Shown: piece after piece, positions 1 through 64,000 of the stretch
Layout: each line of letters starts with the position of its first letter
Position numbering within the stretch: position 1 is the stretch's first letter
Assembly (NCBI RefSeq): GCF_003019035.1
Contig: NZ_CP027447.1
Length of the DNA: 64,000 nt
Reading direction: 5' to 3' (one strand)
DNA from: Escherichia coli
GTDB lineage: Bacteria; Pseudomonadota; Gammaproteobacteria; Enterobacterales; Enterobacteriaceae
Notes under the pieces: model-generated
Told to the model about the DNA's origin: nothing
The model's input: the letters and a program-made list of their open reading frames with translations, nothing else
The model's database searches: none
Position numbers and translations under genes: made by a program

Positions 1-758
<758 letters not shown>

Positions 759-868
759 CTAACGAAATATCGCTACCAGCCGTTGCGTGTCGTTAACCGC
801 CCGGCTGGTAACTGAAAAGTGGGAATAAGATAAGTTTTCTTGACTGGGAAGTAAAATCCCGTATGCGT

Positions 869-1369
869 TCAGTCGGCAAAATTTCGCCAAATATCCTGGA
901 TATCTTCCATCAGATAGCCACGATAGAGCAGAAAACGCTGGATCTTAACTTTTTCTGAAAAGGCAGTTGGCAAAGGTTCGCCATATTTTCGCGTCGCCTG
1001 ATCGCGCGCCAGTTCGCACCAGTCGATGTCACATTCACGCATCGCTTTTTCTGTCGCTTCGCGGGAAATACCTTTCTGATTCAGTTCCTGACGAATACGC
1101 GCAGGTCCATAACCTTTGCGACTACGACTGGCAATAAAGCGCGCCACAAATCGGCTGTCATCGAGATAGCCATGTTCATGGCACCAGGCGATAACCCGCT
1201 CGTAATCTTCTGCCGTAGCATCAATCTCTTCCGGGCCATTTTTGCCCATAATCGGTGCCGCGAGTTTACGCCGCAGTTCTTGCTCACTGTGATCGCGCAC
1301 CGCCAGAATGCGTACCGCACGATCCAACAGGCGAGCATATGCCGGGCGACGGGATGTTGATTCTGTCAT
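869..1369 (-). CDS. recX: RecA regulator RecX
   Basis: 166 aa ORF directly downstream of recA on the same strand; length and sequence match RecX. Confidence 0.93.
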
Positions 1370-1437
1370 GGCATATCCTTACAACTTAAAAAAGCAAAAG
1401 GGCCGCAGATGCGACCCTTGTGTATCAAACAAGACGA

Positions 1438-2578
<1,141 letters not shown>

Positions 2579-3076
2579 TCAAGTGTTTTGTAGAAATTGT
2601 TGCCACAAGGTCTGCAATGCATACGCAGTAGCCTGACGACGCACCGCATCACGGTCACCGCTGAAGCATTCCCGCCGGGTAATGCCTTCACCACGGGCAG
2701 TGGCAAAAGCAAACCAGACGGTGCCGACAGGCTTCTCTTCACTGCCGCCATCCGGCCCGGCGATACCACTAATAGACACAGCATAATCAGCACGAGCCGC
2801 TTTCAGTGCGCCTATCGCCATTTCCACCACGACAGGCTCGCTCACCGCGCCATGCTGCGCCAGCGTCTCTTCACGTACGCCGATCATTTGCGCTTTGGCT
2901 TCGTTACTGTAGGTGACAAATCCGCGTTCAAACCAGGCGGAGCTACCGGCAATATCGGTAATCACTTTCGCTACCCAACCACCGGTACAAGACTCAGCAG
3001 TTGTTACGGTTGCGCCACGGACTTTCAGCGCCTGCCCAACCTGTTCGCTTAACTGCATCAGTTCACTGTCAGTCAT
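2579..3076 (-). CDS. pncC: NMN amidohydrolase PncC (CinA-like competence/damage-inducible domain)
   Basis: 165 aa MTDSELMQLSEQVGQALK...; conserved position immediately upstream of recA. Confidence 0.9.
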   Translation of the reverse strand: MTDSELMQLSEQVGQALKVRGATVTTAESCTGGWVAKVITDIAGSSAWFERGFVTYSNEAKAQMIGVREETLAQHGAVSEPVVVEMAIGALKAARADYAVSISGIAGPDGGSEEKPVGTVWFAFATARGEGITRRECFSGDRDAVRRQATAYALQTLWQQFLQNT

Positions 3077-3220
3077 CACAACCTCTGTCAGTCATAAATT
3101 TATGCCGGACAAGATAGCACTTTCGTCAGGAAGATGGTGTTGGCGTTGCAATTTTACGAGGAGGATTCAGAAAAAAGCTGATTAGCCAGAGGGAAGCTCA
3201 CGCCCCCCTCTTGCAAATAG

Positions 3221-4306
3221 TTACTGCACGCGCGCCAGCGCCACGGCTTGTCCTAACTGCCAGACCGCCATTGCGTAATGGGTGCTGTGGTTATAACGGG
3301 TAATGGTGTAGAAGTTCGGCAGACCGTACCAGTACTGGTAACCTGTTCCAACATCCAGACGCAGCAGGCTGGCTTGTTGATGGTTGCCCAGCGGCTGCTG
3401 TGGCGTTAAACCTGCCGCGGCAAGTTGTGAAATGCTGTACTTGGTTTTGAAGCCATTTGGCAAGCCTGGAGCCTGACCGTTTGCCATCACCGCAACCTGA
3501 TCACCTTTCACCCAGCCGTGCGCTTTGAAATAGTTCGCCACACTACCAATGGCATCAACCGGATCCCACAGGTTGATATGCCCGTCGCCGCTGAAATCTA
3601 CCGCATATTGTTTGTAAGACGACGGCATAAACTGTCCGTAGCCCATCGCCCCGGCAAAGGAACCTTTCAGATTGAGCGGATCGTCCTGCTCATCGCGCGC
3701 CATCAGCAGGAAAGTTTCCAGCTCGCCAGAGAAATACTCCGCGCGGCGTGGGTAGTTAAATGACAGCGTTGCCAGCGCATCGAGGATACGGGTTTTCCCC
3801 ATCACGCGCCCCCAACGGGTTTCAACGCCGATAATCCCGACGATAATTTCCGGCGGTACGCCATACACCTGCCACGCGCGATTCAACGCATCTTCATACT
3901 GATTCCAGAAAACCACACCATTCTGCACGTTGTCCGGCGTAATAAATTTTTTGCGATAACGCAGCCATGCGCCGTTCGGACCTGATGGCGGTTTCACCGA
4001 TGTGGTTGGTGCCTGGTTATCCATCAGCCGCAGTACCGAATCCAGACGTTTCGCCTGAGAGAGAATTTCCTGCAACTGCTGACGATCGAAACCGTGTTTG
4101 TTCACCATTTTGTCGATGAACTGCTGGGCATTCGGGTTATTGGCGAAGTCACCGCCCATCTGCATCACATTGTGCTGCGGCTCAAGCAGGAAGCCGCCAG
4201 ACGGCGTTCCGGTGGTCGTTTCAGTCTCAGTAGGTTTTGGCTTGCTGCTACAGGCGGCAAGCAACACAAAAAGGGGAAGCAATGTTACATAACGACGCTT
4301 GAACAT
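3221..4306 (-). CDS. mltB: Membrane-bound lytic murein transglycosylase B
   Basis: Lipoprotein N-terminus MFKRRYVTLLPLFVLLAACSS (lipobox LAAC); track ORF extends 35 codons upstream of the likely start. Confidence 0.9.
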   Translation of the reverse strand: MFKRRYVTLLPLFVLLAACSSKPKPTETETTTGTPSGGFLLEPQHNVMQMGGDFANNPNAQQFIDKMVNKHGFDRQQLQEILSQAKRLDSVLRLMDNQAPTTSVKPPSGPNGAWLRYRKKFITPDNVQNGVVFWNQYEDALNRAWQVYGVPPEIIVGIIGVETRWGRVMGKTRILDALATLSFNYPRRAEYFSGELETFLLMARDEQDDPLNLKGSFAGAMGYGQFMPSSYKQYAVDFSGDGHINLWDPVDAIGSVANYFKAHGWVKGDQVAVMANGQAPGLPNGFKTKYSISQLAAAGLTPQQPLGNHQQASLLRLDVGTGYQYWYGLPNFYTITRYNHSTHYAMAVWQLGQAVALARVQ

Positions 4307-4544
4307 GAGGGGTCCATTTAACAGATTCAACCAGGGGCAAGTATGGTAAAGCATCCCGCCCCGCACAAGGAAGCGGTAGTCACTGCCCGATACGGACTTT
4401 ACATAACTCAACTCATTCTCCTCACTACCTTCTTTATATAAACTTTCAAAATAAAATATTTATCTTTCATTTTGCGATCAAAATAACACTTTTAAATCTT
4501 TCAATCTGATTAGATTAGATTGCCGTTTGGTAATAAAACAATAA

Positions 4545-6082
<1,538 letters not shown>

Positions 6083-6092
6083 AGGCTGAAAC

Positions 6093-7247
<1,155 letters not shown>

Positions 7248-7292
7248 TTAACAGCGGAGATCCGTTAAGGATCTCCGCGAGACTAATAGAAT

Positions 7293-7321
7293 GCCTGATG
7301 CGCTACGCTTATCAGGCCTAC
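7293..7321. repeat. REP (repetitive extragenic palindrome) element, preceded by a perfect hairpin at 7254..7278
   Basis: gcctgatgcgctacgcttatcaggcctac matches the E. coli REP consensus; gcggagatccgttaaggatctccgc is a perfect stem-loop after srlD. Confidence 0.7.
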
Positions 7322-7352
7322 AGGACTTCCGCCACTACATTAAGGAGAAGTT

Positions 7353-7712
7353 ATGGTATCCGCACTCATCACCGTCGCCGTTATCGCCTGGTGTGCGCAA
7401 CTGGCCTTAGGCGGCTGGCAAATTTCTCGTTTTAACCGTGCCTTCGACACACTATGCCAGCAAGGGCGGGTTGGCGTGGGCCGTTCCAGCGGGCGCTTTA
7501 AACCGCGGGTCGTGGTCGCCATCGCCCTGGACGATCAGCAGCGCATCGTCGACACCTTGTTTATGAAAGGACTGACCGTCTTCGCCCGACCGCAAAAAAT
7601 TCCCGCAATTACCGGTATGCATGCGGGTGATTTACAGCCCGATGTGATCTTTCCCCATGATCCACTATCACAGAATGCTCTATCATTGGCGCTTAAACTG
7701 AAACGTGGATAA
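7353..7712 (+). CDS. gutM: Glucitol operon activator GutM
   Basis: 119 aa; position between srlD and srlR. Confidence 0.9.
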   Translation: MVSALITVAVIAWCAQLALGGWQISRFNRAFDTLCQQGRVGVGRSSGRFKPRVVVAIALDDQQRIVDTLFMKGLTVFARPQKIPAITGMHAGDLQPDVIFPHDPLSQNALSLALKLKRG

Positions 7713-7778
7713 TTTCGTTGTGAATGTTACTTGCTTGCGAAGTTATCATTTTGAAACCTAAATCAGGTAATCACGCCC

Positions 7779-8552
7779 ATGAAACCTCGTCAGCGTCAGG
7801 CCGCCATTCTGGAGTATCTGCAAAAGCAGGGTAAATGCTCGGTTGAAGAATTGGCGCAATACTTTGACACCACAGGCACAACCATTCGCAAAGATCTGGT
7901 CATTCTGGAACATGCCGGAACCGTCATTCGTACTTATGGCGGAGTGGTGTTGAATAAAGAGGAATCCGATCCGCCTATCGATCATAAAACACTCATCAAC
8001 ACCCACAAGAAAGAGCTGATTGCAGAAGCTGCCGTTAGTTTTATCCATGATGGCGATTCGATCATTCTTGATGCTGGCAGTACCGTTTTGCAGATGGTTC
8101 CCCTGCTCTCGCGCTTTAATAACATCACAGTGATGACCAACAGCCTGCATATCGTCAATGCGCTATCCGAACTGGATAACGAACAAACTATCCTGATGCC
8201 AGGCGGAACATTTCGTAAAAAATCGGCCTCATTTCACGGGCAACTGGCAGAGAATGCCTTCGAGCATTTCACCTTCGATAAATTGTTTATGGGCACCGAC
8301 GGCATCGATCTCAATGCGGGCGTAACCACCTTCAACGAGGTCTATACCGTCAGTAAGGCGATGTGTAATGCCGCGCGCGAAGTGATTTTGATGGCTGACT
8401 CATCGAAGTTTGGTCGTAAAAGCCCCAACGTGGTTTGTAGTCTTGAAAGCGTCGATAAGCTAATTACCGACGCAGGTATCGATCCAGCGTTTCGTCAGGC
8501 GCTGGAAGAAAAAGGGATCGACGTGATCATAACCGGAGAGAGCAATGAGTGA
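7779..8552 (+). CDS. srlR: DeoR-family glucitol operon repressor
   Basis: 257 aa, N-terminal HTH, DeoR-like sugar-binding C-terminus. Confidence 0.92.
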
Positions 8553-9510
8553 AGCACTACTGAACGCGGGACGTCAGACGTTAATGCTGGAGTTGCAGGA
8601 AGCAAGCCATTTACCGGAACGTCTGGGCGATGATTTTGTTCGCGCCGCCAATATCATCCTGCACTGCGAAGGCAAAGTGGTGGTTTCGGGAATTGGCAAA
8701 TCGGGCCACATTGGTAAGAAAATCGCCGCAACGCTTGCCAGCACTGGCACACCGGCTTTTTTTGTCCATCCGGCAGAAGCACTGCACGGCGATCTGGGGA
8801 TGATTGAAAGCCGCGATGTGATGCTGTTTATCTCTTACTCCGGTGGCGCGAAGGAACTGGATCTCATTATTCCGCGTCTGGAAGACAAATCTATCGCGCT
8901 GCTGGCAATGACCGGAAAACCGACGTCACCGCTGGGCCTGGCGGCGAAAGCGGTGCTGGATATCTCCGTAGAACGCGAAGCCTGCCCGATGCATCTTGCG
9001 CCGACCTCCAGCACCGTGAATACCCTGATGATGGGCGACGCGTTGGCGATGGCAGTCATGCAGGCGCGTGGTTTTAATGAAGAAGATTTTGCCCGCTCCC
9101 ACCCAGCCGGGGCACTGGGCGCTCGCTTGCTGAATAAAGTGCATCATCTGATGCGCCGTGATGACGCTATTCCGCAGGTAGCGTTAACCGCCAGCGTGAT
9201 GGATGCGATGCTGGAACTCAGCCGCACCGGTCTGGGGCTGGTGGCAGTATGTGACGCTCAGCAACAGGTACAAGGCGTCTTTACCGACGGTGATTTACGT
9301 CGCTGGCTGGTTGGCGGCGGCGCACTCACCACGCCAGTCAATGAAGCGATGACGGTCGGCGGCACCACGTTGCAATCGCAAAGCCGTGCCATCGACGCCA
9401 AAGAAATCCTGATGAAACGCAAAATCACCGCCGCACCGGTAGTGGATGAAAACGGCAAACTCACCGGCGCAATTAACCTGCAGGATTTCTATCAGGCCGG
9501 GATTATTTAA
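8545..9510 (+). CDS. gutQ: Arabinose-5-phosphate isomerase (SIS + CBS domains)
   Basis: 321 aa; SIS motif [14 protein letters not shown] and C-terminal CBS pair. Confidence 0.92.
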
Positions 9511-11021
9511 TCCTTCAGCCCCAGACGTTTCGCCAACCGATGCAAGTTGGCGACGTCGGTTTCCAGCATCCGTGCGCTGGCAGCCCAGTTGTGATGATTT
9601 TGTGCCAGTGCCTGACGAATGGTTTCACGCTGGAACGCTTCTGTCGCTTCACGCAGGTTTTGCTTAACGATAGGCACCGCCGCCGCTTCTGGCGGCGGCA
9701 ACGTCACCTCAGGAAAAGCAAAATGTTGCGCTTCAAGAATCACTTCATCGCCGCTGCGAGTGGCTCTCGCCAGCACTACCGCCCGATGAATAGCATGTTC
9801 CAGTTCACGAACGTTCCCCGGAAAATTGTAGTGTTGCAGTAAATTTCGCGCTCCGGCACTTAATACCACGCGGGAGAGCCCCAACCGCAGGCGGCACTGT
9901 TCGCAGAAATACCCCGCCAGCAGAATGACATCATCGCCCCGCTCACGCAGCGGCGGCACTGAAAGTGGAAACACGCTCAGGCGGTGGAACAAGTCAGCGC
10001 GAAATCGCCCTGCCAGTACCTCTTCGCGTAAGTCACGGTTAGTCGCCGCCAGCACGCGCACATCGACCCGCAAACTGCGGTCATCGCCAACGCGCTGAAT
10101 ATCGCCATACTGCAACACCCGCAGCAGCTTGGCCTGCAATGCCAACGACAACTCGCCGATCTCATCCAGAAACAGCGTGCCGTTATCCGCCATTTCAAAC
10201 TTCCCGCTGCGGTTACTGATAGCGCCAGTAAACGCCCCTTTCACGTGCCCGAACAACTCACTTTCCGCCACACTTTCCGGCAGTGCGGCACAGTTGAGAT
10301 AGACCAGCGGATTCACCGCCCTTGGCGAGGCTTCATGAATCGCTTTCGCCACCAGCTCCTTACCGGTTCCCGTCTCACCGCTGATTAAGACGTTGAGATC
10401 GGACGCCGCCACAATCTCAATCTCTTTTTTCAATTGCGTCATGCCTGGCGACAGACCGATCATCTGCGTCTGTTTCACCGCTTCAAACGGCGCGGCATCG
10501 CCCGGCAGCATATTCTGGCTTTCCAGTTGCTCAATCAGCAACGCATTGCTTAACGCTCCCGCCGCCAGCGCGGCAATCAGGCGTAACTCTTCGTCGCTGA
10601 AAACATCGAACTGATCGGGCTGCATCCCGTCGAGCGTCAATGCGCCGATCAGGTTTTGCCCGGCAAACAATGGCAGACCAACGCAGGCGTGAACCTTCAG
10701 ACTCTCCTGCCCGGGAATCAAACCGTCATAGGGATCGGGCAATTCGCTGTCTGCGGGAAAGCGCACCACGTCCCCGGCGCGGGCAATCGCTTCCAGCCGT
10801 GGATGCCCTTCCAGCGCAAAGCGTCTACCGAGTACATCCTTCGCCAGCCCGTCGATGGCAAGCGGAATAAACTGCCGCGAGTCATAACGTAGCAACGCAG
10901 AGGCATCACACTCCAGCACCTGACGCAGCGTGGTGATCAGGCGCTGAAAACGATCCTGATGACCAATCCCACGCTGCAATTCGATGGCGATATTCGCCAG
11001 CACATCAACGGAAAAACTCAT
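9507..11021 (-). CDS. norR: Sigma54-dependent anaerobic nitric oxide reductase regulator
   Basis: 504 aa; GAF-like N-terminus, AAA+ sigma54-interaction domain (GETGTGKE), C-terminal HTH. Confidence 0.95.
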
Positions 11022-11033
11022 CTTTGCCTCACT

Positions 11034-11089
11034 GTCAATTTGACTATAGATATTGTCATATCGACCATTTTATTGATAGTCATTTTGAC
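11034..11089. promoter_or_regulatory. Three NorR enhancer-binding sites
   Basis: gtcaatttgac, gtcatatcgac, gtcattttgac (GT-N7-AC inverted repeats) upstream of norV. Confidence 0.8.
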
Positions 11090-11144
11090 TACTCATTAAT
11101 GAGCACAATTTTATTTATAGAGTAAAAACAATCAGATAAAAAAC

Positions 11145-11160
11145 TGGCACGCAATCTGCA
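11145..11160 (+). promoter_or_regulatory. Sigma54 (-24/-12) promoter of norVW
   Basis: TGGCAC-N5-CTGCA about 50 bp upstream of the norV start. Confidence 0.8.
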
Positions 11161-11207
11161 ATTAGCAAGACATCTTTTTAGAACACGCTGAATAAATTGA
11201 GGTTGCT

Positions 11208-12647
11208 ATGTCTATTGTGGTGAAAAATAACATTCATTGGGTTGGTCAACGTGACTGGGAAGTGCGTGATTTTCACGGTACAGAATATAAAACGCTGCGC
11301 GGCAGCAGCTACAACAGCTACCTCATCCGTGAAGAAAAAAACGTGCTGATCGACACCGTCGACCATAAATTCAGCCGCGAATTTGTGCAGAACCTGCGTA
11401 ATGAAATCGATCTGGCGGATATCGATTACATCGTGATTAACCATGCAGAAGAGGACCACGCCGGGGCGCTGACCGAACTGATGGCGCAAATTCCCGATAC
11501 GCCGATCTACTGTACAGCCAACGCTATCGACTCGATAAATGGTCATCACCATCATCCGGAGTGGAATTTTAATGTGGTGAAAACTGGCGACACGCTGGAT
11601 ATCGGCAACGGCAAACAGCTCATTTTTGTCGAAACGCCAATGCTGCACTGGCCGGACAGCATGATGACTTACCTGACAGGCGACGTGGTGCTGTTCAGTA
11701 ACGATGCTTTCGGTCAGCACTACTGCGACGAGCATCTGTTCAACGATGAAGTGGATCAGACGGAGCTTTTCGAGCAGTGCCAGCGTTACTACGCCAATAT
11801 CCTGACGCCGTTCAGCCGCCTGGTAACGCCGAAAATTACCGAGATCCTGGGCTTTAACTTGCCAGTCGATATGATAGCGACCTCTCACGGCGTGGTATGG
11901 CGCGATAACCCGACGCAAATTGTCGAGCTGTACCTGAAATGGGCGGCGGATTATCAGGAAGACAGAATCACCATTTTCTACGACACCATGTCGAATAACA
12001 CCCGCATGATGGCTGACGCTATCGCCCAGGGGATTGCGGAAACCGACCCACGCGTGGCAGTGAAAATTTTCAACGTCGCCCGAAGCGATAAAAACGAAAT
12101 CCTGACCAATGTCTTCCGCTCAAAAGGCGTGCTGGTCGGCACCTCTACGATGAATAATGTGATGATGCCGAAAATCGCCGGGCTGGTGGAGGAGATGACC
12201 GGATTACGCTTCCGTAACAAACGCGCCAGTGCTTTCGGCTCTCACGGCTGGAGCGGCGGTGCGGTGGATCGTCTTTCCACGCGCCTGCAGGATGCGGGTT
12301 TCGAAATGTCGCTTAGCCTGAAAGCCAAATGGCGACCAGACCAGGACGCTCTGGAGTTATGTCGTGAACACGGTCGCGAAATCGCCCGTCAGTGGGCGCT
12401 CGCGCCGCTGCCACAGAGCACGGTGAATACGGTGGTTGAAGAAGAAACCTCTGCCGCCACGACGGCTGACCTCGGCCCACGGATGCAGTGCAGCGTCTGC
12501 CAGTGGATTTACGATCCGGCAAAAGGCGAGCCAATGCAGGACGTTGCGCCAGGAACGCCGTGGAGTGAAGTCCCGGATAACTTCCTGTGCCCGGAATGCT
12601 CTCTCGGCAAAGACGTCTTTGACGAACTGGCATCGGAGGCAAAATGA
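11208..12647 (+). CDS. norV: Flavorubredoxin (anaerobic NO reductase)
   Basis: 479 aa; metallo-beta-lactamase-like and flavodoxin domains plus C-terminal rubredoxin Cys motifs (CSVCQW...CPEC). Confidence 0.95.
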
Positions 12648-13777
12648 GCAACGGCATTGTGATCATTGGTTCGGGCTTCGCCGCCCGCCAACTGGTGAAA
12701 AATATTCGCAAACAGGACGCCTGTATTCCATTAACCCTGATTGCCGTCGACAGCATGGATGAGTACAACAAACCGGATCTCAGCCATGTTATCAGTCAGG
12801 GGCAACGTGCCGACGACCTTACCCGCCAGACGGCGGGTGAATTTGCCGGGCAGTTTAATCTGCACCTGTTTCCGCACACCTGGGTGACGGATATCGATGC
12901 CGAAGCCCATGTGGTGAAAAGCCAGAATAATCAGTGGCGATACGACAAGCTGGTGCTGGCAACTGGTGCCAGCGCCTTTGTCCCGCCTGTGCCCGGGCGT
13001 GAGTTAATGCTGACGTTAAATAGTCAGCAAGAGTATCGCGCCTGTGAAACGCAACTGCGGGATGCCCGACGCGTGTTGATTGTTGGCGGTGGCTTGATTG
13101 GTAGCGAGCTGGCGATGGATTTTTGTCGGGCAGGCAAAGCGGTCACGCTGATCGACAACGCTGCCAGTATTCTGGCGTCGTTAATGCCACCGGAAGTAAG
13201 CAGCCGCTTGCAGCATCGGTTGACGGAGATGGGCGTTCATCTGCTGTTAAAATCTCAGTTGCAGGGGCTGGAAAAAACGGATTCTGGCATTCTGGCAACG
13301 CTGGACCGCCAGCGTTGCATCGAAGTGGATGCGGTAATTGCCGCCACCGGGCTGCGCCCGGAAACCGCCCTGGCACGACGCGCCGGGCTGACGATTAATC
13401 GCGGCGTTTGCGTCGATAGTTATCTGCAAACCAGTAATGCCGATATTTATGCGCTGGGCGATTGCGCGGAAATTAACGGTCAGGTATTGCCGTTCCTCCA
13501 GCCGATTCAACTTAGCGCGATGGTGCTGGCAAAAAATCTTCTCGGCAATAACACGCCGCTGAAACTCCCGGCGATGCTGGTGAAAATCAAAACGCCAGAA
13601 TTACCGCTGCATCTGGCTGGCGAAACCCAGCGTCAGGATTTACGCTGGCAAATTAATACCGAACGCCAGGGAATGGTTGCGCGCGGTGTTGACGATGGTG
13701 ACCAGCTTCGCGCCTTTGTGGTCAGTGAGGATCGGATGAAAGAGGCGTTTGGATTGTTGAAAACGTTGTCGATGTAG
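12644..13777 (+). CDS. norW: NADH:flavorubredoxin reductase
   Basis: 377 aa; FAD/NAD dinucleotide-binding motifs ([22 protein letters not shown]). Confidence 0.95.
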
Positions 13778-13855
13778 GCATGGTTTTCTCCCTCGCCCAA
13801 AGGGCGAGGGGACTGTCCGCGCTACTTTTAACGCTTAGTTACGCCACATCCGCCA

Positions 13856-16096
13856 CTATGCAGCATGCAGGATGCGCGCCGCAGCAATAACCCCCTGCCC
13901 CAGAGACAAGCCGCCATCACCCGCCGGTAAACTCTGCGGAAAGAGTAATGTGAAATCAGCGAGATAATGCGCCAGGCGTGTACGCAGCAATCGGTTATGA
14001 ATAACCCCACCGCTAAATACCAGCGTAGTGATACCGCGCATCGTGGCCTGCTCACGCATCAACGCGGCAAAACCCTGCGCCAGCGCATCATGAAACGCCC
14101 ACGCGCGTTGATTAACCGGTGCCTGCCAGTTCAGCCACTGCTGCCAGAAAGTGGCGAGATCCAGTTGATTGTCCACCAGCGGTATCGTCACCGGATGCGT
14201 CACTCCGTCGCATGAGGCTGCGAGCGCCTCCAGAGCACAAGCCGCTTCACCTTCATAACTTAACGTGGCTGGCGCACAGCCCAGTGCCGCCGCCACAGCA
14301 TCGAACAAACGCCCACACGACGACGCCAGCGGCGCGTTAATTCCACGCTCAATGGCCCGCGCCAGCACGCTCCAGTTTTGCTGTTGCACACTTGCCGTTT
14401 CAGGGTAATTCTGCCACTCCGGCACAAAGCGCAGGCACTGCGCCAGCAGGTTACGCCACGGCTGCTTCGCCGCAAAATCGCCACCCGGAAGCGCCACCGC
14501 AGGCAAGCCGCCCAGATGCTGGCATTCGCGATAGTTCACCCGCAGACACTCGCCGCCCCACAAAGCGCCATTCTCCCCCATACCGATACCGTCGAGCGTC
14601 AACGCAATGACATCACCGCCATCCAGTGGCCAGTGATGTTCTGCCAGACACGCCGCCGCGTGGGCATGATGATGCAGCACCGTTTGCGTCGGCAGATTCA
14701 TTTCGCGCGCCCACTGGCTGGAGACATAGCCCGGATGCGCGTCATGCACAACGTATTGCGGAGTGAAATCGTAGATGTTTTGCATCAGGCGTAACGCTTC
14801 GCGCCACTGCATCTGGATGCCATCGTCACTTAAATCGCCCAGATGCTGACTCAACACCGCTTGTTCACCGCGCACCAGGCAGAAGGTGTTTTTCAGATCC
14901 GCGCCGAGACACAGCACAGGCGGAACATTTTTAAAGCCCGGAGGCAAAGCCAGCGCATCCGGCACATACCCCCGCGAACGGCGCAGCATTTCGCCGCTTT
15001 CGCGCACCACCGAATCATCCATCCGCTGCACGATGTCGCGGTTATGTATCAAGAATCCGTCGGCAATCCCCTGCAAATCCGCCAGCGCCTGTTCGTTGCT
15101 GATAGCTGGTGGTTTACCGCTCAGGTTGCCGGAGGTCATCACCAGCGGGCATTGCAGTTCCTGTAACAGCAAATGCTGGAGCGGGTTCGCAGGCAACATC
15201 ACCCCAACTTCGTTAAGGCCAGGGGCGATATCATCACAAAGCTCAGGTATGTATTTTTTATCCACCAGCACAATCGGCGCAGCGGGCGTGGTAAGCAACT
15301 GGCGCGCAGCGTCTGGTAAACTTTCTGCCACTGGCAACATGACTGCCAGCGGTTTCGCCGGGCGATATTTGCGCTCCCGCAGTGTTGCCACCGCGTTACT
15401 GTTACGCGCATCGCAGGCGAGATGAAATCCGCCAATCCCTTTGATGGCGACAATGTTGCCCATTTTTAACTGTGCGATAGCTGCCTGTAATGCCGCCTCT
15501 TGTTCTGCATGTTCACCATGACTTACCCATTCAAGATGTGGGCCACACTCCGGGCAGGCCACCGGCTGGGCGTGGAAGCGACGATCGAGCGGGTCGCGGT
15601 ACTCTTTATCGCAGGCCGGACATAGCGGAAACGCCTCCATCACGGTAAACGGGCGGTCGTAAGGCATCGCGCGAATAATAGTGAAACGTGGGCCGCAGTG
15701 AGTACAGTTGATAAACGGATAACGATAACGCCGCTCGCCTGGGGTATTCATTTCAGCAAGACAGGCAGGACAAGTGGCGGCATCGGGAACAATTTGCGTA
15801 TTCATGACGCCGCCTGCGCTCTGGCGGATAGTGAACTCAGTGGGCAGTTGTGACCAGATAAACGGCTCACGCTCGACGCTATCAATACGCGCCAGCGGCG
15901 GGCAGTGCTGATGCAACTGCACAAGAAACGTTTCCGGGGCTTCCAGCAGCCGGACTTCTACGCCATCGCCGTCATTACAGACATCGCCGTGAAGATTTAA
16001 TTGCTGTGCCAACTGCCAGACAAACGGACGAAAACCGACGCCCTGCACTTTGCCACGAATACGCAGTTGGACACCGCAAGATGTGTTTTTTGCCAT
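13856..16096 (-). CDS. hypF: Hydrogenase maturation carbamoyltransferase HypF
   Basis: Acylphosphatase N-terminus, two Zn-finger CxxC pairs, YrdC and Kae1-like domains; start at [11 protein letters not shown] (track ORF begins 24 codons upstream). Confidence 0.93.
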
Positions 16097-16248
16097 TGAG
16101 TTATTCCCGCCATCATGAATTGCGTAACCCGCCCTGCCGGACACGACAGCGTCGTATCCGGCAATCACAGGTCGGCGATACCGCCCGCTCCGTATTCTAC
16201 GAATATTTCCGGGAATTCCTTTGATGCCAGAACAGTTCAGTAAGATTT

Positions 16249-16776
16249 TTAGAACATCAGCGCCGTACGGCGACGTTTTTCTGCGCTCAGTTGTTCAAGT
16301 TTATTACGATCGACACAAATCAGCGCATGGGTCGGGCAAGCCGCCATACACGCCGGGCCGTCTTCACGATGGTTACAGAGGTCGCATTTATTAGCTTCGG
16401 CTTTGTCAGCGCGTACGTTAAGCCCTGCGCCGCTGTTGCGAATCACCGGACGTACCACCACTTCCATCGCGCCATACGGGCAAGCCACAACGCAGGTTTT
16501 GCAACCAATGCAACGTTCCTGCATCACATGAACAAACCCTTTATCACGGCTGATAGCACCATTCGGGCAGACGTTAGCGCACGGTGCATCTTCACACTGA
16601 CGGCAGACTGTTGCCGTGGAAATGTTCACACCTTTAATGACATGGATTCGCGGTAAAAAAGTTTCCGGGGTCAGCGATGCACAGTCCTGATTCTCCTGAT
16701 GAGAAACCACGCACGCCACTTCACAGGTACGGCAACCAATACATTTACTCGCGTCAGCAATGATGAAACGGTTCAT
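16249..16776 (-). CDS. hydN: Formate dehydrogenase-H electron-transfer ferredoxin-type subunit
   Basis: Multiple 4Fe-4S CxxCxxCxxxCP motifs; start at [11 protein letters not shown]. Confidence 0.93.
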
Positions 16777-16924
16777 CAAATTCTCCAGCAATGACAGTTA
16801 ATGCGCCGATACATTCACAAATCATGCCAGTTTTTAATTTACTGTTATTTAAAGAAATTAAATTCTGTAATGCAGGAAAAACGATGTCATCGACACTAGT
16901 GACGATGACATGTGTTGACAATGT

Positions 16925-17938
16925 TTATTGCGAAAGAGCAATGAGGGAGCCGCGGCGGATCAGTTTTCCGCTGAAGGTTTTCGGCGGTGAGAAATCCCCA
17001 CCATCGAGCATAAAAATCAGCCGTCCAATAATTTCCTGAATCATCTCAGTCACCGGAATTTTTACGCTGGAGAGCGCCGGAACGGTGTAGGGGGCAATAG
17101 CGATATCATCGAATCCGATAACTGACACCTGCTCTGGCACCGCTACGCCGCGCTCGTGCAACGCTTTCATCGCACCTATCGCCATATCGTCGTTACTGGC
17201 AACTAACGCGCTAAATTTAGCCCCACGTTCGAGCAACGTTTCTACCCCTTCGGCCCCGCTGGCGGGCGTCCATTTACCGTTAGCGATAAGTTTTTCATTG
17301 AGCGCAATACCATGCTGCGCCAGCGCGTCTTTATACCCGGCAAGACGTTCAACGCTGGTGGGGGAATCCATCGAGCCGGTAAGGAAAGCAATCTCCTGAT
17401 GTCCGGCGTTTATCAACTCTGCCACGGCGTTAAAGCTGGTCTGTTTATGATCGCACCAGACGCTATGGCTGGTGTTTTTGCGCAGGCGGCGATTAAGCAC
17501 CATTATCGGCTGACTGTGTGCGTCAATGATGTCATCAATCTCATCCACGCTTAAAAAACGCGGGTAAATCATAATGGCGTCGCAGCGCAAATCCAGCAGA
17601 TACTGAATCGCCTGGCGCTCTTCTTCGGCGCTGTGTTTACCATCTGCCAATAGCAACTGTCGCCCTTTCTCTTCCGCCATTCGCGCGGCATGAAACAGTA
17701 GTTCACTAAAATAAATGCCGTGGTAAAGCGTGTTGGTCACTACCAGCCCCAGCGTCTGAGTACTCTTCGCCGACAGATTGCGCGCCAGCAAGTTTGGGCG
17801 GTAACCGCTCTCTTCTACCGCCTGAAACACGCGATCTTTAGTCTCCTGGCTGACGTAGCCATTACCTGAAAGCACGCGGGAAACGGTCGCTTTTGAAACC
17901 CCGGCGCGCTTCGCCACTTCCAGCATCGTCGTCATCAT
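16925..17938 (-). CDS. ascG: LacI-family repressor of the asc operon
   Basis: HTH MTTMLEVAKRAGVSKATVSRVL; periplasmic-binding-like C-terminus; start chosen at internal Met. Confidence 0.9.
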   Translation of the reverse strand: MMTTMLEVAKRAGVSKATVSRVLSGNGYVSQETKDRVFQAVEESGYRPNLLARNLSAKSTQTLGLVVTNTLYHGIYFSELLFHAARMAEEKGRQLLLADGKHSAEEERQAIQYLLDLRCDAIMIYPRFLSVDEIDDIIDAHSQPIMVLNRRLRKNTSHSVWCDHKQTSFNAVAELINAGHQEIAFLTGSMDSPTSVERLAGYKDALAQHGIALNEKLIANGKWTPASGAEGVETLLERGAKFSALVASNDDMAIGAMKALHERGVAVPEQVSVIGFDDIAIAPYTVPALSSVKIPVTEMIQEIIGRLIFMLDGGDFSPPKTFSGKLIRRGSLIALSQ

Positions 17939-18193
17939 TTTCATCCCTTTACACGCAATCAACGCAGTGTACTGCACCGTTTGCCGATTGTCCTTGCGCA
18001 ATCGGCGGGAAAAATATTCAGGTGACCGGTTTCACAAATATAAAAAATGAACAATTAACTCTCTTGCTTATTTAGTGACAACTATTCATGATTTTGTGAA
18101 ACCGGTTTCCTAATTCCGTTTCAGCATCGGCATTTTCCGTCACGTCGACTGATAACAACTACATCTACCCTACTGATAACAGGATAAAATCCG

Positions 18194-21084
<2,891 letters not shown>

Positions 21085-21092
21085 GTAACCGT

Positions 21093-21155
21093 GCCGGATG
21101 CGGCGTGAACGCCTTATCCGGCCTACAAGGCCCGATAAGCGTTGCGCATCGGGCA
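21093..21155. repeat. REP elements (two palindromic units)
   Basis: gccggatgcggcgtgaacgccttatccggcctac is the classic REP consensus; second unit cccgataagcgttgcgcatcggg. Confidence 0.8.
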
Positions 21156-21170
21156 ATCTGGCGTTTGGCA

Positions 21171-21434
21171 TCAGAGCTGGTTCACCCCATCAAGAACATC
21201 CCCCTTTATCAAGCAACGCTGCGTCAGCGCCAGATCTTCCGATTGCGGGTCGCGCCCGGCGATGGGTTTGAGGACGAGTTTACGGTTGGGGGTATAAGTA
21301 AAACGCGTGAGCGCGGGATAGCTTAACTTGCCAAACCAGCCGTGAACACGCTGCCATTTGGCGTCTTTTACCTGATACAGACTGGTTATCCAGTAACCGG
21401 AATCAAACTGCATATCCAGCAATTGCGTGTGGCC
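21171..21434 (-). pseudogene. C-terminal fragment of a host ORF split by the prophage
   Basis: Frame is continuous with the N-terminal fragment at 57696..58204 once the prophage and one copy of the direct repeat are removed. Confidence 0.7.
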
Positions 21435-21440
21435 ATTCCT
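21435..21440. repeat. Left target-site duplication (ATTCCT; 5 or 6 bp)
   Basis: Identical ATTCCT immediately flanks the other prophage end at 57695..57700. Confidence 0.7.
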
Positions 21441-21483
21441 TGATCAGACATGAGATAAATGAAGGGGGATCCGTGAGATAAAT
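21441..21483. repeat. Left prophage end with putative transposase-binding repeats
   Basis: TGAGATAAAT at 21451 and 21474; inverted copy at the right end (57652..57661). Confidence 0.6.
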
Positions 21484-21801
21484 AACGAATTGGAGTGGGT
21501 TAACATGGGTTCTGGTGAACAGAACTGAAATTCTTTTTCGTTATACGATAGATAAGTCGGACATTGAAATCATCCTTTCTGGCAACTTAGAATCGAGTTT
21601 GCTGAAACATGACTCGTAACAAAAAGGATGATTCCAATGACTACTCAAAACAATAAGCATGATAGCCTGGATTACTCAGAAAAGCCCAAAAGCAAGCACA
21701 TCGTGACGTTCGAGCGCGATTCCGGTAGAAAAGGAGAATCGTCTTCCTCTGCCAATAAAAACACTATACCGGCAGCTCCTGCTCCGGGGAAAAAATAAAC
21801 A

Positions 21802-22434
21802 TCATTCATCGTTCGTTGCACGAACGCGCCTGATCTCCACTCTGGCAATCTGATCTGCTGGAATATAGGTTGCCAGAGCTCCCCAGTACTTATCAACCAC
21901 GCCTTTATACTCTTCCCATTCGTTACTGCCTGAAGGGCTGCTGTGTGTGACGTAAAGAACCATATCGCCTTTATTCCCCAGGGTAAACGGACCGTTAGGC
22001 CACTCTTCAAAGTTCCCTGGCAGTCGTGACATCATACCGGAACCATCGCGAAGAATCACTCTGACCTCGGTGACGCTGAAGTCTGTTTGATCAAACATTG
22101 CCTGCCATGCTGAGCTGGTATCGTCAGACCATGAAATATCATTATTCCACAGTAATCTGTACATCCATTTGCGACCGTACCTGCGCCACCACGCACCACA
22201 TGTAACAGCACACAGAAGTGCTGGTGGTGTTGCCAGCCAGGCATTCAGACCTGCCCACATAACAGCCTGGTAAGCCATCATTGCTGTCAGGCCAAAAATT
22301 AGCGAAGAAAAAGTCACCTCAATGGGTTTGTGCTGATCCTTCAGCCCCACATTCGCAATAAAATACCCAATATAGCCACTGGTCAGAGTCACCAGTGTTG
22401 CCCATGGCAAATTTAACAACGAAACGTCAAACAT
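21802..22434 (-). CDS. Hypothetical membrane protein (three predicted TM helices plus ~130 aa soluble domain); terminal moron
   Basis: ORF with GGAG RBS before MFDVSLLNL; lies between the mor terminator and the prophage left end; lower GC than neighbouring phage genes. Confidence 0.55.
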   Translation of the reverse strand: MFDVSLLNLPWATLVTLTSGYIGYFIANVGLKDQHKPIEVTFSSLIFGLTAMMAYQAVMWAGLNAWLATPPALLCAVTCGAWWRRYGRKWMYRLLWNNDISWSDDTSSAWQAMFDQTDFSVTEVRVILRDGSGMMSRLPGNFEEWPNGPFTLGNKGDMVLYVTHSSPSGSNEWEEYKGVVDKYWGALATYIPADQIARVEIRRVRATNDE

Positions 22435-22472
22435 ATTTTCTCCCTGCATCCTGAATACTACAGAGAGAGCAT

Positions 22473-22504
22473 AAAAAAAGCACGGTAAGGGGTCTACCGT
22501 GCTT
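22473..22504 (-). terminator. Rho-independent terminator downstream of mor
   Basis: Stem agcacggta/taccgtgct followed by a U7 run on the minus-strand transcript. Confidence 0.7.
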
Positions 22505-22548
22505 TTATACAATAAGGAGATTTTTGAAAGGACTTTAACAAGCAGGAA

Positions 22549-22947
22549 TTATCTGGATTTGTTAACGTCTCTCGTCTCTTCTGGCAGATCTTCATCAAAC
22601 AACCTGCCCTGCATCCGATCCAGTTCTTCTTTTCTGACCCGCTTAACCACGCTGTAGACCCACTGAAGCGAAACACCAAACTTGCGGGCCAGTTCATGGT
22701 GGTTGCGTCCGTTAAACTCCCGGAAGATTTCCCGGTCGCGCTGACTGACCTTCCATACCATGCCCATCGGGAAATAAACGTTTTGCCCGCCCCAGACCTG
22801 CATCATGCGGTTCGCGACGGCCTGACCAATCTGGTCGGCAATTGCGGGCTCAATATCAATAATCTCGCGAACGGTCTCAGAGGTATGCTGTGCCAGTTCC
22901 ACCAGGAGTTCCGGCCCTTTACTTCGAAACTGATTCAGGTCGCTCAT
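22549..22947 (-). CDS. mor: Mor/C-family middle/late transcription activator
   Basis: IFREFNGRNHHELARKFGVSLQWVYSVVKRVRK closely resembles the conserved Mu Mor C-terminal HTH region. Confidence 0.75.
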   Translation of the reverse strand: MSDLNQFRSKGPELLVELAQHTSETVREIIDIEPAIADQIGQAVANRMMQVWGGQNVYFPMGMVWKVSQRDREIFREFNGRNHHELARKFGVSLQWVYSVVKRVRKEELDRMQGRLFDEDLPEETRDVNKSR

Positions 22948-23371
22948 GTTTTACTCCCGCAGCTCTGCGCTGCCACTTCTTCAGTTTCTCAATAACACTG
23001 CTTGCCTGTTCTGTATTGAGCCAGCGCAGGGCGCTGATGCCCGTTTCCCGCTTGATCCACCGCGCTAATGCATTTTCTGAACGGTCACGAACAATGCCGG
23101 CAGCAGCCATTTCAAGCCATAGCGCACGGATTTTCCTGGACTGCGGATGGTTATCCAGCGGTAAACCGGAGCTGGCTTTTCCGGCAGGCTTAACGCGAAA
23201 GCCTTTCCTTTTCATGGATTCCAGCACGCAGTTTAGTTGTGTGGTATCCATTCCTTTGGTTGAGGCTTTACCGGTCAGCCCCTGTAACATCTGGCGGTAG
23301 GTGTCTTCATCCATACCCAGTTCATTACGGGCAATATGAATGAGCTGGATAAGACGTTGTTTAGTCATCAT
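22919..23371 (-). CDS. GemA-like (Mu gp16 family) protein
   Basis: Position immediately upstream of mor as in Mu; start codon uncertain (track ORF extends to 23410). Confidence 0.5.
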   Translation of the reverse strand: MMTKQRLIQLIHIARNELGMDEDTYRQMLQGLTGKASTKGMDTTQLNCVLESMKRKGFRVKPAGKASSGLPLDNHPQSRKIRALWLEMAAAGIVRDRSENALARWIKRETGISALRWLNTEQASSVIEKLKKWQRRAAGVKHERPESVSK

Positions 23372-23576
23372 CGTTGCTCCTTTTACCTGCGCCACCGATA
23401 TAATCGACATATAAAGGAAGCGCCACAGGCCAGCACAGGAACATCACCGACCAGCTAATCCAGTAGCCGGCACCACTGTAACGTGAATAAAACCCTGAAC
23501 GGCGGTGCAGTTCAGCAGTACACCAACCGACAAAACAATACCAGAACAGGGCACATACAACAGATTCAGCCGTCAT
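23361..23576 (-). CDS. Small hypothetical membrane protein (~71 aa, two hydrophobic segments)
   Basis: MTAESVVCALFWYCFVGW...; GGGGGA RBS; overlaps neighbouring genes in the early operon. Confidence 0.4.
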   Translation of the reverse strand: MTAESVVCALFWYCFVGWCTAELHRRSGFYSRYSGAGYWISWSVMFLCWPVALPLYVDYIGGAGKRSNDDD

Positions 23577-23796
23577 TCTGAATATCCCCCCAACTGATAT
23601 GAATATTACGGGCAGCAATGACAGGGTCGTTATCCCACCATGCACCTGACATGTATTTTTCAACCTGTTCGCGTCCGGCAATAACACCAATTGTGATCCC
23701 CGGCCTGACGTTCTTAAAAAAGGCGCGGGCAAAAAGGTATCTGGCAGATATTCGGCAGGCTTTTAATTTCCGGCTGTTACCTGATAGCGTAATCAT
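23566..23796 (-). CDS. Hypothetical early protein (76 aa)
   Basis: ATGA start/stop overlap with the upstream gene. Confidence 0.35.
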   Translation of the reverse strand: MITLSGNSRKLKACRISARYLFARAFFKNVRPGITIGVIAGREQVEKYMSGAWWDNDPVIAARNIHISWGDIQNDG

Positions 23797-24476
23797 CTGG
23801 CCTCCAGTTTCTGTTGTTCCTGCCCACTGACCGGGCGGTGCAGTCTGACGTTCTGCCCTTCACGAAACCCCGCATAGCGCGAGGCGTCACCATTGCGGCT
23901 TCTTCCCGGTTTACGCGCCCTGGTGGTTTGCGTTTGCGGGTATTTATGTTCCAGCCACTGCTGCATCAGTTCACGTTCGTCATCAGTCAGGGCGAAGGAC
24001 TGTATTTCACTGATAACGGCCAGCACCCAGCCTTCAGCAAACTGGTCTCCACGGCTGGTGCGGGTGGCGGTTTTTATTCTTTTGTTCTGTGTGCTGATAT
24101 ACTGCTGACGCGCCTTTTTCAGCTGGCGGGCCAGCACTTCCCAAGTGTACGCAGCCAGTGCGGCCCGTTCCCGGTTGCCGTAGAATCCCACACCCGGATA
24201 TGTGCCGGGGTGAATGATGGAGTTAACACCAAATGCCTCGCGGATGATGTTCATCAGGCCCAACATATAGCGCGGTGGACGGAGGCTGCCTGTCGGCCAG
24301 TAGTGGCTGATGGTTTCATCAATATCACTCATGGCAATGTCGGAATGTGTGATGCCGTGAACATCCATCAGTTTACGGGCACGGCGCAGTGCCAGAGCGG
24401 CCTCGTGCGGGTTGCCGGATGCAGCCAGCGCCAGCAGTTTTTTCAGTTTCTCAATGTGTTTATCCAGGTCTGTCAT
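23793..24476 (-). CDS. Hypothetical early protein (227 aa)
   Basis: Long ORF in the early operon; no recognisable catalytic motif. Confidence 0.5.
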   Translation of the reverse strand: MTDLDKHIEKLKKLLALAASGNPHEAALALRRARKLMDVHGITHSDIAMSDIDETISHYWPTGSLRPPRYMLGLMNIIREAFGVNSIIHPGTYPGVGFYGNRERAALAAYTWEVLARQLKKARQQYISTQNKRIKTATRTSRGDQFAEGWVLAVISEIQSFALTDDERELMQQWLEHKYPQTQTTRARKPGRSRNGDASRYAGFREGQNVRLHRPVSGQEQQKLEAR

Positions 24477-24778
24477 TGTTCGGTATCTCCGGTGTACATG
24501 ACGCCCAGCCGTGCGGCAAGGCGTTCCAGTTTTTTCTGTTTGTGGAAGTCAATCAGCCGGCCCATCCCCTGAAGACGCAACTGCTCTGTCATGATTTCCA
24601 CGTCTGCCAGCTCTGCCGCGAGGTCACTTTCGCTGCCCTGTCCGTTCAGGTTGCGGGCAGCACTGGCCGCCAGTTCGGCGGCCTCTTCTGTCAGTTTCAG
24701 GGCCTGTGCATCCGGCCCGAAACGCTGCAGAGCCAGACGATAGAGGGCAGTGCGTGTGAGTATGGTGTTCCGTGTCAT
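24473..24778 (-). CDS. Small all-alpha NTP pyrophosphohydrolase-like (MazG-like) protein
   Basis: LTEEAAELAASAARN...LAAELADVEIMTEQL resembles the paired E-rich helices of MazG-type domains. Confidence 0.45.
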   Translation of the reverse strand: MTRNTILTRTALYRLALQRFGPDAQALKLTEEAAELAASAARNLNGQGSESDLAAELADVEIMTEQLRLQGMGRLIDFHKQKKLERLAARLGVMYTGDTEQ

Positions 24779-24787
24779 GCCGCGCCC

Positions 24788-25060
24788 TCAGTGCTTCCGG
24801 TCGACGGTGATGTGCAGGCCGCCTTCTGCAGTGGTTTCCATCCGGTACGGCACCTCATGCTCTGCCGTGTGGGTGAGTGTGTTCACCAGTACCTGCAGGG
24901 CAGCCTCCTTTCCGTTGGTCGTCACAATGGCCTGAGCGGCCATGCTGATTAGCGCTGTCAGGACGTGCTTCACATCGGTGAGGTCGCGGCATTCACACTC
25001 GTTGACATAGTGTTCAACAAGGGTTCGGGTGCGCTGTCGTGCTTCCTGTGGGGTAATCAT
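24788..25060 (-). CDS. Hypothetical early protein (90 aa)
   Basis: ORF in the early operon. Confidence 0.4.
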   Translation of the reverse strand: MITPQEARQRTRTLVEHYVNECECRDLTDVKHVLTALISMAAQAIVTTNGKEAALQVLVNTLTHTAEHEVPYRMETTAEGGLHITVDRKH

Positions 25061-25251
25061 TGCGAGTCCTCCCTGTCAGGGCGGGAGAATTCCATGACGG
25101 GCACGTCCGCTGAAAAATGTTGGCTGCAGTACGGACAGACCAGGGTGACGCGCACTGCAGGTACGTGGTACTTACCGGACATCACGGCGATGGCGCTGTG
25201 AAAACGCAGGGCTGTTATATCCCTCTCGCACTGAATACATTTAAATATCAT
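25057..25251 (-). CDS. Small zinc-ribbon protein (64 aa)
   Basis: Two CxxC pairs (CIQC ... CPYC). Confidence 0.45.
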   Translation of the reverse strand: MIFKCIQCERDITALRFHSAIAVMSGKYHVPAVRVTLVCPYCSQHFSADVPVMEFSRPDREDSQ

Positions 25252-25348
25252 GATTTAATTCTCCTCTGTTTCCGGCGTGCAGAAGCCCACGGCGCTGACG
25301 CCGGAATAAAAAAGAAAATGTTTTTATTAAATAATTAACGTGGTGTGT

Positions 25349-25879
25349 TTACTGCACATCCTGCTCAAAAGGAATTATTGAAAAATCCTCAATATCACTT
25401 TTTATGGTAATACCGGGAATATTTTTCACGGCCTCTTTTTCATTCAGAATGGCATCTTTATTTATTTCCTCTTTTACACGAATAAAGCGCTCAAGCCCCA
25501 GACGTCTCAGTAGTTCAATAACATTATCCGCTCCACGGATACTGACTGATGGCGGACGGTTTCGCCACTGCACCTCGCCGGTGGTGAGGTTAGCGAACTT
25601 CACCTTCCCGTTGCCGGTCAGTTCATCACGGTGTGCCTCACACCATGTCTGAATACCGGACTGCAGTTCGGCCATGCGTTTTTTCAGGCTCTCGGTGAGC
25701 GGGGCATAACGTGCGGTGATATCGCCAATGGCGTCATTCATTTCTGTTTCAGCCCTGACCAGTTCACGTTGTGCGTCACCGAGCAGTCTGATTCCCTCAA
25801 TGACCTCTTCGCGTGTCCCCGGTACCCAGAGTGCCGCTGCGGACTTGATACGTTTTGCCCCTTTTGTACTTTTTGCCAT
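25349..25879 (-). CDS. gam: Gam-like host-nuclease inhibitor (DNA-end binding)
   Basis: 176 aa; AKRIKSAAA, RPPSVSIRG and GITIKSDIEDFSIIPFEQ closely match Mu Gam. Confidence 0.85.
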   Translation of the reverse strand: MAKSTKGAKRIKSAAALWVPGTREEVIEGIRLLGDAQRELVRAETEMNDAIGDITARYAPLTESLKKRMAELQSGIQTWCEAHRDELTGNGKVKFANLTTGEVQWRNRPPSVSIRGADNVIELLRRLGLERFIRVKEEINKDAILNEKEAVKNIPGITIKSDIEDFSIIPFEQDVQ

Positions 25880-25906
25880 ATCTTATGATTTCTCCGGTTG
25901 TGCTGA

Positions 25907-26176
25907 TTACCACAAAGATTCCGGCCACACGACGCGACAGCCGTGCAGTTCGAAAACGCCCTGACGGAAATATCCCCTGTGGTCATGTCCGGTATACAGA
26001 TAACAGGCCTTTCCCTGCTCAAGCATGCGCATGCAATGCGCACTTCGGGAAACGCGGATGACAGGTTTGTTACCCCTGATGGTGATGCTTTGTACATCCG
26101 TGTTCGTCGCCTTAAGCGCCATAATGGCTGACTGCACTTTGCTGATTTGCTGGTTGATACCTGTGGTGGATTTCAT
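25907..26176 (-). CDS. Hypothetical early protein (89 aa) in the position of Mu kil
   Basis: ORF immediately downstream of B. Confidence 0.4.
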   Translation of the reverse strand: MKSTTGINQQISKVQSAIMALKATNTDVQSITIRGNKPVIRVSRSAHCMRMLEQGKACYLYTGHDHRGYFRQGVFELHGCRVVWPESLW

Positions 26177-26178
26177 TA

Positions 26179-27345
26179 TTAAACCCCTTTGACAACGTCA
26201 GCGTTGACCTGTGGAACCCCGATTTCAGCGGCCAGATTCATGGCGGCTATCACCAGGTTACTGACGGCCAGCGGATACAACAGGCTGACCATATTTTTAC
26301 GATGACTTCCCGGATTGCTCAGGCGGGCACGTATGGCATCCACTGCACTGGCGTCCATAATGTCCGTCAGTTGTTTACCTGCCCGTTGCAGTTTGAACGT
26401 CAGAAACTCTTCAAGGTTATTGTCCAGAGGCAGAAGTTCGACCACCTCACAGCGCTGAACGACTTCACGGACTTCCATATTGCGTTCAGACAGTTTTGTC
26501 GCCAGTTCCGGCTGGCCAATCAGCACGATGGACAGCAGTTTTTTGAAACCGGACTCCAGCTCAAAAAAGCGTTTGAGGTGTTTCAGTGTCGGAATGGGCA
26601 GACTGTGGGCCTCCTCAATCACCAGAACGTGGCTGAACCCCGCCTGGCTGCTGTCTTTCAGGACGCGATGCAACTGGCGAAAGCGGGCGTCCTGACTGCG
26701 TCTGATGCTTTCCAGTGGTGCGATGGTACTGATAATGGCTTCGGCAATAGCTGCTGCCTTCAGGGTTTTCCCTTTCACATCGTTGTCTTCCATAGCGATG
26801 ATGTATGGCTCGATAACAATTACCGGCGCATTCTCGCGGTTGATACGTTCAGTCAGGTCGCGGCGCAGCGTGGATTTACCCGCACCGGACTCACCGATGA
26901 CGGCCATAAACCCACCATGACGGGCTGTCTGGTACAACGCCTCACGCACGTAGCGAATGTCCGGGGTGGTGAACACATCATCAGAACCCTGCATGGCTTC
27001 GTCGGCGAACGGGTCACGGAAAAGACCAAACGCTTTTTTGGTTGCTGGAAATAACACCTGTTTTTTGAGTAACATATTCTCTTCCTCACTGAGGCTCGTT
27101 TTATCTGTGGTACCCGCTGTACGGGGCGTGGCCGCGCCCTGTACAGCATCAAAACTCTTCGCTGTATCAATCCCCTGACTTTCCAGCCAGGACGCAAGAC
27201 GCCGGCGCACTTCTCCGGGGCTGGTGCGGGGCCACGCGTTATGATTCACAATCTGGGCCAGCGTGGCCTCAGAAACATCGACAGCTCTCGCCACCACCGC
27301 CTGTGGAATACGGGCCTCTTTCAGTTGCTGCTTCAGTACCAGCAT
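26179..27345 (-). CDS. Transposition ATPase (Mu B-like AAA+ protein)
   Basis: Walker A GESGAGKST; N-terminal HTH-like region; GAGGAGG RBS; immediately downstream of the transposase. Confidence 0.8.
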   Translation of the reverse strand: MLVLKQQLKEARIPQAVVARAVDVSEATLAQIVNHNAWPRTSPGEVRRRLASWLESQGIDTAKSFDAVQGAATPRTAGTTDKTSLSEEENMLLKKQVLFPATKKAFGLFRDPFADEAMQGSDDVFTTPDIRYVREALYQTARHGGFMAVIGESGAGKSTLRRDLTERINRENAPVIVIEPYIIAMEDNDVKGKTLKAAAIAEAIISTIAPLESIRRSQDARFRQLHRVLKDSSQAGFSHVLVIEEAHSLPIPTLKHLKRFFELESGFKKLLSIVLIGQPELATKLSERNMEVREVVQRCEVVELLPLDNNLEEFLTFKLQRAGKQLTDIMDASAVDAIRARLSNPGSHRKNMVSLLYPLAVSNLVIAAMNLAAEIGVPQVNADVVKGV

Positions 27346-27355
27346 GTTTCCCTCC

Positions 27356-29125
27356 TCAGTTGCCGTTAACAATGCTGATAACGCTGCTGCGGGCCGGCGT
27401 GGTCAGCGTGGCCATGACTTCATCCAGTGCGGCTTCCGGTACGCCGTCCGGGTACTGTGCCGTTAACTGGCGGTAATGTTCCGGCGTCCAGGTAAGGCCG
27501 TCGGCGCTGAACTTATCGCGCAGGGCTTTCGCGGCCTCCACATGAGTCATGGGACGTTGTTCAGTGCGCGGTCTGCGTACATCAGAGGCCTGACCGCGCT
27601 TCGGTATACAGGCCGGAAGTGTGGCGTCATCAATATGTTTATACGGGTCAAGCCGCCCGCCGAACGGCAGCGCCTTCGCCTTGCGTGCGGCAGCTGCATC
27701 TGCGGCGTTGTCTGTACCGGTGACCAGCGCTTCGGTTTCTTTTGCCGCCGTCTGTGCCGGTGTTTCCGGCAGGGCTTTGTAACTTTCGCCAAATACCGCC
27801 GCGCCTTCAGCAAAGCCAAACTCGTTCTTTCTGACCTCTTCGACCAGGAAGAACGTCTCGTGGCCGTCCTCACCGGTCAGAACCACCTGTGCCACATCGC
27901 TGCGCCATGGGTTACGGGTAATCATCAGTTTTTCACCAACCAGTACGCCCGGTACCGTTGATACGTCAAATTCAGTGCCCCGGAACGAGACACGAAGTTT
28001 TGGCGTGACTTTGCGGAGTTCTGGTGTCGTCACAGCCAGTTCACGGCATACCTCAACGGAAGGCGCTTTTTTCAGCTGCTCAGCAGTAATCTTCAGCCAG
28101 ATATCCGTGCGGGTTTTACCGTGGCGGCTGTGAACAGCTGTTGCGTTAAAGTGGCTACGCCATTTCGCGGCCAGCGCGTTGAGTTCTTCCAGACTGTGAA
28201 CCGGCCGGAACTTCAGACCCGGCTCCAGCTTGCGTTCGATAATGTCACGCGCCTTTTCCACCTGTCCGGTGGCGCGGGCGTTATGCGGCTTGTGCGCTAT
28301 CAGGTCGATGCCCAGTGAGCGGCACATGTTTTTCGTCATACCCGCGGTGTTTGCCGAGCCGGGGTCGAGATAGAGTATTTTCGGCACGCCGTGCAGCACG
28401 TCTGCGCCGCCACGCTCCTGCATGGCGTTGATAAGCACAGAACACAGGTTCTCACCGGATTCCGCACCCGTCACATACTCAACGTAAATCCAGCCGCTGG
28501 CATGGTCGGTAATCTCGTAACTCCACACGCGGTCACTGGCGATACGGGCAAGGTTAGCGGGCTTGTTCTTGTAGAACTTCGCGCTGTCCATCACCTGCAG
28601 CCCTTTGTGTCCATTGCTCAGGTAGTAAAGCGTGCAGAGAGAGGCATCAATCTGCCAGACATGATTGGGATGCAGACTGGCCACTTCGGTATGCGGCGCA
28701 GGGGCATCCAGTTGTTCCGGGTGCAGGCCATAGTTACGCAGGGCACGGCTGATAGCATCTTCGGACAACGGGAAAAACTCACCGGTGGTTTCATCTGTTC
28801 TGCCTGCGGAGATAAAGCCGTTAGCCCGCAGGGTTTCCACTGCATCTGCGATGGAATAGAGACGCTTACCGTTCTTGCGGGTGGCCTCACGTAGTGTGGC
28901 AGATATCAGCGCGGCTTCGTCGCGGGTCAGGGCGCTGCGCCCGGCATCGGCGCGTTTTTTGCGTTTATCAGTCACAGAGACCTCCTTCAGCCTGCGCAGC
29001 AGAGTGGCGCGGGACATGCCAAGTTCAGCACAGGCGGCGTCATATATTGCACCACGTTTACCATGCCCCGCGTCACGTGCCGCGCGGGCGACATAAACCA
29101 GTCGTTCAGTCAGGGCAGCATTCAT
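27356..29125 (-). CDS. DDE transposase (Mu A-like)
   Basis: 589 aa; N-terminal HTH-like region, integrase-core motifs (HVWQIDAS, YLDPGSANT). Confidence 0.8.
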   Translation of the reverse strand: MNAALTERLVYVARAARDAGHGKRGAIYDAACAELGMSRATLLRRLKEVSVTDKRKKRADAGRSALTRDEAALISATLREATRKNGKRLYSIADAVETLRANGFISAGRTDETTGEFFPLSEDAISRALRNYGLHPEQLDAPAPHTEVASLHPNHVWQIDASLCTLYYLSNGHKGLQVMDSAKFYKNKPANLARIASDRVWSYEITDHASGWIYVEYVTGAESGENLCSVLINAMQERGGADVLHGVPKILYLDPGSANTAGMTKNMCRSLGIDLIAHKPHNARATGQVEKARDIIERKLEPGLKFRPVHSLEELNALAAKWRSHFNATAVHSRHGKTRTDIWLKITAEQLKKAPSVEVCRELAVTTPELRKVTPKLRVSFRGTEFDVSTVPGVLVGEKLMITRNPWRSDVAQVVLTGEDGHETFFLVEEVRKNEFGFAEGAAVFGESYKALPETPAQTAAKETEALVTGTDNAADAAAARKAKALPFGGRLDPYKHIDDATLPACIPKRGQASDVRRPRTEQRPMTHVEAAKALRDKFSADGLTWTPEHYRQLTAQYPDGVPEAALDEVMATLTTPARSSVISIVNGN

Positions 29126-29128
29126 TGG

Positions 29129-30043
29129 TTATGCCTCCAGCCCGTTAATCTGTGGCGTCGGCTCAGTCAGCCATGAAGGCGCGACATCGCCTGTTGGCTC
29201 GTCCGGCAGGTCAAATGTGGAGCGCAGGCTACGCGCTGTGCTTTCCAGTTGACAGACCAGGCCTGCCATGAAGTCTCTGGGGGTATCAATCATGTTTTCA
29301 GCACAATATGCGCACAGCGTCTCAAAAGCGCTGGACAGTCGAACGGCGATAGCAGATTCCGCCTCAACCGCTAATGCTGTCACTTCCGCCCGCAGCTTCT
29401 TAACCTCTTCATCAGGCTCAGGCGGCTGAATACGGGATTTCTTCTCCAGTTTTGTGGAAAGCGAGTCGATTTTTTCGTTTTTGTCGGCCAGCACGCGCTG
29501 TTGTGCTGCGTTGGTTTCGCGGGCTTCGCGCAGGGCCTGACGCAATTCACGTACTGACATGCGATCAACGTCGTCAAGCGTCAGGCCGGCAACTGTGCCG
29601 CCGTCGGCCAATTCATCAAGTTCTTCATTATCCAGAACCATCAGGTCGTACAGTTTGGCTTTCCCCAAAACGCTCAACGTTGAGCGTTTTGTTGGCTCAT
29701 CACCTTCTCCCAAAAACTTCATACTGGCTTGCATCATGCGGCGAGCAACTTGTGGTGCAAGTCCGAGTTCATTTTCTAAAATGTTTGTAAAATCACCGTG
29801 TGGCTCATTTTCTTTTAAGATGATCAGCCGTTTACCCGCTTCCAGCATAGATTCAGCACTCTGCGCCATATAAAAACGTGCTTCGTGAACAATGCGATCA
29901 CGTTCATAAGGCAGTCCATCACCAAACTGCTGCATAATTTCCATGCGATGCTGTGTCATAGCGTTCAAATTGACATTGATGTTATCTGACAGCGGAACCT
30001 CAACATTCAGTTCAGTGTTAACGGGTGATTTGGTGCGTCCCAT
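29129..30043 (-). CDS. Hypothetical conserved early protein (304 aa, coiled-coil C-terminal half)
   Basis: ORF between the Ner-like genes and the transposase. Confidence 0.5.
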   Translation of the reverse strand: MGRTKSPVNTELNVEVPLSDNINVNLNAMTQHRMEIMQQFGDGLPYERDRIVHEARFYMAQSAESMLEAGKRLIILKENEPHGDFTNILENELGLAPQVARRMMQASMKFLGEGDEPTKRSTLSVLGKAKLYDLMVLDNEELDELADGGTVAGLTLDDVDRMSVRELRQALREARETNAAQQRVLADKNEKIDSLSTKLEKKSRIQPPEPDEEVKKLRAEVTALAVEAESAIAVRLSSAFETLCAYCAENMIDTPRDFMAGLVCQLESTARSLRSTFDLPDEPTGDVAPSWLTEPTPQINGLEA

Positions 30044-30053
30044 TGATTACTCC

Positions 30054-30425
30054 TTACAAACGACTACCTGAAATAACTCGTTGGTTGATTTCGTTAATAC
30101 GATCCTGTGCACGCGCCATCTCGTGACTGTGAGCCATGGCGATCTGTAGTAACTGGATTCCCGGTGCGAAACGTCCGTTCTCTAATTTCATGGCCAGTCC
30201 CTCTTCAATAAGGGTATTAAGTGCTCGATTGATATTCGCCGGGGACTCCCCCAGGGCTGATGCCAGTTCACCGTTAGAAACACCGTTCAGAGCATGACCG
30301 CGTAGAGCTTTGAGTACACGTAGGATGCGGCTCCCGGAACTGGAAATATTTACTTTACTCATGTCACATTTCCATTTTTGCAATATGTGATAACCTGTTG
30401 CATATGTGGAAAATTTATGCCGCAT
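30054..30425 (-). CDS. Putative winged-helix DNA-binding protein
   Basis: SRILRVLKALRGHALNGVSNGELASALGESPANINRALNTLIEEGL resembles MarR/IclR-type wHTH; start uncertain (alternative Met at 30362). Confidence 0.45.
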   Translation of the reverse strand: MRHKFSTYATGYHILQKWKCDMSKVNISSSGSRILRVLKALRGHALNGVSNGELASALGESPANINRALNTLIEEGLAMKLENGRFAPGIQLLQIAMAHSHEMARAQDRINEINQRVISGSRL

Positions 30426-30603
30426 TTGACGTGGGTTTTAATCCCAGTTTTACGGCAATTTCATGGGCTTTGCCGTAACGAGCTTTGGTCTGTCCATTGA
30501 GAACACGATAGACCTCATTGCGGCTGTAGCCGTGTTCTTCGGCCCAGCGGGTAAACGTGATACCACGCTGACGGAAGAGATTTTTAACTTGTTCGGAAGT
30601 CAT
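30415..30603 (-). CDS. Small HTH DNA-binding protein in the Ner position (first gene of the early operon)
   Basis: 62 aa with AGGAG RBS; divergent from the repressor gene. Confidence 0.55.
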   Translation of the reverse strand: MTSEQVKNLFRQRGITFTRWAEEHGYSRNEVYRVLNGQTKARYGKAHEIAVKLGLKPTSNAA

Positions 30604-30689
30604 TGTTGTCTCCTTTGTTGATGCAATGATGTTTGTTTTATATGTGATAGATTATGTGAACTATTGTTCTCATTGTCAATGAGGTTTAT
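30604..30689. promoter_or_regulatory. Divergent early/repressor promoter-operator region
   Basis: 86 bp AT-rich spacer between divergent starts; three direct copies of TATGTGA (30641, 30653, 30687). Confidence 0.55.
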
Positions 30690-31115
30690 GTGAATTTTGA
30701 TTCTCTTTGCGCGTCGCGGTTCAAAGCTGAGCGTTCGCGGTTATCACTCAAGCAGGCTGAAGTAGCAGCCCTTTGTGGCGTTTCAAGAGAAATGTGGGGG
30801 AAATATGAACGAGGGGTTGCTGTTCCCGGAGGTGAGTTACTTGCAGCCTTTGCAAGAATTGGGGCCAATGTACAGTTCATTCTTACCGGGGAGTCATCAG
30901 GTATAACTTTATCACGTGATGAAATGGAGTTACTGCAGCACTACCGGCAAGCACCGTTACAGGTCAAAGGTTCAGTTTTGTCGGCTTTGACTACTGGCTC
31001 CTCCAGAGAACGGGCGGAACAGGTTATTCATGGAGATGTTCTGGGGAATGTTATCAAAGGTAACGTAACCATAGGAACAGGTGGAATAATGAACAAAAAT
31101 ACCAAGAGAAGATGA
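30690..31115 (+). CDS. Prophage repressor (XRE-family HTH)
   Basis: GTG start with GAGG RBS; HTH LSLKQAEVAALCGVSREMWGKYERG; divergent from the transposition operon. Confidence 0.75.
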   Translation: MNFDSLCASRFKAERSRLSLKQAEVAALCGVSREMWGKYERGVAVPGGELLAAFARIGANVQFILTGESSGITLSRDEMELLQHYRQAPLQVKGSVLSALTTGSSRERAEQVIHGDVLGNVIKGNVTIGTGGIMNKNTKRR

Positions 31116-32098
31116 GTAAAGAGAAGCAAACAGTTAACGGGGATGTGGGTAACGTTGTCAGCGGTGATGTTACCATTCATAACTATTCTGCTGACATACT
31201 TCCTTCTGCCCAGCAACCAATTTCGTTGCTGCAAAAACGCGATTTACACAGATTGATGGATGAATTGGTTGATCTGGGGGAAAGTAAGCGCGAGCTATGG
31301 ATGACGATCCACACGAAACTTAATACCAAAACAGTTAATGAAATGACTGCGGCTGATTATCATGGTGCGGTTGAGATCCTTCAGAGATATGCACAACAGA
31401 TCCAGAATATGAAGGACTGTAATCTTCTGGTCAGCAAAATAATGGCGCTTACTGACCCTGGGTATCGTCTTGACCGTGACAGATACTGTCTGAAGCATTT
31501 CGGTACAACCCATCTTAAAGGCCTGGACAAAGAGCAGTTGCAGGCTGTGTTTGGTTATTTTGATGATCTGCTGAATATTCGTGATGAGAGTAAAACTCTA
31601 TCACCTCCATCGGAAAGCGGTGCAAAATCAGTCGCAACTGTACCAACCAGAAGCCGGAAGCCTCATGTAGTAGTGTTGGGGGGAGCGTTAGTTCTTGTAG
31701 CAATATTTTTCGTGGGAATGATTGTGTTCGCTGGTAAATGGGGAAATGCTAAAGCAGTAGCTTCTACTGAAACCAGCGTTTTTAACATTAAAACCAACGA
31801 CAAAATAATAGAAGATTCCATCCCCGCACTGCGCAGCATGTTTCCAGGATTAAATAAGTACTCAGATGATTTCCATTCGGTTTCAAGCTACAAGCAAAAA
31901 ACGGGCTGGCATACCCTTAAATTTACTGTATCAGCAAAGGCATCCGTCCCCGAAAATTATAGTGTTAAGGGCAAGGTTTGTTACATTAACATAAACCCTG
32001 ATGGTAGTTATGCTCGGGTTTTGACTGCTCCATGTCGTTCACTGCTACTTGATCAGCAAAGCACTCCTGACAGTAAGTACCGTTTTATTCTTAAATAG
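31112..32098 (+). CDS. Hypothetical single-pass membrane protein (moron), translationally coupled to the repressor
   Basis: ATGA overlap with the repressor stop; markedly AT-rich; one TM segment (VVVLGGALVLVAIFFVGMIVFAG) between N- and C-terminal domains. Confidence 0.6.
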   Translation: MSKEKQTVNGDVGNVVSGDVTIHNYSADILPSAQQPISLLQKRDLHRLMDELVDLGESKRELWMTIHTKLNTKTVNEMTAADYHGAVEILQRYAQQIQNMKDCNLLVSKIMALTDPGYRLDRDRYCLKHFGTTHLKGLDKEQLQAVFGYFDDLLNIRDESKTLSPPSESGAKSVATVPTRSRKPHVVVLGGALVLVAIFFVGMIVFAGKWGNAKAVASTETSVFNIKTNDKIIEDSIPALRSMFPGLNKYSDDFHSVSSYKQKTGWHTLKFTVSAKASVPENYSVKGKVCYININPDGSYARVLTAPCRSLLLDQQSTPDSKYRFILK

Positions 32099-32410
32099 AA
32101 AATAACAGCTGAATTACCATGGGAGCAGAAAAAAGACAAAGGCGATATCATGCTGCGTTCTAAAATTTTAATGTAAAAGGTGATGAACATGGCAGGGATT
32201 CAGGTTATCGCAGGAAGTTTTCCTAAAGGGTGGGCAAGCATGGGGTTCGGTACCATCGTGTTTGCCACCAATCCATGGAACGATGGGTAATGTCTGCATT
32301 TTCATAATCTGTAAGCCTTTTACAATTATTAAAAATATGGCAGGCTAGTCTGGTCTCGCGAGACTGACTGAACCTCGGTCGGCTCACAGTGCATTCCTGT
32401 GGGACGATGG

Positions 32411-32447
32411 CCAGCCCGGCTTTCGGGTGCCGGGCTGGTCGTTCTTT
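32411..32447 (+). terminator. Putative rho-independent terminator
   Basis: Perfect 10 bp stem ccagcccggc/gccgggctgg with 8 nt loop, followed by tcgttctttc. Confidence 0.5.
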
Positions 32448-32494
32448 CATGATGCGGCAGGGATAGTGGGATTTCTGTTAATGTGGTTTAGGGA

Positions 32495-32710
32495 TTATCC
32501 GGGGTGATTGTCTGCCTTTATCTGGTCCAGGGCATAAGTGATCCCTTCAGCAAAAACAGAAGTATCGAACTGCTTTTGTATTTCCTGAAAATGAACAGTG
32601 GCACGACAGATACTCAGTTCTCCGCGATGTAACCGGATAATATCTTCCAGAACATTGTTCACTGCTTCGGCACGGCGCTGATGTTCTGTTAACGTTAATC
32701 GGGGATTCAT
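32495..32710 (-). CDS. Hypothetical small protein (71 aa)
   Basis: Strong AGGAG RBS 7 nt before ATG. Confidence 0.5.
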   Translation of the reverse strand: MNPRLTLTEHQRRAEAVNNVLEDIIRLHRGELSICRATVHFQEIQKQFDTSVFAEGITYALDQIKADNHPG

Positions 32711-33113
32711 GATGCACTCCTTAAATGATGATTTTTATGTACTCACCGGCAAAATATTCTGCCGATTACTGAACACGCATCCGGCACCTCAGGTTTTGAT
32801 TTATTCTGGTTTTTTCGATATCCCGGACCAGGTTGATCACGACCAGAAAAAGTGCCGGTATTTTATTGATACGCTGATATGGCTTCGGGATAACAGCTAT
32901 ATTCGTTACTCTCAGTTGCTGGCTGTGGGAGCGGCTGATGTCGTCCTCACGGAAAAAACGCTCTGTCTGCTCAATGCCATGCCGACCTTTCTGCAGCCCC
33001 GGCCCGTACCATTTAAAGAGTTGCTTCTGGATGCAGTAAAAACCGGCGAAAATGCAGTCATCGCTGAATGCGTATCCCGGATTATGCGTTACGTGTTTAA
33101 TGAACGTAAGTGA
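32709..33113 (+). CDS. Hypothetical protein (134 aa), uncertain
   Basis: Only long ORF in the 380 bp gap; weak RBS; start overlaps the divergent 71 aa gene and 3' end overlaps the convergent NTPase gene. Confidence 0.3.
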   Translation: MMHSLNDDFYVLTGKIFCRLLNTHPAPQVLIYSGFFDIPDQVDHDQKKCRYFIDTLIWLRDNSYIRYSQLLAVGAADVVLTEKTLCLLNAMPTFLQPRPVPFKELLLDAVKTGENAVIAECVSRIMRYVFNERK

Positions 33114-33832
33114 GGTTTATCTGCTGTCTGCATAATCCCGATAGCCAGTGCGAGGGGAAGTAATTCCGGGGAAACTCTTTCAAACAGCGATGCCCATTCT
33201 CCTCTCGCCATCACTCTGTCCAGCCCGCCCCCCAGCTGCATTTCAGCAATCTTCCTGATTTCCCGGAACAACGCCGCTTTGATCTCTTCATGCTCAGCTT
33301 TATTTTCCGGTGTCAGAATGTATTCGTCGAAGAACCGGGGAGGCTGGTTAACGGGGATTGTGTTTACCGGGATGTGTTCCTGTTTCCCGTACTTCGGGGA
33401 CGAACAACATTCTGTTGGCTGACCGGTGAGTTTACGTAACTCCTTCATGAGCAGCTCCTGATCGTAAACTGTCATCAGTGCCGCAATGGTGGCATGCAGT
33501 GCATCGGGCAGTATCCAGGGTTGCCGGCCCGTGGGGCATATAACATCCAGTAGCTCATTCGTCCGACAGATACGCTCCTCTCCGTATGACAACAGGCCCT
33601 GTCCCGTGTATTCCTCCAGCCTGATCACTGTGCCAGCCCGTGGCTTCTGCCAGGTCGTCAGATCATCGCCACTCATACGGCGCTCATTCTCCACGTCAGC
33701 AGCATCGACAATGACGCTGTTTCCGAGTTCCTGTTTCACCACTTCCTCTATCCGCGCCAGTACGTAACTTTTACCGCTGCCCACAGGACCGGACACGGTG
33801 ACAGTGATGACCGGATTCAGTGTATGTGTCAT
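33089..33832 (-). CDS. P-loop NTPase/kinase-like protein (247 aa)
   Basis: N-terminal Walker A VSGPVGSGKSY and probable Walker B VIVDAAD; strong AGGAG RBS. Confidence 0.55.
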   Translation of the reverse strand: MTHTLNPVITVTVSGPVGSGKSYVLARIEEVVKQELGNSVIVDAADVENERRMSGDDLTTWQKPRAGTVIRLEEYTGQGLLSYGEERICRTNELLDVICPTGRQPWILPDALHATIAALMTVYDQELLMKELRKLTGQPTECCSSPKYGKQEHIPVNTIPVNQPPRFFDEYILTPENKAEHEEIKAALFREIRKIAEMQLGGGLDRVMARGEWASLFERVSPELLPLALAIGIMQTADKPHLRSLNT

Positions 33833-33962
33833 GTTGCATTCTCCTCTGTGAATAATTCATCGTTTATCCTGCACATCCCGTATCCCCGGCTCTCTTAACG
33901 CGCTTTAAAATCCTTCGCGCCCTGTATTTGTGATGCTGTCTCCACCAGACAAGGAGACACAC

Positions 33963-34313
33963 ATGAAAAACCTGAAAAAATTCATTCCCCCTGTTAAAAA
34001 ACCTCGCCTCAGCGGCTGGCTGCTGACCTCAGTGCTGTTGCTGGGCACCATCGCTCTGGTCTCGCCACAGCAGCTGCCTGTTGTGATCTACAAGCTGGCA
34101 CTCATCACGCTGGCAGCAGTGCTGGGTTACTGGCTTGACCGTTCACTCTTCCCCAAAGCCCGTCCCGGTCAGTACCTGAAACATGAAGACAGGCTGATGG
34201 CTGAAGGGCGTTTCCCTGTGCAGACCGGCCTTCACCTTGTATTTTCTGCTGCGTTAATCCGCCGTGCACTGATTGTTGCAGCGGTCTGTCTGGCTGTGGC
34301 AACAGGACTGTGA
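33963..34313 (+). CDS. Putative holin-like membrane protein
   Basis: AAGGAGA RBS; hydrophobic segments; immediately upstream of the endolysin. Confidence 0.4.
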   Translation: MKNLKKFIPPVKKPRLSGWLLTSVLLLGTIALVSPQQLPVVIYKLALITLAAVLGYWLDRSLFPKARPGQYLKHEDRLMAEGRFPVQTGLHLVFSAALIRRALIVAAVCLAVATGL

Positions 34314-35038
34314 CCATGAACTGGCCTCAAATCACCCTCATTATTCTGTTCGCCTTTGGTCTGGGCGTAACCGCCATCAGACACGGAGAACCACGTAACG
34401 ATAAATACAGCTTCTGGTGGCAGCTTGCTGGCAACCTGGTGATTGTCTGGCTGCTCTGGTGTGGCGGCTTCTTCAGTCAGGCCCGCGCAGCGCAGCCTCC
34501 GCAGGCTGCGCTGCAGTATCGCGATGATGTGATCCGTAATGCCCGGCTTGAATGGGGACTGTCTGCGCCGGTGGCCGATTTCGCTGCGCAACTGCATCAG
34601 GAAAGCGGCTGGCGACCTGATGCGGTCTCGCCGGCTGGCGCTCAGGGACTGGCGCAGTTCATGCCCGCCACTGCTGACTGGATAAGTCAGCTGATGCCGG
34701 GGCTTAACAGCCGTGAGCCGTTTAATCCGGCATGGGCCATCCGGGCGCTGGTCAGCTATGACCGCTGGCTGTGGCAGCGCGTCAGCGCCGCCAGTGACTG
34801 CGAACGTATGGCCATGACACTGTCGGGCTATAACGGTGGTCTGGGCTGGGTACAACGGGACAGGCAGCTAGCATCACAGAAAGGCCTGGACAGTACCCGC
34901 TGGTTCGGGCATGTCGCCACGGTGAATGCCGGACGCAATGCTGCCAGCTGGCGGGAGAACCGCCATTATCCGCAGCGCATCCTGCACGAACTGGCCCCCC
35001 GTTATCTGACATGGGGGGGCGGCAGCTGTGTGGACTAA
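34310..35038 (+). CDS. Endolysin, soluble lytic transglycosylase (SLT) family
   Basis: SLT motif ESGWRPDAVSPAGAQGLAQFMPATA. Confidence 0.75.
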   Translation: MTMNWPQITLIILFAFGLGVTAIRHGEPRNDKYSFWWQLAGNLVIVWLLWCGGFFSQARAAQPPQAALQYRDDVIRNARLEWGLSAPVADFAAQLHQESGWRPDAVSPAGAQGLAQFMPATADWISQLMPGLNSREPFNPAWAIRALVSYDRWLWQRVSAASDCERMAMTLSGYNGGLGWVQRDRQLASQKGLDSTRWFGHVATVNAGRNAASWRENRHYPQRILHELAPRYLTWGGGSCVD

Positions 35039-35681
35039 CCTGCTAAAAAATCTGCCGTGGCGCAGTCTGCTGCTGGCTGTGCTCATAAATGCTTTTCTGA
35101 TTGGACTTTATTACCTGGGCTACAAAAGCGGGCATGAAAACGCCACGCGCGACGGCGATAAGGCGATCAGTGAGTTGCAGTCAGCATTCGACACATACAA
35201 AACGGAGCAGGCAATGCTTGAGAACGCTGCGTTGCGAGCATGGGCAAAACGGTATCAGGAGCAGGTGGCCGCCGGGCAGCGGGCTGAAGCCGGTTATCTT
35301 GAGCAGATTGCTCAACTGGAGAGCCGGAACAAACAACTACAGGGGCAAATTAACGATGTCACACAGCGCTGGATTGATGAAAAAGGTAAGAGCCATCCCA
35401 TTGAGTGCGTGTTTACTCGCGGTTTCGTGCGCCAGTACAACGCCGCACTCGGGTATGACAACGCATCCGTCGACACCGGTCATTCAGACGCAACTGCCGC
35501 CGCTGGCACCGGCACTGGCGCAGCGACCGGGCAACCTGAAACCGCTGACGCCCGGTTACGCAATTCGGGTGTCTCCCAGCGTGACGTCCTCGCCAACATC
35601 ATCGACAACGCAGGGCAATGTCGTCGCTGGCGAAACCAGATAAACGCGCTGCTGGATGAACGGGAAGGATTACAGAAATGA
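35028..35681 (+). CDS. Putative i-spanin (Rz-like)
   Basis: GTG start; N-terminal TM anchor then coiled-coil; follows the endolysin. Confidence 0.5.
   Translation: MWTNLLKNLPWRSLLLAVLINAFLIGLYYLGYKSGHENATRDGDKAISELQSAFDTYKTEQAMLENAALRAWAKRYQEQVAAGQRAEAGYLEQIAQLESRNKQLQGQINDVTQRWIDEKGKSHPIECVFTRGFVRQYNAALGYDNASVDTGHSDATAAAGTGTGAATGQPETADARLRNSGVSQRDVLANIIDNAGQCRRWRNQINALLDEREGLQK
35377..35643 (+). CDS. Putative o-spanin (Rz1-like lipoprotein) embedded in the i-spanin gene
   Basis: Alternate frame inside 35028..35681; lipoprotein signal MKKVRAIPLSACLLAVSC and proline-rich mature part. Confidence 0.5.
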   Translation: MKKVRAIPLSACLLAVSCASTTPHSGMTTHPSTPVIQTQLPPLAPALAQRPGNLKPLTPGYAIRVSPSVTSSPTSSTTQGNVVAGETR

Positions 35682-36004
35682 CACTGCAGGTTGAATTCTG
35701 GACGGTGGTGAGTTTTCTGCTCACCTTCATGGGGTTTGTTGGAGGGCTCGCCAAATGGTTGTTCAGTAAAACAGAAGAACGCCAGGCGGCACGATTCGCC
35801 TCCCTTGAACAGGCCCTGCAACAGTCCGCCTCCAACTGGGGCGAGCTGGAAAAGGAATTTATGCGATTTAAAGCGGATTTACCGCTGAATTATGTCCGTC
35901 GCGAGGATTATATCCGTGGCCAGACAGTCATCGAGGCCAAACTGGACGCACTTTACAACAAACTGGAAGTGGTACAGCAGTACCGCAATACCGGAGGTCA
36001 ATAA
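35678..36004 (+). CDS. Hypothetical membrane protein (N-terminal TM, coiled-coil)
   Basis: ORF overlapping the spanin stop. Confidence 0.45.
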   Translation: MTLQVEFWTVVSFLLTFMGFVGGLAKWLFSKTEERQAARFASLEQALQQSASNWGELEKEFMRFKADLPLNYVRREDYIRGQTVIEAKLDALYNKLEVVQQYRNTGGQ

Positions 36005-36315
36005 TGGTCGATATTACCCGGGTACGCCGCGAATCCCTGCGCTGGAGTCTGCTGGTTGCCCTGAACAAAACCCGCCCTTACACCGCCAGCGAAACGTTGC
36101 TGCTGGACGTGTCCCGTGCCATCTACCCGGACACCACGCAACTGGAGCTGCGCCGGGAGCTTGATTATCTGGCAGATCGCAAAATGGTGGAGCTGGAGAA
36201 GAGACCGTCCGGTGACTGGTTTGCCGATCTGAGTCGCCTTGGTGTGGATATTGTGGAATACACCGTGGAATGCGGCCCGGGTATTGCCCGCCCGGAAAAA
36301 TACTGGAGTGAGTGA
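36004..36315 (+). CDS. Hypothetical protein (103 aa)
   Basis: ORF in operon context upstream of the packaging genes. Confidence 0.45.
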   Translation: MVDITRVRRESLRWSLLVALNKTRPYTASETLLLDVSRAIYPDTTQLELRRELDYLADRKMVELEKRPSGDWFADLSRLGVDIVEYTVECGPGIARPEKYWSE

Positions 36316-36866
36316 TTATGGGACGTCGCAGCAGCATTGATTCTCTGCCGACGGAGGTCCGCCGCTGGCTGGAGCGGGCACTGACGGAGAATAACTTCAG
36401 TGGATATGCCCGGCTGGAAGCCCTGCTGAAGGAGAAGGGATACGTCATCACCCGCTCTTCCCTGCAGCGGTTTGGCTACAAAATGGAGCGACAACTGGCC
36501 CGCATCCGCGCCGCCACCGAGGCCGCGCGTCTGATGGCGCAGGAAGCCGGTGACGAGGCGGACGATCGTTCTGCCGGGATGATGGCACTGATTCAGACCG
36601 AGATGCTGGATGTTCTGATGCGTCTGCAGGAAATCGGGGAAAGTGATGATCCTGCAAAACGCGCAAAACTGCTGGCCACTGCTTCGGAAAGTATAGCCAC
36701 ACTGGTACGGGCTTCGGTGACCCACAAGCGATTCCGGGCCGAGGTGCTGGCAAAAATTGAGGCGCGGATGAATGCTCTGGAAAAACAGGCGAAGTCCGGC
36801 GACACCCGCCTGAGTCTGGAAACCCTGAAGATGGTGCGGGAACAGATTTACGGGGTGATCTCATGA
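36312..36866 (+). CDS. Mu gp27-like protein (possible terminase small subunit)
   Basis: 184 aa immediately upstream of and overlapping the terminase large subunit. Confidence 0.5.
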   Translation: MIMGRRSSIDSLPTEVRRWLERALTENNFSGYARLEALLKEKGYVITRSSLQRFGYKMERQLARIRAATEAARLMAQEAGDEADDRSAGMMALIQTEMLDVLMRLQEIGESDDPAKRAKLLATASESIATLVRASVTHKRFRAEVLAKIEARMNALEKQAKSGDTRLSLETLKMVREQIYGVIS

Positions 36867-38179
36867 CAGCGGCCATTCAGCTGTATCCCTATCAGCAGTC
36901 GTGGTTTCTGGATCGTGCCCGTTTCAAGATTGGTATGTTTGCCCGTCAGACGGGCAAGACGTTCACCACCACGCTGGAACTGGTTGATGACTGTTTTGAA
37001 ACGGAGGCCTCAGGGGGACGTACACGCTGGGTGATCCTCTCGCGCGGGGAGCGTCAGGCAAAAGAAGCCATGGTGGAGGGGGTGAAAAAACACTGCAGCG
37101 CCTACCGGATGGCGGCCCGTGAGGTGGAAAGTTATTACCGTGCTGAAAGCGGCGAACGCTACACCATGCTTGAGGTGGAGTTACCCGGCGGCTCCCGTAT
37201 CACGGCCCTGCCGGCGAATCCCGACACGGCTCGTGGGTTTGCGGCTAACGTCTTTCTGGATGAGTTCGCCTTCCATGCCGACAGTCGCAAAATCTGGACC
37301 GCTCTGTTTCCGGTCATTTCCAACGGCTACAGACTGCGTGTGACATCGACACCGAACGGCAAGGGAAACAAGTTTTATGAACTGATGACCAGCAACGCCC
37401 TTGAAAATGTCTGGTCACGTCACATCGTGGATATTTACCGTGCCGTGCGTGATGGTCTGCCGCGGGATATTGCACAGATGCGACAGGCGCTCAACGATGA
37501 TGACGCCTGGGCACAGGAGTTTGAACTGAAGTGGCTGGATGAGGCATCGGCCTGGCTGACGTTTGAACTGATTGACGGCGTGGAGCACGATGCTGCCGGG
37601 CTGCCGGTGCACTATACGGGTGGCCCCTGCTTTGTGGGGGTGGATATTGCTGTTCGTAATGACCTGTTTGTCATCTGGGTGCTTGAACAGGTGGGGGATG
37701 TCTACTGGACCCGGGAAATCATCACCCGTAAACGGGCCACCTTTGCTGAGCAGGATGCTTTGCTGGATGACGTATTTTTCCGTTACCGCGTGCTGCGCTG
37801 CTGTATGGATCAGACCGGGATGGGAGAAAAGCCGGTGGAGGATGCACAGGGTCGCCATGGCAGAAGCCGTGTGGAGGGGGTGATATTTAACAGCCCGAAC
37901 AAGCTCACCCTCGCGACCCGTGGCAGGGAGATGTTTGAGGACCGCCGCCTGCGTATTCCGGCGGGAGATGTGGTCCTGCGCAGTGATCTGCATAAACTTC
38001 GCAAGGTTACCGGGCCTACCGGAACTCCCCGCTTTGTGGCCGAAAGTGATGCAGCAGGTCACGCCGACCGCACATGGGCCTGTTTTCTGGCAATAAACGC
38101 CACTGACGGACCGTCAGGGCCGGTGATGGCCCGTTCGCGTCACCGCCGTGAGGCTGGTCATATACTGGAGGGATTCTGA
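36863..38179 (+). CDS. Terminase large subunit (Mu gp28-like)
   Basis: 438 aa; Walker A-like FARQTGKTF; nuclease-like C-terminus. Confidence 0.8.
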   Translation: MTAAIQLYPYQQSWFLDRARFKIGMFARQTGKTFTTTLELVDDCFETEASGGRTRWVILSRGERQAKEAMVEGVKKHCSAYRMAAREVESYYRAESGERYTMLEVELPGGSRITALPANPDTARGFAANVFLDEFAFHADSRKIWTALFPVISNGYRLRVTSTPNGKGNKFYELMTSNALENVWSRHIVDIYRAVRDGLPRDIAQMRQALNDDDAWAQEFELKWLDEASAWLTFELIDGVEHDAAGLPVHYTGGPCFVGVDIAVRNDLFVIWVLEQVGDVYWTREIITRKRATFAEQDALLDDVFFRYRVLRCCMDQTGMGEKPVEDAQGRHGRSRVEGVIFNSPNKLTLATRGREMFEDRRLRIPAGDVVLRSDLHKLRKVTGPTGTPRFVAESDAAGHADRTWACFLAINATDGPSGPVMARSRHRREAGHILEGF

Positions 38180-39675
38180 TGGCGAGGGGTATCTGGGTTT
38201 CACCCGATGAATTTGTTGCTTTTTCTGAGCCTCAGAAATCACTGACCGCGCAGATTGCCTCCCGCAGCCGCGCGATCGACTTTTACGGACTGGGCATGTA
38301 TCTGCCCAATCCTGATCCCATTCTCAAGGCTCAGGGACGGGATATCCGTATCTACCGCGAACTGCGCACCGACCCGCTGGTCGGGGGCTGTATCCGCAGA
38401 CGTAAAGCAGCGCTCAAATCGCTGGAGCGTGGACTGGAGCGCGGTCACGCTTCTGCCCGGGTCTTCCGTTTCATCCGCGACATGCTCGACGATCTGGATC
38501 TGTCCCGCATCATCGGTGAGATGAGCGATGCCGTGCTCTACGGGTATCAGCCCTGTGAAATCATGTGGGGCCGTTCGGTCAGGGCGTGGGCGGTGACGGA
38601 TATTGTCGGCAAACCGCCTGAGTGGTTTCAGTTTGATACGGACAACTGCCTGCGCTTCCGGGCGCGTGATGCGGGTGTGGAGGGTGAGCTGCTGTCACCG
38701 TCAAAATTCGTGGTGCCGGCACAGGATGCCTCGTATGACAATCCTTACGGTTTCCCTGACCTGTCCATGTGCTTCTGGCCGGTCGCCTTCAAGAAAGGCG
38801 GGATGAAATTCTGGCTCCGCTTTGCCGAAAAGTTTGGCTCCCCATGGGTGATCGGTAAGCACCCGAGGGGTGCAAATGATGCAGAGATTGAAAAACTGCT
38901 GGACTCCATGGAGCAGATGGTGGAGGACGCGGTGGCCGCCATCCCTGATGACAGCAGCATCGAACTCAAAGCAGCGGATGGCAAGGCGGACAGCAGCGAG
39001 GTATTCCGCGAGCTGATCACACTGTCACGCAGTGAGATCTCCATTGCATTACTCGGTCAGAATCAGACCACGGAAGCGAACAGTAACAAGGCCTCTGCAC
39101 AGGCCGGGCTGGAGGTGACGGCTGATATCCGCGATGCGGATGCGGACATCATTCAGGCGGCAGTGAATCAGGTCATAAGAACGGTGGTCACCCTGAACTT
39201 CGGCGATGTGCCGTGTCCGGTCTGGGCCATGTGGGAACAGGAGGCCATTGATGACACCCGTGCCACCCGCGACGAAAAACTCACCCGGGCGGGTCTGCGT
39301 CTGACCCCGCAATACTTCAAGCGTGAGTACCAGCTGCAGGACGGCGATATTGACGAGACACCACCGTCAGAACGCGAGAAGAACATGCTGCCGCTGTCAT
39401 TTGCCGAGGCGATTGATGCCGATATTCAGGCTCAACAGCAGCTTGACGACGCGCTGGACATTCTGATGAACGGAGGTGTGTTAAATGGCACGCTGGAACC
39501 CGTCCTGGCACCTCTGTTTAAGCGGGTCGAAAACGGGGTTAACCCGTCTGAGCTGCTGGGCGAACTGGCGGAGCTCTACCCTCAGATGAACACGGACGAT
39601 CTGCAGGAACGGCTGGCCCGCATTCTCTTTGTGGCAAATATCCGGGGGCGTCTGCATGAGCGTGACAACGGCTGA
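38179..39675 (+). CDS. Portal protein (Mu gp29-like)
   Basis: 498 aa directly after the terminase; Mu-like head gene order. Confidence 0.75.
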   Translation: MARGIWVSPDEFVAFSEPQKSLTAQIASRSRAIDFYGLGMYLPNPDPILKAQGRDIRIYRELRTDPLVGGCIRRRKAALKSLERGLERGHASARVFRFIRDMLDDLDLSRIIGEMSDAVLYGYQPCEIMWGRSVRAWAVTDIVGKPPEWFQFDTDNCLRFRARDAGVEGELLSPSKFVVPAQDASYDNPYGFPDLSMCFWPVAFKKGGMKFWLRFAEKFGSPWVIGKHPRGANDAEIEKLLDSMEQMVEDAVAAIPDDSSIELKAADGKADSSEVFRELITLSRSEISIALLGQNQTTEANSNKASAQAGLEVTADIRDADADIIQAAVNQVIRTVVTLNFGDVPCPVWAMWEQEAIDDTRATRDEKLTRAGLRLTPQYFKREYQLQDGDIDETPPSEREKNMLPLSFAEAIDADIQAQQQLDDALDILMNGGVLNGTLEPVLAPLFKRVENGVNPSELLGELAELYPQMNTDDLQERLARILFVANIRGRLHERDNG

Positions 39676-40477
39676 ACTGGCGTACTGCATGACGCTTCCC
39701 CCGAAGCGGGCAGTCAGTTACCTGAAGTCCAAAGGGTATCAGATTACCTGGGACTGGGAAGAAATGTGGCAGGAAGCCCATGCCCGCGCCTTTACCGTCG
39801 CTAAAGTGACCCGCCTGGATATTCTGGAAGATATTCGCGGGGCACTGCAGCAGGCTGTCGATGAAGGAAAAACCGATCGCTGGTTCCGGCAGGAGCTGGA
39901 GCCGGTGCTGAAGCGTAAGGGATGGTGGGGACCACGTGACACGACTGACCCGGTAACGGGTGAGCCGGTCACCATTCAGCAGGGCAGCCCGTGGCGGCTC
40001 GACACCATCTTTCGCACCAATATGTCCGTACTCTACAGCGCCGGTCGTTGGGCGGAGCAGATGGAAAACGTCGACGACAGGCCGTACTGGATGTATACCG
40101 GCATCAACGACAGCCATACCCGCAGGAGCCATCTGGCGCTGCATGGTCTGGTGCTGCGCTGGGATGACCCGTTCTGGCAGGCATTTTACCCGCCGAACGG
40201 CTGGCGCTGCCGCTGTAGTGTGATTGCCCTGAGTGCGGCGGATGTACGTGCCCGGGGCCTGAAGGTTATCAGCTCCGGCTCTGCCATGGGCCAGGAACTG
40301 AAACTGGTCTCAGAGAAAACCGGCGAAATGCGGAACGTGGCCACCTTTAATACCGGCACCACGAAGGTGACCACCGACGTCGGCTGGTCTTATGCACCGG
40401 GGGCAGCATACCGTCCCGACCTGGCCCGCTATCAGGGTACGCTTCAGCCACTGGCACAACAGGAACTGAGAGGATAA
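39656..40477 (+). CDS. Head morphogenesis protein (Mu F-like)
   Basis: Follows the portal as in Mu; start at ATG for MSVTTAEL. Confidence 0.7.
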   Translation: MSVTTAELAYCMTLPPKRAVSYLKSKGYQITWDWEEMWQEAHARAFTVAKVTRLDILEDIRGALQQAVDEGKTDRWFRQELEPVLKRKGWWGPRDTTDPVTGEPVTIQQGSPWRLDTIFRTNMSVLYSAGRWAEQMENVDDRPYWMYTGINDSHTRRSHLALHGLVLRWDDPFWQAFYPPNGWRCRCSVIALSAADVRARGLKVISSGSAMGQELKLVSEKTGEMRNVATFNTGTTKVTTDVGWSYAPGAAYRPDLARYQGTLQPLAQQELRG

Positions 40478-40479
40478 CA

Positions 40480-40938
40480 ATGGCTTCCGATAACCTGGTC
40501 AGTATCACCATTAACGATAAATCCCTGCGCCGGAGCCTCCGTGCGCTGGATCTTGCTGCCACAGACCTGGAGCCCGCGATGCGCAAAATCGCCGGAACCC
40601 TGCTGGCGGAAACACAGTTTAACTTTCTTGATGAGGGGCGTCCGGGGTGGATGCCCTCGCTGGCAGCGGAAGAACGTGACGGGCAGACACTGCAGGATAC
40701 CGGGCGTCTGATGGGGTCAGTATCAACCGACCATGACGCCCGGCAGGCTGTTGTGGGGACCAACGTTGTTTACGGTGCCATTCACCAGTTCGGGGGTAAA
40801 ACGGGGCGTAATGAGTCTGTTGAACTTCCGGCCCGCCCGTTCCTGCCGGTGACGGGGGATGGAGAACTACAGCCTGAAGTGGTAATCCCCATCCTCGATA
40901 CCATTGTCCGCCATCTTGAATCAGCGGCCCGTCGCTGA
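40480..40938 (+). CDS. Virion morphogenesis protein (Mu G-like)
   Basis: 152 aa, position after F. Confidence 0.65.
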   Translation: MASDNLVSITINDKSLRRSLRALDLAATDLEPAMRKIAGTLLAETQFNFLDEGRPGWMPSLAAEERDGQTLQDTGRLMGSVSTDHDARQAVVGTNVVYGAIHQFGGKTGRNESVELPARPFLPVTGDGELQPEVVIPILDTIVRHLESAARR

Positions 40939-40980
40939 GTTTTCTCTCTTCAGGCGGGTGATTTATCATTGCCAGCGAAT

Positions 40981-41026
40981 GAGGGGCTGTATTACCTTTA
41001 TAAAGGCTTTACAGCCTCTGTTTTAT
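40981..41026 (+). terminator. Putative terminator between head-assembly and capsid operons
   Basis: Stem ggggctgta/tacagcctc followed by gttttat. Confidence 0.45.
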
Positions 41027-41152
41027 AACCGCTTCCGGTTCACCGCATTGCTTTCCCTGTCCTTCTCCCCTGATGTTTTCTAAAGCAGATTAAAATCGCC
41101 GGGCCTGCATTTCTCACAAACTGTCTCCGACAACATAACGCGGGACAGCAAA

Positions 41153-42268
41153 ATGTCAGCCATTCACATTTTTAAAGCCGGTACTCATACCGATATGCAC
41201 GGCAAAAAACTGCCGTTCACGCCAGACGATCTTGCCGCCTGCGTGAAAGCCTATGACCCGTCCGTCCATGAAGCACCACTCGTGATTGGTCATCCCAGAA
41301 CGGAAGACCCGGCGTGGGGCTGGGTGAAAGCCCTGTCGCTCAGCGGCGTCGATCTGATGGCAGAGCCTGCCCAGCTGGACCCGCAGTTTGCTGAGATGGT
41401 CACCGACGGACGATTCAAAAAAGTGTCCGCCTCTTTCTACCTCCCGGATTCACCGTCCAATCCGAAGCCCGGCGTGCTCTACCTGCGCCATGTGGGCTTT
41501 CTCGGGGCACAGCCACCTTCCGTCAAGGGGCTGAAACAGGTGTCCTTCAGTGAGCAGGAAGAAGGTGTGGTGGAGTTCGCCGACTGGCAGGCCATCACGA
41601 ATGCCTCCCTGTGGGGAAAGCTGCGCGATTTTCTGATCGCCCGCTTCAGTCTGGACGAGGCAGAAAAAGTCCTGCCGGAATGGCAGCTCAACAGTCTGCG
41701 CGAAGAGGCGTACCGCGACACACTGTCGCAGGATGCAGCAGGTGCCCAATTCAGTGAGACAGGCCCGGGGCCGTCTTCCGCAAGTAACGAGGAATCATCG
41801 ATGACAAAAGAAGAGATTGAAGCCCTTCAGGAGGAGAACCGCCGCCTGAAGCAGCAGGCTGCTGATCGCGATGCGCGTGATGCACAGGTCAGACAGGAGC
41901 AACTGCATAAGGACAATGTGGCCTTTGCAGAAAAACTGGTCGCAGAGGGCCGTCTGGCTCCCCGCGCCTCCTCCGTGGTGGTTGCCCTGCTGGATGCCGT
42001 CGCCGGTGGCGACAAGCCGGTGGAGTTTGCTGAGGGGGAAAGCCGCACACCGCTGGCCACCGCCTTTCGTTCATTGCTCTCCGACGGGGAGCCGGTGATG
42101 AATTTCGCCGAACAGGCCACAAAAGAGCGTGTCGGCGACACGGTGAAGGTGGATGTGGCGGAGTTTGCGGAAGCCGATCCTGAGCGTCTGGCCCTGCATC
42201 AGAAAGCAGTGGCCCTGTCCAAAAAAGAAGGCATCAGCTATGAGGCTGCTGTCGCACGCTGCCTGTAA
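41153..42268 (+). CDS. Putative head protease/scaffold (Mu I-like)
   Basis: 371 aa with coiled-coil C-terminal half, immediately before the major capsid gene. Confidence 0.55.
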   Translation: MSAIHIFKAGTHTDMHGKKLPFTPDDLAACVKAYDPSVHEAPLVIGHPRTEDPAWGWVKALSLSGVDLMAEPAQLDPQFAEMVTDGRFKKVSASFYLPDSPSNPKPGVLYLRHVGFLGAQPPSVKGLKQVSFSEQEEGVVEFADWQAITNASLWGKLRDFLIARFSLDEAEKVLPEWQLNSLREEAYRDTLSQDAAGAQFSETGPGPSSASNEESSMTKEEIEALQEENRRLKQQAADRDARDAQVRQEQLHKDNVAFAEKLVAEGRLAPRASSVVVALLDAVAGGDKPVEFAEGESRTPLATAFRSLLSDGEPVMNFAEQATKERVGDTVKVDVAEFAEADPERLALHQKAVALSKKEGISYEAAVARCL

Positions 42269-42282
42269 TTTAAGGAGAAATC

Positions 42283-43236
42283 ATGTCTGATTACTTAAAA
42301 GGTAAACGTGTCGTTGATCCGGTACTGACCAGTATCGCCCGTGGCTATAAAAATGCCGCATTCATCGGCGAACGTATTTTCCCCGTCGTGCTGACGGACA
42401 AGGAAGGCGTGCGTGTACCGACCTTCGGGAAAACCGCCTTTGTGGAATATGACACCGAGCGCGCCGTCGGGGCGGACAGCAATGTTCTGGTCCGTGAGAA
42501 AACCGGCACGCTTGATCTGGTGCTGGGTGAACACGATCTGGCAGCGCCGGTGGATTACCGCGAACAGGCGGAGTCCATGTTTAACGAGGAGAGCAAGGCC
42601 ATCCGTCGCGCCACGAATGGCGTGAACCTGCGCCGTGAACTTATCGCTGCCCGTCTGGCTCAGGATGAAAAGGTCTACCGTACCGGACACGTCAAAAAAC
42701 TGACGTCCGGCGACCGCTGGGCCGGTGGTAAGGGTGACCCCATCGGGGTGATTGAAGCCGGTATGGAAGCGGTCCGTACGGCCACAGGGCTGCGTCCTAA
42801 CCTGATGACCATGGGTGCCGGCGTGATGGCGCTGCTGAAGTTCCATCCAGCACTTCAGGCAGCCATCGGAGCCAACGAGCGTAAGCGCATCACCACGGAG
42901 ATCCTGCAGGACCTCTTTCAGATCGAAGAGATCGTCATCGGTGCTCCTGTTTCCCTGCCATCCATGAAAGCGGCAATGGATAAAAACAGCGTGCCGGCGG
43001 ATATCTGGGGAGACAACCTGATGCTGCACTATGTCGGCAAACCGCAGCCCGGGGCGGACAGCGCGGACGAGAACGAGCCGTCCTTCGGCTACACTCTGCG
43101 TCGTAAGGGGATGCCTGTTGCTGACAAATACGACGGAGCCGGTGGCAAGGTGAAGTACTGCCGTTATACCGATATCTACAAAGTCGCCGTGGTTGGTGGC
43201 GATGCCGGGTATCTCATCACCGGTATCAGTAAATAA
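42283..43236 (+). CDS. Major capsid protein (Mu T-like)
   Basis: 317 aa; strong AAGGAGA RBS; position after protease/scaffold. Confidence 0.7.
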   Translation: MSDYLKGKRVVDPVLTSIARGYKNAAFIGERIFPVVLTDKEGVRVPTFGKTAFVEYDTERAVGADSNVLVREKTGTLDLVLGEHDLAAPVDYREQAESMFNEESKAIRRATNGVNLRRELIAARLAQDEKVYRTGHVKKLTSGDRWAGGKGDPIGVIEAGMEAVRTATGLRPNLMTMGAGVMALLKFHPALQAAIGANERKRITTEILQDLFQIEEIVIGAPVSLPSMKAAMDKNSVPADIWGDNLMLHYVGKPQPGADSADENEPSFGYTLRRKGMPVADKYDGAGGKVKYCRYTDIYKVAVVGGDAGYLITGISK

Positions 43237-43245
43237 GGAGGCGTT

Positions 43246-43584
43246 ATGGGAACCACTCAGCAGGTCATTCTGATTACAACCGTAACGGCAGGGGCAGAAC
43301 TGGCACAGCAGCGTTTTGTCGGGGCAGATAATACCCCCTGTAAAGCCGGTGCCGCAGCGCTCGGGGTTGCCGATGTGGATGCTGTTACCGGCGACAGCAC
43401 GCCGGTGAGCGTTCTGGGCATTATTGCTGTTGAGGCCGGTGCTGCGGTCAGCCGTGGTGTGGCTGTTCAGTCAGATGCTCAGGCCAGAGCCGTGCCGCAG
43501 TCCGGCGACGGTAAATCCTGTGGTATTGCACTTGATGAAGCCGGGGGTGAAGGCGACGTCATTCGTATCCTGCGCGGGGTGTGA
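43246..43584 (+). CDS. Small Ala/Gly-rich head protein (possible decoration protein)
   Basis: 112 aa following the capsid gene. Confidence 0.45.
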   Translation: MGTTQQVILITTVTAGAELAQQRFVGADNTPCKAGAAALGVADVDAVTGDSTPVSVLGIIAVEAGAAVSRGVAVQSDAQARAVPQSGDGKSCGIALDEAGGEGDVIRILRGV

Positions 43585-43585
43585 C

Positions 43586-44032
43586 ATGTACTGCACCCTG
43601 GAGGATTTGCTTGCGCAGGTGCCGGAACGAACGCTGATCGAGCTCACCAGTGAAGAGATGGACTTCGACTCGCCTGCAACAGTGAATACCCGTGTGGTGG
43701 ACAGCTGTATCCGCTATGCCGACGAGCTGATTGATGCCCATCTGCGCGGACGCTATATCCTGCCACTGGCAGAGATACCGACTGTTCTGCGGGACATTGC
43801 CATCACGCTGGTCCGTTACCGGCTCTACGCCCGCCGCCCGGAAGGTGACCTCCCGGATACGGTGAAGGATGACCACAAAGAAGCGCTGCGGCAACTCAGG
43901 GAGTTACGTGATAACAGGCTCACGCTGGGGCTGCCGTCCACTCAGAAAGATGTGCCTGAGCCTGGCGAGTTTCGTGTACGCAGCCGCCTGGCCACTTTCG
44001 GCGGTCGTGACGGTTTACTGGAGAAATACTGA
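43586..44032 (+). CDS. Head-tail joining protein (Mu gp36-like)
   Basis: Start at MYCTLEDLL; position. Confidence 0.5.
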   Translation: MYCTLEDLLAQVPERTLIELTSEEMDFDSPATVNTRVVDSCIRYADELIDAHLRGRYILPLAEIPTVLRDIAITLVRYRLYARRPEGDLPDTVKDDHKEALRQLRELRDNRLTLGLPSTQKDVPEPGEFRVRSRLATFGGRDGLLEKY

Positions 44033-44496
44033 TGAACGTTCTGCCCGTCCTTGATGCGGTACTGGCCCGGTTACGCGAGAAGCTGCCGCAACTGCAGGTG
44101 GAGTACTTCCCGGAGAAACCGGCTGAATATCGCCTGAACCATCCGGTTGGCGCGTTGCTGCTGAGCTATGCCGGTTCGCGCTTTGACAGGCCGGATGATA
44201 CCGGTGCGGTGATCCAGTCTCAGACTATCCAGCTCTACGTCACGGTGGTCTTCCGCCAGCTCAACGGTAAAAAAGGGGCGATTAATGTCCTGGATGCTGT
44301 CCGCCGCATTCTCGGCGGCCACACCCCGCCCGGCTGCCGCCGCCGTATCTGGCTGACCCGCGAGGTGTTCATCGGTGAAGTCAGGGGGCTGTGGCAATAC
44401 GCCCTCGACTTCGCGACTGAAAGCGTCTTTATCGAAGACAGCGATTTACCGTCCGGCCCGCTGTTAACCGAAGTGAACTATGAGGAAAGCGAGTGA
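44032..44496 (+). CDS. Head-tail completion protein (Mu gp37-like)
   Basis: 154 aa; position. Confidence 0.45.
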   Translation: MNVLPVLDAVLARLREKLPQLQVEYFPEKPAEYRLNHPVGALLLSYAGSRFDRPDDTGAVIQSQTIQLYVTVVFRQLNGKKGAINVLDAVRRILGGHTPPGCRRRIWLTREVFIGEVRGLWQYALDFATESVFIEDSDLPSGPLLTEVNYEESE

Positions 44497-44747
44497 TGAA
44501 AGAATACCGCTATTCCGGCCCGGCCAGCGGCGTCACGCTGTGGGACGGAACCGAAATCCTGCTCTGGCCGGGGAAGACGGTTTCCCTGCCGGAGGAGCAT
44601 GACTACGTGAAGGTACTGGTGGCGCTGAAGCATCTGACGCCGGTACCAGAAGATACTAAACCCGCCGTCACACCGGCAGTGCAGTCACCAAAGCGCAGAA
44701 GCAGCAGTGACAGCGAAGTGAAAACGGAGGACTCCCATGGCAGCTAA
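44493..44747 (+). CDS. Hypothetical small protein (84 aa)
   Basis: ORF overlapping both neighbours. Confidence 0.45.
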   Translation: MMKEYRYSGPASGVTLWDGTEILLWPGKTVSLPEEHDYVKVLVALKHLTPVPEDTKPAVTPAVQSPKRRSSSDSEVKTEDSHGS

Positions 44748-46164
44748 CTATCTGCATGGCGTCGAAACCATTGAGGTGGAAAACGGAGCCCGCCCGGTTA
44801 AAACGGTGAAATCTGCCGTTATTGGCCTGATTGGTACCGCCCCGATGGGGGATGTCAATACGCTGGTACAGTGCCTGTCTGAGAAAGACGCTGCGGCATT
44901 TGGCAGCCAGTTCACCGGCTTTACCATTCCGCAGGCGCTGGATGCGATTTATGACCATGGTGCAGGCACCGTTCTGGTCATTAACGTACTCGATCCGTCT
45001 GTGCATAAAACCGCTGTGGTCAGTGAGAATGTGTCGTTCGACAAGGCGACAGGCAGAGCCCGGCTGGCTAATCCGGTGGTCGCGCAGCTGGTACTGAAAC
45101 CGGACAGCGACGGTCAGCCTTATGTTGAAGGTCAGGACTACTCGCTTGATGCACAGACCGGGGTGATTACTAACCTGGGTAAAAGCATTGCTGCAGATGC
45201 AACGGTGAAGGCCAGCTATAACTATGCTGATCCGACCAAAGTCACCCCGGCTGATATCATCGGTACCGTTAACGCTGCAGGCAACCGTACCGGCATGAAG
45301 CTGCTTAACGACAGTTTTAACCTGTTTGGCTACTTCGCCAAAATCCTGATTGCTCCGGTATTCTGCACCCAGAATAGCGTCTCGGTTGAGCTTATCGCCA
45401 TGGCTGAGAAACTGGGAGCAGTAACCTATATTGATGCGCCGGTTGGTACCACTTTTGCGCAGGCTCTGGCGGGACGTGGCCCGGAAGGCACCATTAACTT
45501 TAATACCAGCTCTGACCGTGTCCGCCTGTGCTACCCGCATGTGAAGGTATATGACCCGGTGACGAACACGGAGCGTCTGGAGCCACTGAGCCAGCGTGCG
45601 GCGGGCCTGCGTGCCAAAGTCGACCTGGACAAAGGGTACTGGTGGTCATCCTCCAATCAGGAAATTCTGGGGATCACCGGCGTGGAGCGCCAGCTGTCGG
45701 CAATGATTGACGATCCGCAGAGCGAGGTGAACCTGCTTAACGAACAGGGGATCACCACGGTATTCAGCAGTTACGGCAGCGGCCTTCGTCTGTGGGGTAA
45801 CCGGACGGCAGCATGGCCAACGGTCACCCATATGCGTAACTTTGAGAACGTTCGCCGCACCGGTGATGTGATCAACGAGTCCATTCGTTACTTCAGCCAG
45901 CAGTACATCGACATGCCGATTACTCAGGCGCTGATTGATGCACTGACGGAGTCGGTCAACGCCTACGGTCGCAAAATGACTGGTGATGGTGCGGTACTGG
46001 GCTTCCGTTGCTGGTTTGATCCGGCCCGCAATCCGGAGACGGAGCTGGCCGCCGGGCACCTGTTGCTGAGCTACAAATATACGCCACCACCGCCGCTGGA
46101 GCGACTGACGTTTGAGACTGAAATCACCTCGGAATACCTGTTAACCCTGAAAGGGGGCAACTGA
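44737..46164 (+). CDS. Contractile tail sheath protein
   Basis: 475 aa directly upstream of the tube gene. Confidence 0.8.
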   Translation: MAANYLHGVETIEVENGARPVKTVKSAVIGLIGTAPMGDVNTLVQCLSEKDAAAFGSQFTGFTIPQALDAIYDHGAGTVLVINVLDPSVHKTAVVSENVSFDKATGRARLANPVVAQLVLKPDSDGQPYVEGQDYSLDAQTGVITNLGKSIAADATVKASYNYADPTKVTPADIIGTVNAAGNRTGMKLLNDSFNLFGYFAKILIAPVFCTQNSVSVELIAMAEKLGAVTYIDAPVGTTFAQALAGRGPEGTINFNTSSDRVRLCYPHVKVYDPVTNTERLEPLSQRAAGLRAKVDLDKGYWWSSSNQEILGITGVERQLSAMIDDPQSEVNLLNEQGITTVFSSYGSGLRLWGNRTAAWPTVTHMRNFENVRRTGDVINESIRYFSQQYIDMPITQALIDALTESVNAYGRKMTGDGAVLGFRCWFDPARNPETELAAGHLLLSYKYTPPPPLERLTFETEITSEYLLTLKGGN

Positions 46165-46685
46165 TGTCAAAGATTGAGATAAACCGAATCACGAATGCCA
46201 ACATCTATCTGGATGGTACTAACCTGCTGGGACGGGCTGAGGAAGTTAAACTCCCCGATGTCTCCATGATTATGCAGGAGCACAAGGCACTGGGGATGGT
46301 GGGTAAGGTGGAACTCCCGGCTGGTTTTGACAAACTGGAAGGCGAAATCAAATGGAACAGCTTTTACCGCGATGCGATGTTGTCTGCCGCGAACCCGTAC
46401 AGGTCGCTGGCGCTGCAGTGTCGCTCCAGCGTCCAGCGCTACAGCTCGCAGGGGCTGATCGACGAAATCCCGCTGGTCACCTTCCTGACAATTATGTTCA
46501 AGAAGAACCCGCTGGGGACGTTCAAACAGCACGAGAACGCCGAGTTCTCCAGTAGCTTCACCTGCACGTATATCAGACAGGTACTGGATGGTGAAGAGTT
46601 GCTGCAACTGGACTATCTGGCCAACATCTTCCGCGTCGGTGGCGTTGATCAACTGACTGACTATCGAATCAATATCGGGGGCTGA
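46164..46685 (+). CDS. Tail tube protein
   Basis: 173 aa following the sheath. Confidence 0.8.
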   Translation: MSKIEINRITNANIYLDGTNLLGRAEEVKLPDVSMIMQEHKALGMVGKVELPAGFDKLEGEIKWNSFYRDAMLSAANPYRSLALQCRSSVQRYSSQGLIDEIPLVTFLTIMFKKNPLGTFKQHENAEFSSSFTCTYIRQVLDGEELLQLDYLANIFRVGGVDQLTDYRINIGG

Positions 46686-46687
46686 CG

Positions 46688-46969
46688 GTGAGTGTTGAAC
46701 TGACTGACAAAGGAGGGCGATGTGCGTCACTGGGCATGTCAAATGGTACGTGGTTTACCCTCCTTGATATTCCGGGGGTGGAGACCCTCTTTAATACCCG
46801 TAAAACCAATGACCCGATTGACTGCACACGTTCAAAGGCCCGCAAACTGGCCGATTTGATTGAAGCATGGGAGCCGCCCGACCAGTGGTTCTCCGGCACC
46901 GGCAACTCTGAGGGAAAGGCGCTTCTCATCGCTTTCCTGCGTAACTGCAAGGGTTTTCGCACTTGCTGA
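46688..46969 (+). CDS. Hypothetical small protein (93 aa) followed by a terminator
   Basis: GTG-start ORF between tube and chaperone genes. Confidence 0.4.
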   Translation: MSVELTDKGGRCASLGMSNGTWFTLLDIPGVETLFNTRKTNDPIDCTRSKARKLADLIEAWEPPDQWFSGTGNSEGKALLIAFLRNCKGFRTC

Positions 46970-46976
46970 CATCACA

Positions 46977-47001
46977 GGGGCTCCGGCCCCTTCTTTTTAA
47001 T
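46977..47001 (+). terminator. Rho-independent terminator inside the tail operon
   Basis: GGGGC-TCCG-GCCCC hairpin followed by TTCTTTTTAAT. Confidence 0.65.
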
Positions 47002-47066
47002 CCCCTTTAATATCCGTCACGTCCACCGCCAGACATACTGCTCTGAATTTACAAAGGAGTATGATC

Positions 47067-47402
47067 ATGTCACAGACCCAGTCCGATACTTTTACGCTGT
47101 CTTATCCTTTCACCACTGCTGCAGGTACCAGAATTGAACAGATTGAACTGAAACGCCTGACAGTAAAAGACCTGAAGCAGGTGCGCAAAATCAACAAAGA
47201 CCCGACAGACTGGGACGAACCACTGATTGCCCGTAGCACCGGTATCCTCCCGGAAGACCTCGATAACATGGATCTTGCCGACTATATGGAGCTGCAGAAA
47301 CGATTTCAGAAAATCACTGGGCTGGGCAAGAGCGACAAAAACACTGATGCAGGCGCAGGGCCTGCTGGCGAGATGGTTCAGGTTTCAACCGGGGGAGATT
47401 GA
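47067..47402 (+). CDS. Tail assembly chaperone (frame-0 product)
   Basis: AGGAG RBS 7 nt upstream; position between tube and tape measure. Confidence 0.65.
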   Translation: MSQTQSDTFTLSYPFTTAAGTRIEQIELKRLTVKDLKQVRKINKDPTDWDEPLIARSTGILPEDLDNMDLADYMELQKRFQKITGLGKSDKNTDAGAGPAGEMVQVSTGGD

Positions 47403-47484
47403 TGCCCTCGATACTGACGATCTGGAGATGTGGCTGGAGCAGGCTGAAGAGCAAATCAAAAGCGAGTTCGGCGACAATCAGTAA
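47227..47484 (+). CDS. Overlapping ORF, probable frameshift extension of the tail chaperone
   Basis: ORF in the other frame overlapping the chaperone 3' half and extending 82 nt beyond its stop. Confidence 0.5.
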   Translation: MPVAPVSSRKTSITWILPTIWSCRNDFRKSLGWARATKTLMQAQGLLARWFRFQPGEIDALDTDDLEMWLEQAEEQIKSEFGDNQ

Positions 47485-47577
47485 CAACGTATCACTTAAC
47501 AGCCGCCAGTCGCGGCTGTTCTGCATGGGTTTCAGACACTTCCCTTCCGTTTTTTTTGCTTTCAGAGGATAGCCACC

Positions 47578-50043
47578 GTGGCCAGTGAATTTTCAGTCGG
47601 CGTCATTATTGGCGGCATTGTCGGGAGCAGCTTCCGCTCAGCCGTCAGTGGCACCCGACGCGCCCTTGATTCCCTTGGTGATACCTCCCGCCGTCTGCAG
47701 GAACGCCAGAATGCCTTAACCCGGGCAACAGAACGTTATGGTCAACTGGGTTCTTCCCGGATGCAGCATCTCAACAGCGAGTTGCTGCGGGTAAGCCGCA
47801 CCATGGAGCAAATTGAACGTCAGCAGCGCCGTCTGTCAGCAGTATCAGCCACCGGTGATGCGTTGAAGGCTAACCGCCTGGCGCTCTATGGTCAGGGTGC
47901 AGAAACCTATGCTATTGGCAGAACGCTGGGCGCACCGGTCATGGCCTCGGTTAAACAATATGCCTCGTTTGAATCACAGTTGCGGGATATCAGTGTCACA
48001 GGAGACCTGGATGCAAAACAGGAACGTGCAATTGGCCAGGCTATCAGACAGGCCTCGCTGAAGGTTAACCAACTGCAGGAGTCTCTGTTAGGGGGAGTCG
48101 GACAATTAGTTGCTGATGGTATGGCCCCCGAACGGGCAGCAACGTTTGCAGAGATGCTTGGAAAGACCGCTACAGCAACCAAAGCCGATATGACCGACCT
48201 TGCCAAAATGACTTATGCCTTCAGCGATGCACTCAGAATCACTGATGCGAAAGAACTTGAACAGGCGTTTGGTATTGCGGCAACAGGAGCCAAACTTGGG
48301 TCATTTGAGCTGAAGGATATGGCAAAAGCATTACCCGGTATGGCTAAAGCCTTCGCTGCTCGTGGTATTTATGGAAAAGATGCGATTACCCAGATTGTTG
48401 CCAGTCTGGAGGTCGGTAAAGGTAGTGGCTCTGCAGAGGAAGCGGTCACCAATATGTCCAACTGGCTGGCAGCAATGGGCCGCGGAGATACCATCCAGAA
48501 ATATGCTAAAGCCGGGGTGGATTACCAGGGGTCAATGCAGAATTACGTCGCTCAGGGTTTTTCGCAGTACGAAGCTTCACTGATGATTGCCAACCGTTTT
48601 ATCGACAGTAAAGGCAAAGCGTTCTTGCAGCAATGGAAAGCTGCAGGAGCAAGAGGCGATCAGGAAGGTCAGCAGAAACTCATGGAGTCATTTGGTCTGG
48701 CTGAGGTCTTTACCGATATTCAGACTGTCAACCATTTACTGTCAATGCGACAGGGCTGGGATAAATACCTTTCCAGTAAGCAGGAAATGAATGCTCCGGC
48801 TGCAATGTCTACCCTGGATAAGGATGCTGCAAAGCAGAATGATACGCTTGAAGGTCGCTGGCGCAGAATGCAGATCGGCTTTAATGATTCTGCTATCAGC
48901 ATCGGGCAATCCTTGCGTCCGGCTTTGCTCCAGTTGGGTGAAACATTTATTCCTTTAATGGACAGCGTCGGCAAATGGATAGCGGCAAATCCGCAGCTCG
49001 TCAGCAGCACCATAAAGGTTGTGGGCGCATTACTCGCTTTCAGGATGGCCACTATCGGTCTCAAGTTTGGGCTGAATCTCCTTATTTCCCCCTTTGTAAG
49101 CGTCTGGAAAAATGCTGTTTTACTTCGGGCCAACTGGCTTCGTCTGATGCTCGCACTGGGGGAAGGCGGTAAACTCCGCTGGCTGGTGACAGGCTTTGGT
49201 GCCGTCGCCAGAGGAGCCAGAACACTGGGGGGTGTGCTCTCAGGGGGGCTGGTTCGCGGAATTATGAGCGCCGGGCGTGCCGTTCTCTGGATTGGCCGGG
49301 CGCTGATGATGAATCCCATCGGTCTCGCTATCACCGCCGTCGCGGCAGCAGCTTACCTTATCTACCGCAACTGGGGCGCGGTCAGTAGCTGGTTTAAACA
49401 GCGCTGGGCTGACATTCAGGAAGCCTTTAACGGCGGTATCGCGGGAATTGGTAAACTGCTGGTTAACTGGTCTCCGGCAGGTCTGCTTTATAAAGCCTTT
49501 GCGGCTGCGCTGAAATATCTCGGCGTTGATTTGCCGGCGAAATTCACCGACTTCGGTGGTCATCTTATTGACGGGCTGATAAATGGCATCAGAAACAAAT
49601 GGGAGTCACTGAAAACCAGCATAACCGGAATGGGTGACAGCATCAGTGACTGGTTCAGCGAAAAGCTGGGCATCCATTCACCGAGTCGCGTGTTTATAGG
49701 CTTTGGTGACAATATCGCGCAGGGTGCCGCCATTGGCCTGCAACGGACCACTCCGCTTGCTGCACTGGCCGGGCAGCGCCTGGCCGCTGAAATGACACCG
49801 GATGTTCCCCGTATCCCGTCGCCGGAAATCATGGCTGCCGGATATTCAGGCCGTGGCGCAACGGCAACCGGCGGTGGAGCGTCTGGCGGTATCCAGGTCA
49901 GCTTTAATCCTCAGTTTTTCCTCAATGGTAAGGAAACCGCAGCGCCTGCCGGGCTGACTGGTGCCCTGAATATGAGCCTGCATGAGCTGGAAAAAATGCT
50001 GGAGCGTCTGCTGGCTCAGAAACAACGTAAGGAGTACAGCTGA
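47578..50043 (+). CDS. Tail tape measure protein
   Basis: 821 aa, helical, Ala/Gly-rich with hydrophobic central segments; GTG start with AGAGGA RBS. Confidence 0.85.
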   Translation: MASEFSVGVIIGGIVGSSFRSAVSGTRRALDSLGDTSRRLQERQNALTRATERYGQLGSSRMQHLNSELLRVSRTMEQIERQQRRLSAVSATGDALKANRLALYGQGAETYAIGRTLGAPVMASVKQYASFESQLRDISVTGDLDAKQERAIGQAIRQASLKVNQLQESLLGGVGQLVADGMAPERAATFAEMLGKTATATKADMTDLAKMTYAFSDALRITDAKELEQAFGIAATGAKLGSFELKDMAKALPGMAKAFAARGIYGKDAITQIVASLEVGKGSGSAEEAVTNMSNWLAAMGRGDTIQKYAKAGVDYQGSMQNYVAQGFSQYEASLMIANRFIDSKGKAFLQQWKAAGARGDQEGQQKLMESFGLAEVFTDIQTVNHLLSMRQGWDKYLSSKQEMNAPAAMSTLDKDAAKQNDTLEGRWRRMQIGFNDSAISIGQSLRPALLQLGETFIPLMDSVGKWIAANPQLVSSTIKVVGALLAFRMATIGLKFGLNLLISPFVSVWKNAVLLRANWLRLMLALGEGGKLRWLVTGFGAVARGARTLGGVLSGGLVRGIMSAGRAVLWIGRALMMNPIGLAITAVAAAAYLIYRNWGAVSSWFKQRWADIQEAFNGGIAGIGKLLVNWSPAGLLYKAFAAALKYLGVDLPAKFTDFGGHLIDGLINGIRNKWESLKTSITGMGDSISDWFSEKLGIHSPSRVFIGFGDNIAQGAAIGLQRTTPLAALAGQRLAAEMTPDVPRIPSPEIMAAGYSGRGATATGGGASGGIQVSFNPQFFLNGKETAAPAGLTGALNMSLHELEKMLERLLAQKQRKEYS

Positions 50044-50927
50044 TGTTTGCCGTACTGGGTGATATTGAGTTTGAACTGATTACCTACTGGGACGGCTTCG
50101 AGGCCACGTTTGGCGTCGATTATGCGGAGCATGCCCGCATCGAGGGTAAACCCGGCCTGCAGTTCGTCGGCGACAGGCTGGACGAAATCCAGATAAGCCT
50201 GGTCTTCCATCAGCATTATTGTGTGCCCGACGTGGAGCTGGCGAGAGTGCGAACAGCCATGAAGGCCCATCAGGCACTGGCGCTGGTCTTCGGCAACGGT
50301 GACTATCGCGGCTGGTTCGTGATTACCGATGTGACCGCAACCAGCGAGCAGACAGACAGCACCGGTAACGTGCTGGCTGTCAGTGCCACCGTGTCTCTCC
50401 GGGAATACACCGGTGACCCGAAAAATCCTCTGCAACCGCCGGCAATACGCAGGCAGGTTCCCGGTGCCGGGGCCGTATCTGGTGCTGTTCCATCGCCTTC
50501 CGGGGTGGCGCAGTTCGTCCGTAACGGCGTCAACTATGCGAAACAGGCGCAGTCTGTACTCCAGACCACCATCAGTGCCGTTCGGGTGGCACAGAAAATG
50601 AAGGGTAACCCTGTTGTCGCGCTGACCCGTGTACCGGGACTGATGAGCGGACTGGGTAATATATCCGTGGCTCTGGGGAAAAGTGTTCCGGCGTTTAATG
50701 CACTCTCTGAATCCATGCCCGATGCCATCAGTCTGGCCAGAACAGCCAGTGAGGCAGCCACGTATGTACAGCAGGCGCAGTCGGCGCTGAGTGGTGTGGA
50801 CAAAAGAAATATTGCAGGTGCTCTGGATACCGTTTCCGGGCAGCTTAACGCCGCCGGCACAGCATTCAACCGCATGTCTCCGGGATTAAGTGCAATGGCC
50901 GCCAGAATACTGACGAGGAGTGTGTGA
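50043..50927 (+). CDS. Tail protein (P2 gpU / Mu gpN-like, by position)
   Basis: 294 aa immediately after the tape measure. Confidence 0.5.
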   Translation: MFAVLGDIEFELITYWDGFEATFGVDYAEHARIEGKPGLQFVGDRLDEIQISLVFHQHYCVPDVELARVRTAMKAHQALALVFGNGDYRGWFVITDVTATSEQTDSTGNVLAVSATVSLREYTGDPKNPLQPPAIRRQVPGAGAVSGAVPSPSGVAQFVRNGVNYAKQAQSVLQTTISAVRVAQKMKGNPVVALTRVPGLMSGLGNISVALGKSVPAFNALSESMPDAISLARTASEAATYVQQAQSALSGVDKRNIAGALDTVSGQLNAAGTAFNRMSPGLSAMAARILTRSV

Positions 50928-51139
50928 TGTTTCTTGAACATATTACCCGTGACGGAGAGCGCTGGGATTCGCTGGCATGGCAGTACTACGGTGACCCGCT
51001 GGGCTATCCCCGGATTATTGCAGCCAATCCGCACGTGGCCATTACGCCGGTGCTGCCCTCCGGGTTGTTGTTACTGATCCCGGTTATTGAGGCTGAAGAT
51101 GCCCGTACAGAAGAGGATATTGCCCCATGGCTGAGATAA
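50924..51139 (+). CDS. Tail protein X (LysM-like)
   Basis: 71 aa resembling P2 gpX. Confidence 0.6.
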   Translation: MMFLEHITRDGERWDSLAWQYYGDPLGYPRIIAANPHVAITPVLPSGLLLLIPVIEAEDARTEEDIAPWLR

Positions 51140-52281
51140 ACAGTACTGCGCAAGCCACATCAGCGTTAACCGGCGTCAGCGATGTGCTGACGCCGGTATT
51201 CACTCTGTGGTATCTGCAGAAAAACATCACCTCTGATATCGCGCCTTATGTCACCCGTGTGGTCTGGAGCGATAACATCAAAAATGAGTCCGATACCATT
51301 GAGGTGGAGCTGGACGACACCGATGGCCGCTGGCTGGATAAGTGGTATCCGGGCAAGGGTGACACGCTGACGCTGAAAATGGGTTATCAGGGCGAGAAAC
51401 TGCTGTCCTGCGGTACATTCTCAATAGACGAGATCGAAGTGAGTTCGCCCGCGTCCGTTGTCGCTATCCGTGGGGTGGCCACCTCGGTTAACAGTGCTCT
51501 GCGGACTAAATCCAGCCGTGGTTTTGAGAACACCACGCTGGCAGCTGTTGCGGGGCGGATTGCCAGAAAGCACCGGCTGAAACTGGTGGGCAGCATTGAG
51601 TCCATCAGAATCGACCGGGTGACCCAGTATGCTGAAACCGACGTGGGTTTTCTGCGCCGGCTGGCCAGCGAGTATGGTTATGCAGTGAAAGTGGTCAGTG
51701 ACCAGTTGATTTTTTCTCATCTGGCCACACTGCGCAGTCAGGAGCCGGTCAGGCAGTTAAAACCGCAGGATGTGGCCTGCTTTTCCCTGCGTGACACCAT
51801 CAACCGGGTCTATAAATCTGCAAAGGTAAAACACCAGAAAAGCAGCAGTAAAAAACTGATCGTCTACGAAGCTGATGGTGGTACCCGTGAAAGCGACAAA
51901 AAGCTCAAAGGCGGTAAGGTTACCAGCGCTGACTCACTTAAAGTTAACAGCCGCGTCAGCGACCCGGACAGTGCCCGGATTAAAGCGGATTCAGCACTGG
52001 CCAGACATAACGAATACCAGCAGAACGGCTCCCTGACGCTGACGGGAACGCCTCAACTGACAGCAGGCAACAAAATTGAACTGGTGGGCTTTGGACAGTT
52101 ATCCGGTCCATGGCTGATAATCACTGCCCGCCATGCGTTTGAGCGTAACAGCGGCTACACCACAGAGCTGGAAGTGGCACGGGGGCCAGTCACAAGAGGG
52201 AAAAAACAAAAAACTCAGAAACTCACGGTTTATCACCCGGATGGCAGTACATCGACGGTGATTAAGGAGAAGAAAAAATGA
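51127..52281 (+). CDS. Baseplate hub (P2 gpD / Mu gpP-like)
   Basis: 384 aa; position between X-like and spike genes. Confidence 0.7.
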   Translation: MAEINSTAQATSALTGVSDVLTPVFTLWYLQKNITSDIAPYVTRVVWSDNIKNESDTIEVELDDTDGRWLDKWYPGKGDTLTLKMGYQGEKLLSCGTFSIDEIEVSSPASVVAIRGVATSVNSALRTKSSRGFENTTLAAVAGRIARKHRLKLVGSIESIRIDRVTQYAETDVGFLRRLASEYGYAVKVVSDQLIFSHLATLRSQEPVRQLKPQDVACFSLRDTINRVYKSAKVKHQKSSSKKLIVYEADGGTRESDKKLKGGKVTSADSLKVNSRVSDPDSARIKADSALARHNEYQQNGSLTLTGTPQLTAGNKIELVGFGQLSGPWLIITARHAFERNSGYTTELEVARGPVTRGKKQKTQKLTVYHPDGSTSTVIKEKKK

Positions 52282-52805
52282 CTGGTGTCACCCGTCAGAT
52301 CGGTACGGTCAGTGCCGTTGATGCCGACAGGGTTCAGGCCCGCGTTCGTCTGCCTGAATGCGATAATCTGCGCACAAACTGGCTTAACGTGCTACAGCGC
52401 AATACCCAGGATAACAAGGATTACTGGCTCCCTGACGTGGGGGAGCAGGTTGAGGTGCTGCTCGATGCCAACGGCGAGGATGGTGTTATTCTGGGCGCGG
52501 TGTACTCAGACGTCGATAAACCGCCGTTCAGTGATAAAAACGTCCGGGGTACGAAATACGCTGATGGCGCGGAGTTCAGTTATAACCGCGCGACCCATAC
52601 GCTGACGGTCAGAGGAGGTATTGAGCGTATCGTGGTGGAGGTTGCCGCTGATATCTCTCTCAAAGGGAAAAAACTCGACCTCACGGGAGTTACCACGATC
52701 AACGGCCCCGCGACACTCAATGGTGATCTGGAAATCAACGGAAGCGCCCATGCAACGGGTAACATATTTGCTGATGGTCAGAACTCTAATCACCATTCCC
52801 ATTGA
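52278..52805 (+). CDS. Baseplate spike (P2 gpV-like)
   Basis: 175 aa; position. Confidence 0.7.
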   Translation: MTGVTRQIGTVSAVDADRVQARVRLPECDNLRTNWLNVLQRNTQDNKDYWLPDVGEQVEVLLDANGEDGVILGAVYSDVDKPPFSDKNVRGTKYADGAEFSYNRATHTLTVRGGIERIVVEVAADISLKGKKLDLTGVTTINGPATLNGDLEINGSAHATGNIFADGQNSNHHSH

Positions 52806-52861
52806 ACCTTCTTAAACGCCTTTAATATCGGCGCTTACTTCCCGGGGGCAATACTGCCTCC

Positions 52862-53209
52862 ATGAAAACGACCTCAGTATTCTGGCAACCAGCTCTGCAG
52901 GCTCCCGGCGAAATCGTCCGGGGGCTGGATGATATCCGGCAGTCCATCCAGATCATCCTGCGGACTCCCCGCGGCAGCGACCCGCATCGCCCGGAGTTCG
53001 GCAGCAATCTGCACCTTTATATCGACTGGCCTGTCGACCGGGCCATTCCGCATGTGGTTCGCGAATCCGTCGATGCCATCAGGCGCTGGGAACCCCGCTG
53101 CCAGCTTATGTCGGTTAAACCCGCCGTCGACGGCGAACATCTTACGCTCCGGGTGAGCTGGAAAGGCTCAGACGGACAACCCCGTACTCAGGAACTGCTA
53201 TGGCGCTGA
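52862..53209 (+). CDS. Baseplate wedge (GPW/gp25-like)
   Basis: 115 aa; position. Confidence 0.7.
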   Translation: MKTTSVFWQPALQAPGEIVRGLDDIRQSIQIILRTPRGSDPHRPEFGSNLHLYIDWPVDRAIPHVVRESVDAIRRWEPRCQLMSVKPAVDGEHLTLRVSWKGSDGQPRTQELLWR

Positions 53210-54303
53210 CAGAACCCGATTTTATTGAACGCGATGCCGATAAAATCACGGCAGAAATGATTGCGAAGTATGAAGAGGATACCGGAAAAACGCTGTACCC
53301 GGCACAGGCTGAACGTCTGCTGATTGACCTGTGGGCCTATCGCGAAATGCTGGTCAGGGTGGCAGTACAGGAGGCGGCGAAGCAGAATCTGGTCGCTTTT
53401 TCCCGTGAGCCGATGATTGATTACCTCGGTGAACTGGTCGGTGTATACCGCCTTGCCGCGCAGCCTGCCACCACCACACTTCAGTTCTCTGTGGATGAGG
53501 CACTGGCCATTGATGTGCTGATCCCGGCAGGCACCCGCGTCAGCGCTTCCGACAGTATTATTTTTGCCACCGATACAGACGTGGTGCTGAAGGCCGGATT
53601 GCTGCTGGTCAATGTCACGGCCACCTGTACCGAGCCGGGTACCGCTGGCAACGGCTGGCAACCGGCGCAGGTCAGTCAGTTACTCGATGAGATTGATAAC
53701 ATTGACCTGCTGGTGACCAATCTGACGGCCAGCTCTGGCGGTTCAGAGCAGGAAGACGATGACCGGCTCCGGGAGCGTATCAGGCTGGCCCCGGAGTCAT
53801 TCACCAATGCCGGAAGCCGTGGTGCATACCGTTTTCATGCTATGGGGGCGCATCCCGGCATTGTCGACGTTGCTGTTCTTTCTCCCGCTCCCGGCACTGT
53901 CGAGCTGTATCCGCTGCTCAGCACTGGTCTGCCGGACAGCAGTATCCTCACTCTGGTAGAGAGTTTCTGTTCTGACGAAAAAGTCAGACCACTCACTGAT
54001 ACCGTGCGGGCTAAAACACCTGTTCAGGTGGATTACACCATTGAAGCCAGGATTACGATCTATCGTGATCAGGATGCAAGGTTGGTAAAGGACAACGCTA
54101 ACAGCGCCATACAGAACTGGGTGGCATCCCGTACCGCCACGCTGGGGCGCGATATTGTTCCCAGCCAGATTATCAGCGTGTTGTCCGTTTCCGGGGTGTA
54201 CCAGGTCGAACTGGTGACACCGGCACTGAGGGTGGTGGCAGAAAACGAATGGGCAAACTGTACGGCGATCACTCTTAACATGACCGGGGTGTCCGATGGC
54301 TAA
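53200..54303 (+). CDS. Baseplate J-like protein
   Basis: 367 aa; position. Confidence 0.75.
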   Translation: MALTEPDFIERDADKITAEMIAKYEEDTGKTLYPAQAERLLIDLWAYREMLVRVAVQEAAKQNLVAFSREPMIDYLGELVGVYRLAAQPATTTLQFSVDEALAIDVLIPAGTRVSASDSIIFATDTDVVLKAGLLLVNVTATCTEPGTAGNGWQPAQVSQLLDEIDNIDLLVTNLTASSGGSEQEDDDRLRERIRLAPESFTNAGSRGAYRFHAMGAHPGIVDVAVLSPAPGTVELYPLLSTGLPDSSILTLVESFCSDEKVRPLTDTVRAKTPVQVDYTIEARITIYRDQDARLVKDNANSAIQNWVASRTATLGRDIVPSQIISVLSVSGVYQVELVTPALRVVAENEWANCTAITLNMTGVSDG

Positions 54304-54874
54304 GGTGCTACAACTCCCGCCACCGCTTGAGGGTGATATCAGTCTCAGAACGCTGGGAAGACTGGCCGGACGGCTGGATAACATCGACCTGAGCGTACTG
54401 ATGGTCGGTCTCGTCGATATTGTCGACAGTTCCGCGCTGCCATGGCTTGGCGAGCAGTTCTCGCTGTTCGGCGATGGCTGGGAACTGGCGGAATCGGACG
54501 ATGTACGCCGCATGCTTATCAAATCCGCTATCGAGCTACACCGCTATAAAGGAACACCGTGGTCAATCCGGGAAATTATCCGCCGTTTTGGCTTCGGCGA
54601 AGTGGATCTGATTGAAGGTACGGGGCAGATTGGCTATGACGGCAGACACACGTACAACGGGCTTTTCGTCCATGGTGATGCACAAGCCTGGGCAGTCTAT
54701 CGCGTCATCTTTCAACAACCCATCACTAACGATCAGGCGGCGCTGTTACGTCAGACGCTTGCTGCCTTTGCTCCGGCTCGCTGTCATCTGGCAAGTCTGG
54801 AATATCAGTCTGTCGCCATTCGATACAACAGTACTACCTGTTATGACGGTAGTTACAACCACGGGAGCAGTTAA
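54296..54874 (+). CDS. Tail protein I (P2 gpI / Mu gp48-like)
   Basis: 192 aa; position before the fibre gene. Confidence 0.65.
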   Translation: MAKVLQLPPPLEGDISLRTLGRLAGRLDNIDLSVLMVGLVDIVDSSALPWLGEQFSLFGDGWELAESDDVRRMLIKSAIELHRYKGTPWSIREIIRRFGFGEVDLIEGTGQIGYDGRHTYNGLFVHGDAQAWAVYRVIFQQPITNDQAALLRQTLAAFAPARCHLASLEYQSVAIRYNSTTCYDGSYNHGSS

Positions 54875-54876
54875 TT

Positions 54877-55845
54877 ATGGCAAATCTACCCGAAACCCCG
54901 CAGTGGGAAAGCGGCATCTACCAGATTGAGGTCTCTGACCCCGTTCTGGGCGGACCTGACGGAATTTCTAACCGCCAGGCTAAACAACTGGCCAGCCGAA
55001 CGTCATACCTCAAACAGAAGGTCGAAAAAAGCGGAACAGACCTGGCTGCACATATCGCGGCAGTTGACCCGCATACCCAGTACGCGACGAAAGCCAGTCC
55101 GACATTCACCGGCACACCAACAGCACCTACACCTGCAAATGGTGATAACAGCAAAAAGCTGGCGACGACGGAGTTTGTGGCCAAAGCACTTGCGGCACTT
55201 GCAGGCAGCGCCCCTGAGACACTGGATACGCTTAAAGAGCTGGCTGACGCTCTCGGTAATGATCCAAACTTTGCGACTACGGTACTGAACAAGCTGGCGG
55301 AAAAGCTGGCTAAAGACCAGAACGGCGCAGATATTCCTGAGCCTGCGCTGTTTGTCAAAAACCTTGGTTTGGGGGAAGGCTCTGCACTGCCCGTTGGTGT
55401 GCCCGTTCCGTGGCCCTTAGCAACACCACCAACGGGCTGGCTGAAATGTAACGGTGCAGCATTTTCTTCTGAAATGTACCCCAAACTGGCAAAAGCCTAC
55501 CCCGCGAATAAATTACCGGATTTACGCGGAGAATTTATCCGTGGCTGGGATGATGGGCGAGGAATTGATGCGGCACGCGCTTTATTGAGCATTCAAAACG
55601 GGATGTTGGAAAAACACCGCCATATTGTTGTAGCTAACGATGGATATGACACAAAAGATGAATGGGAGTTGGCTACGATTTTCAAAAAAACATATACACA
55701 AGGCAGGGGGCTTGATGCCACAAATACAGGAGGGAGTTTGACTCCATCACCAACGCTTCATTCACGAGGAAGTATTGGTAACACAGGTGGTAGTGAAACC
55801 CGCCCCCGCAATATTGCATTTAACTATATCGTGAGGGCGGCTTAG
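54877..55845 (+). CDS. Tail fibre protein (constant N-terminus plus invertible C-terminal variant 1)
   Basis: 322 aa; tail-collar-like domain (GWLKCNGAAFSSEMYPKLAKAY...LPDLRGEFIRGWDDGRGID); C-terminal part lies inside the invertible segment. Confidence 0.8.
   Translation: MANLPETPQWESGIYQIEVSDPVLGGPDGISNRQAKQLASRTSYLKQKVEKSGTDLAAHIAAVDPHTQYATKASPTFTGTPTAPTPANGDNSKKLATTEFVAKALAALAGSAPETLDTLKELADALGNDPNFATTVLNKLAEKLAKDQNGADIPEPALFVKNLGLGEGSALPVGVPVPWPLATPPTGWLKCNGAAFSSEMYPKLAKAYPANKLPDLRGEFIRGWDDGRGIDAARALLSIQNGMLEKHRHIVVANDGYDTKDEWELATIFKKTYTQGRGLDATNTGGSLTPSPTLHSRGSIGNTGGSETRPRNIAFNYIVRAA
55352..55377. other. Left invertase crossover site (gix/hix-like)
   Basis: TTGTCAAAAACC-TT-GGTTTGGGGGAA; outer half-site matches the Hin/Gin half-site TTATCAAAAACC. 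Confidence 0.7.
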
Positions 55846-55851
55846 TTATAT

Positions 55852-56469
55852 TCAACTGGCTGCTGCCAGAGGCATTTCCGGCCAGTTGATATCCGGTGCA
55901 GTGCTGATGTCAGTCGCATTAAGCACATCTATGAAATCAAGCACGGCGTTTAGTTTTTCCGTCTCCTGGGGCGTCAATCGGCGTCCGGCTCGTAGTTTGA
56001 GATTTATAAGCTCAACAGATGCCATTGCCTGTTCCTCAAGTTGCTGACGATGCACTCCGGCAGCTTCCAGTTCTGCTGCGTGCTGTCGTCCCGCATCTGT
56101 CACCCAGGTCTCACCATCCCAGACATCATAGATAGTAGCTGGCTGTTTCACCGTCGTATCAGGAGGGTAATCTCCCGGTTGTGTGATTTGCACAGCGTTA
56201 CCATTCTCTGTGCTGTAAACCGTTTCGCCTCTGTGGTCTGGAACATATTTCCAGATGTTCTGGTCGGTATCACGACAGACAGCGAAGCCGGGGCGTTTTT
56301 CTGGTGGCGCGTCAATGCATGAGTGAGCCGGAATTCCAACACCATAAGCGAGATACTCAACAGTGGCAGAGAGATATTCACGGTTTTCAGCATCGTAGTT
56401 ATAAACGGTAATATCGCCTGCAGTTATAGCGATACCATTCTGATCAAGTACTGCAGCAGCATTATTCAT
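55852..56469 (-). CDS. Tail fibre assembly protein (Tfa)
   Basis: 205 aa; C-terminal TDISTAPDINWPEMP resembles the Tfa motif DTSTAPDIEWP. Confidence 0.8.
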   Translation of the reverse strand: MNNAAAVLDQNGIAITAGDITVYNYDAENREYLSATVEYLAYGVGIPAHSCIDAPPEKRPGFAVCRDTDQNIWKYVPDHRGETVYSTENGNAVQITQPGDYPPDTTVKQPATIYDVWDGETWVTDAGRQHAAELEAAGVHRQQLEEQAMASVELINLKLRAGRRLTPQETEKLNAVLDFIDVLNATDISTAPDINWPEMPLAAAS

Positions 56470-56966
56470 TAAGTAGCCCTTACAATATAGTTAAACGCAA
56501 TATTACGGGGGCGGTTTTCCGTTCCTGTATTCCCTCCGTTGGCACCTAATCTATAAACACCACGAGTGCCAATAGCACGTAGTGAAGATGGAACTTTTAC
56601 ACCTGACTCATCTGTTTTAACAATCCCGCCATCACCGTATGTAGCCAGTATACCAGGGTTTGTTCCTGCACGGGTGCTATTTGCGGCAAGCCCTTCACCA
56701 GTCCATAACTCCATATAGTGAATATGATCTATAACCGAATGTGATTGTGCATTAAGCAAGGAACGCCCTGAATCAATTCCCCGCCCGTCATCCCAGCCGC
56801 GAATAAACTCACCCCGTAAATCCGGTAATTTATTCGCGGGGTAGGCTTTTGCCAGTTTGGGGTACATTTCAGAAGAAAATGCTGCACCGTTACATTTCAG
56901 CCACCCTGCTGGCGGTGTGGCTGAGGGCCACGGAACGGGCACACCAACGGGCAGTGCAGAGCCTTC
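56469..56966 (-). CDS. Alternative tail-fibre C-terminal cassette (expressed after inversion)
   Basis: Encodes the same tail-collar region (GEGSALPVGVPVPWP...RGWDDGRGID) followed by a different C-terminus. Confidence 0.7.
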   Translation of the reverse strand, partial: EGSALPVGVPVPWPSATPPAGWLKCNGAAFSSEMYPKLAKAYPANKLPDLRGEFIRGWDDGRGIDSGRSLLNAQSHSVIDHIHYMELWTGEGLAANSTRAGTNPGILATYGDGGIVKTDESGVKVPSSLRAIGTRGVYRLGANGGNTGTENRPRNIAFNYIVRAT

Positions 56967-56978
56967 CCCCAAACCAAC
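56953..56978. other. Right invertase crossover site (gix/hix-like)
   Basis: TTCCCCCAAACC-AA-CGTTTTCGTCTT; inner half-site is the inverted copy of the left inner half-site. Confidence 0.7.
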
Positions 56979-57043
56979 GTTTTCGTCTTAACTCCCACCT
57001 ATACCAGCTATGTATTTTTAACAAAACAAAGAGGATATTTTTC

Positions 57044-57616
57044 ATGCAAATTGGCTACATTCGTGTGTCAACAAATGACCAGAATACAGATTTACAACGA
57101 AACGCACTGAACTGCGCAGGATGTGAACTGATTTTTGAGGATAAAATCAGCGGAACAAAGTCAGCCCGACCGGGATTGAAAAAGCTGCTCAGAACGTTAT
57201 CAGAAGGAGATACGCTCGTTGTCTGGAAGCTGGACAGGCTGGGCAGAAGCATGAAACACCTCATCACTCTTATTGAGGAACTGCGGGAAAAAGGGGTTAA
57301 CTTCCGTAGTCTTACAGACAGCATTGATACGTCAACACCCATGGGACGTTTCTTTTTTCACGTCATGGGGGCTTTAGCGGAAATGGAGCGTGAATTAATA
57401 GTTGAACGAACACTGGCCGGACTTGAAGCAGCACGTGCACAGGGGCGTATTGGTGGACGTCGTCCGAAACTGACAAAAGAGCAACATGAACAAATAGCAA
57501 GGCTGATCAAAAATGGCTATAGCAGGAAACAGTTGGCAATTATTTACGATATCGGTATATCGACGATTTATCGTTATCACCCTGTAGAGGAACTTCAAAC
57601 TCAAGCTGAGTTGTAA
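57044..57616 (+). CDS. gin: Serine DNA invertase (Gin/Hin/Pin family)
   Basis: MQIGYIRVSTNDQNTDLQRNAL... with catalytic Ser in the YIRVST motif and C-terminal HTH; AAGAGGA RBS. Confidence 0.9.
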   Translation: MQIGYIRVSTNDQNTDLQRNALNCAGCELIFEDKISGTKSARPGLKKLLRTLSEGDTLVVWKLDRLGRSMKHLITLIEELREKGVNFRSLTDSIDTSTPMGRFFFHVMGALAEMERELIVERTLAGLEAARAQGRIGGRRPKLTKEQHEQIARLIKNGYSRKQLAIIYDIGISTIYRYHPVEELQTQAEL

Positions 57617-57651
57617 TTCTTTTTCTGATATTGAAATGCCGCGGCGATGTA

Positions 57652-57694
57652 ATTTATCTCACGGAAATAGGTACGTTTATCGCGCGGCGCATCA
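57652..57694. repeat. Right prophage end with putative transposase-binding repeat
   Basis: ATTTATCTCA (inverse of TGAGATAAAT) 33 bp inside the terminus, symmetric with the left end; terminus ...GCGCATCA. Confidence 0.6.
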
Positions 57695-57700
57695 ATTCCT
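57695..57700. repeat. Right target-site duplication (ATTCCT; 5 or 6 bp)
   Basis: Identical to 21435..21440. Confidence 0.7.
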
Positions 57701-58204
57701 TTGTAAATCCAGCAAATCATCAATGCCAGTTTCACTTGCGGTATAAAAACTATCGGACTGAAAAACACACGGGCGACCTTGCTGATTAAAGGTCATCAGA
57801 ATCAAAAACGCGTTAGGTGCCAGACCATTTCCTGAAATACCCCGCCAGATAACCAGATCCTGAATGCCGTTACGATCAAGATCGGCACGGTAAAGTTGCG
57901 CATTACCCGCCATATTTTGCAGCACCCCCACAGGCACAGACCAGGATTTACCGGCGCGATCTTTACCGTTCAATTGCCATTCACTATCATCATTTGGCAT
58001 CTTTTCAAGCGTCACGCCAGCAACGCCGACTTTTCTAAAATGCCAGGTTTGCTCGGCATCATAAGGCATGGTCAGGAGAGGTTTCAGCGCCCGCTTTTGC
58101 GCGTATTCGCTGTCACTCATCGGCAGATATTCGGTAAAGCTGGTGGCCTGTGCAGGCAGCACTAAGCTCAATAAAAAAGCGCACATCCCTGTTCTGATGT
58201 TCAA
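57696..58204 (-). pseudogene. N-terminal fragment of the host ORF split by the prophage (signal-peptide protein)
   Basis: Signal-peptide-like N-terminus (MCAFLLSLVLPAQA); terminated by a TGA formed by the prophage's last 3 bp; in frame with 21171..21434. Confidence 0.7.
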
Positions 58205-58228
58205 TTCCCTGAATTCCTTACTGAAAAA

Positions 58229-58699
58229 CTACTCTTCTTCCACCGCTAACTGCGCGAAGCCGCCGTTCCCTTCCCAGCCTTCCAGACGTTGATAAACGGT
58301 TTCCACCGCATCTTTAATCGGCTGGGTCATCGGGTAGTAAAAGCCGACGATATCCGGCTGGATGCCGAGGAAAATCACTTCGCCAATGTCTTCTTTCAAC
58401 TGGTCGATAAGGTAGTTCAGCGGCATGTTATGGGTAGTCATCATAAACATCTCGGCGATGTCATCCGGGTCGATGATGCGGATCTCGCCGGGGTTTAGCC
58501 CCATATCCGTGGCGTCGACAATCAGCAGTCGTGTCGGGCGCAGTTCACGGATGGCGACGATATCGTTTTCCGGTGCGCTACCGCCGTCAATCACCACCCA
58601 GTTACCTTTCGGCGCGGCGGCGCACTTTTCCGCCAGCAGCGGGCCTGCGCCATCATCGCCCATCATGCTATTGCCAACACAGAGTAAAACGTCAGTCAC
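58229..58699 (-). CDS. hycI: Hydrogenase 3 maturation endopeptidase
   Basis: 156 aa; hyc operon context. Confidence 0.93.
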   Translation of the reverse strand: MTDVLLCVGNSMMGDDGAGPLLAEKCAAAPKGNWVVIDGGSAPENDIVAIRELRPTRLLIVDATDMGLNPGEIRIIDPDDIAEMFMMTTHNMPLNYLIDQLKEDIGEVIFLGIQPDIVGFYYPMTQPIKDAVETVYQRLEGWEGNGGFAQLAVEEE

Positions 58700-59102
58700 G
58701 CAATCTCCTCACCATCAAATAGATGGCATTTTCCTGATAAATATCATGCAGCATACTTAACAGCATGGTACTCCATTCTTTCTGCTGCGAAGTTTGCGCT
58801 GCCCGGGCTTTATCGAATGCGTTAGCCAGCATCGGCACATGGTTAATGTCGATGACGATCTCACCGTACTTCGGCACGCCTTCCATTTTACGGCGGGCTT
58901 CACTGCCCGCCTCCAGAGTGGCAATCCATGCCAGATATTCATCCCACGGGCAGGTGAGCGCGGCTTCCAGGCAATCGATAACCCCAAGGTGGTGACCAAT
59001 CGCCAGGCTGTAATAGACCACCTGCTGCGCCTCGGCGGGCGTGGCATCGTTCTCATCAATAAATTTACGGCTCAGTTGACTGAACACCACCTTTTCACTC
59101 AT
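58692..59102 (-). CDS. hycH: Formate hydrogenlyase maturation protein
   Basis: 136 aa; operon order. Confidence 0.92.
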
Positions 59103-59866
59103 CGGATACGCGCCTCTTCAACAACATGATTCAGATGGCTGACAATCTCGTTCAGACGCGGATCGTTTTCCGCTTCCAGCCAGCGTGCAACCTGTTCTTC
59201 ACCCTGCCCTAACTGTGTCAGGAAGTCATCGGCAATCTGACGACCGTAACGATAACCCGCCAGGCGGCGTGCTTCGCGATCCACTTTCACACGCAGCGGC
59301 TGCACCATATCGCCATGAAGGATTTCCGCCGGTTGTTCATCCTGCTCACCCGGGCCACGGGCGTGAATTTTCTGCTCCAGCAGGCCGAGCGCCATTGCAA
59401 AGCCGTACAGCGTGGCGGCTGGCGTTGGCGGGCACCCCGGAATGTAGACATCCACCGGGACGATTTTATCCGTACCGCCCCACACGCAGTAGAGATCGTG
59501 GAAAATGCCGCCGCTGTTACCGCAGGCACCGTAGGAGATACAGATTTTCGGGTCCGGCGCGGACTGCCACGCACGCAGCGCAGGGGATCGCATTGCACGG
59601 GTGACCGCGCCGGTAAACAGTAAAATATCCGCATGACGCGGTGACGGGACGACTTTAATGCCGAAGCGTTCTGCATCGAACAGCGGCGAAAGCGTGGCGA
59701 AAATTTCGATTTCACAGCCGTTGCAGCCGCCGCAGTCCACGCGGTAAACGTAGGCAGAACGTTTGATTTTTTTCAGTAACGACGCCTTCATGCTGGCGAT
59801 GGATTCATCCACCGTCATCGGGACCGGAATGCCGTTGGCGTCACGGGGGCCTAATAAATTGCTCAT
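59099..59866 (-). CDS. hycG: Hydrogenase 3 small subunit (NuoB-like)
   Basis: 255 aa with NuoB-like Cys motifs ([12 protein letters not shown]). Confidence 0.95.
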
Positions 59867-60408
59867 CAGATGGCCTCTTTCATATGGCGAGTCAGTTCAA
59901 TACGGTCGGACGGCACCAGGCATTTCTGGCGCTTACATTCCGGGCAAGTCTCAAAGCTTTCGCGGTGGTTTTCCGCGCGGCTGTCACCATTGTGCTTAAG
60001 CAGCGCAATGGCGTAGTCGATCTCTTTCTGGACGGCGAAAGGACGATTGCAGACGCGGCAGTTGCACAGCGCGAAGCGGGACTGTTGCAGGAAGTCTTCT
60101 TTCTTCCACACCGCCAGTTCGTACTCTTGCGACAGTTTGATCGCCGCCGTCGGGCAAACTTCTTCGCAGCGTCCACAGAAGATGCAGCGCCCGAGATTAA
60201 ACTCCCAGGCAAGCTCTCCTGTGGCGAGGTCGGTTTCAACCGTTAAGGCGTTTGACGGGCAGGCATTGACGCAGGCCGCGCAGCCGATGCACTGCTGCGG
60301 GTTCTGCTCTGGCTTACCACGGAAGTTTTTATCAACCGCAATCGGCTCCAGCGGATAAGACGAGGTCGCCGTGCCGGTTTTGATGACTTTTTTGATAAAG
60401 GTAAACAT
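59866..60408 (-). CDS. hycF: Formate hydrogenlyase 4Fe-4S subunit
   Basis: 180 aa with two CxxCxxCxxxCP ferredoxin motifs. Confidence 0.95.
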
Positions 60409-60417
60409 GGCGATTCC

Positions 60418-62127
60418 TTATTTCAGCGGCGAGTTTTTACGCTCAATGCTGTAGCGCTCGAGTTCTTTGTACGGCACCACTTTGCTCTTCTTCTTACGTA
60501 CATCGACCACGGTCATGCGGTCGGTACAGGAGTAGCAAGGGTCCAGGCTACCGATAATCAGCGGCGCATCGGAAACGGTGTTGCCGCGCAGCATGTAGCG
60601 CAGGGTCGGCCAGTTCGCGTAGGTCGCCGCACGGCAGCGCCAGCGGTACAGCTTCTGGTTGTCGCCGGTCATGCTCCAGTGGATATCGTCGCCGCGCGGC
60701 GCTTCGGCAAAGCCCAGCGCGAAACGGTGCGGAATATAGGTAAAGCCTTCCACCATCAGCGGACCGCCCGGCAGGTTATCCAGACCGTAGTCGATCATGT
60801 TCAGCGCGGTATAGACCTCGTTGATTCGCACTTTCAGACGGGAAATAACGTCGCAGCCCTGCTCGCTGTGGACTTCCATTGGCAGCAGGCCATAACCGAC
60901 AAACGGGTGATCGGCGCGAGTATCGCGGGCGTGACCGCTGGCGCGAACCATCGGGCCAACGTTACTGAAGTCGCGAGCGATTTCCGGGTCCAGACGACCA
61001 ATACCGACGGTGCGTTGTTCCATGTTCGGTGTGCTCAGCAGCACATCCACCAGCTCCTGCACTTCACGACGCATCTGTTGTGCCAGCTGGCGGGTCTGGA
61101 TCATGTCGTCTTTCAGCAGATCGCGACGAATCCCGCCGATCAGGTTCAGGCCGTAGGTTTTACGTGCACCGGTAAGGATCTCTGCCATTTTCATGGAGGT
61201 TTCACGCACGCGGAAGAACTGCATAAAGCCGGAGTCGAAGCCGGTAAAGTGACAGGCCAGGCCGAGATTGAGCAGATGCGAGTGCAGGCGTTCTACCTCC
61301 AGCAGAATGGCGCGGATCATCTGCGCGCGTTCTGGCACCTGAATACCCATCGCGTTTTCCACCGACGTGGTATAGGCGGTGCTGTGAGCAAAGCCGCAGA
61401 TCCCGCACACACGGTCAGAGAGGAAGGTCACTTCGTTGTAACCCATACGGGTTTCCGCCAGTTTTTCCATGCCGCGATGGACGTAGAACAGGCGGTAGTC
61501 GGCGTCGATAATGTTTTCACCATCGACGAACAGACGGAAGTGACCCGGTTCGTCAGAAGTGACGTGCAGTGGACCAATCGGCACGACATTGTTTTTCTTG
61601 TCGCCCAGTTCGTTGATGAACTCGTAGGTTTCAGCATCAGTAGTCGGTGCCGGACGCTGACGATAATCCATGCTGTCTTTACGCAGCGGATAAAGTTCAT
61701 CCGGCCAGTCATCCGGCAGCACCAGACGACGTTCATCCGGCAGACCAACCGGAATCAAACCGTACATATCGCGCACTTCGCGCTCGCCCCACACCGCCGC
61801 CGGAACGCGCGGCGTTACGGACGGATATTCCGGTTTGTTGGCGTCAACTTCGACGCGCACCGTTACCCAGCACTTAGTCCCCTTCTCCATCGACAGCACG
61901 TAGTAAACGGCGTAATGACCATTAAGTTTGCGTTCGTCGTTACCAAACAGCACCGACAGCCAGCCCCCCTGCTTGTAATAGAGAAACTCCACCACTTCCG
62001 GCAGGTAGTTCACCTTCACGGTCACGGTCAGCTGATCTTTGGTCTGCCAGGCGTGGTCCAGCACGACGCCCGGAAATGCCTCATTCAGCGCGGCGAGATA
62101 ATGTTGACCTAATTTTTCTTCAGACAT
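60418..62127 (-). CDS. hycE: Hydrogenase 3 large subunit
   Basis: NiFe large-subunit motifs (RVCGICGFAH N-terminal, DPCYSC C-terminal); start at MSEEKLGQHYL. Confidence 0.95.
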   Translation of the reverse strand: MSEEKLGQHYLAALNEAFPGVVLDHAWQTKDQLTVTVKVNYLPEVVEFLYYKQGGWLSVLFGNDERKLNGHYAVYYVLSMEKGTKCWVTVRVEVDANKPEYPSVTPRVPAAVWGEREVRDMYGLIPVGLPDERRLVLPDDWPDELYPLRKDSMDYRQRPAPTTDAETYEFINELGDKKNNVVPIGPLHVTSDEPGHFRLFVDGENIIDADYRLFYVHRGMEKLAETRMGYNEVTFLSDRVCGICGFAHSTAYTTSVENAMGIQVPERAQMIRAILLEVERLHSHLLNLGLACHFTGFDSGFMQFFRVRETSMKMAEILTGARKTYGLNLIGGIRRDLLKDDMIQTRQLAQQMRREVQELVDVLLSTPNMEQRTVGIGRLDPEIARDFSNVGPMVRASGHARDTRADHPFVGYGLLPMEVHSEQGCDVISRLKVRINEVYTALNMIDYGLDNLPGGPLMVEGFTYIPHRFALGFAEAPRGDDIHWSMTGDNQKLYRWRCRAATYANWPTLRYMLRGNTVSDAPLIIGSLDPCYSCTDRMTVVDVRKKKSKVVPYKELERYSIERKNSPLK

Positions 62128-62144
62128 GCTCAAACTCTCTTTAA

Positions 62145-63068
62145 TCACGCCGCCAGCAAGGAGACGAACGCTAAAAATGCAAAGCCAAACCCGGCCCAGG
62201 TAATGCGTGGTGTAATATCAAGACGCAGACGGGCCATGCTGTTTTCGAACAGCGCGATAACCAGGACGCCAACCACCAGTTTGACGATGGCAATCACCAG
62301 CGCCAGCAGCAGCCCACCGACGGTGAAGGTTTCCATTTGTCCCCACGGAATAAACACCCCGACGAACATCTGCAACACCACCAACTGTTTCAGGCTGATG
62401 CCCCATTTCATGACGCCAAAACCGCTGCCGCTATACTCAGAGAGCGGACCTTCCTGCAACTCCTGCTCGGCTTCCGCCAGGTCGAACGGCAGTTTGCCCA
62501 TTTCGATAAAAGTGGCGAACGCACAGGCACAAAGCGCCAGCACCAGCGGGATGCTCTGGCTCAGTGGCCAGTGATAAACGGTGTCGGTGATGTTGCTGAT
62601 GTTGGTGGAACCGGCAACCTGTGCGGCAACCCACAGACCAAGCAGCAGCATCGGTTCAACCAACACGCCAAGCATCGCTTCACGGCTCGCGCCGATAGCG
62701 GTAAACGGGCTACCGGTATCCAGACCAGAAATGGCAAAGAAGAAACGCGCGATGGCGAAGAGATACAGTAAGGTGATCAAATCGCCCAGTTGCGGCAGCG
62801 GAGAACCGACGGTCACCACCGGCAGCGCAGTGGCGATAGTCAGCATGACGCCCACCATCACATACGGCGTCAGGCGGAACACCCAGCCGGAGGCATCCGG
62901 GCCAACGCTCTGACGCCCCAGCAGTTTGATAATGTCGCGATACTCCTGCAACACACCCGGCCCACGACGGTTATGCAGACGGGCGCGCGCTACGCGGGTA
63001 ATACCGGAGAGCAGCGGCGCAACGGCAAATAGCACCAGCGCCTGAATTAACGGATATAAAACACTCAT
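62145..63068 (-). CDS. hycD: Formate hydrogenlyase membrane subunit (NuoH-like)
   Basis: 307 aa polytopic membrane protein; operon position. Confidence 0.93.
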   Translation of the reverse strand: MSVLYPLIQALVLFAVAPLLSGITRVARARLHNRRGPGVLQEYRDIIKLLGRQSVGPDASGWVFRLTPYVMVGVMLTIATALPVVTVGSPLPQLGDLITLLYLFAIARFFFAISGLDTGSPFTAIGASREAMLGVLVEPMLLLGLWVAAQVAGSTNISNITDTVYHWPLSQSIPLVLALCACAFATFIEMGKLPFDLAEAEQELQEGPLSEYSGSGFGVMKWGISLKQLVVLQMFVGVFIPWGQMETFTVGGLLLALVIAIVKLVVGVLVIALFENSMARLRLDITPRITWAGFGFAFLAFVSLLAA

Positions 63069-63070
63069 TC

Positions 63071-64000
63071 TCAGGCTCCTCGTGAAACAATAATCACCAC
63101 CAGCACCGCCAGTTCAACCAGCGCCATCCGGCGGAACAGCAACGCACTCCCCTCGCACTGCCAGCCCGGTACCAGCGACACCGGATTCAGCCATTTGCGC
63201 AGTTTCAGCACCGGCGCAAACGCCTGTTTCACCGGCATGGCAAAACCGTGAGCGGTAATCACCATTGATTTTTCATGGTCGTAGCCGCACACCCAGGCCG
63301 CGCCGCGGGAACGCGACGGCAAACGATCGCCTTTGCAAATCGCCATAATGATGAATGGCAGCAGCGGGCAGGCAATCAGCAGCAACGTGATCATTGGTTG
63401 AGAAACGGTGGTGTTAGCAGGCTCCAGCGGCAGAGGTACAGCAGCAGAGAGCATCGGCAGTAGCCACGGCGCAGCAACACCGCCAATTACGCAGCAAATC
63501 GCCAGTGCCACTACGCTTACGCTCATCAGGAGCGGCGCACAGGTGGCGTTTTCGGCTTCTTTGGTACGCGGCGCGCCGAGGAAAGTAACACCATAGACTT
63601 TCGCCATACACATCACCGCCAGCGCACCGGTAATTGCCAGCCCCACGGCGAGCAGCGGCCCGAGAAGACGGGCAACAAACGCGCCACTATTGCTCAGTTT
63701 GAAGAAGGATTGATAGATAACCCATTCCCCGGCAAACCCGTTCAGTGGCGGCAGCGCAGCCATTGCCATCAGCCCGACTAACATGGCGATGGAGATAACC
63801 GGCATTTTCTTGCCAATACCACCGAGTTTTTCGATATCGCGATGACCGGTACGGAACCAGACGCTCCCCGCCCCGAGGAAAAGCACGCTTTTGAACAGGC
63901 TATGGTTAAGCAGATGGTACAGACCACCGACCAGGCCAAGGGCAATCAGCGCCGGTTGTTCGAGCGCGATACCCGTTACGCCAGCGCCCAGCCCCAGCAG
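63071..64000 (-). CDS. hycC: Formate hydrogenlyase membrane subunit (NuoL-like), C-terminal part; gene continues beyond window end
   Basis: Open minus-strand frame to the window edge; polytopic membrane sequence; operon position upstream of hycD. Confidence 0.9.
   Translation of the reverse strand: MLGLGAGVTGIALEQPALIALGLVGGLYHLLNHSLFKSVLFLGAGSVWFRTGHRDIEKLGGIGKKMPVISIAMLVGLMAMAALPPLNGFAGEWVIYQSFFKLSNSGAFVARLLGPLLAVGLAITGALAVMCMAKVYGVTFLGAPRTKEAENATCAPLLMSVSVVALAICCVIGGVAAPWLLPMLSAAVPLPLEPANTTVSQPMITLLLIACPLLPFIIMAICKGDRLPSRSRGAAWVCGYDHEKSMVITAHGFAMPVKQAFAPVLKLRKWLNPVSLVPGWQCEGSALLFRRMALVELAVLVVIIVSRGA

Follow-up and report, generated by a model that had tools for sequence, protein, structure and literature searches.

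A coupled block of six small genes with a predicted MazG-like enzyme and a zinc-ribbon protein in the early operon of a BcepMu-like prophage of Escherichia coli

Six small genes that lie on the minus strand between gam and gemA/mor (23361..25251, by direct reading of the open reading frames) belong to a BcepMu-like transposable prophage, where they form the accessory part of its early lytic operon, in the 'semi-essential' position. All positions refer to the window, that is the whole stretch of 64,000 nucleotides of the Escherichia coli contig NZ_CP027447.1 that was analyzed. Judged from its sequence, the product of the third gene is a single-domain member, 101 amino acids long, of the all-alpha NTP pyrophosphohydrolase (MazG/HisE) superfamily with its four metal-binding acidic residues intact. 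We propose that this enzyme conditions the nucleotide pool, with the zinc-ribbon protein encoded by the first gene, ZnR64, as its partner and with further putative roles for the neighboring proteins; taken as a whole, we consider this account about evenly balanced between right and wrong. The block is an ordinary finding and not a new kind of system, the MazG-like annotation being one that already exists.

The block belongs to the early lytic operon

The genes of the block and the features that flank it on its downstream and upstream sides are listed below in the order of transcription.

25349..25879, minus strand: Gam, upstream flank of the block (PF07352, E=6e-41)
25057..25251, minus strand: ZnR64, 64 aa, first gene after gam (phrog_3401, E=2e-40)
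24788..25060, minus strand: orf90, 90 aa (phrog_3691, E=9e-55)
24473..24778, minus strand: MazG-like protein, 101 aa, single domain (PHROG 2245, E=5e-34)
23793..24476, minus strand: DUF2786 + DUF7168 protein, 227 aa (Pfam PF10979 / PF23771)
23566..23796, minus strand: orf76, 76 aa (phrog_3681, E=3e-53)
23361..23576, minus strand: TM71, 71 aa (phrog_6436, E=2e-14; RefSeq CDS WP_000123379.1)
22919..23368, minus strand: GemA/gp16, downstream flank (PF06252, E=1e-40)
22549..22947, minus strand: Mor late-transcription activator, last gene of the operon (PF08765, E=1e-43)
22476..22506, minus strand: intrinsic-terminator-like hairpin with a 13-bp stem and a T run that closes the early operon (terminator scan)

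The start of GemA at 23368 is the RefSeq choice. For TM71 the ATG at 23576 was taken as the start, in agreement with RefSeq and the orthologues; the mechanical open reading frame extends to 23732.

Upstream of the block the operon runs from transposase A through B/ExeA and an 89-aa gene to gam, and downstream it continues with gemA, mor and the terminator; Gam, GemA, Mor, the transposase and B were identified by Pfam and PHROG. Within the block, ATGA overlaps can be read from the sequence at 25057-60 (the orf90 start on the ZnR64 stop), 24473-76 and 23793-96. The remaining junctions are a gap of 9 nt between orf90 and the MazG-like gene (24779-87), an 11-nt overlap between orf76 and TM71 (23566-76) and an 8-nt overlap of TM71 with gemA (23361-68). 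Since every junction is a stop/start overlap or nearly abuts, the six open reading frames are tightly coupled, and the six genes are translationally coupled. The first-pass annotation had described six tightly coupled small open reading frames between gam and gemA, and the overlaps together with the Pfam matches of the flanks bear this out. It had also called them genes of the Mu semi-essential type. With respect to position this stands, as the block lies between gam and gemA/mor, on the same strand, and contains no internal terminator or promoter. With respect to gene identity it does not, because neither the MazG-like nor the DUF2786 protein has a match in a phage Mu record.

All six proteins match PHROG families (E from 2e-14 to 5e-76), and none of the block proteins exceeded an NCBIfam threshold. 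For each gene the dN/dS against diverged orthologues is about 0.1-0.4, which indicates purifying selection and thus real genes. A promoter scan of 21300..26300 gave no promoter-like site on the minus strand, and an Rfam scan of 21000..31000 gave only host REP-type naRNA4 matches, which lie outside the prophage. The six genes would be expressed together, and only after infection or induction.

The comparison with the semi-essential region of phage Mu (kil, gam, sot, arm, cim, lig, gemA, mor) shows the same position and the same logic, with small coupled genes that follow A, B and gam, precede gemA/mor and share one early transcript. The individual genes of the block, however, are not Mu genes, and the prophage is BcepMu-like; phage PhiKM is classed as Bcepmuvirus.

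The 101-residue protein as a MazG-like enzyme

The 101-residue protein contains the acidic motif E-E-x-x-E ... E-x-x-D (E31, E32, E35 ... E56, D59). Across 72 diverse members of its clade E31 and D59 never vary, and the conservation of E32, E35 and E56 is at least 90%. A wider family profile places EExxE and ExxD on the matching motifs of Bacillus MazG (5ie9), the PHROG 2245 annotation is NTP pyrophosphohydrolase, and the RefSeq name agrees with MazG-like. The MazG-like signature noticed earlier at 24473..24778 is upheld by the motif, the PHROG family and the reach of the wider profile to 5ie9.

Several structures of small MazG-like proteins are known, namely SSO3215 of Sulfolobus (1vmg), the integron protein iMazG (2q5z), Bacillus MazG (5ie9), YpjD of B. 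subtilis (2gta) and mouse RS21-C6/DCTPP1 (2oie/7mu5), and HisE structures of the same superfamily are available as 3c90 and 1yvw. Compared to these solved proteins, the 101-residue protein falls in a distinct sequence clade below the Pfam MazG and PRA-PH thresholds, and its gene is carried by the early operon of a transposable phage. As a query against Pfam it returned PRA-PH alone (E=0.05, 14.4 bits; cut-off 21.3), and against NCBIfam TIGR03188 it scored 14.1 bits, below the threshold of 42.7; Pfam MazG (PF03819) was matched at E<0.01 by 21 of the 72 clade members, the best at 2e-5. MazG matches in PDB sequence and profile searches were weak (E 0.015-0.3), and MazG structures were recovered only by the wider profile and by fold searches, not by direct sequence search. 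Single-sequence and close-family-profile searches brought up nothing but unrelated helical proteins, IWS1 and KaiA among them, which were rejected. The predicted structure is an all-alpha helical bundle with DCTPP1 as the best Foldseek match; the AF2 monomer has one long C-terminal helix and no clear fourth helix.

Most characterized small MazG-like enzymes hydrolyze (d)NTPs, and conditioning of the nucleotide pool is therefore at least as likely a role as depletion of an alarmone or a defense messenger. The 101-residue protein would act as a Mg2+-dependent oligomer and would split a (d)NTP-type nucleotide at the alpha-beta bond to yield (d)NMP and PPi. In this way it could remove non-canonical dNTPs, or bias the pool, during the transpositional replication of the phage.

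The clade to which the protein belongs comprises 10,431 clusters at 50% identity and includes a HAD-hydrolase fusion (P0196) and tandem MazG-like duplications (P0070, P0076), and distant members adjoin primase/helicase, DnaB or terminase genes. The fusion, the duplications and the primase/helicase neighbors represent a nucleotide-catabolic context elsewhere in the clade.

ZnR64 and its linkage to the MazG-like gene

Two CxxC pairs had been noted at 25057..25251, and these cysteines proved to be conserved: C5, C8, C39 and C42, together with P40, are invariant among orthologues of ZnR64 down to 30% identity. From this pattern ZnR64 is read as a C4 zinc ribbon with two CxxC knuckles, the two cysteine pairs being spaced by 30 residues, and the dN/dS of its gene is 0.15-0.28. 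Pfam gave generic zinc-finger matches that were all sub-threshold, and sequence and profile searches found no PDB relative. A translational activator of the Mu Com type was considered for ZnR64 and rejected, as no Com family is among the Pfam matches at E<=0.1; this reading also fails on context, the next genes being orf90 and the MazG-like gene and not mom.

In Klebsiella/Salmonella-type loci and in one further relative (L061) the MazG-like gene follows directly on the ZnR gene. In addition, 7 of 49 long members of the MazG-like clade carry at least two extra CxxC motifs, which are likened to ZnR64 by the CxxC motif alone. The CxxC count was more informative on fusion partners than a Pfam scan, which for ten longer clade members was mostly empty and otherwise gave weak zinc-ribbon-type (L37ae, HypA) and weak HAD matches. 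The adjacency in relatives and the fused CxxC pairs suggest joint action, and hence that ZnR64 and the MazG-like enzyme work together; ZnR64 would probably be a partner or a regulator of the enzyme.

A complex of this kind, which the genetic link suggests, would also suit a protein that binds or regulates rather than catalyzes, in the manner of the dimeric phage dUTPases that derepress satellite elements, with the acidic motif serving to sense a ligand. The 101-residue protein is very small, and three relatives (L069, L070, L072) carry E56K and D59G in an intact open reading frame, so that catalysis is not always retained. The catalytic tetrad, however, is invariant or at least 90% conserved in the 72 diverse clade members, which argues that in most lineages selection acts on the chemistry, and we regard a non-catalytic role as very unlikely.

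The other proteins of the block

The 227-residue protein matches DUF2786 (PF10979; 43.0 bits, cut-off 23.9) and DUF7168 (PF23771; 92.9 bits, cut-off 25.5). Homologues of DUF7168 occur in 178 phage records, nearly all of transposable phages, and by these matches the protein is classed as a conserved early protein of transposable phages. Its N-terminal DUF2786 part is a helical hairpin, many basic residues are found in the conserved segment 117-142, and the core has a weak likeness to a type I KH domain (beta-alpha-alpha-beta-beta-alpha), with the GXXG loop absent. The protein may bind nucleic acid, and the weak KH-like core provides a structural hint for DUF7168. With a single sequence as query, the C-terminal lobe of T4 lysozyme came up as a weak match for the DUF7168 region (E 0.09), but this match was lost with the family profile and was put down to chance. 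No functional study of the genes of the block came up in literature searches on DUF2786 and on MazG in Mu-like prophages.

The core of orf76 is highly conserved (FARAFFKNVRPGI.IGVIAGREQV..YMSGAWW), with 45 columns invariant across 6 diverged orthologues and a dN/dS of 0.15-0.34; the gene is present in some relatives and absent from others, and no Pfam or PDB relatives were found. Likewise, orf90 is present or absent among relatives, being missing from many Klebsiella/Salmonella-type loci. Its dN/dS against diverged orthologues is 0.15-0.39, and searches of Pfam, NCBIfam and the PDB found no relatives. The orthologue alignment of TM71 has two hydrophobic stretches, and this small product probably spans the membrane twice; it exists as two allelic types, the second with about 40% identity, and its dN/dS is 0.11-0.38.

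Distribution of the block and possible roles against host defense

About 12% of complete E. coli genomes contain the block, and the prophage occurs in about one in eight. It is mosaic, with gene gain and loss, insertions of 230 bp and 590 bp and the two TM71 alleles. Among the E. coli copies the MazG-like segment is mostly 90-95% identical, compared to mostly at least 99% for the B gene. Divergence of this kind is the pattern expected under diversifying conflict, and it agrees, as do the mosaicism and the early expression suggested by position, with a role of the block in counter-defense, as suggested in the first-pass annotation. On this reading the MazG-like protein would hydrolyze (p)ppGpp or a defense triphosphate (a chain-terminating NTP analogue or a nucleotide signal) and so blunt abortive infection, its neighbors being further anti-defense or host-takeover factors.

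A precedent for such activity is Atd1 of a Pectobacterium phage, a MazG-like protein that hydrolyzes ppGpp (Km about 50 uM) but not rNTPs and that protects against TIR-STING and retron-TIR (bioRxiv 10.1101/2022.06.09.495361). Atd1 and the 101-residue protein are both phage-encoded, with a single MazG-like catalytic domain, and both are found among accessory genes. The likeness is one of described features. Atd1 belongs to a virulent phage and lies beside nucleotidyltransferase genes, and its ppGpp specificity cannot be assumed for the 101-residue protein. The record KY514263 (Pectobacterium phage vB_PatM_CB7, which may not be the PcCB7V of the preprint) has no annotated MazG in its first 50 kb. 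MazG proteins of cyanophages and marine phages, for which the ppGpp hypothesis is summarized in PMC5498523, are likewise phage-borne and proposed to manipulate the nucleotide or stringent-response physiology of the host. These proteins match Pfam MazG, whereas the 101-residue protein is a member of a short, divergent clade and is encoded by a temperate transposable phage.

Several further observations speak against counter-defense. A tblastn search with the MazG-like query returned only four relatives in 50,697 phage records, all from Mu-like Escherichia or Klebsiella phages. Secondly, the gene comes close to being a core gene of the lineage, being found at 674 places compared to 704 for B, and is not sporadic. 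Thirdly, its dN/dS of about 0.16 is that of ordinary purifying selection. None of the six block proteins matched the protein models of PADLOC-DB at E<=0.1, models which cover defense and not anti-defense, and there was no match to an anti-defense family. On balance we consider counter-defense possible but unlikely. Still less probable, in our judgment, is its narrower form, in which ZnR64 and the MazG-like protein are a conserved two-gene module that destroys an anti-phage nucleotide of the host (alarmone, immune signal or chain-terminating NTP analogue) early in infection.

The MazG-like enzyme might, conversely, deplete dNTPs against incoming phages and so provide the prophage with defense or superinfection exclusion. 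In some defense systems MazG-like domains are predicted to act as effectors that target dNTPs, and MazG-like effectors replace Calcineurin-CE in PUA-HAD systems (bioRxiv 10.64898/2026.01.15.699771); the HAD fusion in the clade fits with this. However, the gene lies within the early lytic operon, and the minus strand offers no separate promoter-like site for it, so that it should be silent in the lysogen. A sensor partner, for example a PUA domain, is also missing, and the PADLOC result applies here as well. We therefore regard this role as highly improbable and retain conditioning of the nucleotide pool as the preferred reading.

Significance

The linkage of a zinc-ribbon protein with the MazG-like gene adds a modest lead to what is otherwise a confirmation of existing annotation. 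The MazG-like clade, with its more than 10,000 clusters at 50% identity, is apparently without any characterized member. If the two-gene module did destroy an anti-phage nucleotide, ZnR64 and the MazG-like protein would represent a widespread, uncharacterized counter-defense module of transposable and other temperate phages. The substrate of the enzyme would tell whether these small and ubiquitous enzymes of phages sanitize the nucleotide pool, shut down the stringent response or counter nucleotide-based immunity.

Organization of the early operon and its accessory block

A Mu-type transposable prophage occupies positions 21.4–58 kb of the window, within an enterobacterial chromosome; the closest isolated phage is Escherichia phage PhiKM (95% identity), which is classed as a Bcepmuvirus. 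The anatomy of its early operon and left flank is as follows.

Early operon, accessory block and flanking features
29129..30043, minus, DUF3102 protein, first in the early operon
27356..29125, minus, transposase A, early operon
26179..27372, minus, B/ExeA, early operon
25907..26176, minus, 89-aa gene, early operon, before Gam
25349..25879, minus, Gam, before the six small ORFs
25057..25251, minus, 64-aa zinc-ribbon protein (ZnR64)
24788..25060, minus, orf90
24473..24778, minus, 101-aa MazG-like protein
23793..24476, minus, 227-aa DUF2786 and DUF7168 protein
23566..23796, minus, orf76
23361..23576, minus, 71-aa product (TM71)
22919..23368, minus, GemA, after the six ORFs
22549..22947, minus, Mor, after GemA
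22476..22506, minus, strong intrinsic-terminator-like hairpin (13-bp stem and T run) directly after mor, end of the early operon
21802..22434, minus, 210-aa predicted membrane protein, prophage end, beyond the terminator
21628..21798, plus, small ORF beside the membrane-protein gene
19648..21084, 6-phospho-beta-glucosidase-like ORF left of the prophage, from inspection of its translation

A consensus scan of 21300..26300 found no minus-strand promoter-like sites. Transposase A is an intact 589-aa ORF in the window, whereas in E. coli IAL7250, the nearest E. coli genome with a 99.9% identical copy, it is annotated as a truncated pseudogene (locus L001, 9057..10829). Just outside the left prophage end, after the 6-phospho-beta-glucosidase-like gene, matches to Rfam naRNA4 (REP-element type) were found below the gathering score (21079..21155). 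The GC content is lower (0.40–0.49) around the gene for the 210-aa membrane protein, of which relatives carry a variant of about 65% identity. This protein had no match in Pfam or PADLOC, and its gene is possibly a moron or lysogenic-conversion gene.

All six ORFs lie exactly where the first-pass annotation had placed them, and the tight coupling that it described is evident from three ATGA overlaps, one 9-nt gap, and overlaps of 11 and 8 nt. Each ORF matches a separate PHROG family (E-values from 2e-14 to 5e-76). Using an alignment of the MazG-like protein, 79 related loci were gathered from IMG/VR, and orthologues taken from these loci were compared with the window by the Nei-Gojobori method. 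The resulting dN/dS of about 0.1–0.4 for all six genes, at 40–70% amino-acid identity, establishes that they are real and encode proteins. Comparable dN/dS support was lacking for the long plus-strand antisense ORFs (23814..24572 and 24389..24952). The core of orf76 is extremely conserved, and for orf76 and orf90 alike no relatives were found beyond their own PHROGs. TM71 has two hydrophobic segments and occurs in two allelic forms with about 40% identity.

The MazG-like protein and its clade

As a single query, the MazG-like protein remained under the curated thresholds (Pfam PRA-PH, E=0.05; TIGR03188, E=0.04) and had no significant match in the PDB. It does match PHROG 2245 ‘nucleoside triphosphate pyrophosphohydrolase’ (E=5e-34), which is also the RefSeq name of WP_001610539.1. 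An exhaustive search of 1.84 billion representatives with a close-homologue profile retrieved 10,431 clusters (E≤1e-3), which are mainly proteins of 90–110 aa. The Mg2+-binding motif of the superfamily is EExxE...ExxD; in an alignment of 72 diverse clade members E31 and D59 are invariant, while E32, E35 and E56 are at least 90% conserved. Pfam MazG (PF03819) was matched individually by 21 of these 72 members, and the clade profile retrieved the MazG structures 5ie9, 2q73, 2q5z, 1vmg and 2gta with weak E-values and the motifs in register. Because several independent lines agree (PHROG, RefSeq name, conserved motif and PF03819 matches in the clade), we accept the MazG-like signature noted at first pass and assign the product of 24473..24778 to the MazG superfamily by fold and motif, with an intact catalytic site. 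Catalysis can evidently be lost among relatives, to judge from the substitutions E56K and D59G in the motif of three loci (L069, L070 and L072; gene at 5001..5300) in which the ORF is still intact; the zinc-ribbon gene is absent from the same loci.

Of the 79 viral loci, 68 carry the MazG-like gene within the same Mu-like early operon. In the 11 others, which are distant, it adjoins genes for primase/helicase, DnaB or terminase in unrelated phages or satellites, the usual site of nucleotide-metabolism accessories. Tandem MazG-like duplications (clade members P0070 and P0076) and a fusion to a HAD-like hydrolase (P0196) fit nucleotide catabolism. The gene might instead act as a defence factor in the lysogen, but this is unlikely because it is embedded in the early lytic operon and none of the six proteins has a PADLOC match.

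The zinc-ribbon protein

The two CxxC pairs reported for ZnR64 proved to be conserved, with C5, C8, C39, P40 and C42 unchanged in all orthologues, including those with as little as 30% identity, which defines a C4 motif at the sequence level. Pfam returned only generic, sub-threshold zinc-finger matches and no Com-family match, and no relative was found in the PDB. In Klebsiella/Salmonella-type relatives and in locus L061, orf90 is absent and the ZnR64 gene directly precedes the MazG-like gene or overlaps with it. Moreover, the top matches include 49 clade members with a length of 130 aa or more, and 7 of these (P0142, P0182, P0195, P0069, P0077, P0121 and P0203) carry at least two further CxxC motifs as N- or C-terminal fusions, which is far above the expectation from cysteine frequency. 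Gene adjacency and these fusions, in which the ribbons are at most possible ZnR64 homologues, provide a lead towards a link between ZnR64 and the enzyme.

A stable RNA stem-loop is predicted between gam and the ZnR64 gene (25258..25319, minus; core CCGGCGUCAGCGCC...GCACGCCGG; MFE −33.5 kcal/mol, z = −4.3 versus shuffles). In its outer stem, a U-run is base-paired to GAGGAG, the ribosome-binding site of the zinc-ribbon gene. Since the stem-loop lacks a T tail it is not a canonical terminator; an effect on the translation or the mRNA stability of the accessory block is possible.

Distribution and mosaicism

The block is present in 639 of 5,426 complete E. coli genomes. In this set the B gene was found in 636 genomes at 704 places, mostly with at least 99% identity, and the MazG-like gene in 620 genomes at 674 places, mostly with 90–95% identity. 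Nearly the whole lineage thus carries the MazG-like gene, yet the block has diverged further than the transposition genes. It is mosaic as well: the DUF2786 gene, orf90 and orf76 are each missing from some relatives, and insertions of about 230 or 590 bp, with one or two extra ORFs, occur between the MazG-like and DUF2786 genes, a junction that looks like a local hotspot for insertions. Extra ORFs of 71 and 127 aa are located there in some E. coli copies and in PhiKM (L003 2674..3265; L002 5174..5389). An unrelated protein of 202–203 aa (MEINKDDYMTDRKGRLVP...) takes the position of the Mu-type Gam in L046–L060, L062–L065 and L067–L072 (at about 4100..4900), loci that are seemingly of the Klebsiella/Salmonella type.

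Possible function of the block

Characterised small MazG-like enzymes (iMazG, DCTPP1, DR2231 and cyanophage MazG) act predominantly on (d)NTP substrates, and for this reason we rank nucleotide-pool conditioning first among the inferred roles. During lytic growth, the enzyme would split a substrate of the (d)NTP type into the monophosphate and PPi, and would do so together with the zinc-ribbon protein. The proposal made at first pass, that the MazG-like enzyme may deplete alarmones or defence messengers, has a real precedent in Atd1, a phage MazG-like anti-TIR protein (bioRxiv 10.1101/2022.06.09.495361), and is compatible with the mosaic and fast-diverging character of the block.

The first-pass annotation read the sequence of the block correctly, and the structural features that it assigned are confirmed. 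RefSeq and PHROGs already describe the region in these terms, and phage regions of this kind are well known. The main remaining value lies in the very large, uncharacterised MazG-like clade with its recurrent candidate zinc-ribbon partner.

Follow-up and report, generated by a model that had tools for sequence, protein, structure and literature searches.

Gene content of the early region

The stretch of DNA analysed here (64,000 nt of Escherichia coli contig NZ_CP027447.1, hereafter the window) contains the early region of a BcepMu/B3-like transposable prophage, in which a minus-strand early operon and a plus-strand repressor gene diverge from a short control region. The principal genes are the following:

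26179-27372, minus strand: MuB-like AAA+ ATPase, beyond the transposase in the early operon
27356-29125, minus strand: DDE transposase with an rve domain (open reading frame list and Pfam)
30054-30362, minus strand: small IclR-type helix-turn-helix (HTH) protein of 102 aa, second gene of the early operon (Pfam HTH_IclR, 28.9 bits; phrog_1368)
30415-30603, minus strand: 'Ner-like' small HTH protein of 62 aa, first gene of the early operon, BcepMu gp16 family (NCBIfam TIGR04111, BcepMu_gp16)
30690-31115, plus strand: putative lysogeny repressor of 141 aa with a GTG start and an N-terminal XRE-type HTH (open reading frame and Pfam)

It is the DDE transposase together with the MuB-like AAA+ ATPase that identifies the element as a transposable phage. 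To the left of the control region the minus strand encodes, in order, the 62-aa HTH protein, the 102-aa IclR-type protein, a DUF3102 protein, the transposase and the MuB-like ATPase; to the right, the plus strand encodes the 141-aa XRE-type protein followed by an overlapping 328-aa open reading frame. A gp16-family protein, a DDE transposase, a MuB-like ATPase and a divergent repressor gene together make this a BcepMu-like early region. The window DNA matches the Bcepmuvirus phage PhiKM, with a weaker match to Pseudomonas phage B3, and its early operon shows 81–84% DNA identity to those of the BcepMu/B3-like phages (Escherichia phage PhiKM, Klebsiella phage KP12), with which it has the gp16, IclR-like, DUF3102 and transposase genes in common. 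The early module is present in 623 of 5,426 complete E. coli genomes, and this particular immunity type in about 124. The literature searched contained no description of operators for BcepMu-type phages, nothing on a dyad of the TGAGAAC type, and no binding, footprint or transcription-start data for this phage.

Two of these proteins are of direct concern to the switch. The 62-aa protein matches TIGR04111 with 94.4 bits against a cutoff of 34 and falls in phrog_925; it is 'Ner-like' by position and size only, as Pfam returned nothing but a sub-threshold HTH_31 match, no PDB match to Ner was found, and a place in the Mu Ner/Nlp family was not borne out by these searches. The 141-aa protein has an N-terminal HTH_31/HTH_3 domain (30.7 bits, cutoff 27, and 23.2 bits, cutoff 23, respectively) that is related to those of P22 C2 (PDB 1adr, E=9e-5) and 434 cI (PDB 1per, E=0.02), the closest solved structures.

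An early promoter and two dyads

The original prediction had placed a set of short repeats where the repressor gene and the early operon diverge, and this location is correct. The elements that we distinguish there are:

30604-30650, minus strand: conserved 5' leader of the early transcript, including a GGAG ribosome-binding site (30613-30610)
30641-30647, plus strand: TATGTGA copy 1, at the predicted Pe start and inside the conserved early leader
30651-30679, minus strand: early promoter Pe, with -35 TTGACA (30679-30674), a 17-nt spacer and -10 CATAAT (30656-30651)
30655-30672, no strand assigned: O1, the putative main repressor operator, an 18-bp dyad TGTGAAC-TATT-GTTCTCA, which holds TATGTGA copy 2 (30653-30659)
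30689-30706, no strand assigned: O2, a weaker 18-bp dyad TGTGAAT-TTTG-ATTCTCT, which holds TATGTGA copy 3 (30687-30693)

Pe matches the promoter consensus at 11 of 12 positions and is the only strong promoter-like site in 30000-31200. It faces the gp16/Ner-like gene, which it is predicted to drive from a transcription start that would lie near 30643-30645, and its -35 and -10 are kept in 36 non-redundant relatives. O1 fills the spacer of Pe and overlaps the -10. It agrees with the consensus TGAGAAC-N4-GTTCTCA at 13 of 14 positions, most relatives agreeing at all 14, and where the start of the repressor is known the dyad begins 34–37 nt upstream of it. O2 lies 34 bp from O1, and the relatives carry a second site of the form xTGAAY-N4-RTTCTC on the start codon. 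The real repeat in this region is formed by these two sites: a repeat finder returned a 24-nt direct repeat, 30652-30675 and 30686-30709, with 79% identity, each copy of which is a dyad.

Conservation was examined in two directions. A search with the repressor protein gave 49 viral-contig loci with repressors 39–99% identical, and the conservation set comprised 36 non-redundant loci (repressors 40–99% identical), which are not phylogenetically independent. Throughout these 36, the block ATTA-TGAGAAC-N4-GTTCTCA-tTGTCAA, comprising the -10, the dyad and the -35, is kept, and both dyads hold their positions; one relative, L022, carries a symmetric change in both arms of O1 (TGCGAAC..GTTCGCA). In the reverse search, the pattern TGAGAACN4GTTCTCN2TGTCAA had 24 exact occurrences in 2.9 million viral contigs, all on repressor-type loci. 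An open reading frame homologous to the repressor begins 30–36 nt downstream of the pattern in 22 of the 24. The helix reads (V/I)SRE(M/I)WGKYER in 21 of these, and L153 has a more divergent form, VSREIVGRYER; of the other two occurrences, one runs off the end of its contig and in the other the start is uncertain. Among complete E. coli genomes, none of the 124 that match is identical to the window over 30630-30712, each differing by at least one base. In a typical one the sole difference across 30600-30720 is an A at 30657, which gives a perfect palindrome.

Two further sequences of similar appearance were rejected as operators. A dyad-like TGAGAAC-CTGT-GTTCTG within the transposase gene (28438-28454) is probably a coding coincidence; the heteroimmune L004 has it too, but L018, which keeps the same operator type and has a repressor 63% identical to that of the window, does not. 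A TGAGAAC within the gp16 gene (30498-30504) stems from conserved V-L-N codons, occurs in heteroimmune relatives too, and is not correctly spaced from any right half-site.

Heptamers and dyads compared

The repeats that first drew attention to this region are three copies of TATGTGA, reported to begin at 30641, 30653 and 30687. They are indeed exact on the plus strand (30641-30647, 30653-30659 and 30687-30693), and the last, which had been said to overlap the repressor start, spans the GTG at 30690. The three lie within 53 bp, copies 1 and 2 being spaced 12 bp, and a fourth copy on the same strand at 30384, 257 bp from the cluster, brings the number to four within 310 bp. The heptamer shows no enrichment over the 64,000 nt as a whole, with 7 matches where 5.5 are expected. 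Locally, TATGTGA reached four copies in 0 of 20,000 dinucleotide-preserving shuffles of 30340-30720, and any 7-mer at all did so in 62 of them (0.3%), while three copies of any 7-mer were reached in 788 shuffles of 30604-30700 (3.9%). Since few shuffles reach the same copy number, the clustering is modestly non-random.

This excess above the local shuffle level on one strand, the 12-bp spacing of copies 1 and 2, and the use of TATGTGA as an operator half-site by an L016-type relative all speak for the model first put forward, in which the 7-bp repeats are themselves recognition units, bound in tandem by the repressor and/or the Ner-like protein. We nevertheless consider it improbable. In the 12 close relatives of the same immunity (L005-L015 and L019), copy 2 reads TATGAGA in 10, TGTGAGA in L005 and TATGTGA only in L015, and it is again TATGAGA in a typical complete E. 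coli genome with this immunity region; across the wider set the half-site TGTGAAC is found in only 3 of 36 relatives, the consensus being TGAGAAC. Copy 3 becomes TGTGTGA or AATGTGA in some relatives that are 94–99% identical, its TA varying even among close ones, and the TA of copies 2 and 3 is thus not kept as part of a repeat. A 7-bp unit also ignores the conserved right half-sites. Finally, copy 1 and the copy at 30384 occur in phages with unrelated repressors as well; lying in DNA common to heteroimmune phages, they are not specific to this repressor.

From these comparisons, the exact heptamer is not the conserved unit, and the three heptamers seem to have three separate origins. Copy 2 reads as the TA of the Pe -10 joined to the left half-site of O1, and it spells TATGTGA only because position 30657 is T and not the consensus A. 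Copy 3 reads as two bases of the ribosome-binding-site spacer, the GTG start and the first base (A) of codon 2, which jointly make up O2's left half-site. The left ends of the 24-nt direct repeat correspond to copies 2 and 3. What is conserved is the two 18-bp dyads, with consensus TGAGAAC-N4-GTTCTCA, of which the heptamer covers the left edge plus unrelated neighbouring bases. The proposal that the repeats are operators for the repressor and/or the Ner-like protein survives to the extent that copies 2 and 3 overlap very probable repressor operators; the 7-bp unit itself is unsupported.

A host factor offers another way to read the same bases. TGTGA is the half-site of CRP, and the switch of phage Mu uses IHF; TGTGA cores could on that ground be half-sites for CRP or for another factor such as IHF, coupling the switch to host physiology. 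This is scarcely credible here, as no TGTGA-N6-TCACA site within three mismatches overlaps any of the copies, so that they were rejected as CRP sites, and no IHF consensus site within one mismatch is present in 30340-30720.

We put at roughly 78% the probability that the region is a lysis/lysogeny switch with two 18-bp dyad operators for a P22/434-type HTH repressor, and not a 7-bp repeat. A repressor dimer on O1, between the -35 and the -10 of Pe, would exclude RNA polymerase and in doing so would silence the early operon (gp16/Ner-like, small IclR-like, DUF3102, transposase and MuB-like ATPase genes). Sequence and its comparison provide the promoter match and the dyads, as well as the evidence that the dyads are conserved and covary with the recognition helix; from these we infer binding, repression and cooperativity on the part of the repressor. 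The dyads explain incompletely the local heptamer excess (0.3% of shuffles), copy 1, and a 10-mer, ATATGTGATA, shared by two sites.

The second dyad and the repressor start

O2 begins one base before the GTG and covers both this start and codons 2–6 of the repressor gene, such that its conservation could in principle reflect the protein or the DNA. The codons were compared in 30 loci whose O2 contains an in-frame start. Where codon 5 specifies serine (27 loci), TCT is used in 26; the last base of codon 4 is T in 29 of 30, even though eight different amino acids are encoded there; and the first base of codon 6 is C, likewise in 29 of 30, although the residue may be Leu, His, Arg or Gln. The start itself is GTG in 22 of 30 loci, an over-representation that agrees with a G at dyad position 2. 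Fixed bases at synonymous sites and codon boundaries, combined with varying amino acids at codons 4 and 6, indicate that O2 is selected as DNA and not as protein alone. The converse, that O2 is not an operator and owes its likeness to O1 to selection on the N-terminal peptide MNFDSL, can draw on the fairly conserved residues N2, F3, S5 and L6. We find it quite improbable: it does not account for TCT in 26/27 and T-TCT-C in 29/30 where the residues at codons 4 and 6 change, nor for GTG starts enriched as the dyad predicts, and heteroimmune types carry their own palindrome copy on, or immediately before, their start codon.

Taken as an operator, O2 would most likely provide cooperative binding with O1 and/or negative autoregulation. 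Its regulatory logic is a guess, because the repressor promoter could not be placed: in a promoter scan, the best candidates for a rightward promoter of the repressor gene match only 7 of 12 positions. One of these is ATGATG-16-TG-a-TAGATT (30626-30653, 7/12), in which TG-a-TAGATT (30645-30653) is a possible extended -10 whose TG overlaps TATGTGA copy 1.

The annotated start of the repressor differs among database entries. RefSeq uses the same GTG start in L005, and in the two E. coli genomes that we inspected (L159 and L160, positions 125-283) it gives a repressor of 153 aa (WP_001259267.1), starting at an ATG inside the Pe -10/O1 region. In the window (30654-30692), the T at 30657 turns this upstream ATG into ATG-TGA. 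Since only 13 of 30 relative loci have the upstream ATG in frame, the conserved start is the GTG/ATG inside O2; on this comparison the 153-aa annotation is probably an over-extension, and the present analysis corrects what is likely a mis-annotated RefSeq start codon.

Immunity types and the cassette boundary

Four heteroimmune E. coli variants match the window from the early genes to about 30656, in the Pe -10, and then diverge, and the immunity cassettes of PhiKM and of most E. coli copies also differ from that of the window, with homology stopping at the Pe -10, about 30656. In alignment A1 (columns 312-320), heteroimmune homology ends exactly at the Pe -10 hexamer (window 30651-30657). The heteroimmune Pe sits at the same place, with a -35 of TTGATA, TTTACA or TTGACT, 17 nt, and [A/C]ATAAT, and each type has its own palindrome in the Pe spacer and a different recognition helix:

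Heteroimmune spacer palindromes: TGCTCATAATTATGAGCA; TATCCCAAAAATGGGATA; TGGTG-N10-CACCA; in viral contigs, TGTCTAATTTTTTAGACA among others

A second copy of the palindrome, at or just before the start codon of each type, is weak (10–13 of 18–22 positions). In L004, the palindrome of the A20-type immunity (3150-3170) is TATCC-CAAAAATG-GGATA, of the form TATCC-N8-GGATA, as is the HipB operator.

L016/L017 (2390-2900) carries a natural chimeric repressor, the C-terminal half of which is nearly identical to that of the window. Its HTH differs (AGIKRETWSRYESG, versus CGVSREMWGKYERG in the window), and its operator, TATGTGATC-AATA-AGTCACATA, is unlike the window's, so that judging by its sequence the chimera would be in effect a natural helix-swap experiment. 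Operator and recognition helix thus covary in silico, both among the heteroimmune relatives and in the L016 chimera.

The immunity cassette, made up of the -35, the operators and the repressor gene, appears from these alignments to be exchanged as a unit at the Pe -10 junction, an instance of immunity-type swapping at a promoter hexamer. A broader reading can be assembled from this and from the preceding sections. In it, the Pe -10 would be a fixed junction at which the -35, O1, O2 and the repressor gene are swapped between phages that keep the gp16 module; O2 would be dual-coded with the first six codons of the repressor across a wide family of transposable-phage repressors; and the T at 30657 would be a natural variant of the O1 half-site that weakens the palindrome and removes the in-frame upstream ATG. 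On these three propositions taken jointly we are evenly divided. If true, a dual-coded O2 would force a GTG start as well as an N-terminal peptide of the form M-N-F-x-S-L.

The early leader and the element downstream of gp16

TATGTGA copy 1 lies outside both dyads, in the leader of the early transcript. The 53-nt leader block, from the Pe -10 to the gp16 start, has a mean pairwise identity of 0.879 over 28 non-redundant loci, whereas third codon positions in the neighbouring gp16 gene reach 0.616 in the same 28; the leader is as conserved as gp16 codon positions 1 and 2 and, by this measure, is evidently under purifying selection. It is common to heteroimmune phages, and travels with the gp16 gene and not with the repressor gene. 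The leader (30604-30650) may be regarded as a candidate binding region for the gp16/Ner-like protein, which may have a role in the switch. Copy 1 may belong to a gp16 operator or to the promoter of the repressor gene. Its exact match to the heptamer depends on two bases, which occupy the two variable columns of the leader; most relatives read ACACACA in its place.

A specific form of this idea, compatible with the dyad-operator account of copies 2 and 3, is that copy 1, and possibly the element at 30384, is an operator of the gp16/Ner-like protein, and that gp16 turns down both Pe and the repressor promoter in the manner of Mu Ner. We regard this as possible rather than probable. The conservation of the leader relative to third codon positions (0.879 versus 0.616) and its inheritance with gp16 across immunity types are consistent with it, as is the 10-mer ATATGTGATA, common to both sites (30383 and 30640). 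Also consistent is the co-occurrence of a leader variant, CATAGT..CATAGTTGTAT, with replacement of Asn29, at the start of the predicted recognition helix, by Tyr or Ser, although this is covariation between closely linked sites with few independent events. Further points weigh against it: the bases that complete the heptamer of copy 1 fall in variable columns, the leader element varies among relatives independently of the one downstream of gp16, and no homology of gp16 to Mu Ner was detected. All of the gp16 proteins with Tyr or Ser at position 29 (L083, L091, L098, L100 and L102; upstream of 1501) carry the leader variant CATAGTACAAACATAGTTGTATCA, which forms a direct repeat ACATAGT-N4-ACATAGT with an 11-bp period. 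The association between residue 29 and the leader may be protein-operator covariation or just linkage.

Downstream of gp16, the following pair had been described as related to the heptamers:

30380-30390 and 30400-30409, plus strand: GCAATATGTGA / GCATATGTGG pair, in the gap that separates the gp16 stop from the following gene

Both members are present, but they do not form a conserved pair, as only the first lies in a conserved element. In an alignment of six E. coli-type sequences, 14 of the 16 positions in the core of this element, C-ATATGTGATAA-CT (30381-30396), do not vary, whereas 30403-30409 is not conserved, the TATGTGG at 30403 reading TATATGG in a relative that is 96% identical. Relatives carry either GTAAmAGrTTATCACATATyGCAAAA (in the orientation of gp16) or the variant GTGTAACAGTGTTTCATATATAGAAAAGAGG. 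The element at 30376-30396 is widespread among relatives and is retained irrespective of the gene beyond it, with GTGTAACAGTGTTTCATATATAGAAAAGAGG taking its place in a further set of them. An inverted repeat at 30369-30412 gave a hairpin no better than those of shuffled sequences (z=-0.66), and an Rfam search of 30000-31200 returned only a chance microRNA match (E=0.67). Phage Mu has an internal promoter, Pe* (PMC3820752), and by analogy the 30376-30396 element could be an internal promoter of this kind, or else a gp16 site; these are only ideas.

Comparison with known switches

Taken together, the sequence features are those of an ordinary P22/434-style switch inside a Mu-like prophage. The DNA-binding domains of P22 c2 and 434 cI are of the same fold class as that of the window repressor. 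P22 C2 binds 18-bp rotationally symmetric sites in which the outer bases are conserved and the central 4 bp are variable and not contacted (PMC4267663), the same 7-4-7 layout that is seen in the window. In the P22 and 434 switches, as here, the operator overlaps the lytic promoter and there are several sites of graded quality; in the window, the rotationally symmetric O1 lies in the Pe spacer, and 18 bp is within the 14–18 bp typical of such operators. The window departs from these systems in having two sites 34 bp apart rather than three in tandem, in having the second site inside the repressor's own first six codons, and in being carried by a transposable phage. It also departs from them in that no S24 self-cleavage domain was detected in the repressor (no Peptidase_S24 match in Pfam at E<=0.01), which makes induction via RecA-stimulated cleavage unlikely.

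With phage Mu the window shares order and logic, the repressor gene being divergent from an early operon that encodes a small DNA-binding protein and then the transposase and ATPase (PMC3820752). It differs from Mu in that the repressor has only an XRE-type domain and none of the Mu-repressor type, the operators are two short dyads and not Mu-type repeat arrays, no IHF consensus site is found, and the Ner-like protein belongs to the BcepMu gp16 family and not to that of Mu Ner. The operator repeats of Mu are arrayed over about 200 bp. The window accordingly lacks the Mu-type domain, the operator arrays and the IHF site that characterize the Mu c repressor/O1–O3 system. A third comparison is with SinR of Bacillus subtilis, another protein of the XRE family with an XRE-type HTH. 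Its motif, GTTCTYT, resembles the window half-sites GTTCTCA/ATTCTCT, although the inverted repeat tested for SinR, GTTCTCT-AA-AGAGAAC, has the opposite arrangement to the window dyad (PMC3163267). Beyond fold class, no specific homology links SinR and the window repressor, and the likeness of the motifs is treated as a coincidence.

No new regulatory principle is revealed by this switch. The main value of the analysis lies in the candidate dual-coded O2, the apparent cassette junction at the -10 hexamer and the probable start-codon error in RefSeq. The switch of a Mu-like prophage found in hundreds of sequenced E. coli is now mapped in testable form, the map spanning the predicted promoter, the two putative operators, the probable true start of the repressor and the cassette boundary.

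Outside its DNA-binding domain, the C-terminal 70 residues of the repressor match no Pfam family. The C-terminus (RAEQVIHGDVLGNVIKGNVTI, 31011-31073) resembles the N-terminus of the product of the overlapping 328-aa open reading frame (KEKQTVNGDVGNVVSGDVTI, 31118-31177; BLASTP E=3e-4), which belongs to phrog_10002 and has a weak, sub-threshold Flk-like N-terminal region. Judging from this similarity, a motif for interaction or oligomerisation might be common to the two.

Follow-up and report, generated by a model that had tools for sequence, protein, structure and literature searches.

What does a membrane protein do when its gene starts in overlap with the stop codon of a prophage repressor? 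The question is raised by a 64,000-nucleotide stretch of Escherichia coli DNA (contig NZ_CP027447.1, called the window below), in which a BcepMu-like transposable prophage carries a 328 aa open reading frame (31112..32098, plus strand; phrog_10002, called the ORF below) whose start codon shares an ATGA with the stop codon of the repressor gene. Exclusion genes such as lambda rexAB are classically transcribed together with the repressor, and an earlier note on this DNA had taken the ORF for an AT-rich moron encoding a membrane protein with no recognisable motif. Here we argue for a closer tie, in which the ORF product would sit in the membrane and act there as partner or modulator of the repressor, a reading to which we give a probability of about 0.4. 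The sequence analysis shows the gene structure, the co-translation signals, the domains, the gene fusion and a motif match, together with the conservation of this match and the joint occurrence of its two halves; from these we infer that the two proteins pair physically, which of them controls the other, and with what biological effect. A literature search for Flk_N proteins linked to repressors, and for the motif pair described below, found no paper, and the pairing appears to be undescribed as far as these searches show.

Gene order and composition of the immunity module

The repressor gene (141 aa; 30690..31115, plus strand) is placed like the c repressor gene of Mu and points away from the early operon. 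It starts with a GTG at 30690; the longer start given by RefSeq in other strains is followed, in the window, by an in-frame TGA at 30657. A putative divergent control region (30383..30709, no strand assigned), recognised by its position, includes two kinds of operator-like repeats, ATATGTGATA at 30383-30392 and 30640-30649, and TTATGTGAA at 30652 and 30686. A near-consensus sigma-70 promoter (TTGACA-17-CATAAT; 30679..30651, minus strand) is predicted for the leftward early operon. The first gene of this early (lytic) operon is a small ner/cro-like HTH gene (30415..30603, minus strand; phrog_925, E 1.3e-32), which is part of the exchangeable module. On the other side of the repressor, the 4-nucleotide overlap with the ORF is kept in all close relatives (loci L091-L104 and L112-L120), the Shine-Dalgarno sequence of the ORF lies in the last codons of the repressor gene, and no terminator was found between the two genes. 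A candidate terminator of the repressor-ORF operon, a strong GC-rich hairpin with a U-rich run behind it, is found further downstream (32399..32450, plus strand; dG -36.5 kcal/mol, z -4.2) and is kept in sibling prophages such as L105. Both the overlapping 328 aa frame and the proposed co-expression with the repressor therefore stand, the latter well supported by the conserved overlap, the Shine-Dalgarno placement and the lack of an intervening terminator.

The composition needs a different reading from the one it was first given. At a GC content of 0.429 the ORF is more AT-rich than the whole window (0.54) and than the transposase and lysis genes (0.54-0.61), and to that extent the original description is correct. 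It does not extend to the closest neighbours: the repressor has a GC content of 0.469, the ner-like and IclR-like early genes are likewise AT-rich (0.47-0.48), and GC3 is equal in repressor (0.394) and ORF (0.398). The AT-rich unit is thus the immunity module and not the ORF alone. This module has been swapped as a block of ~30400-32255 that encloses the ORF; similarity to sibling prophages stops near 30402, at its left edge, and the 5' remnant of a DNA adenine methylase gene (32168..32305, minus strand) marks the right junction at ~32255. Since the ORF lies inside the module and shares the GC3 of the repressor, an independent insertion of an AT-rich moron is rejected, and the co-variation with the repressor described below also speaks against that label. 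Of 5426 complete E. coli genomes, 127 have this immunity type.

Domain architecture of repressor and ORF

In the AF2 model of a fused construct, residues 1-66 of the repressor fold into an XRE-type HTH and residues 76-102 into two helices, and the tail behind them (aa 103-141) is disordered. The ORF starts with 30 disordered residues and then has two confident domains (aa 31-160 and 221-328, both with pLDDT >90) separated by a single TM helix (aa 186-208), and this structure prediction, one of the checks that had been proposed, bears out the earlier picture of a cytoplasmic domain, one TM helix and an extracytoplasmic domain. The cytoplasmic domain is not without a name, as it had seemed to be: it is a helical Flk_N domain (PF27202; 31202..31591, plus strand). 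Precomputed matches to PF27202 exist for P0001, the cluster representative to which the ORF is 99% identical, and for many relatives; a Pfam-A scan of the ORF, with a set that did not include PF27202, gave no match. The TM helix VVVLGGALVLVAIFFVGMIVFAG (31667..31735, plus strand) follows after a linker and is homologous to the C-terminal anchor of unfused, tail-anchored relatives. The last part is a periplasmic alpha/beta domain (31772..32095, plus strand). Its invariant cysteines C290 and C308, and its homology to stand-alone lipoproteins, point to an N-in/C-out topology. In other, related prophages the periplasmic domain is a separate lipoprotein gene, and the ORF is therefore a gene fusion: by this comparison, the present E. 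coli lineage has joined the gene of the tail-anchored protein to the lipoprotein gene that normally comes next.

Searches with the ORF found nothing in the PDB, either by sequence or by fold (best E 0.09), and in AFDB50 only uncharacterised Flk-named proteins and lipoproteins. GemA and ORF6C gave only weak Pfam matches with E above 1e-3, and a profile word search with a diverse alignment of the family (A2) did not extend it. Disrupted alleles occur, namely a truncated form (P0158) in 53 sequences and a frameshifted copy in phage 520873, showing that the gene is dispensable. That such alleles are tolerated speaks neither for nor against toxicity.

Much of this would also fit an ordinary lysogenic-conversion or exclusion membrane protein with no link to the repressor at the protein level. 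The ORF is predicted to be expressed in the lysogen and located in the membrane, as are lambda RexAB and the products of other exclusion genes in repressor operons. Its C-terminal domain belongs to a prophage lipoprotein family in which one distant member (P0068) is fused to exclusion-lipoprotein repeats of the kind found in Ltp of phage TP-J34. The ORF differs in that it has no homology to RexA or RexB, and a Pfam scan found no Lipoprotein_Ltp repeat (PF07553) in it. We also know of no motif that RexAB shares with cI. The pointers to exclusion appear to concern the periplasmic half only, and the regularities in the cytoplasmic half, to which we come below, make this account an improbable one.

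Similarity to Flk and P22 Ant

The Flk_N domain connects the ORF with Flk (Fluke, RflH) of Salmonella and E. coli, where a homologous helical domain also faces the cytoplasm, is membrane-anchored and has a regulatory, protein-binding character. One could therefore see the ORF as a prophage analogue of Flk, which would act on the flagellar type III export gate (FlhA) and alter motility or flagellar assembly of the lysogen, for instance to exclude flagellotropic phages. Many relatives carry the name 'flagella biosynthesis regulator' in the databases, the NCBIfam Flk model (NF007987) matches residues 19-147 of the ORF with E 3.5e-12, and a two-hybrid assay found Flk itself to interact with FlhA, through the cytoplasmic domain of the latter. 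The match reaches only 46.2 bits, far under the curated cut-off of 353 for this equivalog. True Flk-like proteins such as P0116, P0119 and P0123 have repeated Flk_N domains, two or three in true Flk, ending in a C-terminal anchor, whereas the ORF has a single one and continues for ~120 aa into the periplasm after the TM helix. It is also prophage-borne and sits beside a repressor whose motif its head matches; true Flk has neither such a head nor a repressor neighbour. An action on flagella would leave the strict linkage to repressor tails unexplained, and we think it very unlikely.

A more remote similarity leads to the P22 antirepressor Ant. All 12 tail-anchored relatives tested match phrog_245 (E 2e-8 to 7e-3, the lowest being 2.3e-8), and the best-matching member of phrog_245 here is P22 Ant; the ORF of the window itself does not reach E 0.01 against this family. 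In hhalign, the A2 alignment matches Ant with E 5.9e-5 and a probability of 65%, and the family of the window ORF (A1) with E 6e-4 and a probability of only 28%, a remote similarity. It covers residues ~140-270 of Ant, its central and C-terminal part. Ant also has a P22_AR_N domain at residues 14-125, which a Pfam scan did not find in the ORF, and when the C-terminal half of Ant was used as the query, every protein retrieved was a near-identical Ant. Another family, phrog_17822, matches both the repressor HTH and the Flk_N domain. Like the ORF, Ant (P22_AR_N plus P22_AR_C) is encoded in an immunity region and connected with repressors, but it is soluble, cytoplasmic and separately regulated, whereas the ORF is membrane-anchored and co-translated with the repressor.

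A motif shared by repressor tail and ORF head

The main result concerns the disordered N-terminus of the ORF. There, a head KQTVNGDVGNVVSGDVTI mirrors a stretch EQVIHGDVLGNVIKGNVTI of the C-terminal tail of the repressor, a match that the earlier note does not mention. As mapped, the tail motif is RAEQVIHGDVLGNVIKGNVTI (aa 108-128; 31011..31073, plus strand) and the head motif KEKQTVNGDVGNVVSGDVTI (aa 3-22; 31118..31177, plus strand). Their alignment has a score of 55 (z 7.8 against shuffles) and is the top non-self match of 1712 comparisons within the window. A third copy elsewhere in the prophage was looked for and rejected, the next-best score in the window being 42, compared to 54-55 for the pair. 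The core of the motif is 17-24 aa long, and in the head G10, G13-G18, V20 and I22 are invariant. Asn (4.1-fold), Gly (2.2-fold) and Val (1.6-fold) are enriched, Leu (0.09), Pro (0.04) and Lys (0.43) are depleted, and Gln and Ile are not enriched.

The match is not particular to this strain. It is significant in each of eight divergent lineages (z 4.5-9.9 with composition-preserving shuffles), and cognate pairs match better than non-cognate ones, the observed sum being reached by 26 of 100,000 permutations. When loci were retrieved via the membrane protein, a matching upstream tail was found in ~100 of 104, in Mu-like and in P2-like prophages. When they were retrieved via the repressor HTH alone, 42 of 58 distinct loci had tail and partner, seven had only the tail and nine had neither; a partner without a tail was not seen in any of the 58. 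The Fisher test for this co-occurrence gives p ~1e-6, a value not corrected for phylogeny. Sibling BcepMu-like prophages that do not have the ORF gene also have tail-less repressors. The cassette is seen in Escherichia, Salmonella, Yersinia, Serratia, Morganella and metagenomes.

There are two flavours of the motif, type A (GDVGNVVSGDVTI) and type B (NRVAGRDF), and within a locus the flavours of head and tail always match. The flavour of the tail follows the partner and not the HTH: P2-like repressors with an HTH like that of the window have an NRVAGRD tail, which matches the NRxAGRD head of their own partner, and in L102 helices and tail keep 89-91% identity beside an HTH with only 50%. Part of this co-variation is due to linkage, as tail and head are only 10-60 nt apart. 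Head and tail also stay matched across lineages whose Flk_N domains are only 20-30% identical, and in some loci the partner is not a Flk_N protein at all but a Zn-ribbon with a TM segment, or a coiled coil with two. In every case the partner is a membrane protein with the head at its cytoplasmic N-terminus.

Both segments are predicted to be disordered (AF2), yet they are the most conserved parts of the two proteins. With synonymous sites near saturation, dN/dS of head and tail is at most 0.13, and linker and TM helix are only 19-27% identical. Identical residues in head and tail use the same codon in only 42% of cases, and nucleotide identity is 50-68%. Neither a recent duplication nor gene conversion can thus account for the motif match; going by the codons, the similarity is maintained at the protein level and not at the DNA level.

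If the ORF were an ordinary membrane protein, the motif would need a separate explanation. It could be bound by a common third party, such as a protease, a chaperone or a membrane-targeting factor, so that it would act as a degron or decoy, or it could be left over from an ancestral duplication. In phage Mu, degradation of the repressor by ClpXP is known to be controlled by the repressor's C-terminus. The Lys/Arg/Gly-rich extreme C-termini of the repressors were considered as a possible degron and set aside, since the Shine-Dalgarno sequence of the downstream gene, which lies in those codons, is probably the simpler source. In a repressor-linker-ORF(1-165) fusion modelled by AF2 with a paired alignment of 29 rows, head and tail stayed disordered and no head-tail or domain-domain contact was predicted, as expected of an ordinary membrane protein; AF2 monomer models are uninformative for a templated fold. 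A relic should decay, yet head and tail are under the strongest constraint and are still matched in divergent lineages. The pairing of flavours within each locus, and the joint absence of tail and partner in sibling phages, also speak against proteins that have nothing to do with each other, and a shared third party would still amount to a functional coupling of the two. Taken as a whole, the match indicates a direct link between the ORF protein and the repressor protein, beyond shared transcription.

Possible modes of action

The reading that we favour is that repressor and ORF form a two-gene immunity cassette. In it, the two helices of the repressor and its disordered tail, rich in Gly, Asn and Val, would make up a socket, and the matching motif in front of the Flk_N domain, with its remote similarity to Ant, would be the plug. 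Head and tail may pair by homotypic association of beta-strands, possibly in a templated, amyloid-like manner, and bring repressor molecules to the inner membrane. The ORF would then be a membrane-tethered modulator of the repressor, similar to an antirepressor or an anti-sigma factor, and provide an envelope-linked input into the lysis-lysogeny switch of Mu-like and P2-like phages. The fused periplasmic domain could be a sensor, or have an envelope or exclusion function of its own. Anti-sigma factors of the RseA type are N-in, single-pass proteins with a periplasmic domain, whose gene directly follows, and is coupled to, that of the transcription factor they bind; in topology and gene order the ORF is like them. 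The antirepressors Qtip and RstC work by changing where a repressor is located in the cell or by making it aggregate. The ORF has no sequence or fold similarity to Qtip, RstC or the RseA/sigma-E type, and here the target would be the prophage repressor, contacted via a matched terminal motif. A difficulty is that a constitutive antirepressor from the repressor's own operon would be unusual and would need a gating signal. The AF2 model without head-tail contact, the remoteness of the Ant similarity for the window family and the dispensability of the gene also speak against this reading. To our knowledge, Mu-like and P2-like phages are classically not SOS-induced.

A more specific version of this membrane-anchored partner, which we regard as rather doubtful, is that head and tail are a prion-like signalling pair, where clustered ORF proteins would template repressor tails into a cross-beta assembly and shut the repressor off irreversibly. 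In amyloid signalling pairs (HET-S/NWD2 in fungi, Bell/NLR with BASS1-10 in bacteria, Bab/Agp with BASS11 in E. coli) one motif is also C-terminal in one protein and N-terminal in the product of the adjacent gene. As in the repressor/ORF pair, matching is locus-specific, monomer predictions are disordered, and E. coli prophage regions are among the locations. The motifs of such systems are ~25 aa long, enriched in G/N/Q/V/I and depleted in K/P/L. Head and tail are like them in terminal placement and in composition (G, N and V enriched; L, P and K depleted), with a shorter aligned core of 17-24 aa. The partners are different: an XRE HTH repressor and a Flk_N membrane protein instead of an NLR/TPR sensor and a Bell/HeLo pore-former, and, provided that the comparison is valid, the pair would regulate genes and not kill the cell. 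It is the sensor that bears the N-terminal motif in the known systems.

The main rival turns the direction of control around, and we consider it possible but less likely than the modulator reading. The repressor tail would cap the head of the ORF and keep it inactive, in the way of the disordered C-terminus of a type II antitoxin. Induction, a foreign antirepressor or loss of the prophage would destroy or titrate the repressor; the heads set free would then self-associate, and the membrane protein would cause exclusion, abortive infection, addiction or support of lysis. This is the exclusion or abortive-infection role suggested in the earlier note, with a trigger at the post-translational level. 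As in toxin-antitoxin operons, the HTH gene comes first, overlaps the downstream gene and encodes a disordered C-terminus, which is a resemblance only. The partners are diverse small membrane proteins that have only head and TM segment in common, and some cassettes (L110, L089) even encode two of them. A partner never occurs without a tail but a tail can occur without a partner, an asymmetry that is expected if the partner alone is harmful. Bab/Agp is an abortive-infection system of E. coli that runs on a common terminal motif, and the Ltp-fused member of the periplasmic domain family also fits. Against this, the ORF has no similarity to known toxins or defence proteins: no toxin family was matched in Pfam, PADLOC or NCBIfam, the best PADLOC hit has E 0.012 over 40 residues, and PDB folds gave nothing. 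Flk_N, a soluble and conserved domain made of helices, resembles regulators (Flk and, remotely, Ant) and not pore-formers, and in known motif-pair systems it is the effector that bears the C-terminal motif, which here would be the repressor.

Significance

If head and tail do dock, they would constitute a modular plug and socket by which membrane proteins are attached to a master repressor in at least two phage families, BcepMu-like and P2-like. For phages without known SOS-cleavable repressors, this would mean either a route to induction or a defence guarded by the repressor. Should the amyloid version be true, such temperate phages would have a self-propagating induction switch that is triggered from the membrane, and a transcription factor, instead of a cell-death effector, would for the first time be the target of amyloid signalling. 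Signalling by matched terminal motifs, known until now from NLR-type immunity and cell death, would be extended to the way in which lysogeny is controlled. A docking cassette would also offer a first clue to the function of the Flk_N domain, which occurs in the poorly understood flagellar brake Flk and has a remote similarity to the classic antirepressor P22 Ant.

The prophage and its immunity module

The ORF (31112..32098, + strand) encodes 328 aa and its ATG overlaps the stop codon of the upstream gene (30690..31115, +) as ATGA, just as the earlier note described. The upstream gene encodes an XRE-type HTH protein matching phrog_8, phrog_2328 ('transcriptional repressor') and an RstR-like NCBIfam model. 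A divergent ner-like gene (30603..30415, - strand) has on its 3' side an IclR-like HTH gene, DUF3102, a DDE transposase (29125..27356) and an ExeA-like transposition ATPase. Farther on along the + strand there are a holin, an SLT transglycosylase and Mu-type head genes. Judged by its genes, the layout is that of a BcepMu-like transposable prophage, and by synteny 30690..31115 would therefore hold the position of the immunity repressor. In other strains, RefSeq places the repressor start 12 codons farther upstream (MRTIVLIVNEVYV...). In the window, the ATG found there (30654) runs straight into an in-frame TGA (30657), and the start in relatives corresponds to GTG 30690 (M/V-NFDS...); the more upstream start given by RefSeq is probably an annotation error.

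E. coli chromosomes match the 1.9-kb repressor-ORF region at 99% identity. Out of 5426 complete E. coli genomes, 127 have this repressor type. At least 80% of the region is present in 125 genomes, and a sibling prophage whose immunity region differs occurs in about 500 more. Similarity to the siblings has its left limit near 30402 and resumes on the right at about 32255, within the first codons of a dam (DNA adenine methylase) gene. In the window, dam is a remnant of 45 codons (MKMQTLPIVPWIGGK..., 32168-32305, - strand), while the siblings have the full 765-bp gene, and the comparison points to ~32255 as the right recombination joint of a swapped immunity module. Given these two breaks, the ORF lies inside an exchangeable module of ner-like gene, operators, repressor and ORF, which rules out the independent insertion implied by the earlier term 'moron'. 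The ORF is AT-rich, as had been remarked (GC 0.429 against 0.54 for the window), but so are the repressor (0.469) and the small early regulators, and GC3 is equal in repressor and ORF (0.394 and 0.398). Co-expression of the two genes in the lysogen, also proposed earlier, is likely from their arrangement.

Several other elements surround the module. Repeat boxes containing TATGTGA (30383-30709; ATATGTGATA at 30383 and 30640, TTATGTGAA at 30652 and 30686) form two groups about 250 bp apart on either side of the ner-like gene. These are candidate repressor operators, whose spacing would suit DNA looping. A GC-rich, highly stable hairpin (32399-32450; dG -36.5 kcal/mol, z -4.2), followed by UCGUUCUUUC, is kept in sibling prophages; a simple scan for terminators had missed it. 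Lying between the repressor operon and a leftward 71-aa gene, it may terminate transcription in both directions. Variable cargo fills the stretch from ORF to holin (window 32495-33832; 10140-11226 and 7488-9084 in the compared loci L001 and L107). In the window and ST131-type siblings it consists of genes of 71, 134 and 247 aa (phrog_4490, 2266, 3787) with no assigned function; elsewhere it includes a KAP NTPase fragment (strain A24) or a DUF2441 gene (strain 503025).

Domains and origin of the ORF

In the AF2 model of the ORF, built with 18 homologues, the N-terminus (1-30) is disordered and residues 31-160 fold into an all-helical domain (pLDDT >90). Past a linker, again disordered, come a TM helix at 186-208 and an alpha/beta domain at 221-328; both folded domains are predicted with confidence. 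An invariant Cys pair (C290/C308) and its lipoprotein relatives assign the alpha/beta domain to the periplasm. The earlier topology of cytoplasmic domain, one TM helix and extracytoplasmic domain is in this way borne out. The remark that no motif could be recognised needs correcting for the cytoplasmic domain, which is the Pfam domain Flk_N (PF27202, precomputed for the 99%-identical cluster P0001). Residues 19-147 match the NCBIfam Flk model (E 3.5e-12) at a score far under its cut-off, and the ORF family is catalogued (phrog_10002, PF27202) without a function.

In an exhaustive profile search the ORF divides into two independent families: tail-anchored Flk_N proteins of ~190-220 aa, and lipoproteins or signal-anchored proteins of ~130-200 aa that match ORF residues 200-327. 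Other BcepMu-like prophages (L084, L086, L110) have the gene order repressor, Flk_N protein, C-domain lipoprotein, and in Klebsiella 'KP12_2' the lipoprotein directly follows the repressor. The window's own subfamily includes unfused tail-anchored versions (P0021, P0022, P0024), and the window TM (…FFVGMIVFAGKWG) is similar to the terminal anchor of unfused proteins (…GLIVGKFWF-stop). The two families, the unfused relatives and the anchor-like TM show the ORF to be a gene fusion, in which the Flk_N stop codon would have been lost along with the lipoprotein signal peptide. The fusion is kept from 99% to 44% identity in Escherichia, Salmonella, Morganella, Yersinia and Serratia, with purifying selection on both halves. 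One C-domain relative is fused to two Lipoprotein_Ltp repeats, a domain known from an exclusion lipoprotein.

Each of the 12 tail-anchored relatives that were compared with phrog_245 matches it (E 2e-8 to 7e-3), and P22 Ant is a top-scoring member of that family (E 3.6e-91). By hhalign, Flk_N residues ~43-95 align onto Ant 141-189, between and into the annotated P22_AR_N and P22_AR_C domains, with an E of 5.9e-5 for the broad family and 6e-4 for the window family; the similarity is remote. In phrog_17822, the N-terminal part (profile 10-88) matches the repressor HTH and the C-terminal part (135-263) matches Flk_N proteins, which hints that the two domains are also fused in single proteins. Flk of the host is a cytoplasm-facing, membrane-anchored regulator, and a two-hybrid assay showed it to interact with the FlhA cytoplasmic domain. 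Flk may descend from, or share ancestry with, the prophage module and central P22 Ant. A Flk-like action of the ORF on flagellar export is very improbable. True Flk-like proteins (P0116, P0119, P0123) carry the domain two or three times in tandem where prophage proteins have it once, and the N-terminus of host Flk is G/N/S-rich.

A motif shared by repressor and membrane protein

The C-terminal tail of the repressor (aa 108-128, RAEQVIHGDVLGNVIKGNVTI) matches the N-terminal head of the ORF (aa 3-22, KEKQTVNGDVGNVVSGDVTI). Among 1712 comparisons in the 64-kb window this is the top non-self match, scoring 54-55 against a next-best of 42 and a 99th percentile of 29. P2-like phage 520873 has the same arrangement with another motif (tail NISGGNNRIAGRDYNE, head NSNGSNNRVAGRDFHE), and ~100 of 104 loci collected via the membrane protein have an upstream HTH protein with a matching tail. 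In eight divergent lineages every pair is significant (z 4.5-9.9, composition-preserving shuffles). Cognate pairs score 49.9 on average and non-cognate pairs 27.4; the observed cognate sum was equalled or exceeded in just 26 of 100,000 permutations.

Head and tail are the most conserved parts of their proteins (identity 0.80-1.00 and 0.86-0.97, dN/dS <=0.13) despite being predicted as disordered, whereas identity in linker and TM falls to 19-27%. N, G and V are strongly enriched, and L and P almost absent. Where residues are identical, the codon is the same in only 42% of cases, and the DNA is 50-68% identical; the match is therefore kept at the protein level, and recent duplication or gene conversion is excluded. 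At the level of sequence, these results establish a selected, conserved coupling of repressor tail and membrane-protein head. That the two instead share a third-party ligand or act as a common degron seems improbable.

A reverse test retrieved repressors via the HTH alone. Tail and partner (the membrane protein encoded 3' of the repressor) were both present at 42 of 58 distinct loci and both missing at nine; seven had the tail only, two of them with a different head-bearing membrane protein downstream, and none had a partner without a tail (Fisher's p ~1e-6, ignoring kinship among the loci). Some of the 42 partners (L126, L161) have nothing beyond the head, a Zn-ribbon and TM segments, and some cassettes encode a second head-bearing small membrane protein (L110 3910-4293, L089 707-1003). 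The repressor lacks such a tail in sibling E. coli prophages without the ORF gene and in L002, and the tail version tracks the partner, not the HTH lineage.

The main rival to the model of the next section reverses the direction of control: the repressor tail would cap the membrane protein, and an exclusion, abortive or addiction function would be freed once the repressor is lost or titrated. This reading is rather unlikely. It draws on the antitoxin-like gene order, the varied small membrane partners and the lack of partners without tails, and it keeps the exclusion or abortive-infection idea of the earlier note.

It is worth noting that the downstream genes of L126, L161 and L141 also encode head-bearing small membrane proteins beside tail-bearing repressors. 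Together with the second proteins of L110 and L089, they combine a helix with 2-3 TM, a Zn-ribbon (CxxC...CxxC) with 2 TM, or a coiled coil with 2 TM, and the head looks like a portable module. A longer Flk_N subfamily (P0034, P0040, P0044, P0071, P0075, P0131) has a head, a CxxC-containing segment, a coiled coil and a TM anchor. At L090, the one locus examined of the P0034 subfamily, the upstream gene encodes a 90-aa protein that has neither an HTH nor a matching tail, which breaks the pairing rule. Frameshifted or truncated Flk_N alleles are fairly common, such as P0158 (153 aa, 53 member sequences). In phage 520873 (L003 3784-4396), the sole isolated phage carrier in the collection, the Flk_N gene is in pieces and is therefore dispensable for phage growth.

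A possible envelope-linked input to lysogeny

With a probability of roughly 40%, the ORF protein would be tethered to the membrane and act as a partner to the repressor. Pairing of head and tail would be by beta-strand association, gated by the Ant-like Flk_N domain and in the window lineage also by the periplasmic domain, and the outcome would be an envelope-linked input to the lysogeny switch. The direction from ORF to repressor is suggested because the Flk_N domain resembles Ant and because tail and partner act as a module plugging into different HTH domains. By analogy, it is also suggested because in known motif-pair systems it is the protein with the motif at its N-terminus that acts as sensor, because topology and operon layout resemble anti-sigma factors, and because sequestering or aggregating antirepressors are known (Qtip, RstC). 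When repressor, linker and ORF were modelled by AF2 as one fused construct from a paired alignment, no contact was predicted, a model result that weakens a simple one-to-one hairpin and says nothing on templated or oligomeric assemblies.

Amyloid signalling motif pairs, such as HET-S/NWD2, BASS and the E. coli prophage system Bab/Agp, likewise have a C-terminal motif on one protein that equals the N-terminal motif of its neighbour, with locus-specific matching and a G/N/V-rich, L/P/K-poor composition. The partner domains here are unlike theirs. Amyloid-like templating of the repressor is unlikely.

Full-text literature searches found nothing on the repressor/ORF pairing or on prophage Flk_N proteins. 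Matched terminal motifs of adjacent genes are of a known kind; here they would be wired to a phage repressor and membrane proteins.

Follow-up and report, generated by a model that had tools for sequence, protein, structure and literature searches.

Co-varying peptide tags on a prophage repressor and its downstream neighbour suggest a split, membrane-linked repressor

Repressors that do not cleave themselves can be governed by their location or by a binding partner. Mlc is held at the membrane by PtsG, the VP882 protein Qtip aggregates cI, and the extreme C-terminus of the Mu repressor is a regulatory handle, with tail-mediated turnover by ClpXP. Control of this kind is proposed here for a prophage repressor of Escherichia coli. 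To our knowledge, in none of these systems do the two partners bear matching peptides, nor is the controlling factor a coupled, co-transcribed membrane protein that descends from the C-terminal domain of the repressor itself.

In bacterial amyloid signalling pairs, the same motif is located at the C-terminus and at the N-terminus of the products of adjacent genes (Dyrka et al., bioRxiv 10.1101/2020.01.06.895854), and a prophage island of E. coli encodes Bab/Agp, with the motif BASS11 (bioRxiv 10.1101/2024.11.07.622273). The gene pair described below resembles fungal HET-S/NWD2, the bacterial BASS1-10 Bell/NLR pairs and Bab/Agp in a short motif that is by and large rich in G, N, Q, V and I, poor in P and L and represented by many families. 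One partner is a membrane protein, as in the amyloid pairs, and Bab/Agp is likewise prophage-borne in E. coli. The ASM/BASS hallmark, the same motif on adjacent collinear genes, was found at the present locus and in more than 20 lineages. Unlike the amyloid pairs, however, which unite an NLR-type sensor with a Bell/HeLo executioner, the present pair combines a DNA-binding repressor with a tail-anchored Flk_N protein, its tags are shorter, the membrane protein is tagged at its N-terminus such that the arrangement is mirrored, and the setting is lysogeny control in unicellular Proteobacteria, with amyloid only putative.

The locus lies within a stretch of 64,000 nucleotides of E. coli DNA (contig NZ_CP027447.1, assembly GCF_003019035.1), referred to as the window; its features are listed in Table 1. 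Judged from position and homology, the upstream gene is that of an XRE-type phage repressor, in which an XRE/CI-type HTH is followed by a helical C-terminal half, a tail rich in G and a basic end. The protein matches HTH_3 as well as HTH_31 of Pfam, together with PHROG families of transcriptional regulators/repressors, and its predicted fold resembles the DNA-binding domains of P22 c2 and 434 (Foldseek against the PDB, where the fusion model yielded HTH matches only). It is oriented divergently to a Ner-like gene and to the transposase/MuB-like operon of a BcepMu-like prophage, such that an HTH_3/HTH_31 domain is combined with an immunity position divergent from the early operon, as in repressors of the CI/Cro type. 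The BcepMu homologue, gp17, is taken to be the lysogenic repressor (PMC2628397) and that of Ps59 is annotated as a repressor. RefSeq places the start of the gene at an upstream ATG (30654), which is followed here by an in-frame TGA. No Peptidase_S24 domain was found in the window repressor with Pfam, which sets it apart from the self-cleaving repressors of the LexA/lambda-CI type; among its homologues, PF00717 occurs only in one distant member, P0083.

Table 1. Features of the repressor-partner locus (positions in the window)
Feature	Position	Strand	Remarks
Divergent control region	30640..30694		TATGTGA repeats (operator candidates), predicted strong minus-strand promoter
Prophage repressor gene	30690..31115	+	GTG start, 141 aa (ORF list)
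HTH DNA-binding domain of the repressor	30717..30857	+	aa 10-56, Pfam HTH_31
Helical C-terminal half of the repressor, LSRDEMELLQHYRQAPLQVKGSVLSALTTG	30906..30998	+	conserved in all tail-bearing homologues
Repressor tail tag, QVIHGDVLGNVIKGNVTIG	31020..31076	+	aa 111-129, alignable with the N-peptide of the partner
Basic C-terminal end of the repressor, NKNTKRR	31092..31112	+	K/R-rich end, as in most tail-bearing repressors
ATGA overlap of repressor stop and partner start	31112..31115	+	sequence
Partner gene	31112..32098	+	328 aa; N-peptide tag, Flk_N, one TM helix, periplasmic domain (presumed)
Partner N-peptide tag, KQTVNGDVGNVVSGDVTIHNY	31124..31186	+	aa 5-25, matches the repressor tail
Flk_N (ORF6C-like) all-helical cytoplasmic domain	31202..31594	+	aa 31-161
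Transmembrane helix of the partner	31670..31729	+	aa 187-206
Extra C-terminal alpha/beta domain of the partner	31802..32095	+	aa 231-328, conserved Cys pair

In the control region, TATGTGA repeats begin at 30640, 30652 and 30686, with two more further to the left (30383 and 30401), and are candidate operators of the repressor; the predicted minus-strand promoter, TTGACA-17-CATAAT, spans 30679..30651. AlphaFold2 (AF2) modelled the HTH domain with a pLDDT of ~90 and predicted two helices in the C-terminal half (residues 270-296 of the fusion construct). The tail tag, by contrast, has a pLDDT of ~33 and no secondary structure. It is almost invariant among homologues of its own class (class A), its place being taken elsewhere by other motif classes, and the HTH part is swapped among relatives independently of the class of the tail. 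An earlier note on this DNA had located the tail motif correctly but had ended the protein at TGG, nine residues short; seven of these nine make up the basic end, and the C-terminus reads ...RAEQVIHGDVLGNVIKGNVTIGTGGIMNKNTKRR. Most tail-bearing repressors possess such a K/R-rich end behind the tag (NKKKK, NENKK, GKGKKRK, SGRKRK).

The ATGA overlap at the junction is a signature of translational coupling of repressor and partner, and in related loci the gap between the two genes ranges from -4 to +35 nt. No Rfam match that would indicate a structured RNA at the junction was obtained within 29500-34000. The partner protein, which begins with MSKEKQTVNGDVGNVVSGDVTIHNYS, matches PHROG 10002 over its full length and belongs to the Flk_N domain family (PF27202), a domain that precomputed Pfam assignments place on its homologues and on the partners of classes B to E; the Flk_N HMM family comprises 220 clusters. 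Within the partner family no stretch is better conserved than the N-peptide, which is almost invariant in homologues that are 44-82% identical overall and was modelled by AF2 with a pLDDT of 31-44, versus ~90 for the helices of Flk_N. The transmembrane helix is supported by a hydropathy of 2.92 over residues 187-205 and by an AF2 helix at 192-206. Shorter homologues stop directly after this helix, indicating that they are tail-anchored like Flk, and the additional C-terminal domain of the window protein is presumably periplasmic. One or two transmembrane helices were predicted in 17 of 20 partner proteins regardless of their cytoplasmic domain. PADLOC assigned the partner to no defence system.

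Flk (Fluke/RflH), with which the partner has the Flk_N domain in common, regulates the flagellar type III secretion switch of Salmonella and E. coli. Similarity to it is evident in the NCBIfam Flk model (E 3.5e-12, residues 19-147) and in a BLASTP comparison with Flk of E. coli K-12 (E 1e-5). In chromosomal Flk, a leader rich in Pro and Gly (MIQPISGPPPGQ...) precedes Flk_N units in two or three tandem copies, and no repressor is encoded next to it. The partner was rejected as a Flk orthologue with a flagellar role because it scores 46 bits against an equivalog cut-off of 353, contains a single Flk_N unit behind a different leader and resides in a prophage instead of the pdxB-flk context. At the locus no link of the phage partner to flagella was found other than the common domain.

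The earlier note had pointed to similar short motifs in the repressor tail and in the N-terminus of the downstream protein, and both are located where it had placed them. In a local alignment, residues 108-128 of the repressor pair with residues 3-22 of the partner, with 11 identities and one single-residue gap. The BLOSUM62 score of 55 compares with 29.1 +/- 4.4 for shuffled repressor sequences and was reached by 1 of 2000 shuffles (p ~5e-4); the similarity is thus above chance. Among 37 non-redundant pairs of repressors and downstream proteins, the pair of the window type ranks first in both directions. A pentapeptide-repeat beta-helix, suggested by the resemblance of GDVLG-NVIKG-NVTIG to three pentads, was dismissed since Pfam Pentapeptide gave no match at E <= 1 and the other motif classes have no period of five residues.

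The match is kept in related prophages. Among BcepMu-like and P2-like phages it recurs in more than 20 lineages of distinct sequence, each time with a wholly different motif. Tail and N-peptide read HGDVLGNVIKGNVTI and NGDVGNVVSGDVTI in class A, FNGDISGQFAGNQIIN and FNGTAQGQFSSRDIIN in class B, and VSGQGNRVAGRDYNE and NSTGEQNRISGRDFNE in class C; approximately 20 further matched lineages include the cultured phages BcepMu (gp17/gp18), Pseudomonas Ps59 (gp17/gp18) and Ralstonia RSA1 (ORF35/ORF33). The summed scores of the cognate pairs exceeded those of 20,000 out of 20,000 permutations of the 37 non-redundant pairs and of 100,000 out of 100,000 permutations of 18 representatives with G-rich tails, 12 of which have the cognate as best partner. 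All 45 Flk_N loci found in IMG/VR are directly preceded by a repressor with a matching tail, whereas the genes downstream of repressor homologues without a G-rich tail are unrelated and unmatched. The class of the tail equals that of the N-peptide in all 48 typed loci while HTH types recombine freely with tail classes. Tail and N-peptide are ~50 nt apart, and tight linkage therefore contributes to their co-inheritance. At some loci the match is missing: in L051 a G-rich tail is present and the partner is a DUF4236 protein, and in P0186 of L119 an N-peptide is present without an HTH gene upstream. E. coli prophages with the module occur in more than 100 complete genomes.

How the likeness is maintained can be read from the codons. 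In 18 pairs, 77 of the 177 identical residues are encoded by one and the same codon, versus 75.5 expected, and the DNA of the two tag segments in the window is just 60% identical. Chance-level codon sharing means that selection on the protein, and not DNA duplication or gene conversion, keeps the match; together with the low nucleotide identity it speaks against a recent event of either type, and against the local duplication that the earlier note had offered as one explanation, if a recent one was meant. Its other suggestion, a shared element for interaction or oligomerisation, is well supported, albeit indirectly, by the class-by-class covariation in more than 20 lineages and by the one-gene fusions described below. 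Recoding, either ribosome hopping between matching codons or a frameshift fusion, was set aside, since identical codons are no more frequent than by chance and both reading frames keep their own conserved start and stop.

A family of HTH-motif-ORF6C proteins of ~265 residues (40 clusters), among them the protein of Pseudomonas phage Gregale that is annotated as a CI-like repressor, combines the contents of both genes. Residues 1-73 of the fused repressor align with the repressor of the window type (hhalign 98.7%, E 1.5e-16) and residues 88-263 with the part of the partner that starts with the motif at residue 5 (hhalign probability 97.5%, E 8.4e-12), so the one-gene "CI-like" repressors are collinear with the two window genes. 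One fused member is encoded opposite a Ner-like gene, in the repressor position. One-gene repressors (e.g. that of Gregale, P0260) have both parts homologous to the window pair and take the position of the repressor of a transposable phage. These proteins are single polypeptides with a single copy of the motif and no membrane anchor, in contrast to the window pair, in which two polypeptides, encoded by two reading frames with a stop codon between them and the ATGA overlap, carry one copy each. In addition, the window repressor has a helical region and a basic end, and the partner a transmembrane helix and a presumed periplasmic domain, all of which are absent from the one-gene form. By homology, the window pair is the split form of the one-gene HTH-ORF6C repressor, and an ancient duplication at the point of gene fission is the likely origin of the two copies of the tag.

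Co-evolution of the matching tags in many phage lineages suggests joint action of the two proteins in a split, membrane-linked repressor. In the reading we favour, and which we consider slightly more likely than not, the gene pair encodes a prophage repressor in two halves that the shared tag holds together. In some phages the repressor is one protein comprising an XRE-type HTH, a beta-prone motif rich in G, N, Q and V, and a helical domain of the ORF6C/Flk_N type. In the window and its many relatives it would be distributed over two coupled genes, the first supplying the HTH, a short helical region, the motif and the basic end, the second the motif, the Flk_N domain and the membrane anchor. 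The two copies of the motif would pair by collinear beta-strand association; selection preserves likeness and not complementarity, which points to pairing of the strands in register. In this way the half that binds DNA would be tied to the membrane-anchored C-terminal half of its own phage and of no other. The membrane partner may then set the amount of active repressor, either as a scaffold for co-repression or as a sink, and would provide a membrane-linked control point for a repressor without a LexA-type cleavage domain. Whether it acts as a co-repressor or as an anti-repressor is a guess. AF2, applied to a linker-joined construct in reversed order with a paired alignment of 26 rows, modelled both peptides as disordered (pLDDT ~30-35), without any strand, and predicted no docking of either tag onto the other tag, Flk_N or any folded domain; this negative result is weak because the construct was a single-chain workaround with a shallow alignment.

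The same disorder in the monomer model is expected of amyloid signalling motifs, and the tags could form a pair of that type, with one protein templating the tag of the other into a cross-beta structure. The partner would then convert and inactivate the repressor, leading to induction, or the repressor would convert the partner into a membrane-damaging oligomer, leading to abortive infection or lysis. The genomic signature is that of the known amyloid pairs (C-terminal and N-terminal motif, collinear and overlapping or nearly overlapping genes, all-in-one fusions), the composition of the tags fits (G 15.5%, V 11%, N 9.4%, Q 7.9%, I 7.9%, L 1.5%, P 0.8%; K, at 5.3%, is not depleted), and some tags (L105, L114, P0085) contain a RHIM-like core, VQVG, IQVG or VQIG. 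Arguing against this possibility, which we regard as unlikely, are the length of the tags, ~15-21 residues (~12-21 aligned in most pairs) compared with ~25 in a typical BASS, and the finding that Pfam, PHROG, NCBIfam and PADLOC identify the proteins neither as NLR/STAND sensors nor as executioners of the Bell/HeLo type. Moreover, a constitutively co-expressed, coupled pair would need a trigger to remain unassembled. A more specific version is a little more doubtful still: a prion-like lysogeny switch in which a membrane-anchored sensor, equipped in the window with the presumed periplasmic domain, templates the repressor tag into a self-propagating cross-beta form, depletes active repressor and causes induction, or in which, conversely, a membrane effector is armed. 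If it existed, a private tag for each lineage would prevent cross-talk between co-resident prophages.

Slightly less credence again is given to mimicry, in which both tags compete for a common site on a third component, one of them as a decoy, without touching each other. The Flk_N pocket, the helical half of the repressor, or a protease or adaptor could offer such a site. The candidate receptors, however, do not co-vary with the tag: classes A to C combine unrelated tags with a nearly constant helical half of the repressor. Partners devoid of Flk_N, Zn-ribbon and two-TM proteins among them, bear matched tags as well, a host protease would give the tags no reason to diversify lineage by lineage, and AF2 docked neither tag on Flk_N. 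It is quite improbable that each tag merely mediates homo-oligomerisation, with the likeness a relic of fission under similar constraints. The single motif between the HTH and the C-terminal domain of the one-gene repressors could pair with itself, and each copy is strongly conserved within its class, but with synonymous sites saturated and classes completely turned over, independent copies should have diverged, and yet the cognate is still best in most lineages. That short peptides of biased composition align readily, with a shuffle p of only ~5e-4 for the window pair alone, would favour a chance likeness of low-complexity G/V/N-rich segments, or a functionless recent duplication of local DNA. 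Recurrence with different sequences in more than 20 lineages, the permutation tests, the nucleotide identity of the tags and the codon sharing at the level of chance refute both, and we assign them hardly any probability.

A literature search on Flk and prophages, amyloid and repressors, and BcepMu gp17/gp18 yielded no description of such a pairing; a split, membrane-linked repressor would be of a new kind. In temperate phages with repressors devoid of a LexA-like cleavage domain, among them the BcepMu-like and many P2-like phages, the exit from lysogeny is poorly understood. The conserved two-gene module identified here, in which a lineage-specific, self-matching tag appears to tie a repressor to a membrane-anchored derivative of its own C-terminal domain, is present in cultured and tractable phages, namely BcepMu, Ps59 and its relatives, and RSA1. 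If the coupling is true, a membrane-linked control point would be added to prophage immunity, the principle of matching terminal motifs, familiar to date from NLR-type cell-death systems, would extend to the control of transcription, the lineages would provide natural sets of orthogonal peptide tags, and the enigmatic Flk_N domain would gain a second biological context.

In the window, the C-terminal end of the 141-residue XRE-type repressor (...RAEQVIHGDVLGNVIKGNVTIGTGGIMNKNTKRR) resembles the N-terminal start of the 328-residue product of the downstream gene (MSKEKQTVNGDVGNVVSGDVTIHNYS), referred to here as the partner. The stop codon of the repressor gene and the start codon of the partner gene share an ATGA overlap. 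The local alignment of the G-rich repressor tail with the N-terminal peptide of the partner (N-peptide) comprises 20 aligned residue pairs, 11 of them identical, and one single-residue gap. Its score of 55, compared with 29.1 +/- 4.4 for shuffled sequences, was reached by 1 of 2000 shuffles. The motif that the earlier note had reported on both sides of the gene junction is borne out by this alignment; taken alone, the match in the window is correct and modestly significant. Partner homologues that are 44-82% identical overall keep KQTVNGDVGNVVSGDVTIHNY, the best-conserved part of the protein, nearly unchanged. The repressor tail reads HGDVLGNVIKGNVTIG...NKNTKRK in the window type, FNGDISGQFAGNQIINNG...NKKNK in the Dickeya/Pectobacterium type and VSGQGNRVAGRDYNENKK in the Citrobacter/Klebsiella/Enterobacter type; there are many further types, all of them with a high content of G, N, Q, V or I and most with a basic cluster at the end.

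Lineage by lineage, the tail is similar to the N-terminus of the product of the next gene downstream and not to the N-termini of other lineages. All 45 loci of the partner family found in IMG/VR have a repressor with a matching tail as the preceding gene, at a distance of -4 to +35 nt; the match is kept in related prophages. For 37 non-redundant pairs, the sum of the cognate scores lay above all 20,000 permutations and the cognate ranked top in 14 rows versus 1 expected. Among 18 representatives, for which a G-rich tail was the sole selection criterion, the cognate was top in 12, and the observed sum was reached by none of 100,000 permutations. Repressor homologues lacking the G-rich tail, an internal negative control, are followed by unrelated, unmatched genes. 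One locus (L051) has a tail, a DUF4236 neighbour and no match, and one protein (P0186) has the N-peptide with no HTH gene upstream.

Repressor tails and partner N-termini in lineages other than that of the window
Lineage	Tail	Partner N-terminus
Class B	QVFHGNVSGQFAGNQIVN	QEFNGTASGQFSARDIIN
Class C (P2/186-like prophages; BRCT protein and integrase next)	VNVSGNGNRVAGRDYNEKK	VNSSGDQNRTAGRDFTENR
Orbaceae	IIHGNNHGLVVDA	HICGDNLGNVVNA
L102	IGKVGQIVQADNIETV	IGKVGQLIQTENIGTI
L105	AAGGVQVGYVGGSV	GSGGVQVGKVDGDV
BcepMu gp17/gp18	QEQVFHGSVGQAVKVEGN	KQEFNKPVGQAIQAGEAN
Pseudomonas Ps59 gp17 (annotated repressor)/gp18	ITVTGNGNRTAGQVYHE	IEVTGSNNKVAGRDFIE
Ralstonia RSA1 ORF35/ORF33	IRVGGNVGQYVEGNQTG	IVVKGDAGQVVAGDATH

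In RSA1 (L124, NC_009382 25651-30010) an IS-type transposase, ORF34, sits between the repressor and its membrane partner, and the tag-matched pair is retained despite the interruption of the operon. In a variant class (loci L078/L079, L110 and L112; proteins P0123, P0142, P0167, P0169, P0182 and P0216) a helix of about 25-30 residues (M..DERLAKLAELLK..) precedes the G-rich motif of the partner. The repressors of these loci have a different C-terminal domain and no G-rich tail, so that coupling there, if any, must differ.

The aligned tail and N-peptide segments of the 18 pairs share 41-69% nucleotide identity. Where the amino acid agrees (177 positions), the two segments use an identical codon in 77 cases; the codon usage of the genes themselves predicts 75.5. 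Since codon sharing is at chance, the likeness is kept by selection on the peptides and not on the DNA. The earlier note had suggested a local duplication or a shared element linking the two proteins. Recent duplication, like gene conversion, is excluded by the nucleotide identity and the chance-level codon sharing, while covariation across lineages, which suggests association, favours the linking element.

The HTH of the repressors falls into at least four sequence types, one of which occurs with tail classes A (the window type), B and C and another with B and C; HTH types assort independently of tail class (L003, L022, L027, L040, P0043 and others). Tail class and N-peptide class agree in 48 of 48 typed loci, two regex misses being sequence variants. 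The free assortment of the HTH and the constancy of the tail/N-peptide class argue that the partner gene and the sequence for the repressor C-terminal half evolve and travel as one unit. Judged from these sequences, DNA-binding specificity is exchanged separately from this unit; the immunity region is mosaic, and its recombination joint falls between HTH and C-terminal half of the repressor. Close linkage adds to co-inheritance, yet it cannot account for the pairwise likeness of completely different motifs.

The window prophage is a BcepMu-like, transposable E. coli prophage, whose transposase shares 98% identity with its counterpart in Escherichia phage PhiKM, 93% with that of Klebsiella phage KP12 and 69% with those of Burkholderia phages phiE255 and BcepMu. 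A 1.6-kb stretch with repressor and partner was found in 126 of 5,426 complete E. coli genomes (coverage at least 80%). RefSeq starts the repressor at an ATG 36 nt upstream (window 30654-30692; 153 residues), but here that ATG runs straight into an in-frame TGA and the start must be the GTG at 30690 (MNFDSL...), which agrees with the N-terminus of distant homologues. The TATGTGA repeats, two of which read ATATGTGATA and two TTATGTGAA, are likely candidate operators. About 315 nt past the partner stop, a perfect 10-bp GC-rich hairpin (CCAGCCCGGC, loop TTTCGGGT, GCCGGGCTGG) followed by a T-rich run is likely the terminator of the repressor operon, as predicted from its sequence; a consensus terminator scan did not pick it up. 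The 247-residue ORF farther downstream has an N-terminal P-loop and a weak AAA_30 match, and strain A24 has a shorter version that carries the annotation 'KAP family NTPase'. Together with two small ORFs without family match it lies between the immunity region and the holin/SLT lysis genes, possibly as moron or defence cargo. PADLOC had no match for these ORFs or for the partner, and Rfam had none in 29500-34000.

Features of the prophage region and of the partner protein
Feature	Position	Strand	Remarks
DDE transposase	27356-29125	minus
IclR-type HTH, DUF3102 and MuB-like AAA+ genes		minus	same strand as transposase
TATGTGA core, five copies	30383-30392, 30401-30407, 30640-30649, 30652-30660, 30686-30694		in and beside repressor/Ner-like divergent control region
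Ner-like HTH gene	30415-30603	minus
Near-consensus promoter TTGACA-17-CATAAT	30679..30651	minus	overlaps two TATGTGA copies
XRE-type HTH protein, 141 aa	30690-31115	plus	repressor position, divergent from Ner-like/transposase operon
Repressor tail	31020-31076	plus
Partner, 328 aa	31112-32098	plus
N-peptide	31124-31186 (tag, partner 5-25); partner 1-29 (disordered stretch)	plus	disordered, pLDDT ~44
All-helical domain	partner 31-161		pLDDT ~92
TM helix	partner 192-206		AlphaFold2
Alpha/beta domain	31802-32095; partner 231-328	plus	confident, conserved Cys pair, pLDDT ~93
Hairpin	32411-32449	plus
Two small ORFs	32495-33113
247-aa ORF	33089-33832	minus

Relatives of the partner carry the precomputed Pfam domain PF27202 (Flk_N). 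The window partner matches the NCBIfam Flk model at E 3.5e-12 with 46 bits, the equivalog cut-off of 353 being far higher, and E. coli K-12 Flk in BLASTP at E 1e-5. Flk is a cytoplasmic regulator of the flagellar secretion switch that is anchored C-terminally (PMC13344023). Its leader is Pro/Gly-rich, its Flk_N units are in tandem and no repressor gene adjoins it; it shares nothing but the Flk_N domain with the phage partner. In the layout predicted by AlphaFold2 with the family alignment, the C-terminal alpha/beta domain is presumably periplasmic. This domain is confined to class A partners and L066. It shares 24% identity with a hypothetical protein whose gene lies in another part of the Klebsiella phage KP12 and Escherichia phage Phi06_2974 B genomes, and none of the solved structures resembles it. 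Shorter partner relatives stop right past the TM helix and are therefore tail-anchored like Flk. In more distant phages the cytoplasmic part differs, being for example a Zn-ribbon or a mini Flk_N-like segment; despite this variety, one or two TM helices are predicted in 17 of 20 partners, so that the constant features are the tag and the membrane anchor.

Among 1.84 billion representative proteins, the Flk_N HMM found only 220 clusters, which form a chromosomal Flk-type group and a phage-type group with diverse G-rich tag leaders. A few matches place the domain past residue 120, in XRE HTH proteins with a G/N/Q/V-rich middle and a C-terminal ORF6C domain (Pfam). This family of 40 clusters (~265 aa) contains a protein that is encoded at the left end of Pseudomonas phage Gregale and annotated as a CI-like repressor; it is 100% identical to P0260, a protein seen on 405 contigs. 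Another member lies opposite a Ner-like gene, the repressor position. In profile-profile comparisons, residues 1-73 of the fused family match 1-71 of the window-type repressor (probability 98.7%, E 1.5e-16) and residues 88-263 match 5-153 of the partner (97.5%, E 8.4e-12), the latter alignment beginning at the tag (SISGGNFAGFVG..TVHMI versus TVNGDVGNVVSGDVTIH). From these two collinear matches it follows that the window genes are a split form of a one-gene repressor, with the junction motif copied on both sides.

The match, the covariation, selection at the protein level, the membrane nature of the partner and the homology of both halves to a single repressor are established. That the tags link the repressor to its membrane-anchored partner has, in our estimate, a little over an even chance. 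Their association would rejoin the HTH half with the detached C-terminal domain, probably by in-register strand-on-strand pairing, because selection keeps likeness in collinear order and not complementarity; in the one-gene repressor, the same element would pair with itself when the protein oligomerises. As the tags diverge strongly between lineages, the link would be private to each phage, like operator specificity. With the C-terminal half at the membrane, repressor activity would be controlled through location: full repression might need the partner as a scaffold, or the partner might act as a sink that takes repressor away. The periplasmic domain of the window partner could provide input. 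Translational coupling would favour assembly by setting the new tail beside the emerging N-peptide. When AlphaFold2 was given partner residues 1-164 joined by (GGGGS)6 to the repressor, with 26 paired rows, both folded domains were well predicted; residues 1-31 and 297-335 had pLDDT ~30-35 and no strands. This prediction, a weak test because of the single-chain workaround and shallow alignment, speaks against a 1:1 complex that is simple and strongly encoded. Fold searches, among them one of the PDB with this joined model that yielded HTH matches alone, gave nothing but such matches or weak helical bundles.

The sharpest alternative is amyloid signalling by the tag pair. The genomic signature, composition bias and fused forms agree with the paradigm of bacterial amyloid signalling motifs (BASS) and with E. 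coli Bab/Agp, and some tags have a RHIM-like VQVG core; the protein families, however, differ from those of BASS systems and the tags are short, and we consider this reading unlikely. Mimicry, in which both peptides bind a common site, is slightly less likely still, as no candidate receptor covaries with the tag and AlphaFold2 docked neither peptide. Independent self-association of each tag would leave the continued matching unexplained and is quite improbable, and chance or recent duplication, being refuted, has a negligible probability. Coupling of repressor and partner by the tags is our preferred reading. Matching terminal motifs in adjacent genes are already known in NLR-type cell-death systems; no description of a repressor/partner tag pairing was found in the literature, and, as far as could be found, such motifs have not been described in a split repressor.

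Flk_N is apparently homologous to ORF6C, a C-terminal domain in phage regulators (Rha-ORF6C, HTH-ORF6C; P0241, P0231, P0234, alignment A6), a relationship that would tie Flk, the flagellar regulator, to the C-terminal domain of a phage repressor. The finding reaches further than the window sequence alone could reveal: a co-evolving tag pair, which probably ties prophage repressors to membrane-anchored partners, occurs in phages of Enterobacterales, Orbaceae, Pseudomonas, Burkholderia and Ralstonia.

Follow-up and report, generated by a model that had tools for sequence, protein, structure and literature searches.

The repressor operon of the prophage studied here is followed by a spacer of about 400 bp (32099-32494) in which no gene had been recognised. 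What, if anything, does this DNA encode? An earlier note, made from the letters of the window (the whole stretch of 64 kb that was analysed), had offered a terminator plus a small RNA, a small-peptide locus or a protein-binding site. The first of these options turned out to be essentially right. As judged by comparison with relatives, the spacer contains an intact gene for a folded RNA of ~100 bases on the + strand (about 32341-32450). We propose, with a probability of roughly 60%, that the spacer is the remnant of a module consisting of a phage DNA adenine methylase gene (dam) and this RNA, that the RNA normally restrains dam or com-dam in cis, and that it is orphaned here. The identity of the RNA is well supported; its function we infer.

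The prophage was classed from its ORFs and their family matches, which gave a gene set and order of the Bcepmuvirus type; by these it is BcepMu-like and transposable. The genes to the left of the spacer are listed in Table 1. To its right, the 71-aa ORF (-) is followed by a 134-aa ORF (+), a 247-aa ORF (-) and then the holin, SLT endolysin and terminase genes (+). This gene order is common to the window, phage PhiKM (classified as a Bcepmuvirus), a record named Klebsiella phage KP12, E. coli prophages and BcepMu. Right of ~32451 the relatives split into at least three unrelated flank families, and by this comparison the 71-aa ORF lies outside the conserved unit, its place on the right being taken by other DNA in at least two further families.

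Table 1. Positions of the spacer features and of the neighbouring prophage genes in the window
Feature	Position	Strand	Remarks
rve transposase	27356-29125	-	leftward early operon
DUF3102 protein and IclR-type HTH		-	members of the leftward early operon
ner-like HTH	30415-30603	-	leftward early operon
HTH repressor	30690-31115	+	divergent from the early operon
328-aa protein	31112-32098	+	second gene after the HTH repressor
DNA on the 3' side of the acquired immunity module (HTH repressor and 328-aa protein)	32099-32259	.	
Small ORF	32180-32290	+	36 aa from GTG, 35 or 33 aa from ATGs; AAGG upstream
75-aa ORF	32223-32450	-	not conserved
dam stump (D12-class DNA adenine methylase)	32260-32305	-	codons 1-15, MKMQTLPIVPWIGGK
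dam Shine-Dalgarno region	32316-32321	-	AAAAGG on the - strand; read from the sequence
-35-like hexamer	32319-32324	+	TTTACA, 16 bp upstream of CAGGCT; tentative
Promoter-proximal block and RNA	32331-32451	+	whole covariance-model match
-10-like hexamer	32341-32346	+	CAGGCT; homologous to the family TAnnnT
SL1 (5' stem-loop)	32352-32365	+	12-bp palindrome; 5-bp stem, CGCG loop
P1, 5' strand	32366-32373	+	GA..GAAC; from RNAalifold; pairs with 32441-32448
SL2	32378-32408	+	core UCACAG/CUGUGG; 7-nt loop (UGCAUUC here)
SL3	32409-32440	+	12 pairs including G.U; the perfect hairpin
P1, 3' strand, with short pyrimidine-rich tail	32441-32451	+	GUUC..UC; the U-rich tract
71-aa ORF	32495-32710	-	PHROG 4490; convergent with the RNA gene

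Nucleotide alignment of the spacer to dam-bearing relatives begins exactly at 32260, inside dam codon 16. By BLAST, 634 of 5,426 complete E. coli genomes (~12%) hold DNA matching the region, nearly all of them from 32260 onwards and under the name 'DNA adenine methylase'. In the relatives dam is full length (254 aa) and matches Pfam PF02086, and a typical relative reads dam, an unannotated gap of 189 nt and then the 71-aa gene. A full-length dam ORF with the PF02086 catalytic domain is missing from the window, which retains codons 1-15 only; the stump bears the N-terminal motif of D12 methylases (MKMQTLPIVPWIGGK), and beyond codon 15 its frame enters unrelated DNA (45-aa ORF, 32168-32305, -). 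This stump, on the opposite strand in the left part of the spacer, had been beyond the view of the earlier note. Homology of E. coli 12089 and PhiKM to the window is absent over 30656-32259, and compared with E. coli 12089 this segment stands in place of a different repressor and the remaining part of dam. The segment is an immunity-module swap whose right crossover lies within dam codon 16. Of the 634 matching E. coli genomes, just two (CUVET21 and A24) have the junction at 32260, and it is with these two that the window shares 32099-32259. Dam-bearing relatives have nothing homologous to that segment, in which neither structure nor a conserved feature was found.

PGAP places the Dam start at the equivalent of 32305. 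The PGAP starts and the start in KP12 fall 30 codons after the one annotated in PhiKM. We considered whether Dam carries an N-terminal extension through the palindrome, as annotated in PhiKM, and rejected this as an annotation artefact, the Pfam domain beginning at residue 41. The annotation is corrected by the present analysis, since a Dam begun at the PhiKM start would extend across the RNA gene. As for the dam Shine-Dalgarno region, the sequence GTAAGCCTTTT is present in all Dam-anchored close relatives.

A single copy of the RNA element was found in the window, where covariance model R1 scored it at 122.3 bits (E = 1.9e-30) and model R2 at 87.9 bits. The predicted transcript (~32353-32450, roughly 98 nt) would begin with SL1, after which helix P1 closes a three-way junction around SL2 and SL3. 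The earlier note had singled out the palindrome GTCTCGCGAGAC at 32353-32364 and a 10-bp hairpin followed by a U-rich tract. Both were borne out, the palindrome as SL1 and the hairpin as SL3, whose 10-nt arms (32411-32420 and 32429-32438) are 100% complementary, enclose an 8-nt loop and are followed by TCGTTCTTTC. The palindrome is present once in the 64 kb, even when one mismatch is allowed. By itself a perfect 12-bp palindrome per ~400 bp is only mildly unlikely (~0.1 expected, 400 x 4^-6); what lifts the features of the spacer far above chance is that many phages have kept the block 32306-32451, with compensatory changes in its bases. When the RNA was folded, as the earlier note had proposed, the + strand RNA 32340-32452 gave -56.9 kcal/mol (z = -3.76), and none of 200 shuffles was as good. 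The SL2 loop is hypervariable and differs even between near-identical relatives.

Conservation in related prophages was another proposed check, and here 32306-32451 was found upstream of dam in every relative. RNAalifold analysis of 31 distinct sequences yielded SL1 and the three-way junction. In this set, in which the motifs GTAAGCCTTTT, TCACAG and CTGTGGG had been imposed by the search pattern, 96% of the cells were paired and 19 of 34 pairs had changes on both sides; the observed pairing was reached in 0 of 500 shuffles, and slid controls gave 32-49%. Further copies were gathered from IMG/VR and from one genome per species. To go beyond nucleotide similarity, R1 was run on loci retrieved by Dam protein similarity alone. 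Among loci whose Dam is 64-74% identical it detected the element in the majority, adjoining dam and divergent from it, although blastn had given no match there, and R2 recovered additional Dam-anchored loci. In alignment A4 (53 matches from Dam-anchored loci), which is model-fitted but has slid controls of only 37-52%, 92% of the cells were paired and 33 of 34 pairs had changes on both sides. These included all 6 model pairs of SL1, 11/11 pairs of SL2 and 10/10 model pairs of SL3. Covariation extended to P1, with pairs 92/202 (GC 31, CG 14, AU 7) and 93/201 (AU 25, GC 24). The SL1 palindrome can be replaced with its pairing kept, as in L075 (GTCATC/GATGAC) and L076 (GTTCTCG/CGGGAAC), and among close relatives in the E. 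coli clade SL3 has changed stepwise from C-G via U.G to U-A and also from A-U to G-C. The nucleotides conserved across the family are GCCYYGG, GGUCGC and the apical GUGYU..RCAC of SL3.

The direction of the predicted gene was assessed from the pairing itself. G.U cells fitted the + strand in 192 cases and the - strand in 14, the Alifold consensus energy was -41.5 kcal/mol for + and -21.5 kcal/mol for -, and the + strand was the more stable one in 31/31 sequences. By these measures the small-RNA gene lies on the + strand. A -10-like TAnnnT (for example TAGAAT, TAGGCT or TAAACT) precedes the first SL1 pair by 5-8 nt in most members of A4, and every picked hexamer has A as its second and T as its sixth base; this regularity is in part a product of the script that picked them. 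The -35-like hexamer of the window, which the dam Shine-Dalgarno sequence overlaps, is replaced by TTTGCA, TTTCCA or TTTTCA in relatives, and the RNA family as a whole has no conserved -35. There is an alternative -10, AAAAAT at 32331-32336, 5-10 nt upstream of CAGGCT. In phi1026b, the promoter scan instead picked TTGCCA-16-TAAACT, one hexamer upstream, TAGAAT being the other candidate. Because of the second candidate -10 just upstream, the predicted transcription start is placed only within about 32343-32354. This is ~45 nt upstream of the dam ATG, and the predicted RNA would leave the dam ribosome-binding site uncovered. Another promoter found by the scan, TTTTCA-16-TACAAT (32299-32326, +), was not adopted: the latter hexamer is TGCAAT, TCCATT or TTCACA in relatives. 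A sigma-70-like promoter in the dam sense was not found by scan between the upstream gene and dam.

At the other end, the pyrimidine-rich tail is likely to be the 3' end of the RNA. The palindrome and the hairpin are two stem-loops of one conserved + strand RNA, but the hairpin is not a plain terminator because the U-rich tract is largely paired in the long-range helix P1. Terminator-like elements are present (the perfect 10-bp stem and the tail UCGUUCUUUC), but when the window, phi1026b and E. coli 12089 were put through a simple terminator scan, SL3 with its tail was called in none of them.

The RNA gene is physically linked to dam. Wherever Dam is at least 81% identical, the locus has the element directly upstream of dam and in divergent orientation, and full-length dam was present in 53 of 57 distinct contexts. 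BcepMu, a phage without dam, lacks the RNA, and so does Mu, including the region upstream of com-mom. Carriers are phages of Escherichia, Klebsiella, Citrobacter, Salmonella (including diarizonae), Xenorhabdus, Brenneria, Mixta, Limnobaculum and others, as well as the Burkholderia siphoviruses phi1026b and phiE125 (the latter by near-identical DNA) and Pseudomonas phage Bise. In phi1026b and phiE125 the Rz stop and the dam start are 142 nt apart, and this gap is filled by the RNA gene. In some lineages dam is separated from the predicted RNA promoter by a zinc-ribbon ORF of the Com type (PF10122), which gives a com-dam operon; the clade of the window is without com. The right flank of the orphan copy is not the same everywhere: the window and CUVET21 have one and A24 has another, which hints at a use that is independent of dam. 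According to gene-level RNA-seq data, dam is expressed in phi1026b lysogens and the lysis genes just upstream are not (PMC2920897, Table 3). This implies that dam has a promoter within the RNA gene or beside it, and shows that the RNA silences dam at most in part.

To see if the RNA belongs to a known class, we searched Rfam. The window gave no match at the gathering cut-off or at E <= 10, and 20 diverse relatives gave no match in a gathering search. Since no Rfam 15 family reaches its cut-off, the RNA is a candidate new family. The nearest family was ctRNA_pGA1 (RF00236). At permissive settings its full model was matched at 44.4 bits (L124 and L129; E = 1.5e-5 with 65 kb searched), just short of the cut-off of 45, and this by Burkholderia members only. 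For L087 the score was 29.5 bits; the cut-off was reached neither by the window nor by relatives. ctRNA_pGA1 is a counter-transcript RNA that controls rep in the Corynebacterium plasmid pGA1. SL2, SL3 and the tail of L124 align to positions 1-79 of this family, and the same helices are present in the window. Like ctRNA_pGA1, the dam-linked RNA is a small RNA opposite the leader or start region of the adjacent gene, and it has two hairpins and a U-rich tail: an SL2 of the same geometry (3-bp base, internal loop, 7-bp stem, 7-nt loop), then a long GC-rich hairpin (SL3) and a pyrimidine/U tail. Unlike ctRNA_pGA1, it has the extra 5' hairpin SL1 and the covarying helix P1 that pairs the tail, its hosts are Proteobacteria, and it adjoins a phage dam or com-dam, with neither rep nor a plasmid, so it is not antisense to a plasmid rep leader. 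The likeness may be convergent rather than homologous.

Other systems share parts of the arrangement. Cis-antisense RNAs of plasmids and phages with two stem-loops include FinP/traJ, CopA/repA, RNA-OUT/IS10, P22 sar and lambda OOP. The dam-linked RNA resembles the FinP/CopA type in being a short, stable, hairpin-rich RNA against the 5' region of a gene that is harmful when over-expressed, and in its constitutive-looking (here predicted) promoter. Since such an RNA targets its own complement, its loops are under no constraint to keep their sequence. The predicted dam-linked RNA differs in lacking an overlap with the dam ribosome-binding site, and its three-way junction is unusual for the class. 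In the com-mom system of phage Mu, momP1 is overlapped by the divergent momP2 and Com is a translational activator. The points in common are that a gene for DNA modification occupies a variable or terminal place in the genomes of transposable phages, that a Com-type ORF (PF10122) comes before dam in part of the RNA family, and that a divergent promoter (here predicted) abuts the start of the operon. In contrast to the arrangement here, Mu has no copy of the RNA, and the present enzyme is a D12 Dam, not Mom. We know of no product of momP2, whereas the divergent transcript predicted here is under strong structural selection. Finally, boundary terminators of morons (Hendrix-type) in temperate phages have been discussed for Burkholderia phages (PMC2920897). 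As with these, a hairpin marks the exchange point of mosaic modules, and the dam unit of phi1026b behaves as an independently expressed moron; unlike them, the element is a whole RNA gene that faces away from dam and not a terminator after the cargo gene. A ribozyme or tRNA-like RNA was discarded on inspection: by eye there is no conserved single-stranded junction core, the apical loop of SL3 has 6 nt instead of 7, and no Rfam or ARAGORN match was obtained (the window has no ARAGORN tRNA or tmRNA genes). A retron was discarded as well. A reverse transcriptase gene adjoins the module only in phage Bise, where it is convergent with the RNA, and none was found in the window region, the inspected relatives or phi1026b.

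How might the RNA act? Because it is tied to dam, faces away from it and has a predicted promoter that abuts the dam ribosome-binding site, cis control of dam is the most economical reading. The spacer derives from a mobile two-part module of dam and a divergently placed small-RNA gene. The RNA would be made from its own predicted promoter, back-to-back with and overlapping the dam ribosome-binding region, and would end at the pyrimidine-rich tail after P1. By one route it would serve as a counter-transcript to dam mRNAs that start beyond the RNA gene, with a loop-loop contact via the freely variable SL2 loop followed by duplex formation; such mRNAs could stem from late read-through (phi1026b) or from transcription from the 71-aa gene (E. 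coli clade). By another, the overlapping divergent promoters would compete or interfere head-on, as described for momP1 and momP2 of phage Mu. In the window, the immunity-region swap has removed dam except for its first 15 codons and left the RNA gene intact. With its cis target gone, the RNA of the window is an orphan; it would be undecayed because it is recent, may still be transcribed, and possibly also ends read-through from the repressor operon. More specific versions of cis control did not hold up. The SL2 loop can pair with the dam start codon region in the window (6 nt, UGCAUU/AAUGCA), and this match is put down to chance because the loops differ among relatives with an identical dam 5' end. 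A dam-sense attenuator (an extended SL1' and AUAUUUUU in the E. coli clade) is absent from phi1026b. Control of the promoters by Dam sites was dismissed, as GATC is not enriched (0.5 per sequence versus 0.72 expected) and the recurrent one lies in the W-I-G codons of dam.

Some of these observations speak against a simple silencer of dam, namely the expression in phi1026b, the uncovered ribosome-binding site and the failure of the scan to find a dam-sense promoter. Moreover, the elaborate junction and the fixed nucleotides exceed the needs of a plain antisense RNA. For these reasons a role that depends on the fold is a serious, if doubtful, rival: the RNA would act in trans or bind protein and travel with Dam as a two-gene cargo, its partner being Dam itself, a host factor or a component of host defence. 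The junction and its nucleotides are conserved from Escherichia to Burkholderia while Dam drops to ~65% identity, the module sits in unrelated phage backbones at differing map positions, the orphan copy has been kept beside two different right flanks, and the RNA gene does not prevent dam expression in phi1026b lysogens (PMC2920897); all of this would suit such a role. Yet the analysis turned up no candidate for a target or partner, changes in the SL2 loop are not compensated in the dam start region, and copies without dam are rare (2/634 matching E. coli genomes). A related and rather unlikely reading makes the folded RNA the second part of a mobile 'Dam + RNA' cassette, in which it would bind Dam or a host factor and so direct, time or limit methylation, or would serve as an anti-defence decoy. 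If so, the survival of an intact copy without dam in the window would be explained, and a new class of functional RNA would have been spread by temperate phages through beta- and gamma-proteobacteria. Control of dam in cis still fits best, because the RNA is linked to dam alone and is absent where dam is absent (BcepMu).

The palindrome might be the DNA site of a dimeric regulator of the dam promoter, centred near -32 relative to a dam -10 of CATATT (32338-32333, - strand), the hairpin then being merely a terminator. Any RNA stem is also an inverted repeat in DNA, and in many members the A/T-rich block by the RNA -10 can be taken, on the dam strand, for a weak cAnnTT hexamer; the mom promoter of phage Mu, where an activator is bound to a dyad, offers a precedent. 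The sequence of SL1 is, however, wholly different between clades, with the pairing kept even through G.U pairs, which are asymmetric in DNA (29 versus 3 cells in A3). The palindrome is single-copy in the window, the conserved and usually repeated half-site of an operator was not found, the module is common to phages with unrelated regulators, and SL1 scores in one model with SL2, SL3 and P1. The protein-binding site of the earlier note is thus disfavoured, and we hold it to be improbable. That the locus is just the intrinsic terminator of the repressor operon amid chance features of recombination junk is very improbable. Such a terminator would account for a hairpin that carries a T-rich tail and follows the 328-aa gene, on its strand, at a distance of ~350 nt, with no other hairpin seen between that gene and SL3, but in nearly all relatives the upstream DNA is antisense dam and not the repressor operon, a block of 120 nt is conserved and covaries well beyond the hairpin, and the tail is paired in P1 without a call in the terminator scan. 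A micro-protein is barely credible. The ORF of 33-35 codons with an upstream AAGG that the earlier note had described does exist (32180/32189-32290, +), and AAGG lies 3-9 nt upstream of its in-frame starts. It spans the junction at 32260, however, and its last 10 codons, the C-terminal third, are antisense to the conserved dam codons 6-15, so that it can be no older than the rearrangement; the configuration occurs in just two of the listed E. coli genomes, which makes conservation at the family level impossible. We judge this ORF to be a chance product of the rearrangement. The claim that no ORF exceeds 60 codons fails literally on account of the 75-aa ORF. Conservation of that ORF is lacking: 26 of 37 relatives do not have its start codon, and six others retain no more than 21-33 codons of it.

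Orphan Dam methylases carried by phages affect the epigenetics and mismatch repair of the host as well as the evasion of restriction. To our knowledge, little is known about how they are controlled, Mu mom aside. In literature searches on BcepMu, on phiE125 and phi1026b, on phage methyltransferases with antisense or small RNAs, and on ctRNA_pGA1, no account of this dam-linked RNA was found. The locus belongs to a widespread and apparently uncatalogued family of dam-linked structured RNAs; the alternative to a new family is that ctRNA_pGA1 has unrecognised phage relatives. For the window itself the message is modest, the spacer being a recombination scar plus an orphaned RNA gene. For the family, there is a well-supported structured RNA that is physically tied to phage dam or com-dam, and control of a phage methylase by RNA becomes an idea that is open to simple genetics.

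Lysogens of phi1026b (locus L170) yielded evidence on the transcription of dam, the D12-class adenine methylase gene that lies divergent from the RNA gene in relatives of the window. RNA-seq of these lysogens gave 21,563 RPKM for dam (bp27) and 77,000-199,000 RPKM for bp28-31, the genes that follow it (PMC2920897). These data suggest promoter activity within or beside the phi1026b RNA gene. In part of the RNA family, a Com-type zinc-ribbon ORF separates the RNA promoter from dam, and at one locus (L106) this ORF and dam are joined into a single in-frame fusion. The com-dam operon of these members parallels com-mom of Mu. Pseudomonas phage Bise (L171) carries a reverse-transcriptase gene convergent with the RNA gene, with 49 nt between its end and the RNA 3' end; dam lies ≈ 190 nt past the 5' end of the RNA. 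No reverse-transcriptase gene adjoining the module was seen outside Bise.

Coordinates of features in the window and in related loci
Locus	Feature	Coordinates	Family
Window	Immunity module	30656-32259	
Window	Presence/absence cassette	32763-33080	
Window	134-aa ORF	32709-33113	PHROG 2266
L001 (PhiKM)	ner-like gene to dam	2716-3105	
L001 (PhiKM)	Dam CDS as deposited	3282-4136	
L098	Com-type zinc-ribbon ORF region	2334-2483	PF10122
L106	com-dam in-frame fusion	2303-3250	PF10122
L124/L129 (phi1026b-type)	ctRNA_pGA1 match	2349-2427	
L170 (phi1026b)	dam (bp27) and bp28-31 region	3293-7101	
L171 (Bise)	Reverse-transcriptase gene	1543-2574	
L171 (Bise)	RNA gene	2623-2746	

The RNA gene is traversed by the Dam CDS deposited for PhiKM, which is ≈ 30 codons too long; its Pfam domain begins only at residue 41, and the Dam start given by PGAP and in the KP12 record corresponds to window position 32305. 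A GATC recurs in many family members, roughly 43-44 nt upstream of where the model starts. A regulatory origin of this site was rejected, since it stems from the codons (TGG ATC GG) of a W-I-G motif at the Dam N terminus. The window has CCAATCC in its place.

The immunity module of the window comprises a 141-aa HTH repressor and a 328-aa PHROG 10002 protein. In its entirety it is unlike that of most E. coli relatives, standing in for their repressor and dam, and is analogous to gp17-gp18 of BcepMu, a pair made up of a repressor and a membrane protein. Between the ner-like gene and dam of PhiKM, there is no annotated repressor, only a 41-aa ORF; this immunity region seems to be reduced relative to those of the window and KP12. 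A small presence/absence cassette makes up most of the 134-aa ORF and overlaps the start of the 71-aa gene; it is absent from the otherwise close prophage of E. coli CUVET21 and present in strain 12089.

Finally, two phi1026b-type loci (L124 and L129) matched the Rfam plasmid family ctRNA_pGA1 at 44.4 bits, 0.6 bit below the gathering cut-off. This sub-threshold match falls on the phage RNA adjoining dam. Other members of the RNA family may exceed the cut-off and be labeled as plasmid ctRNA in databases.
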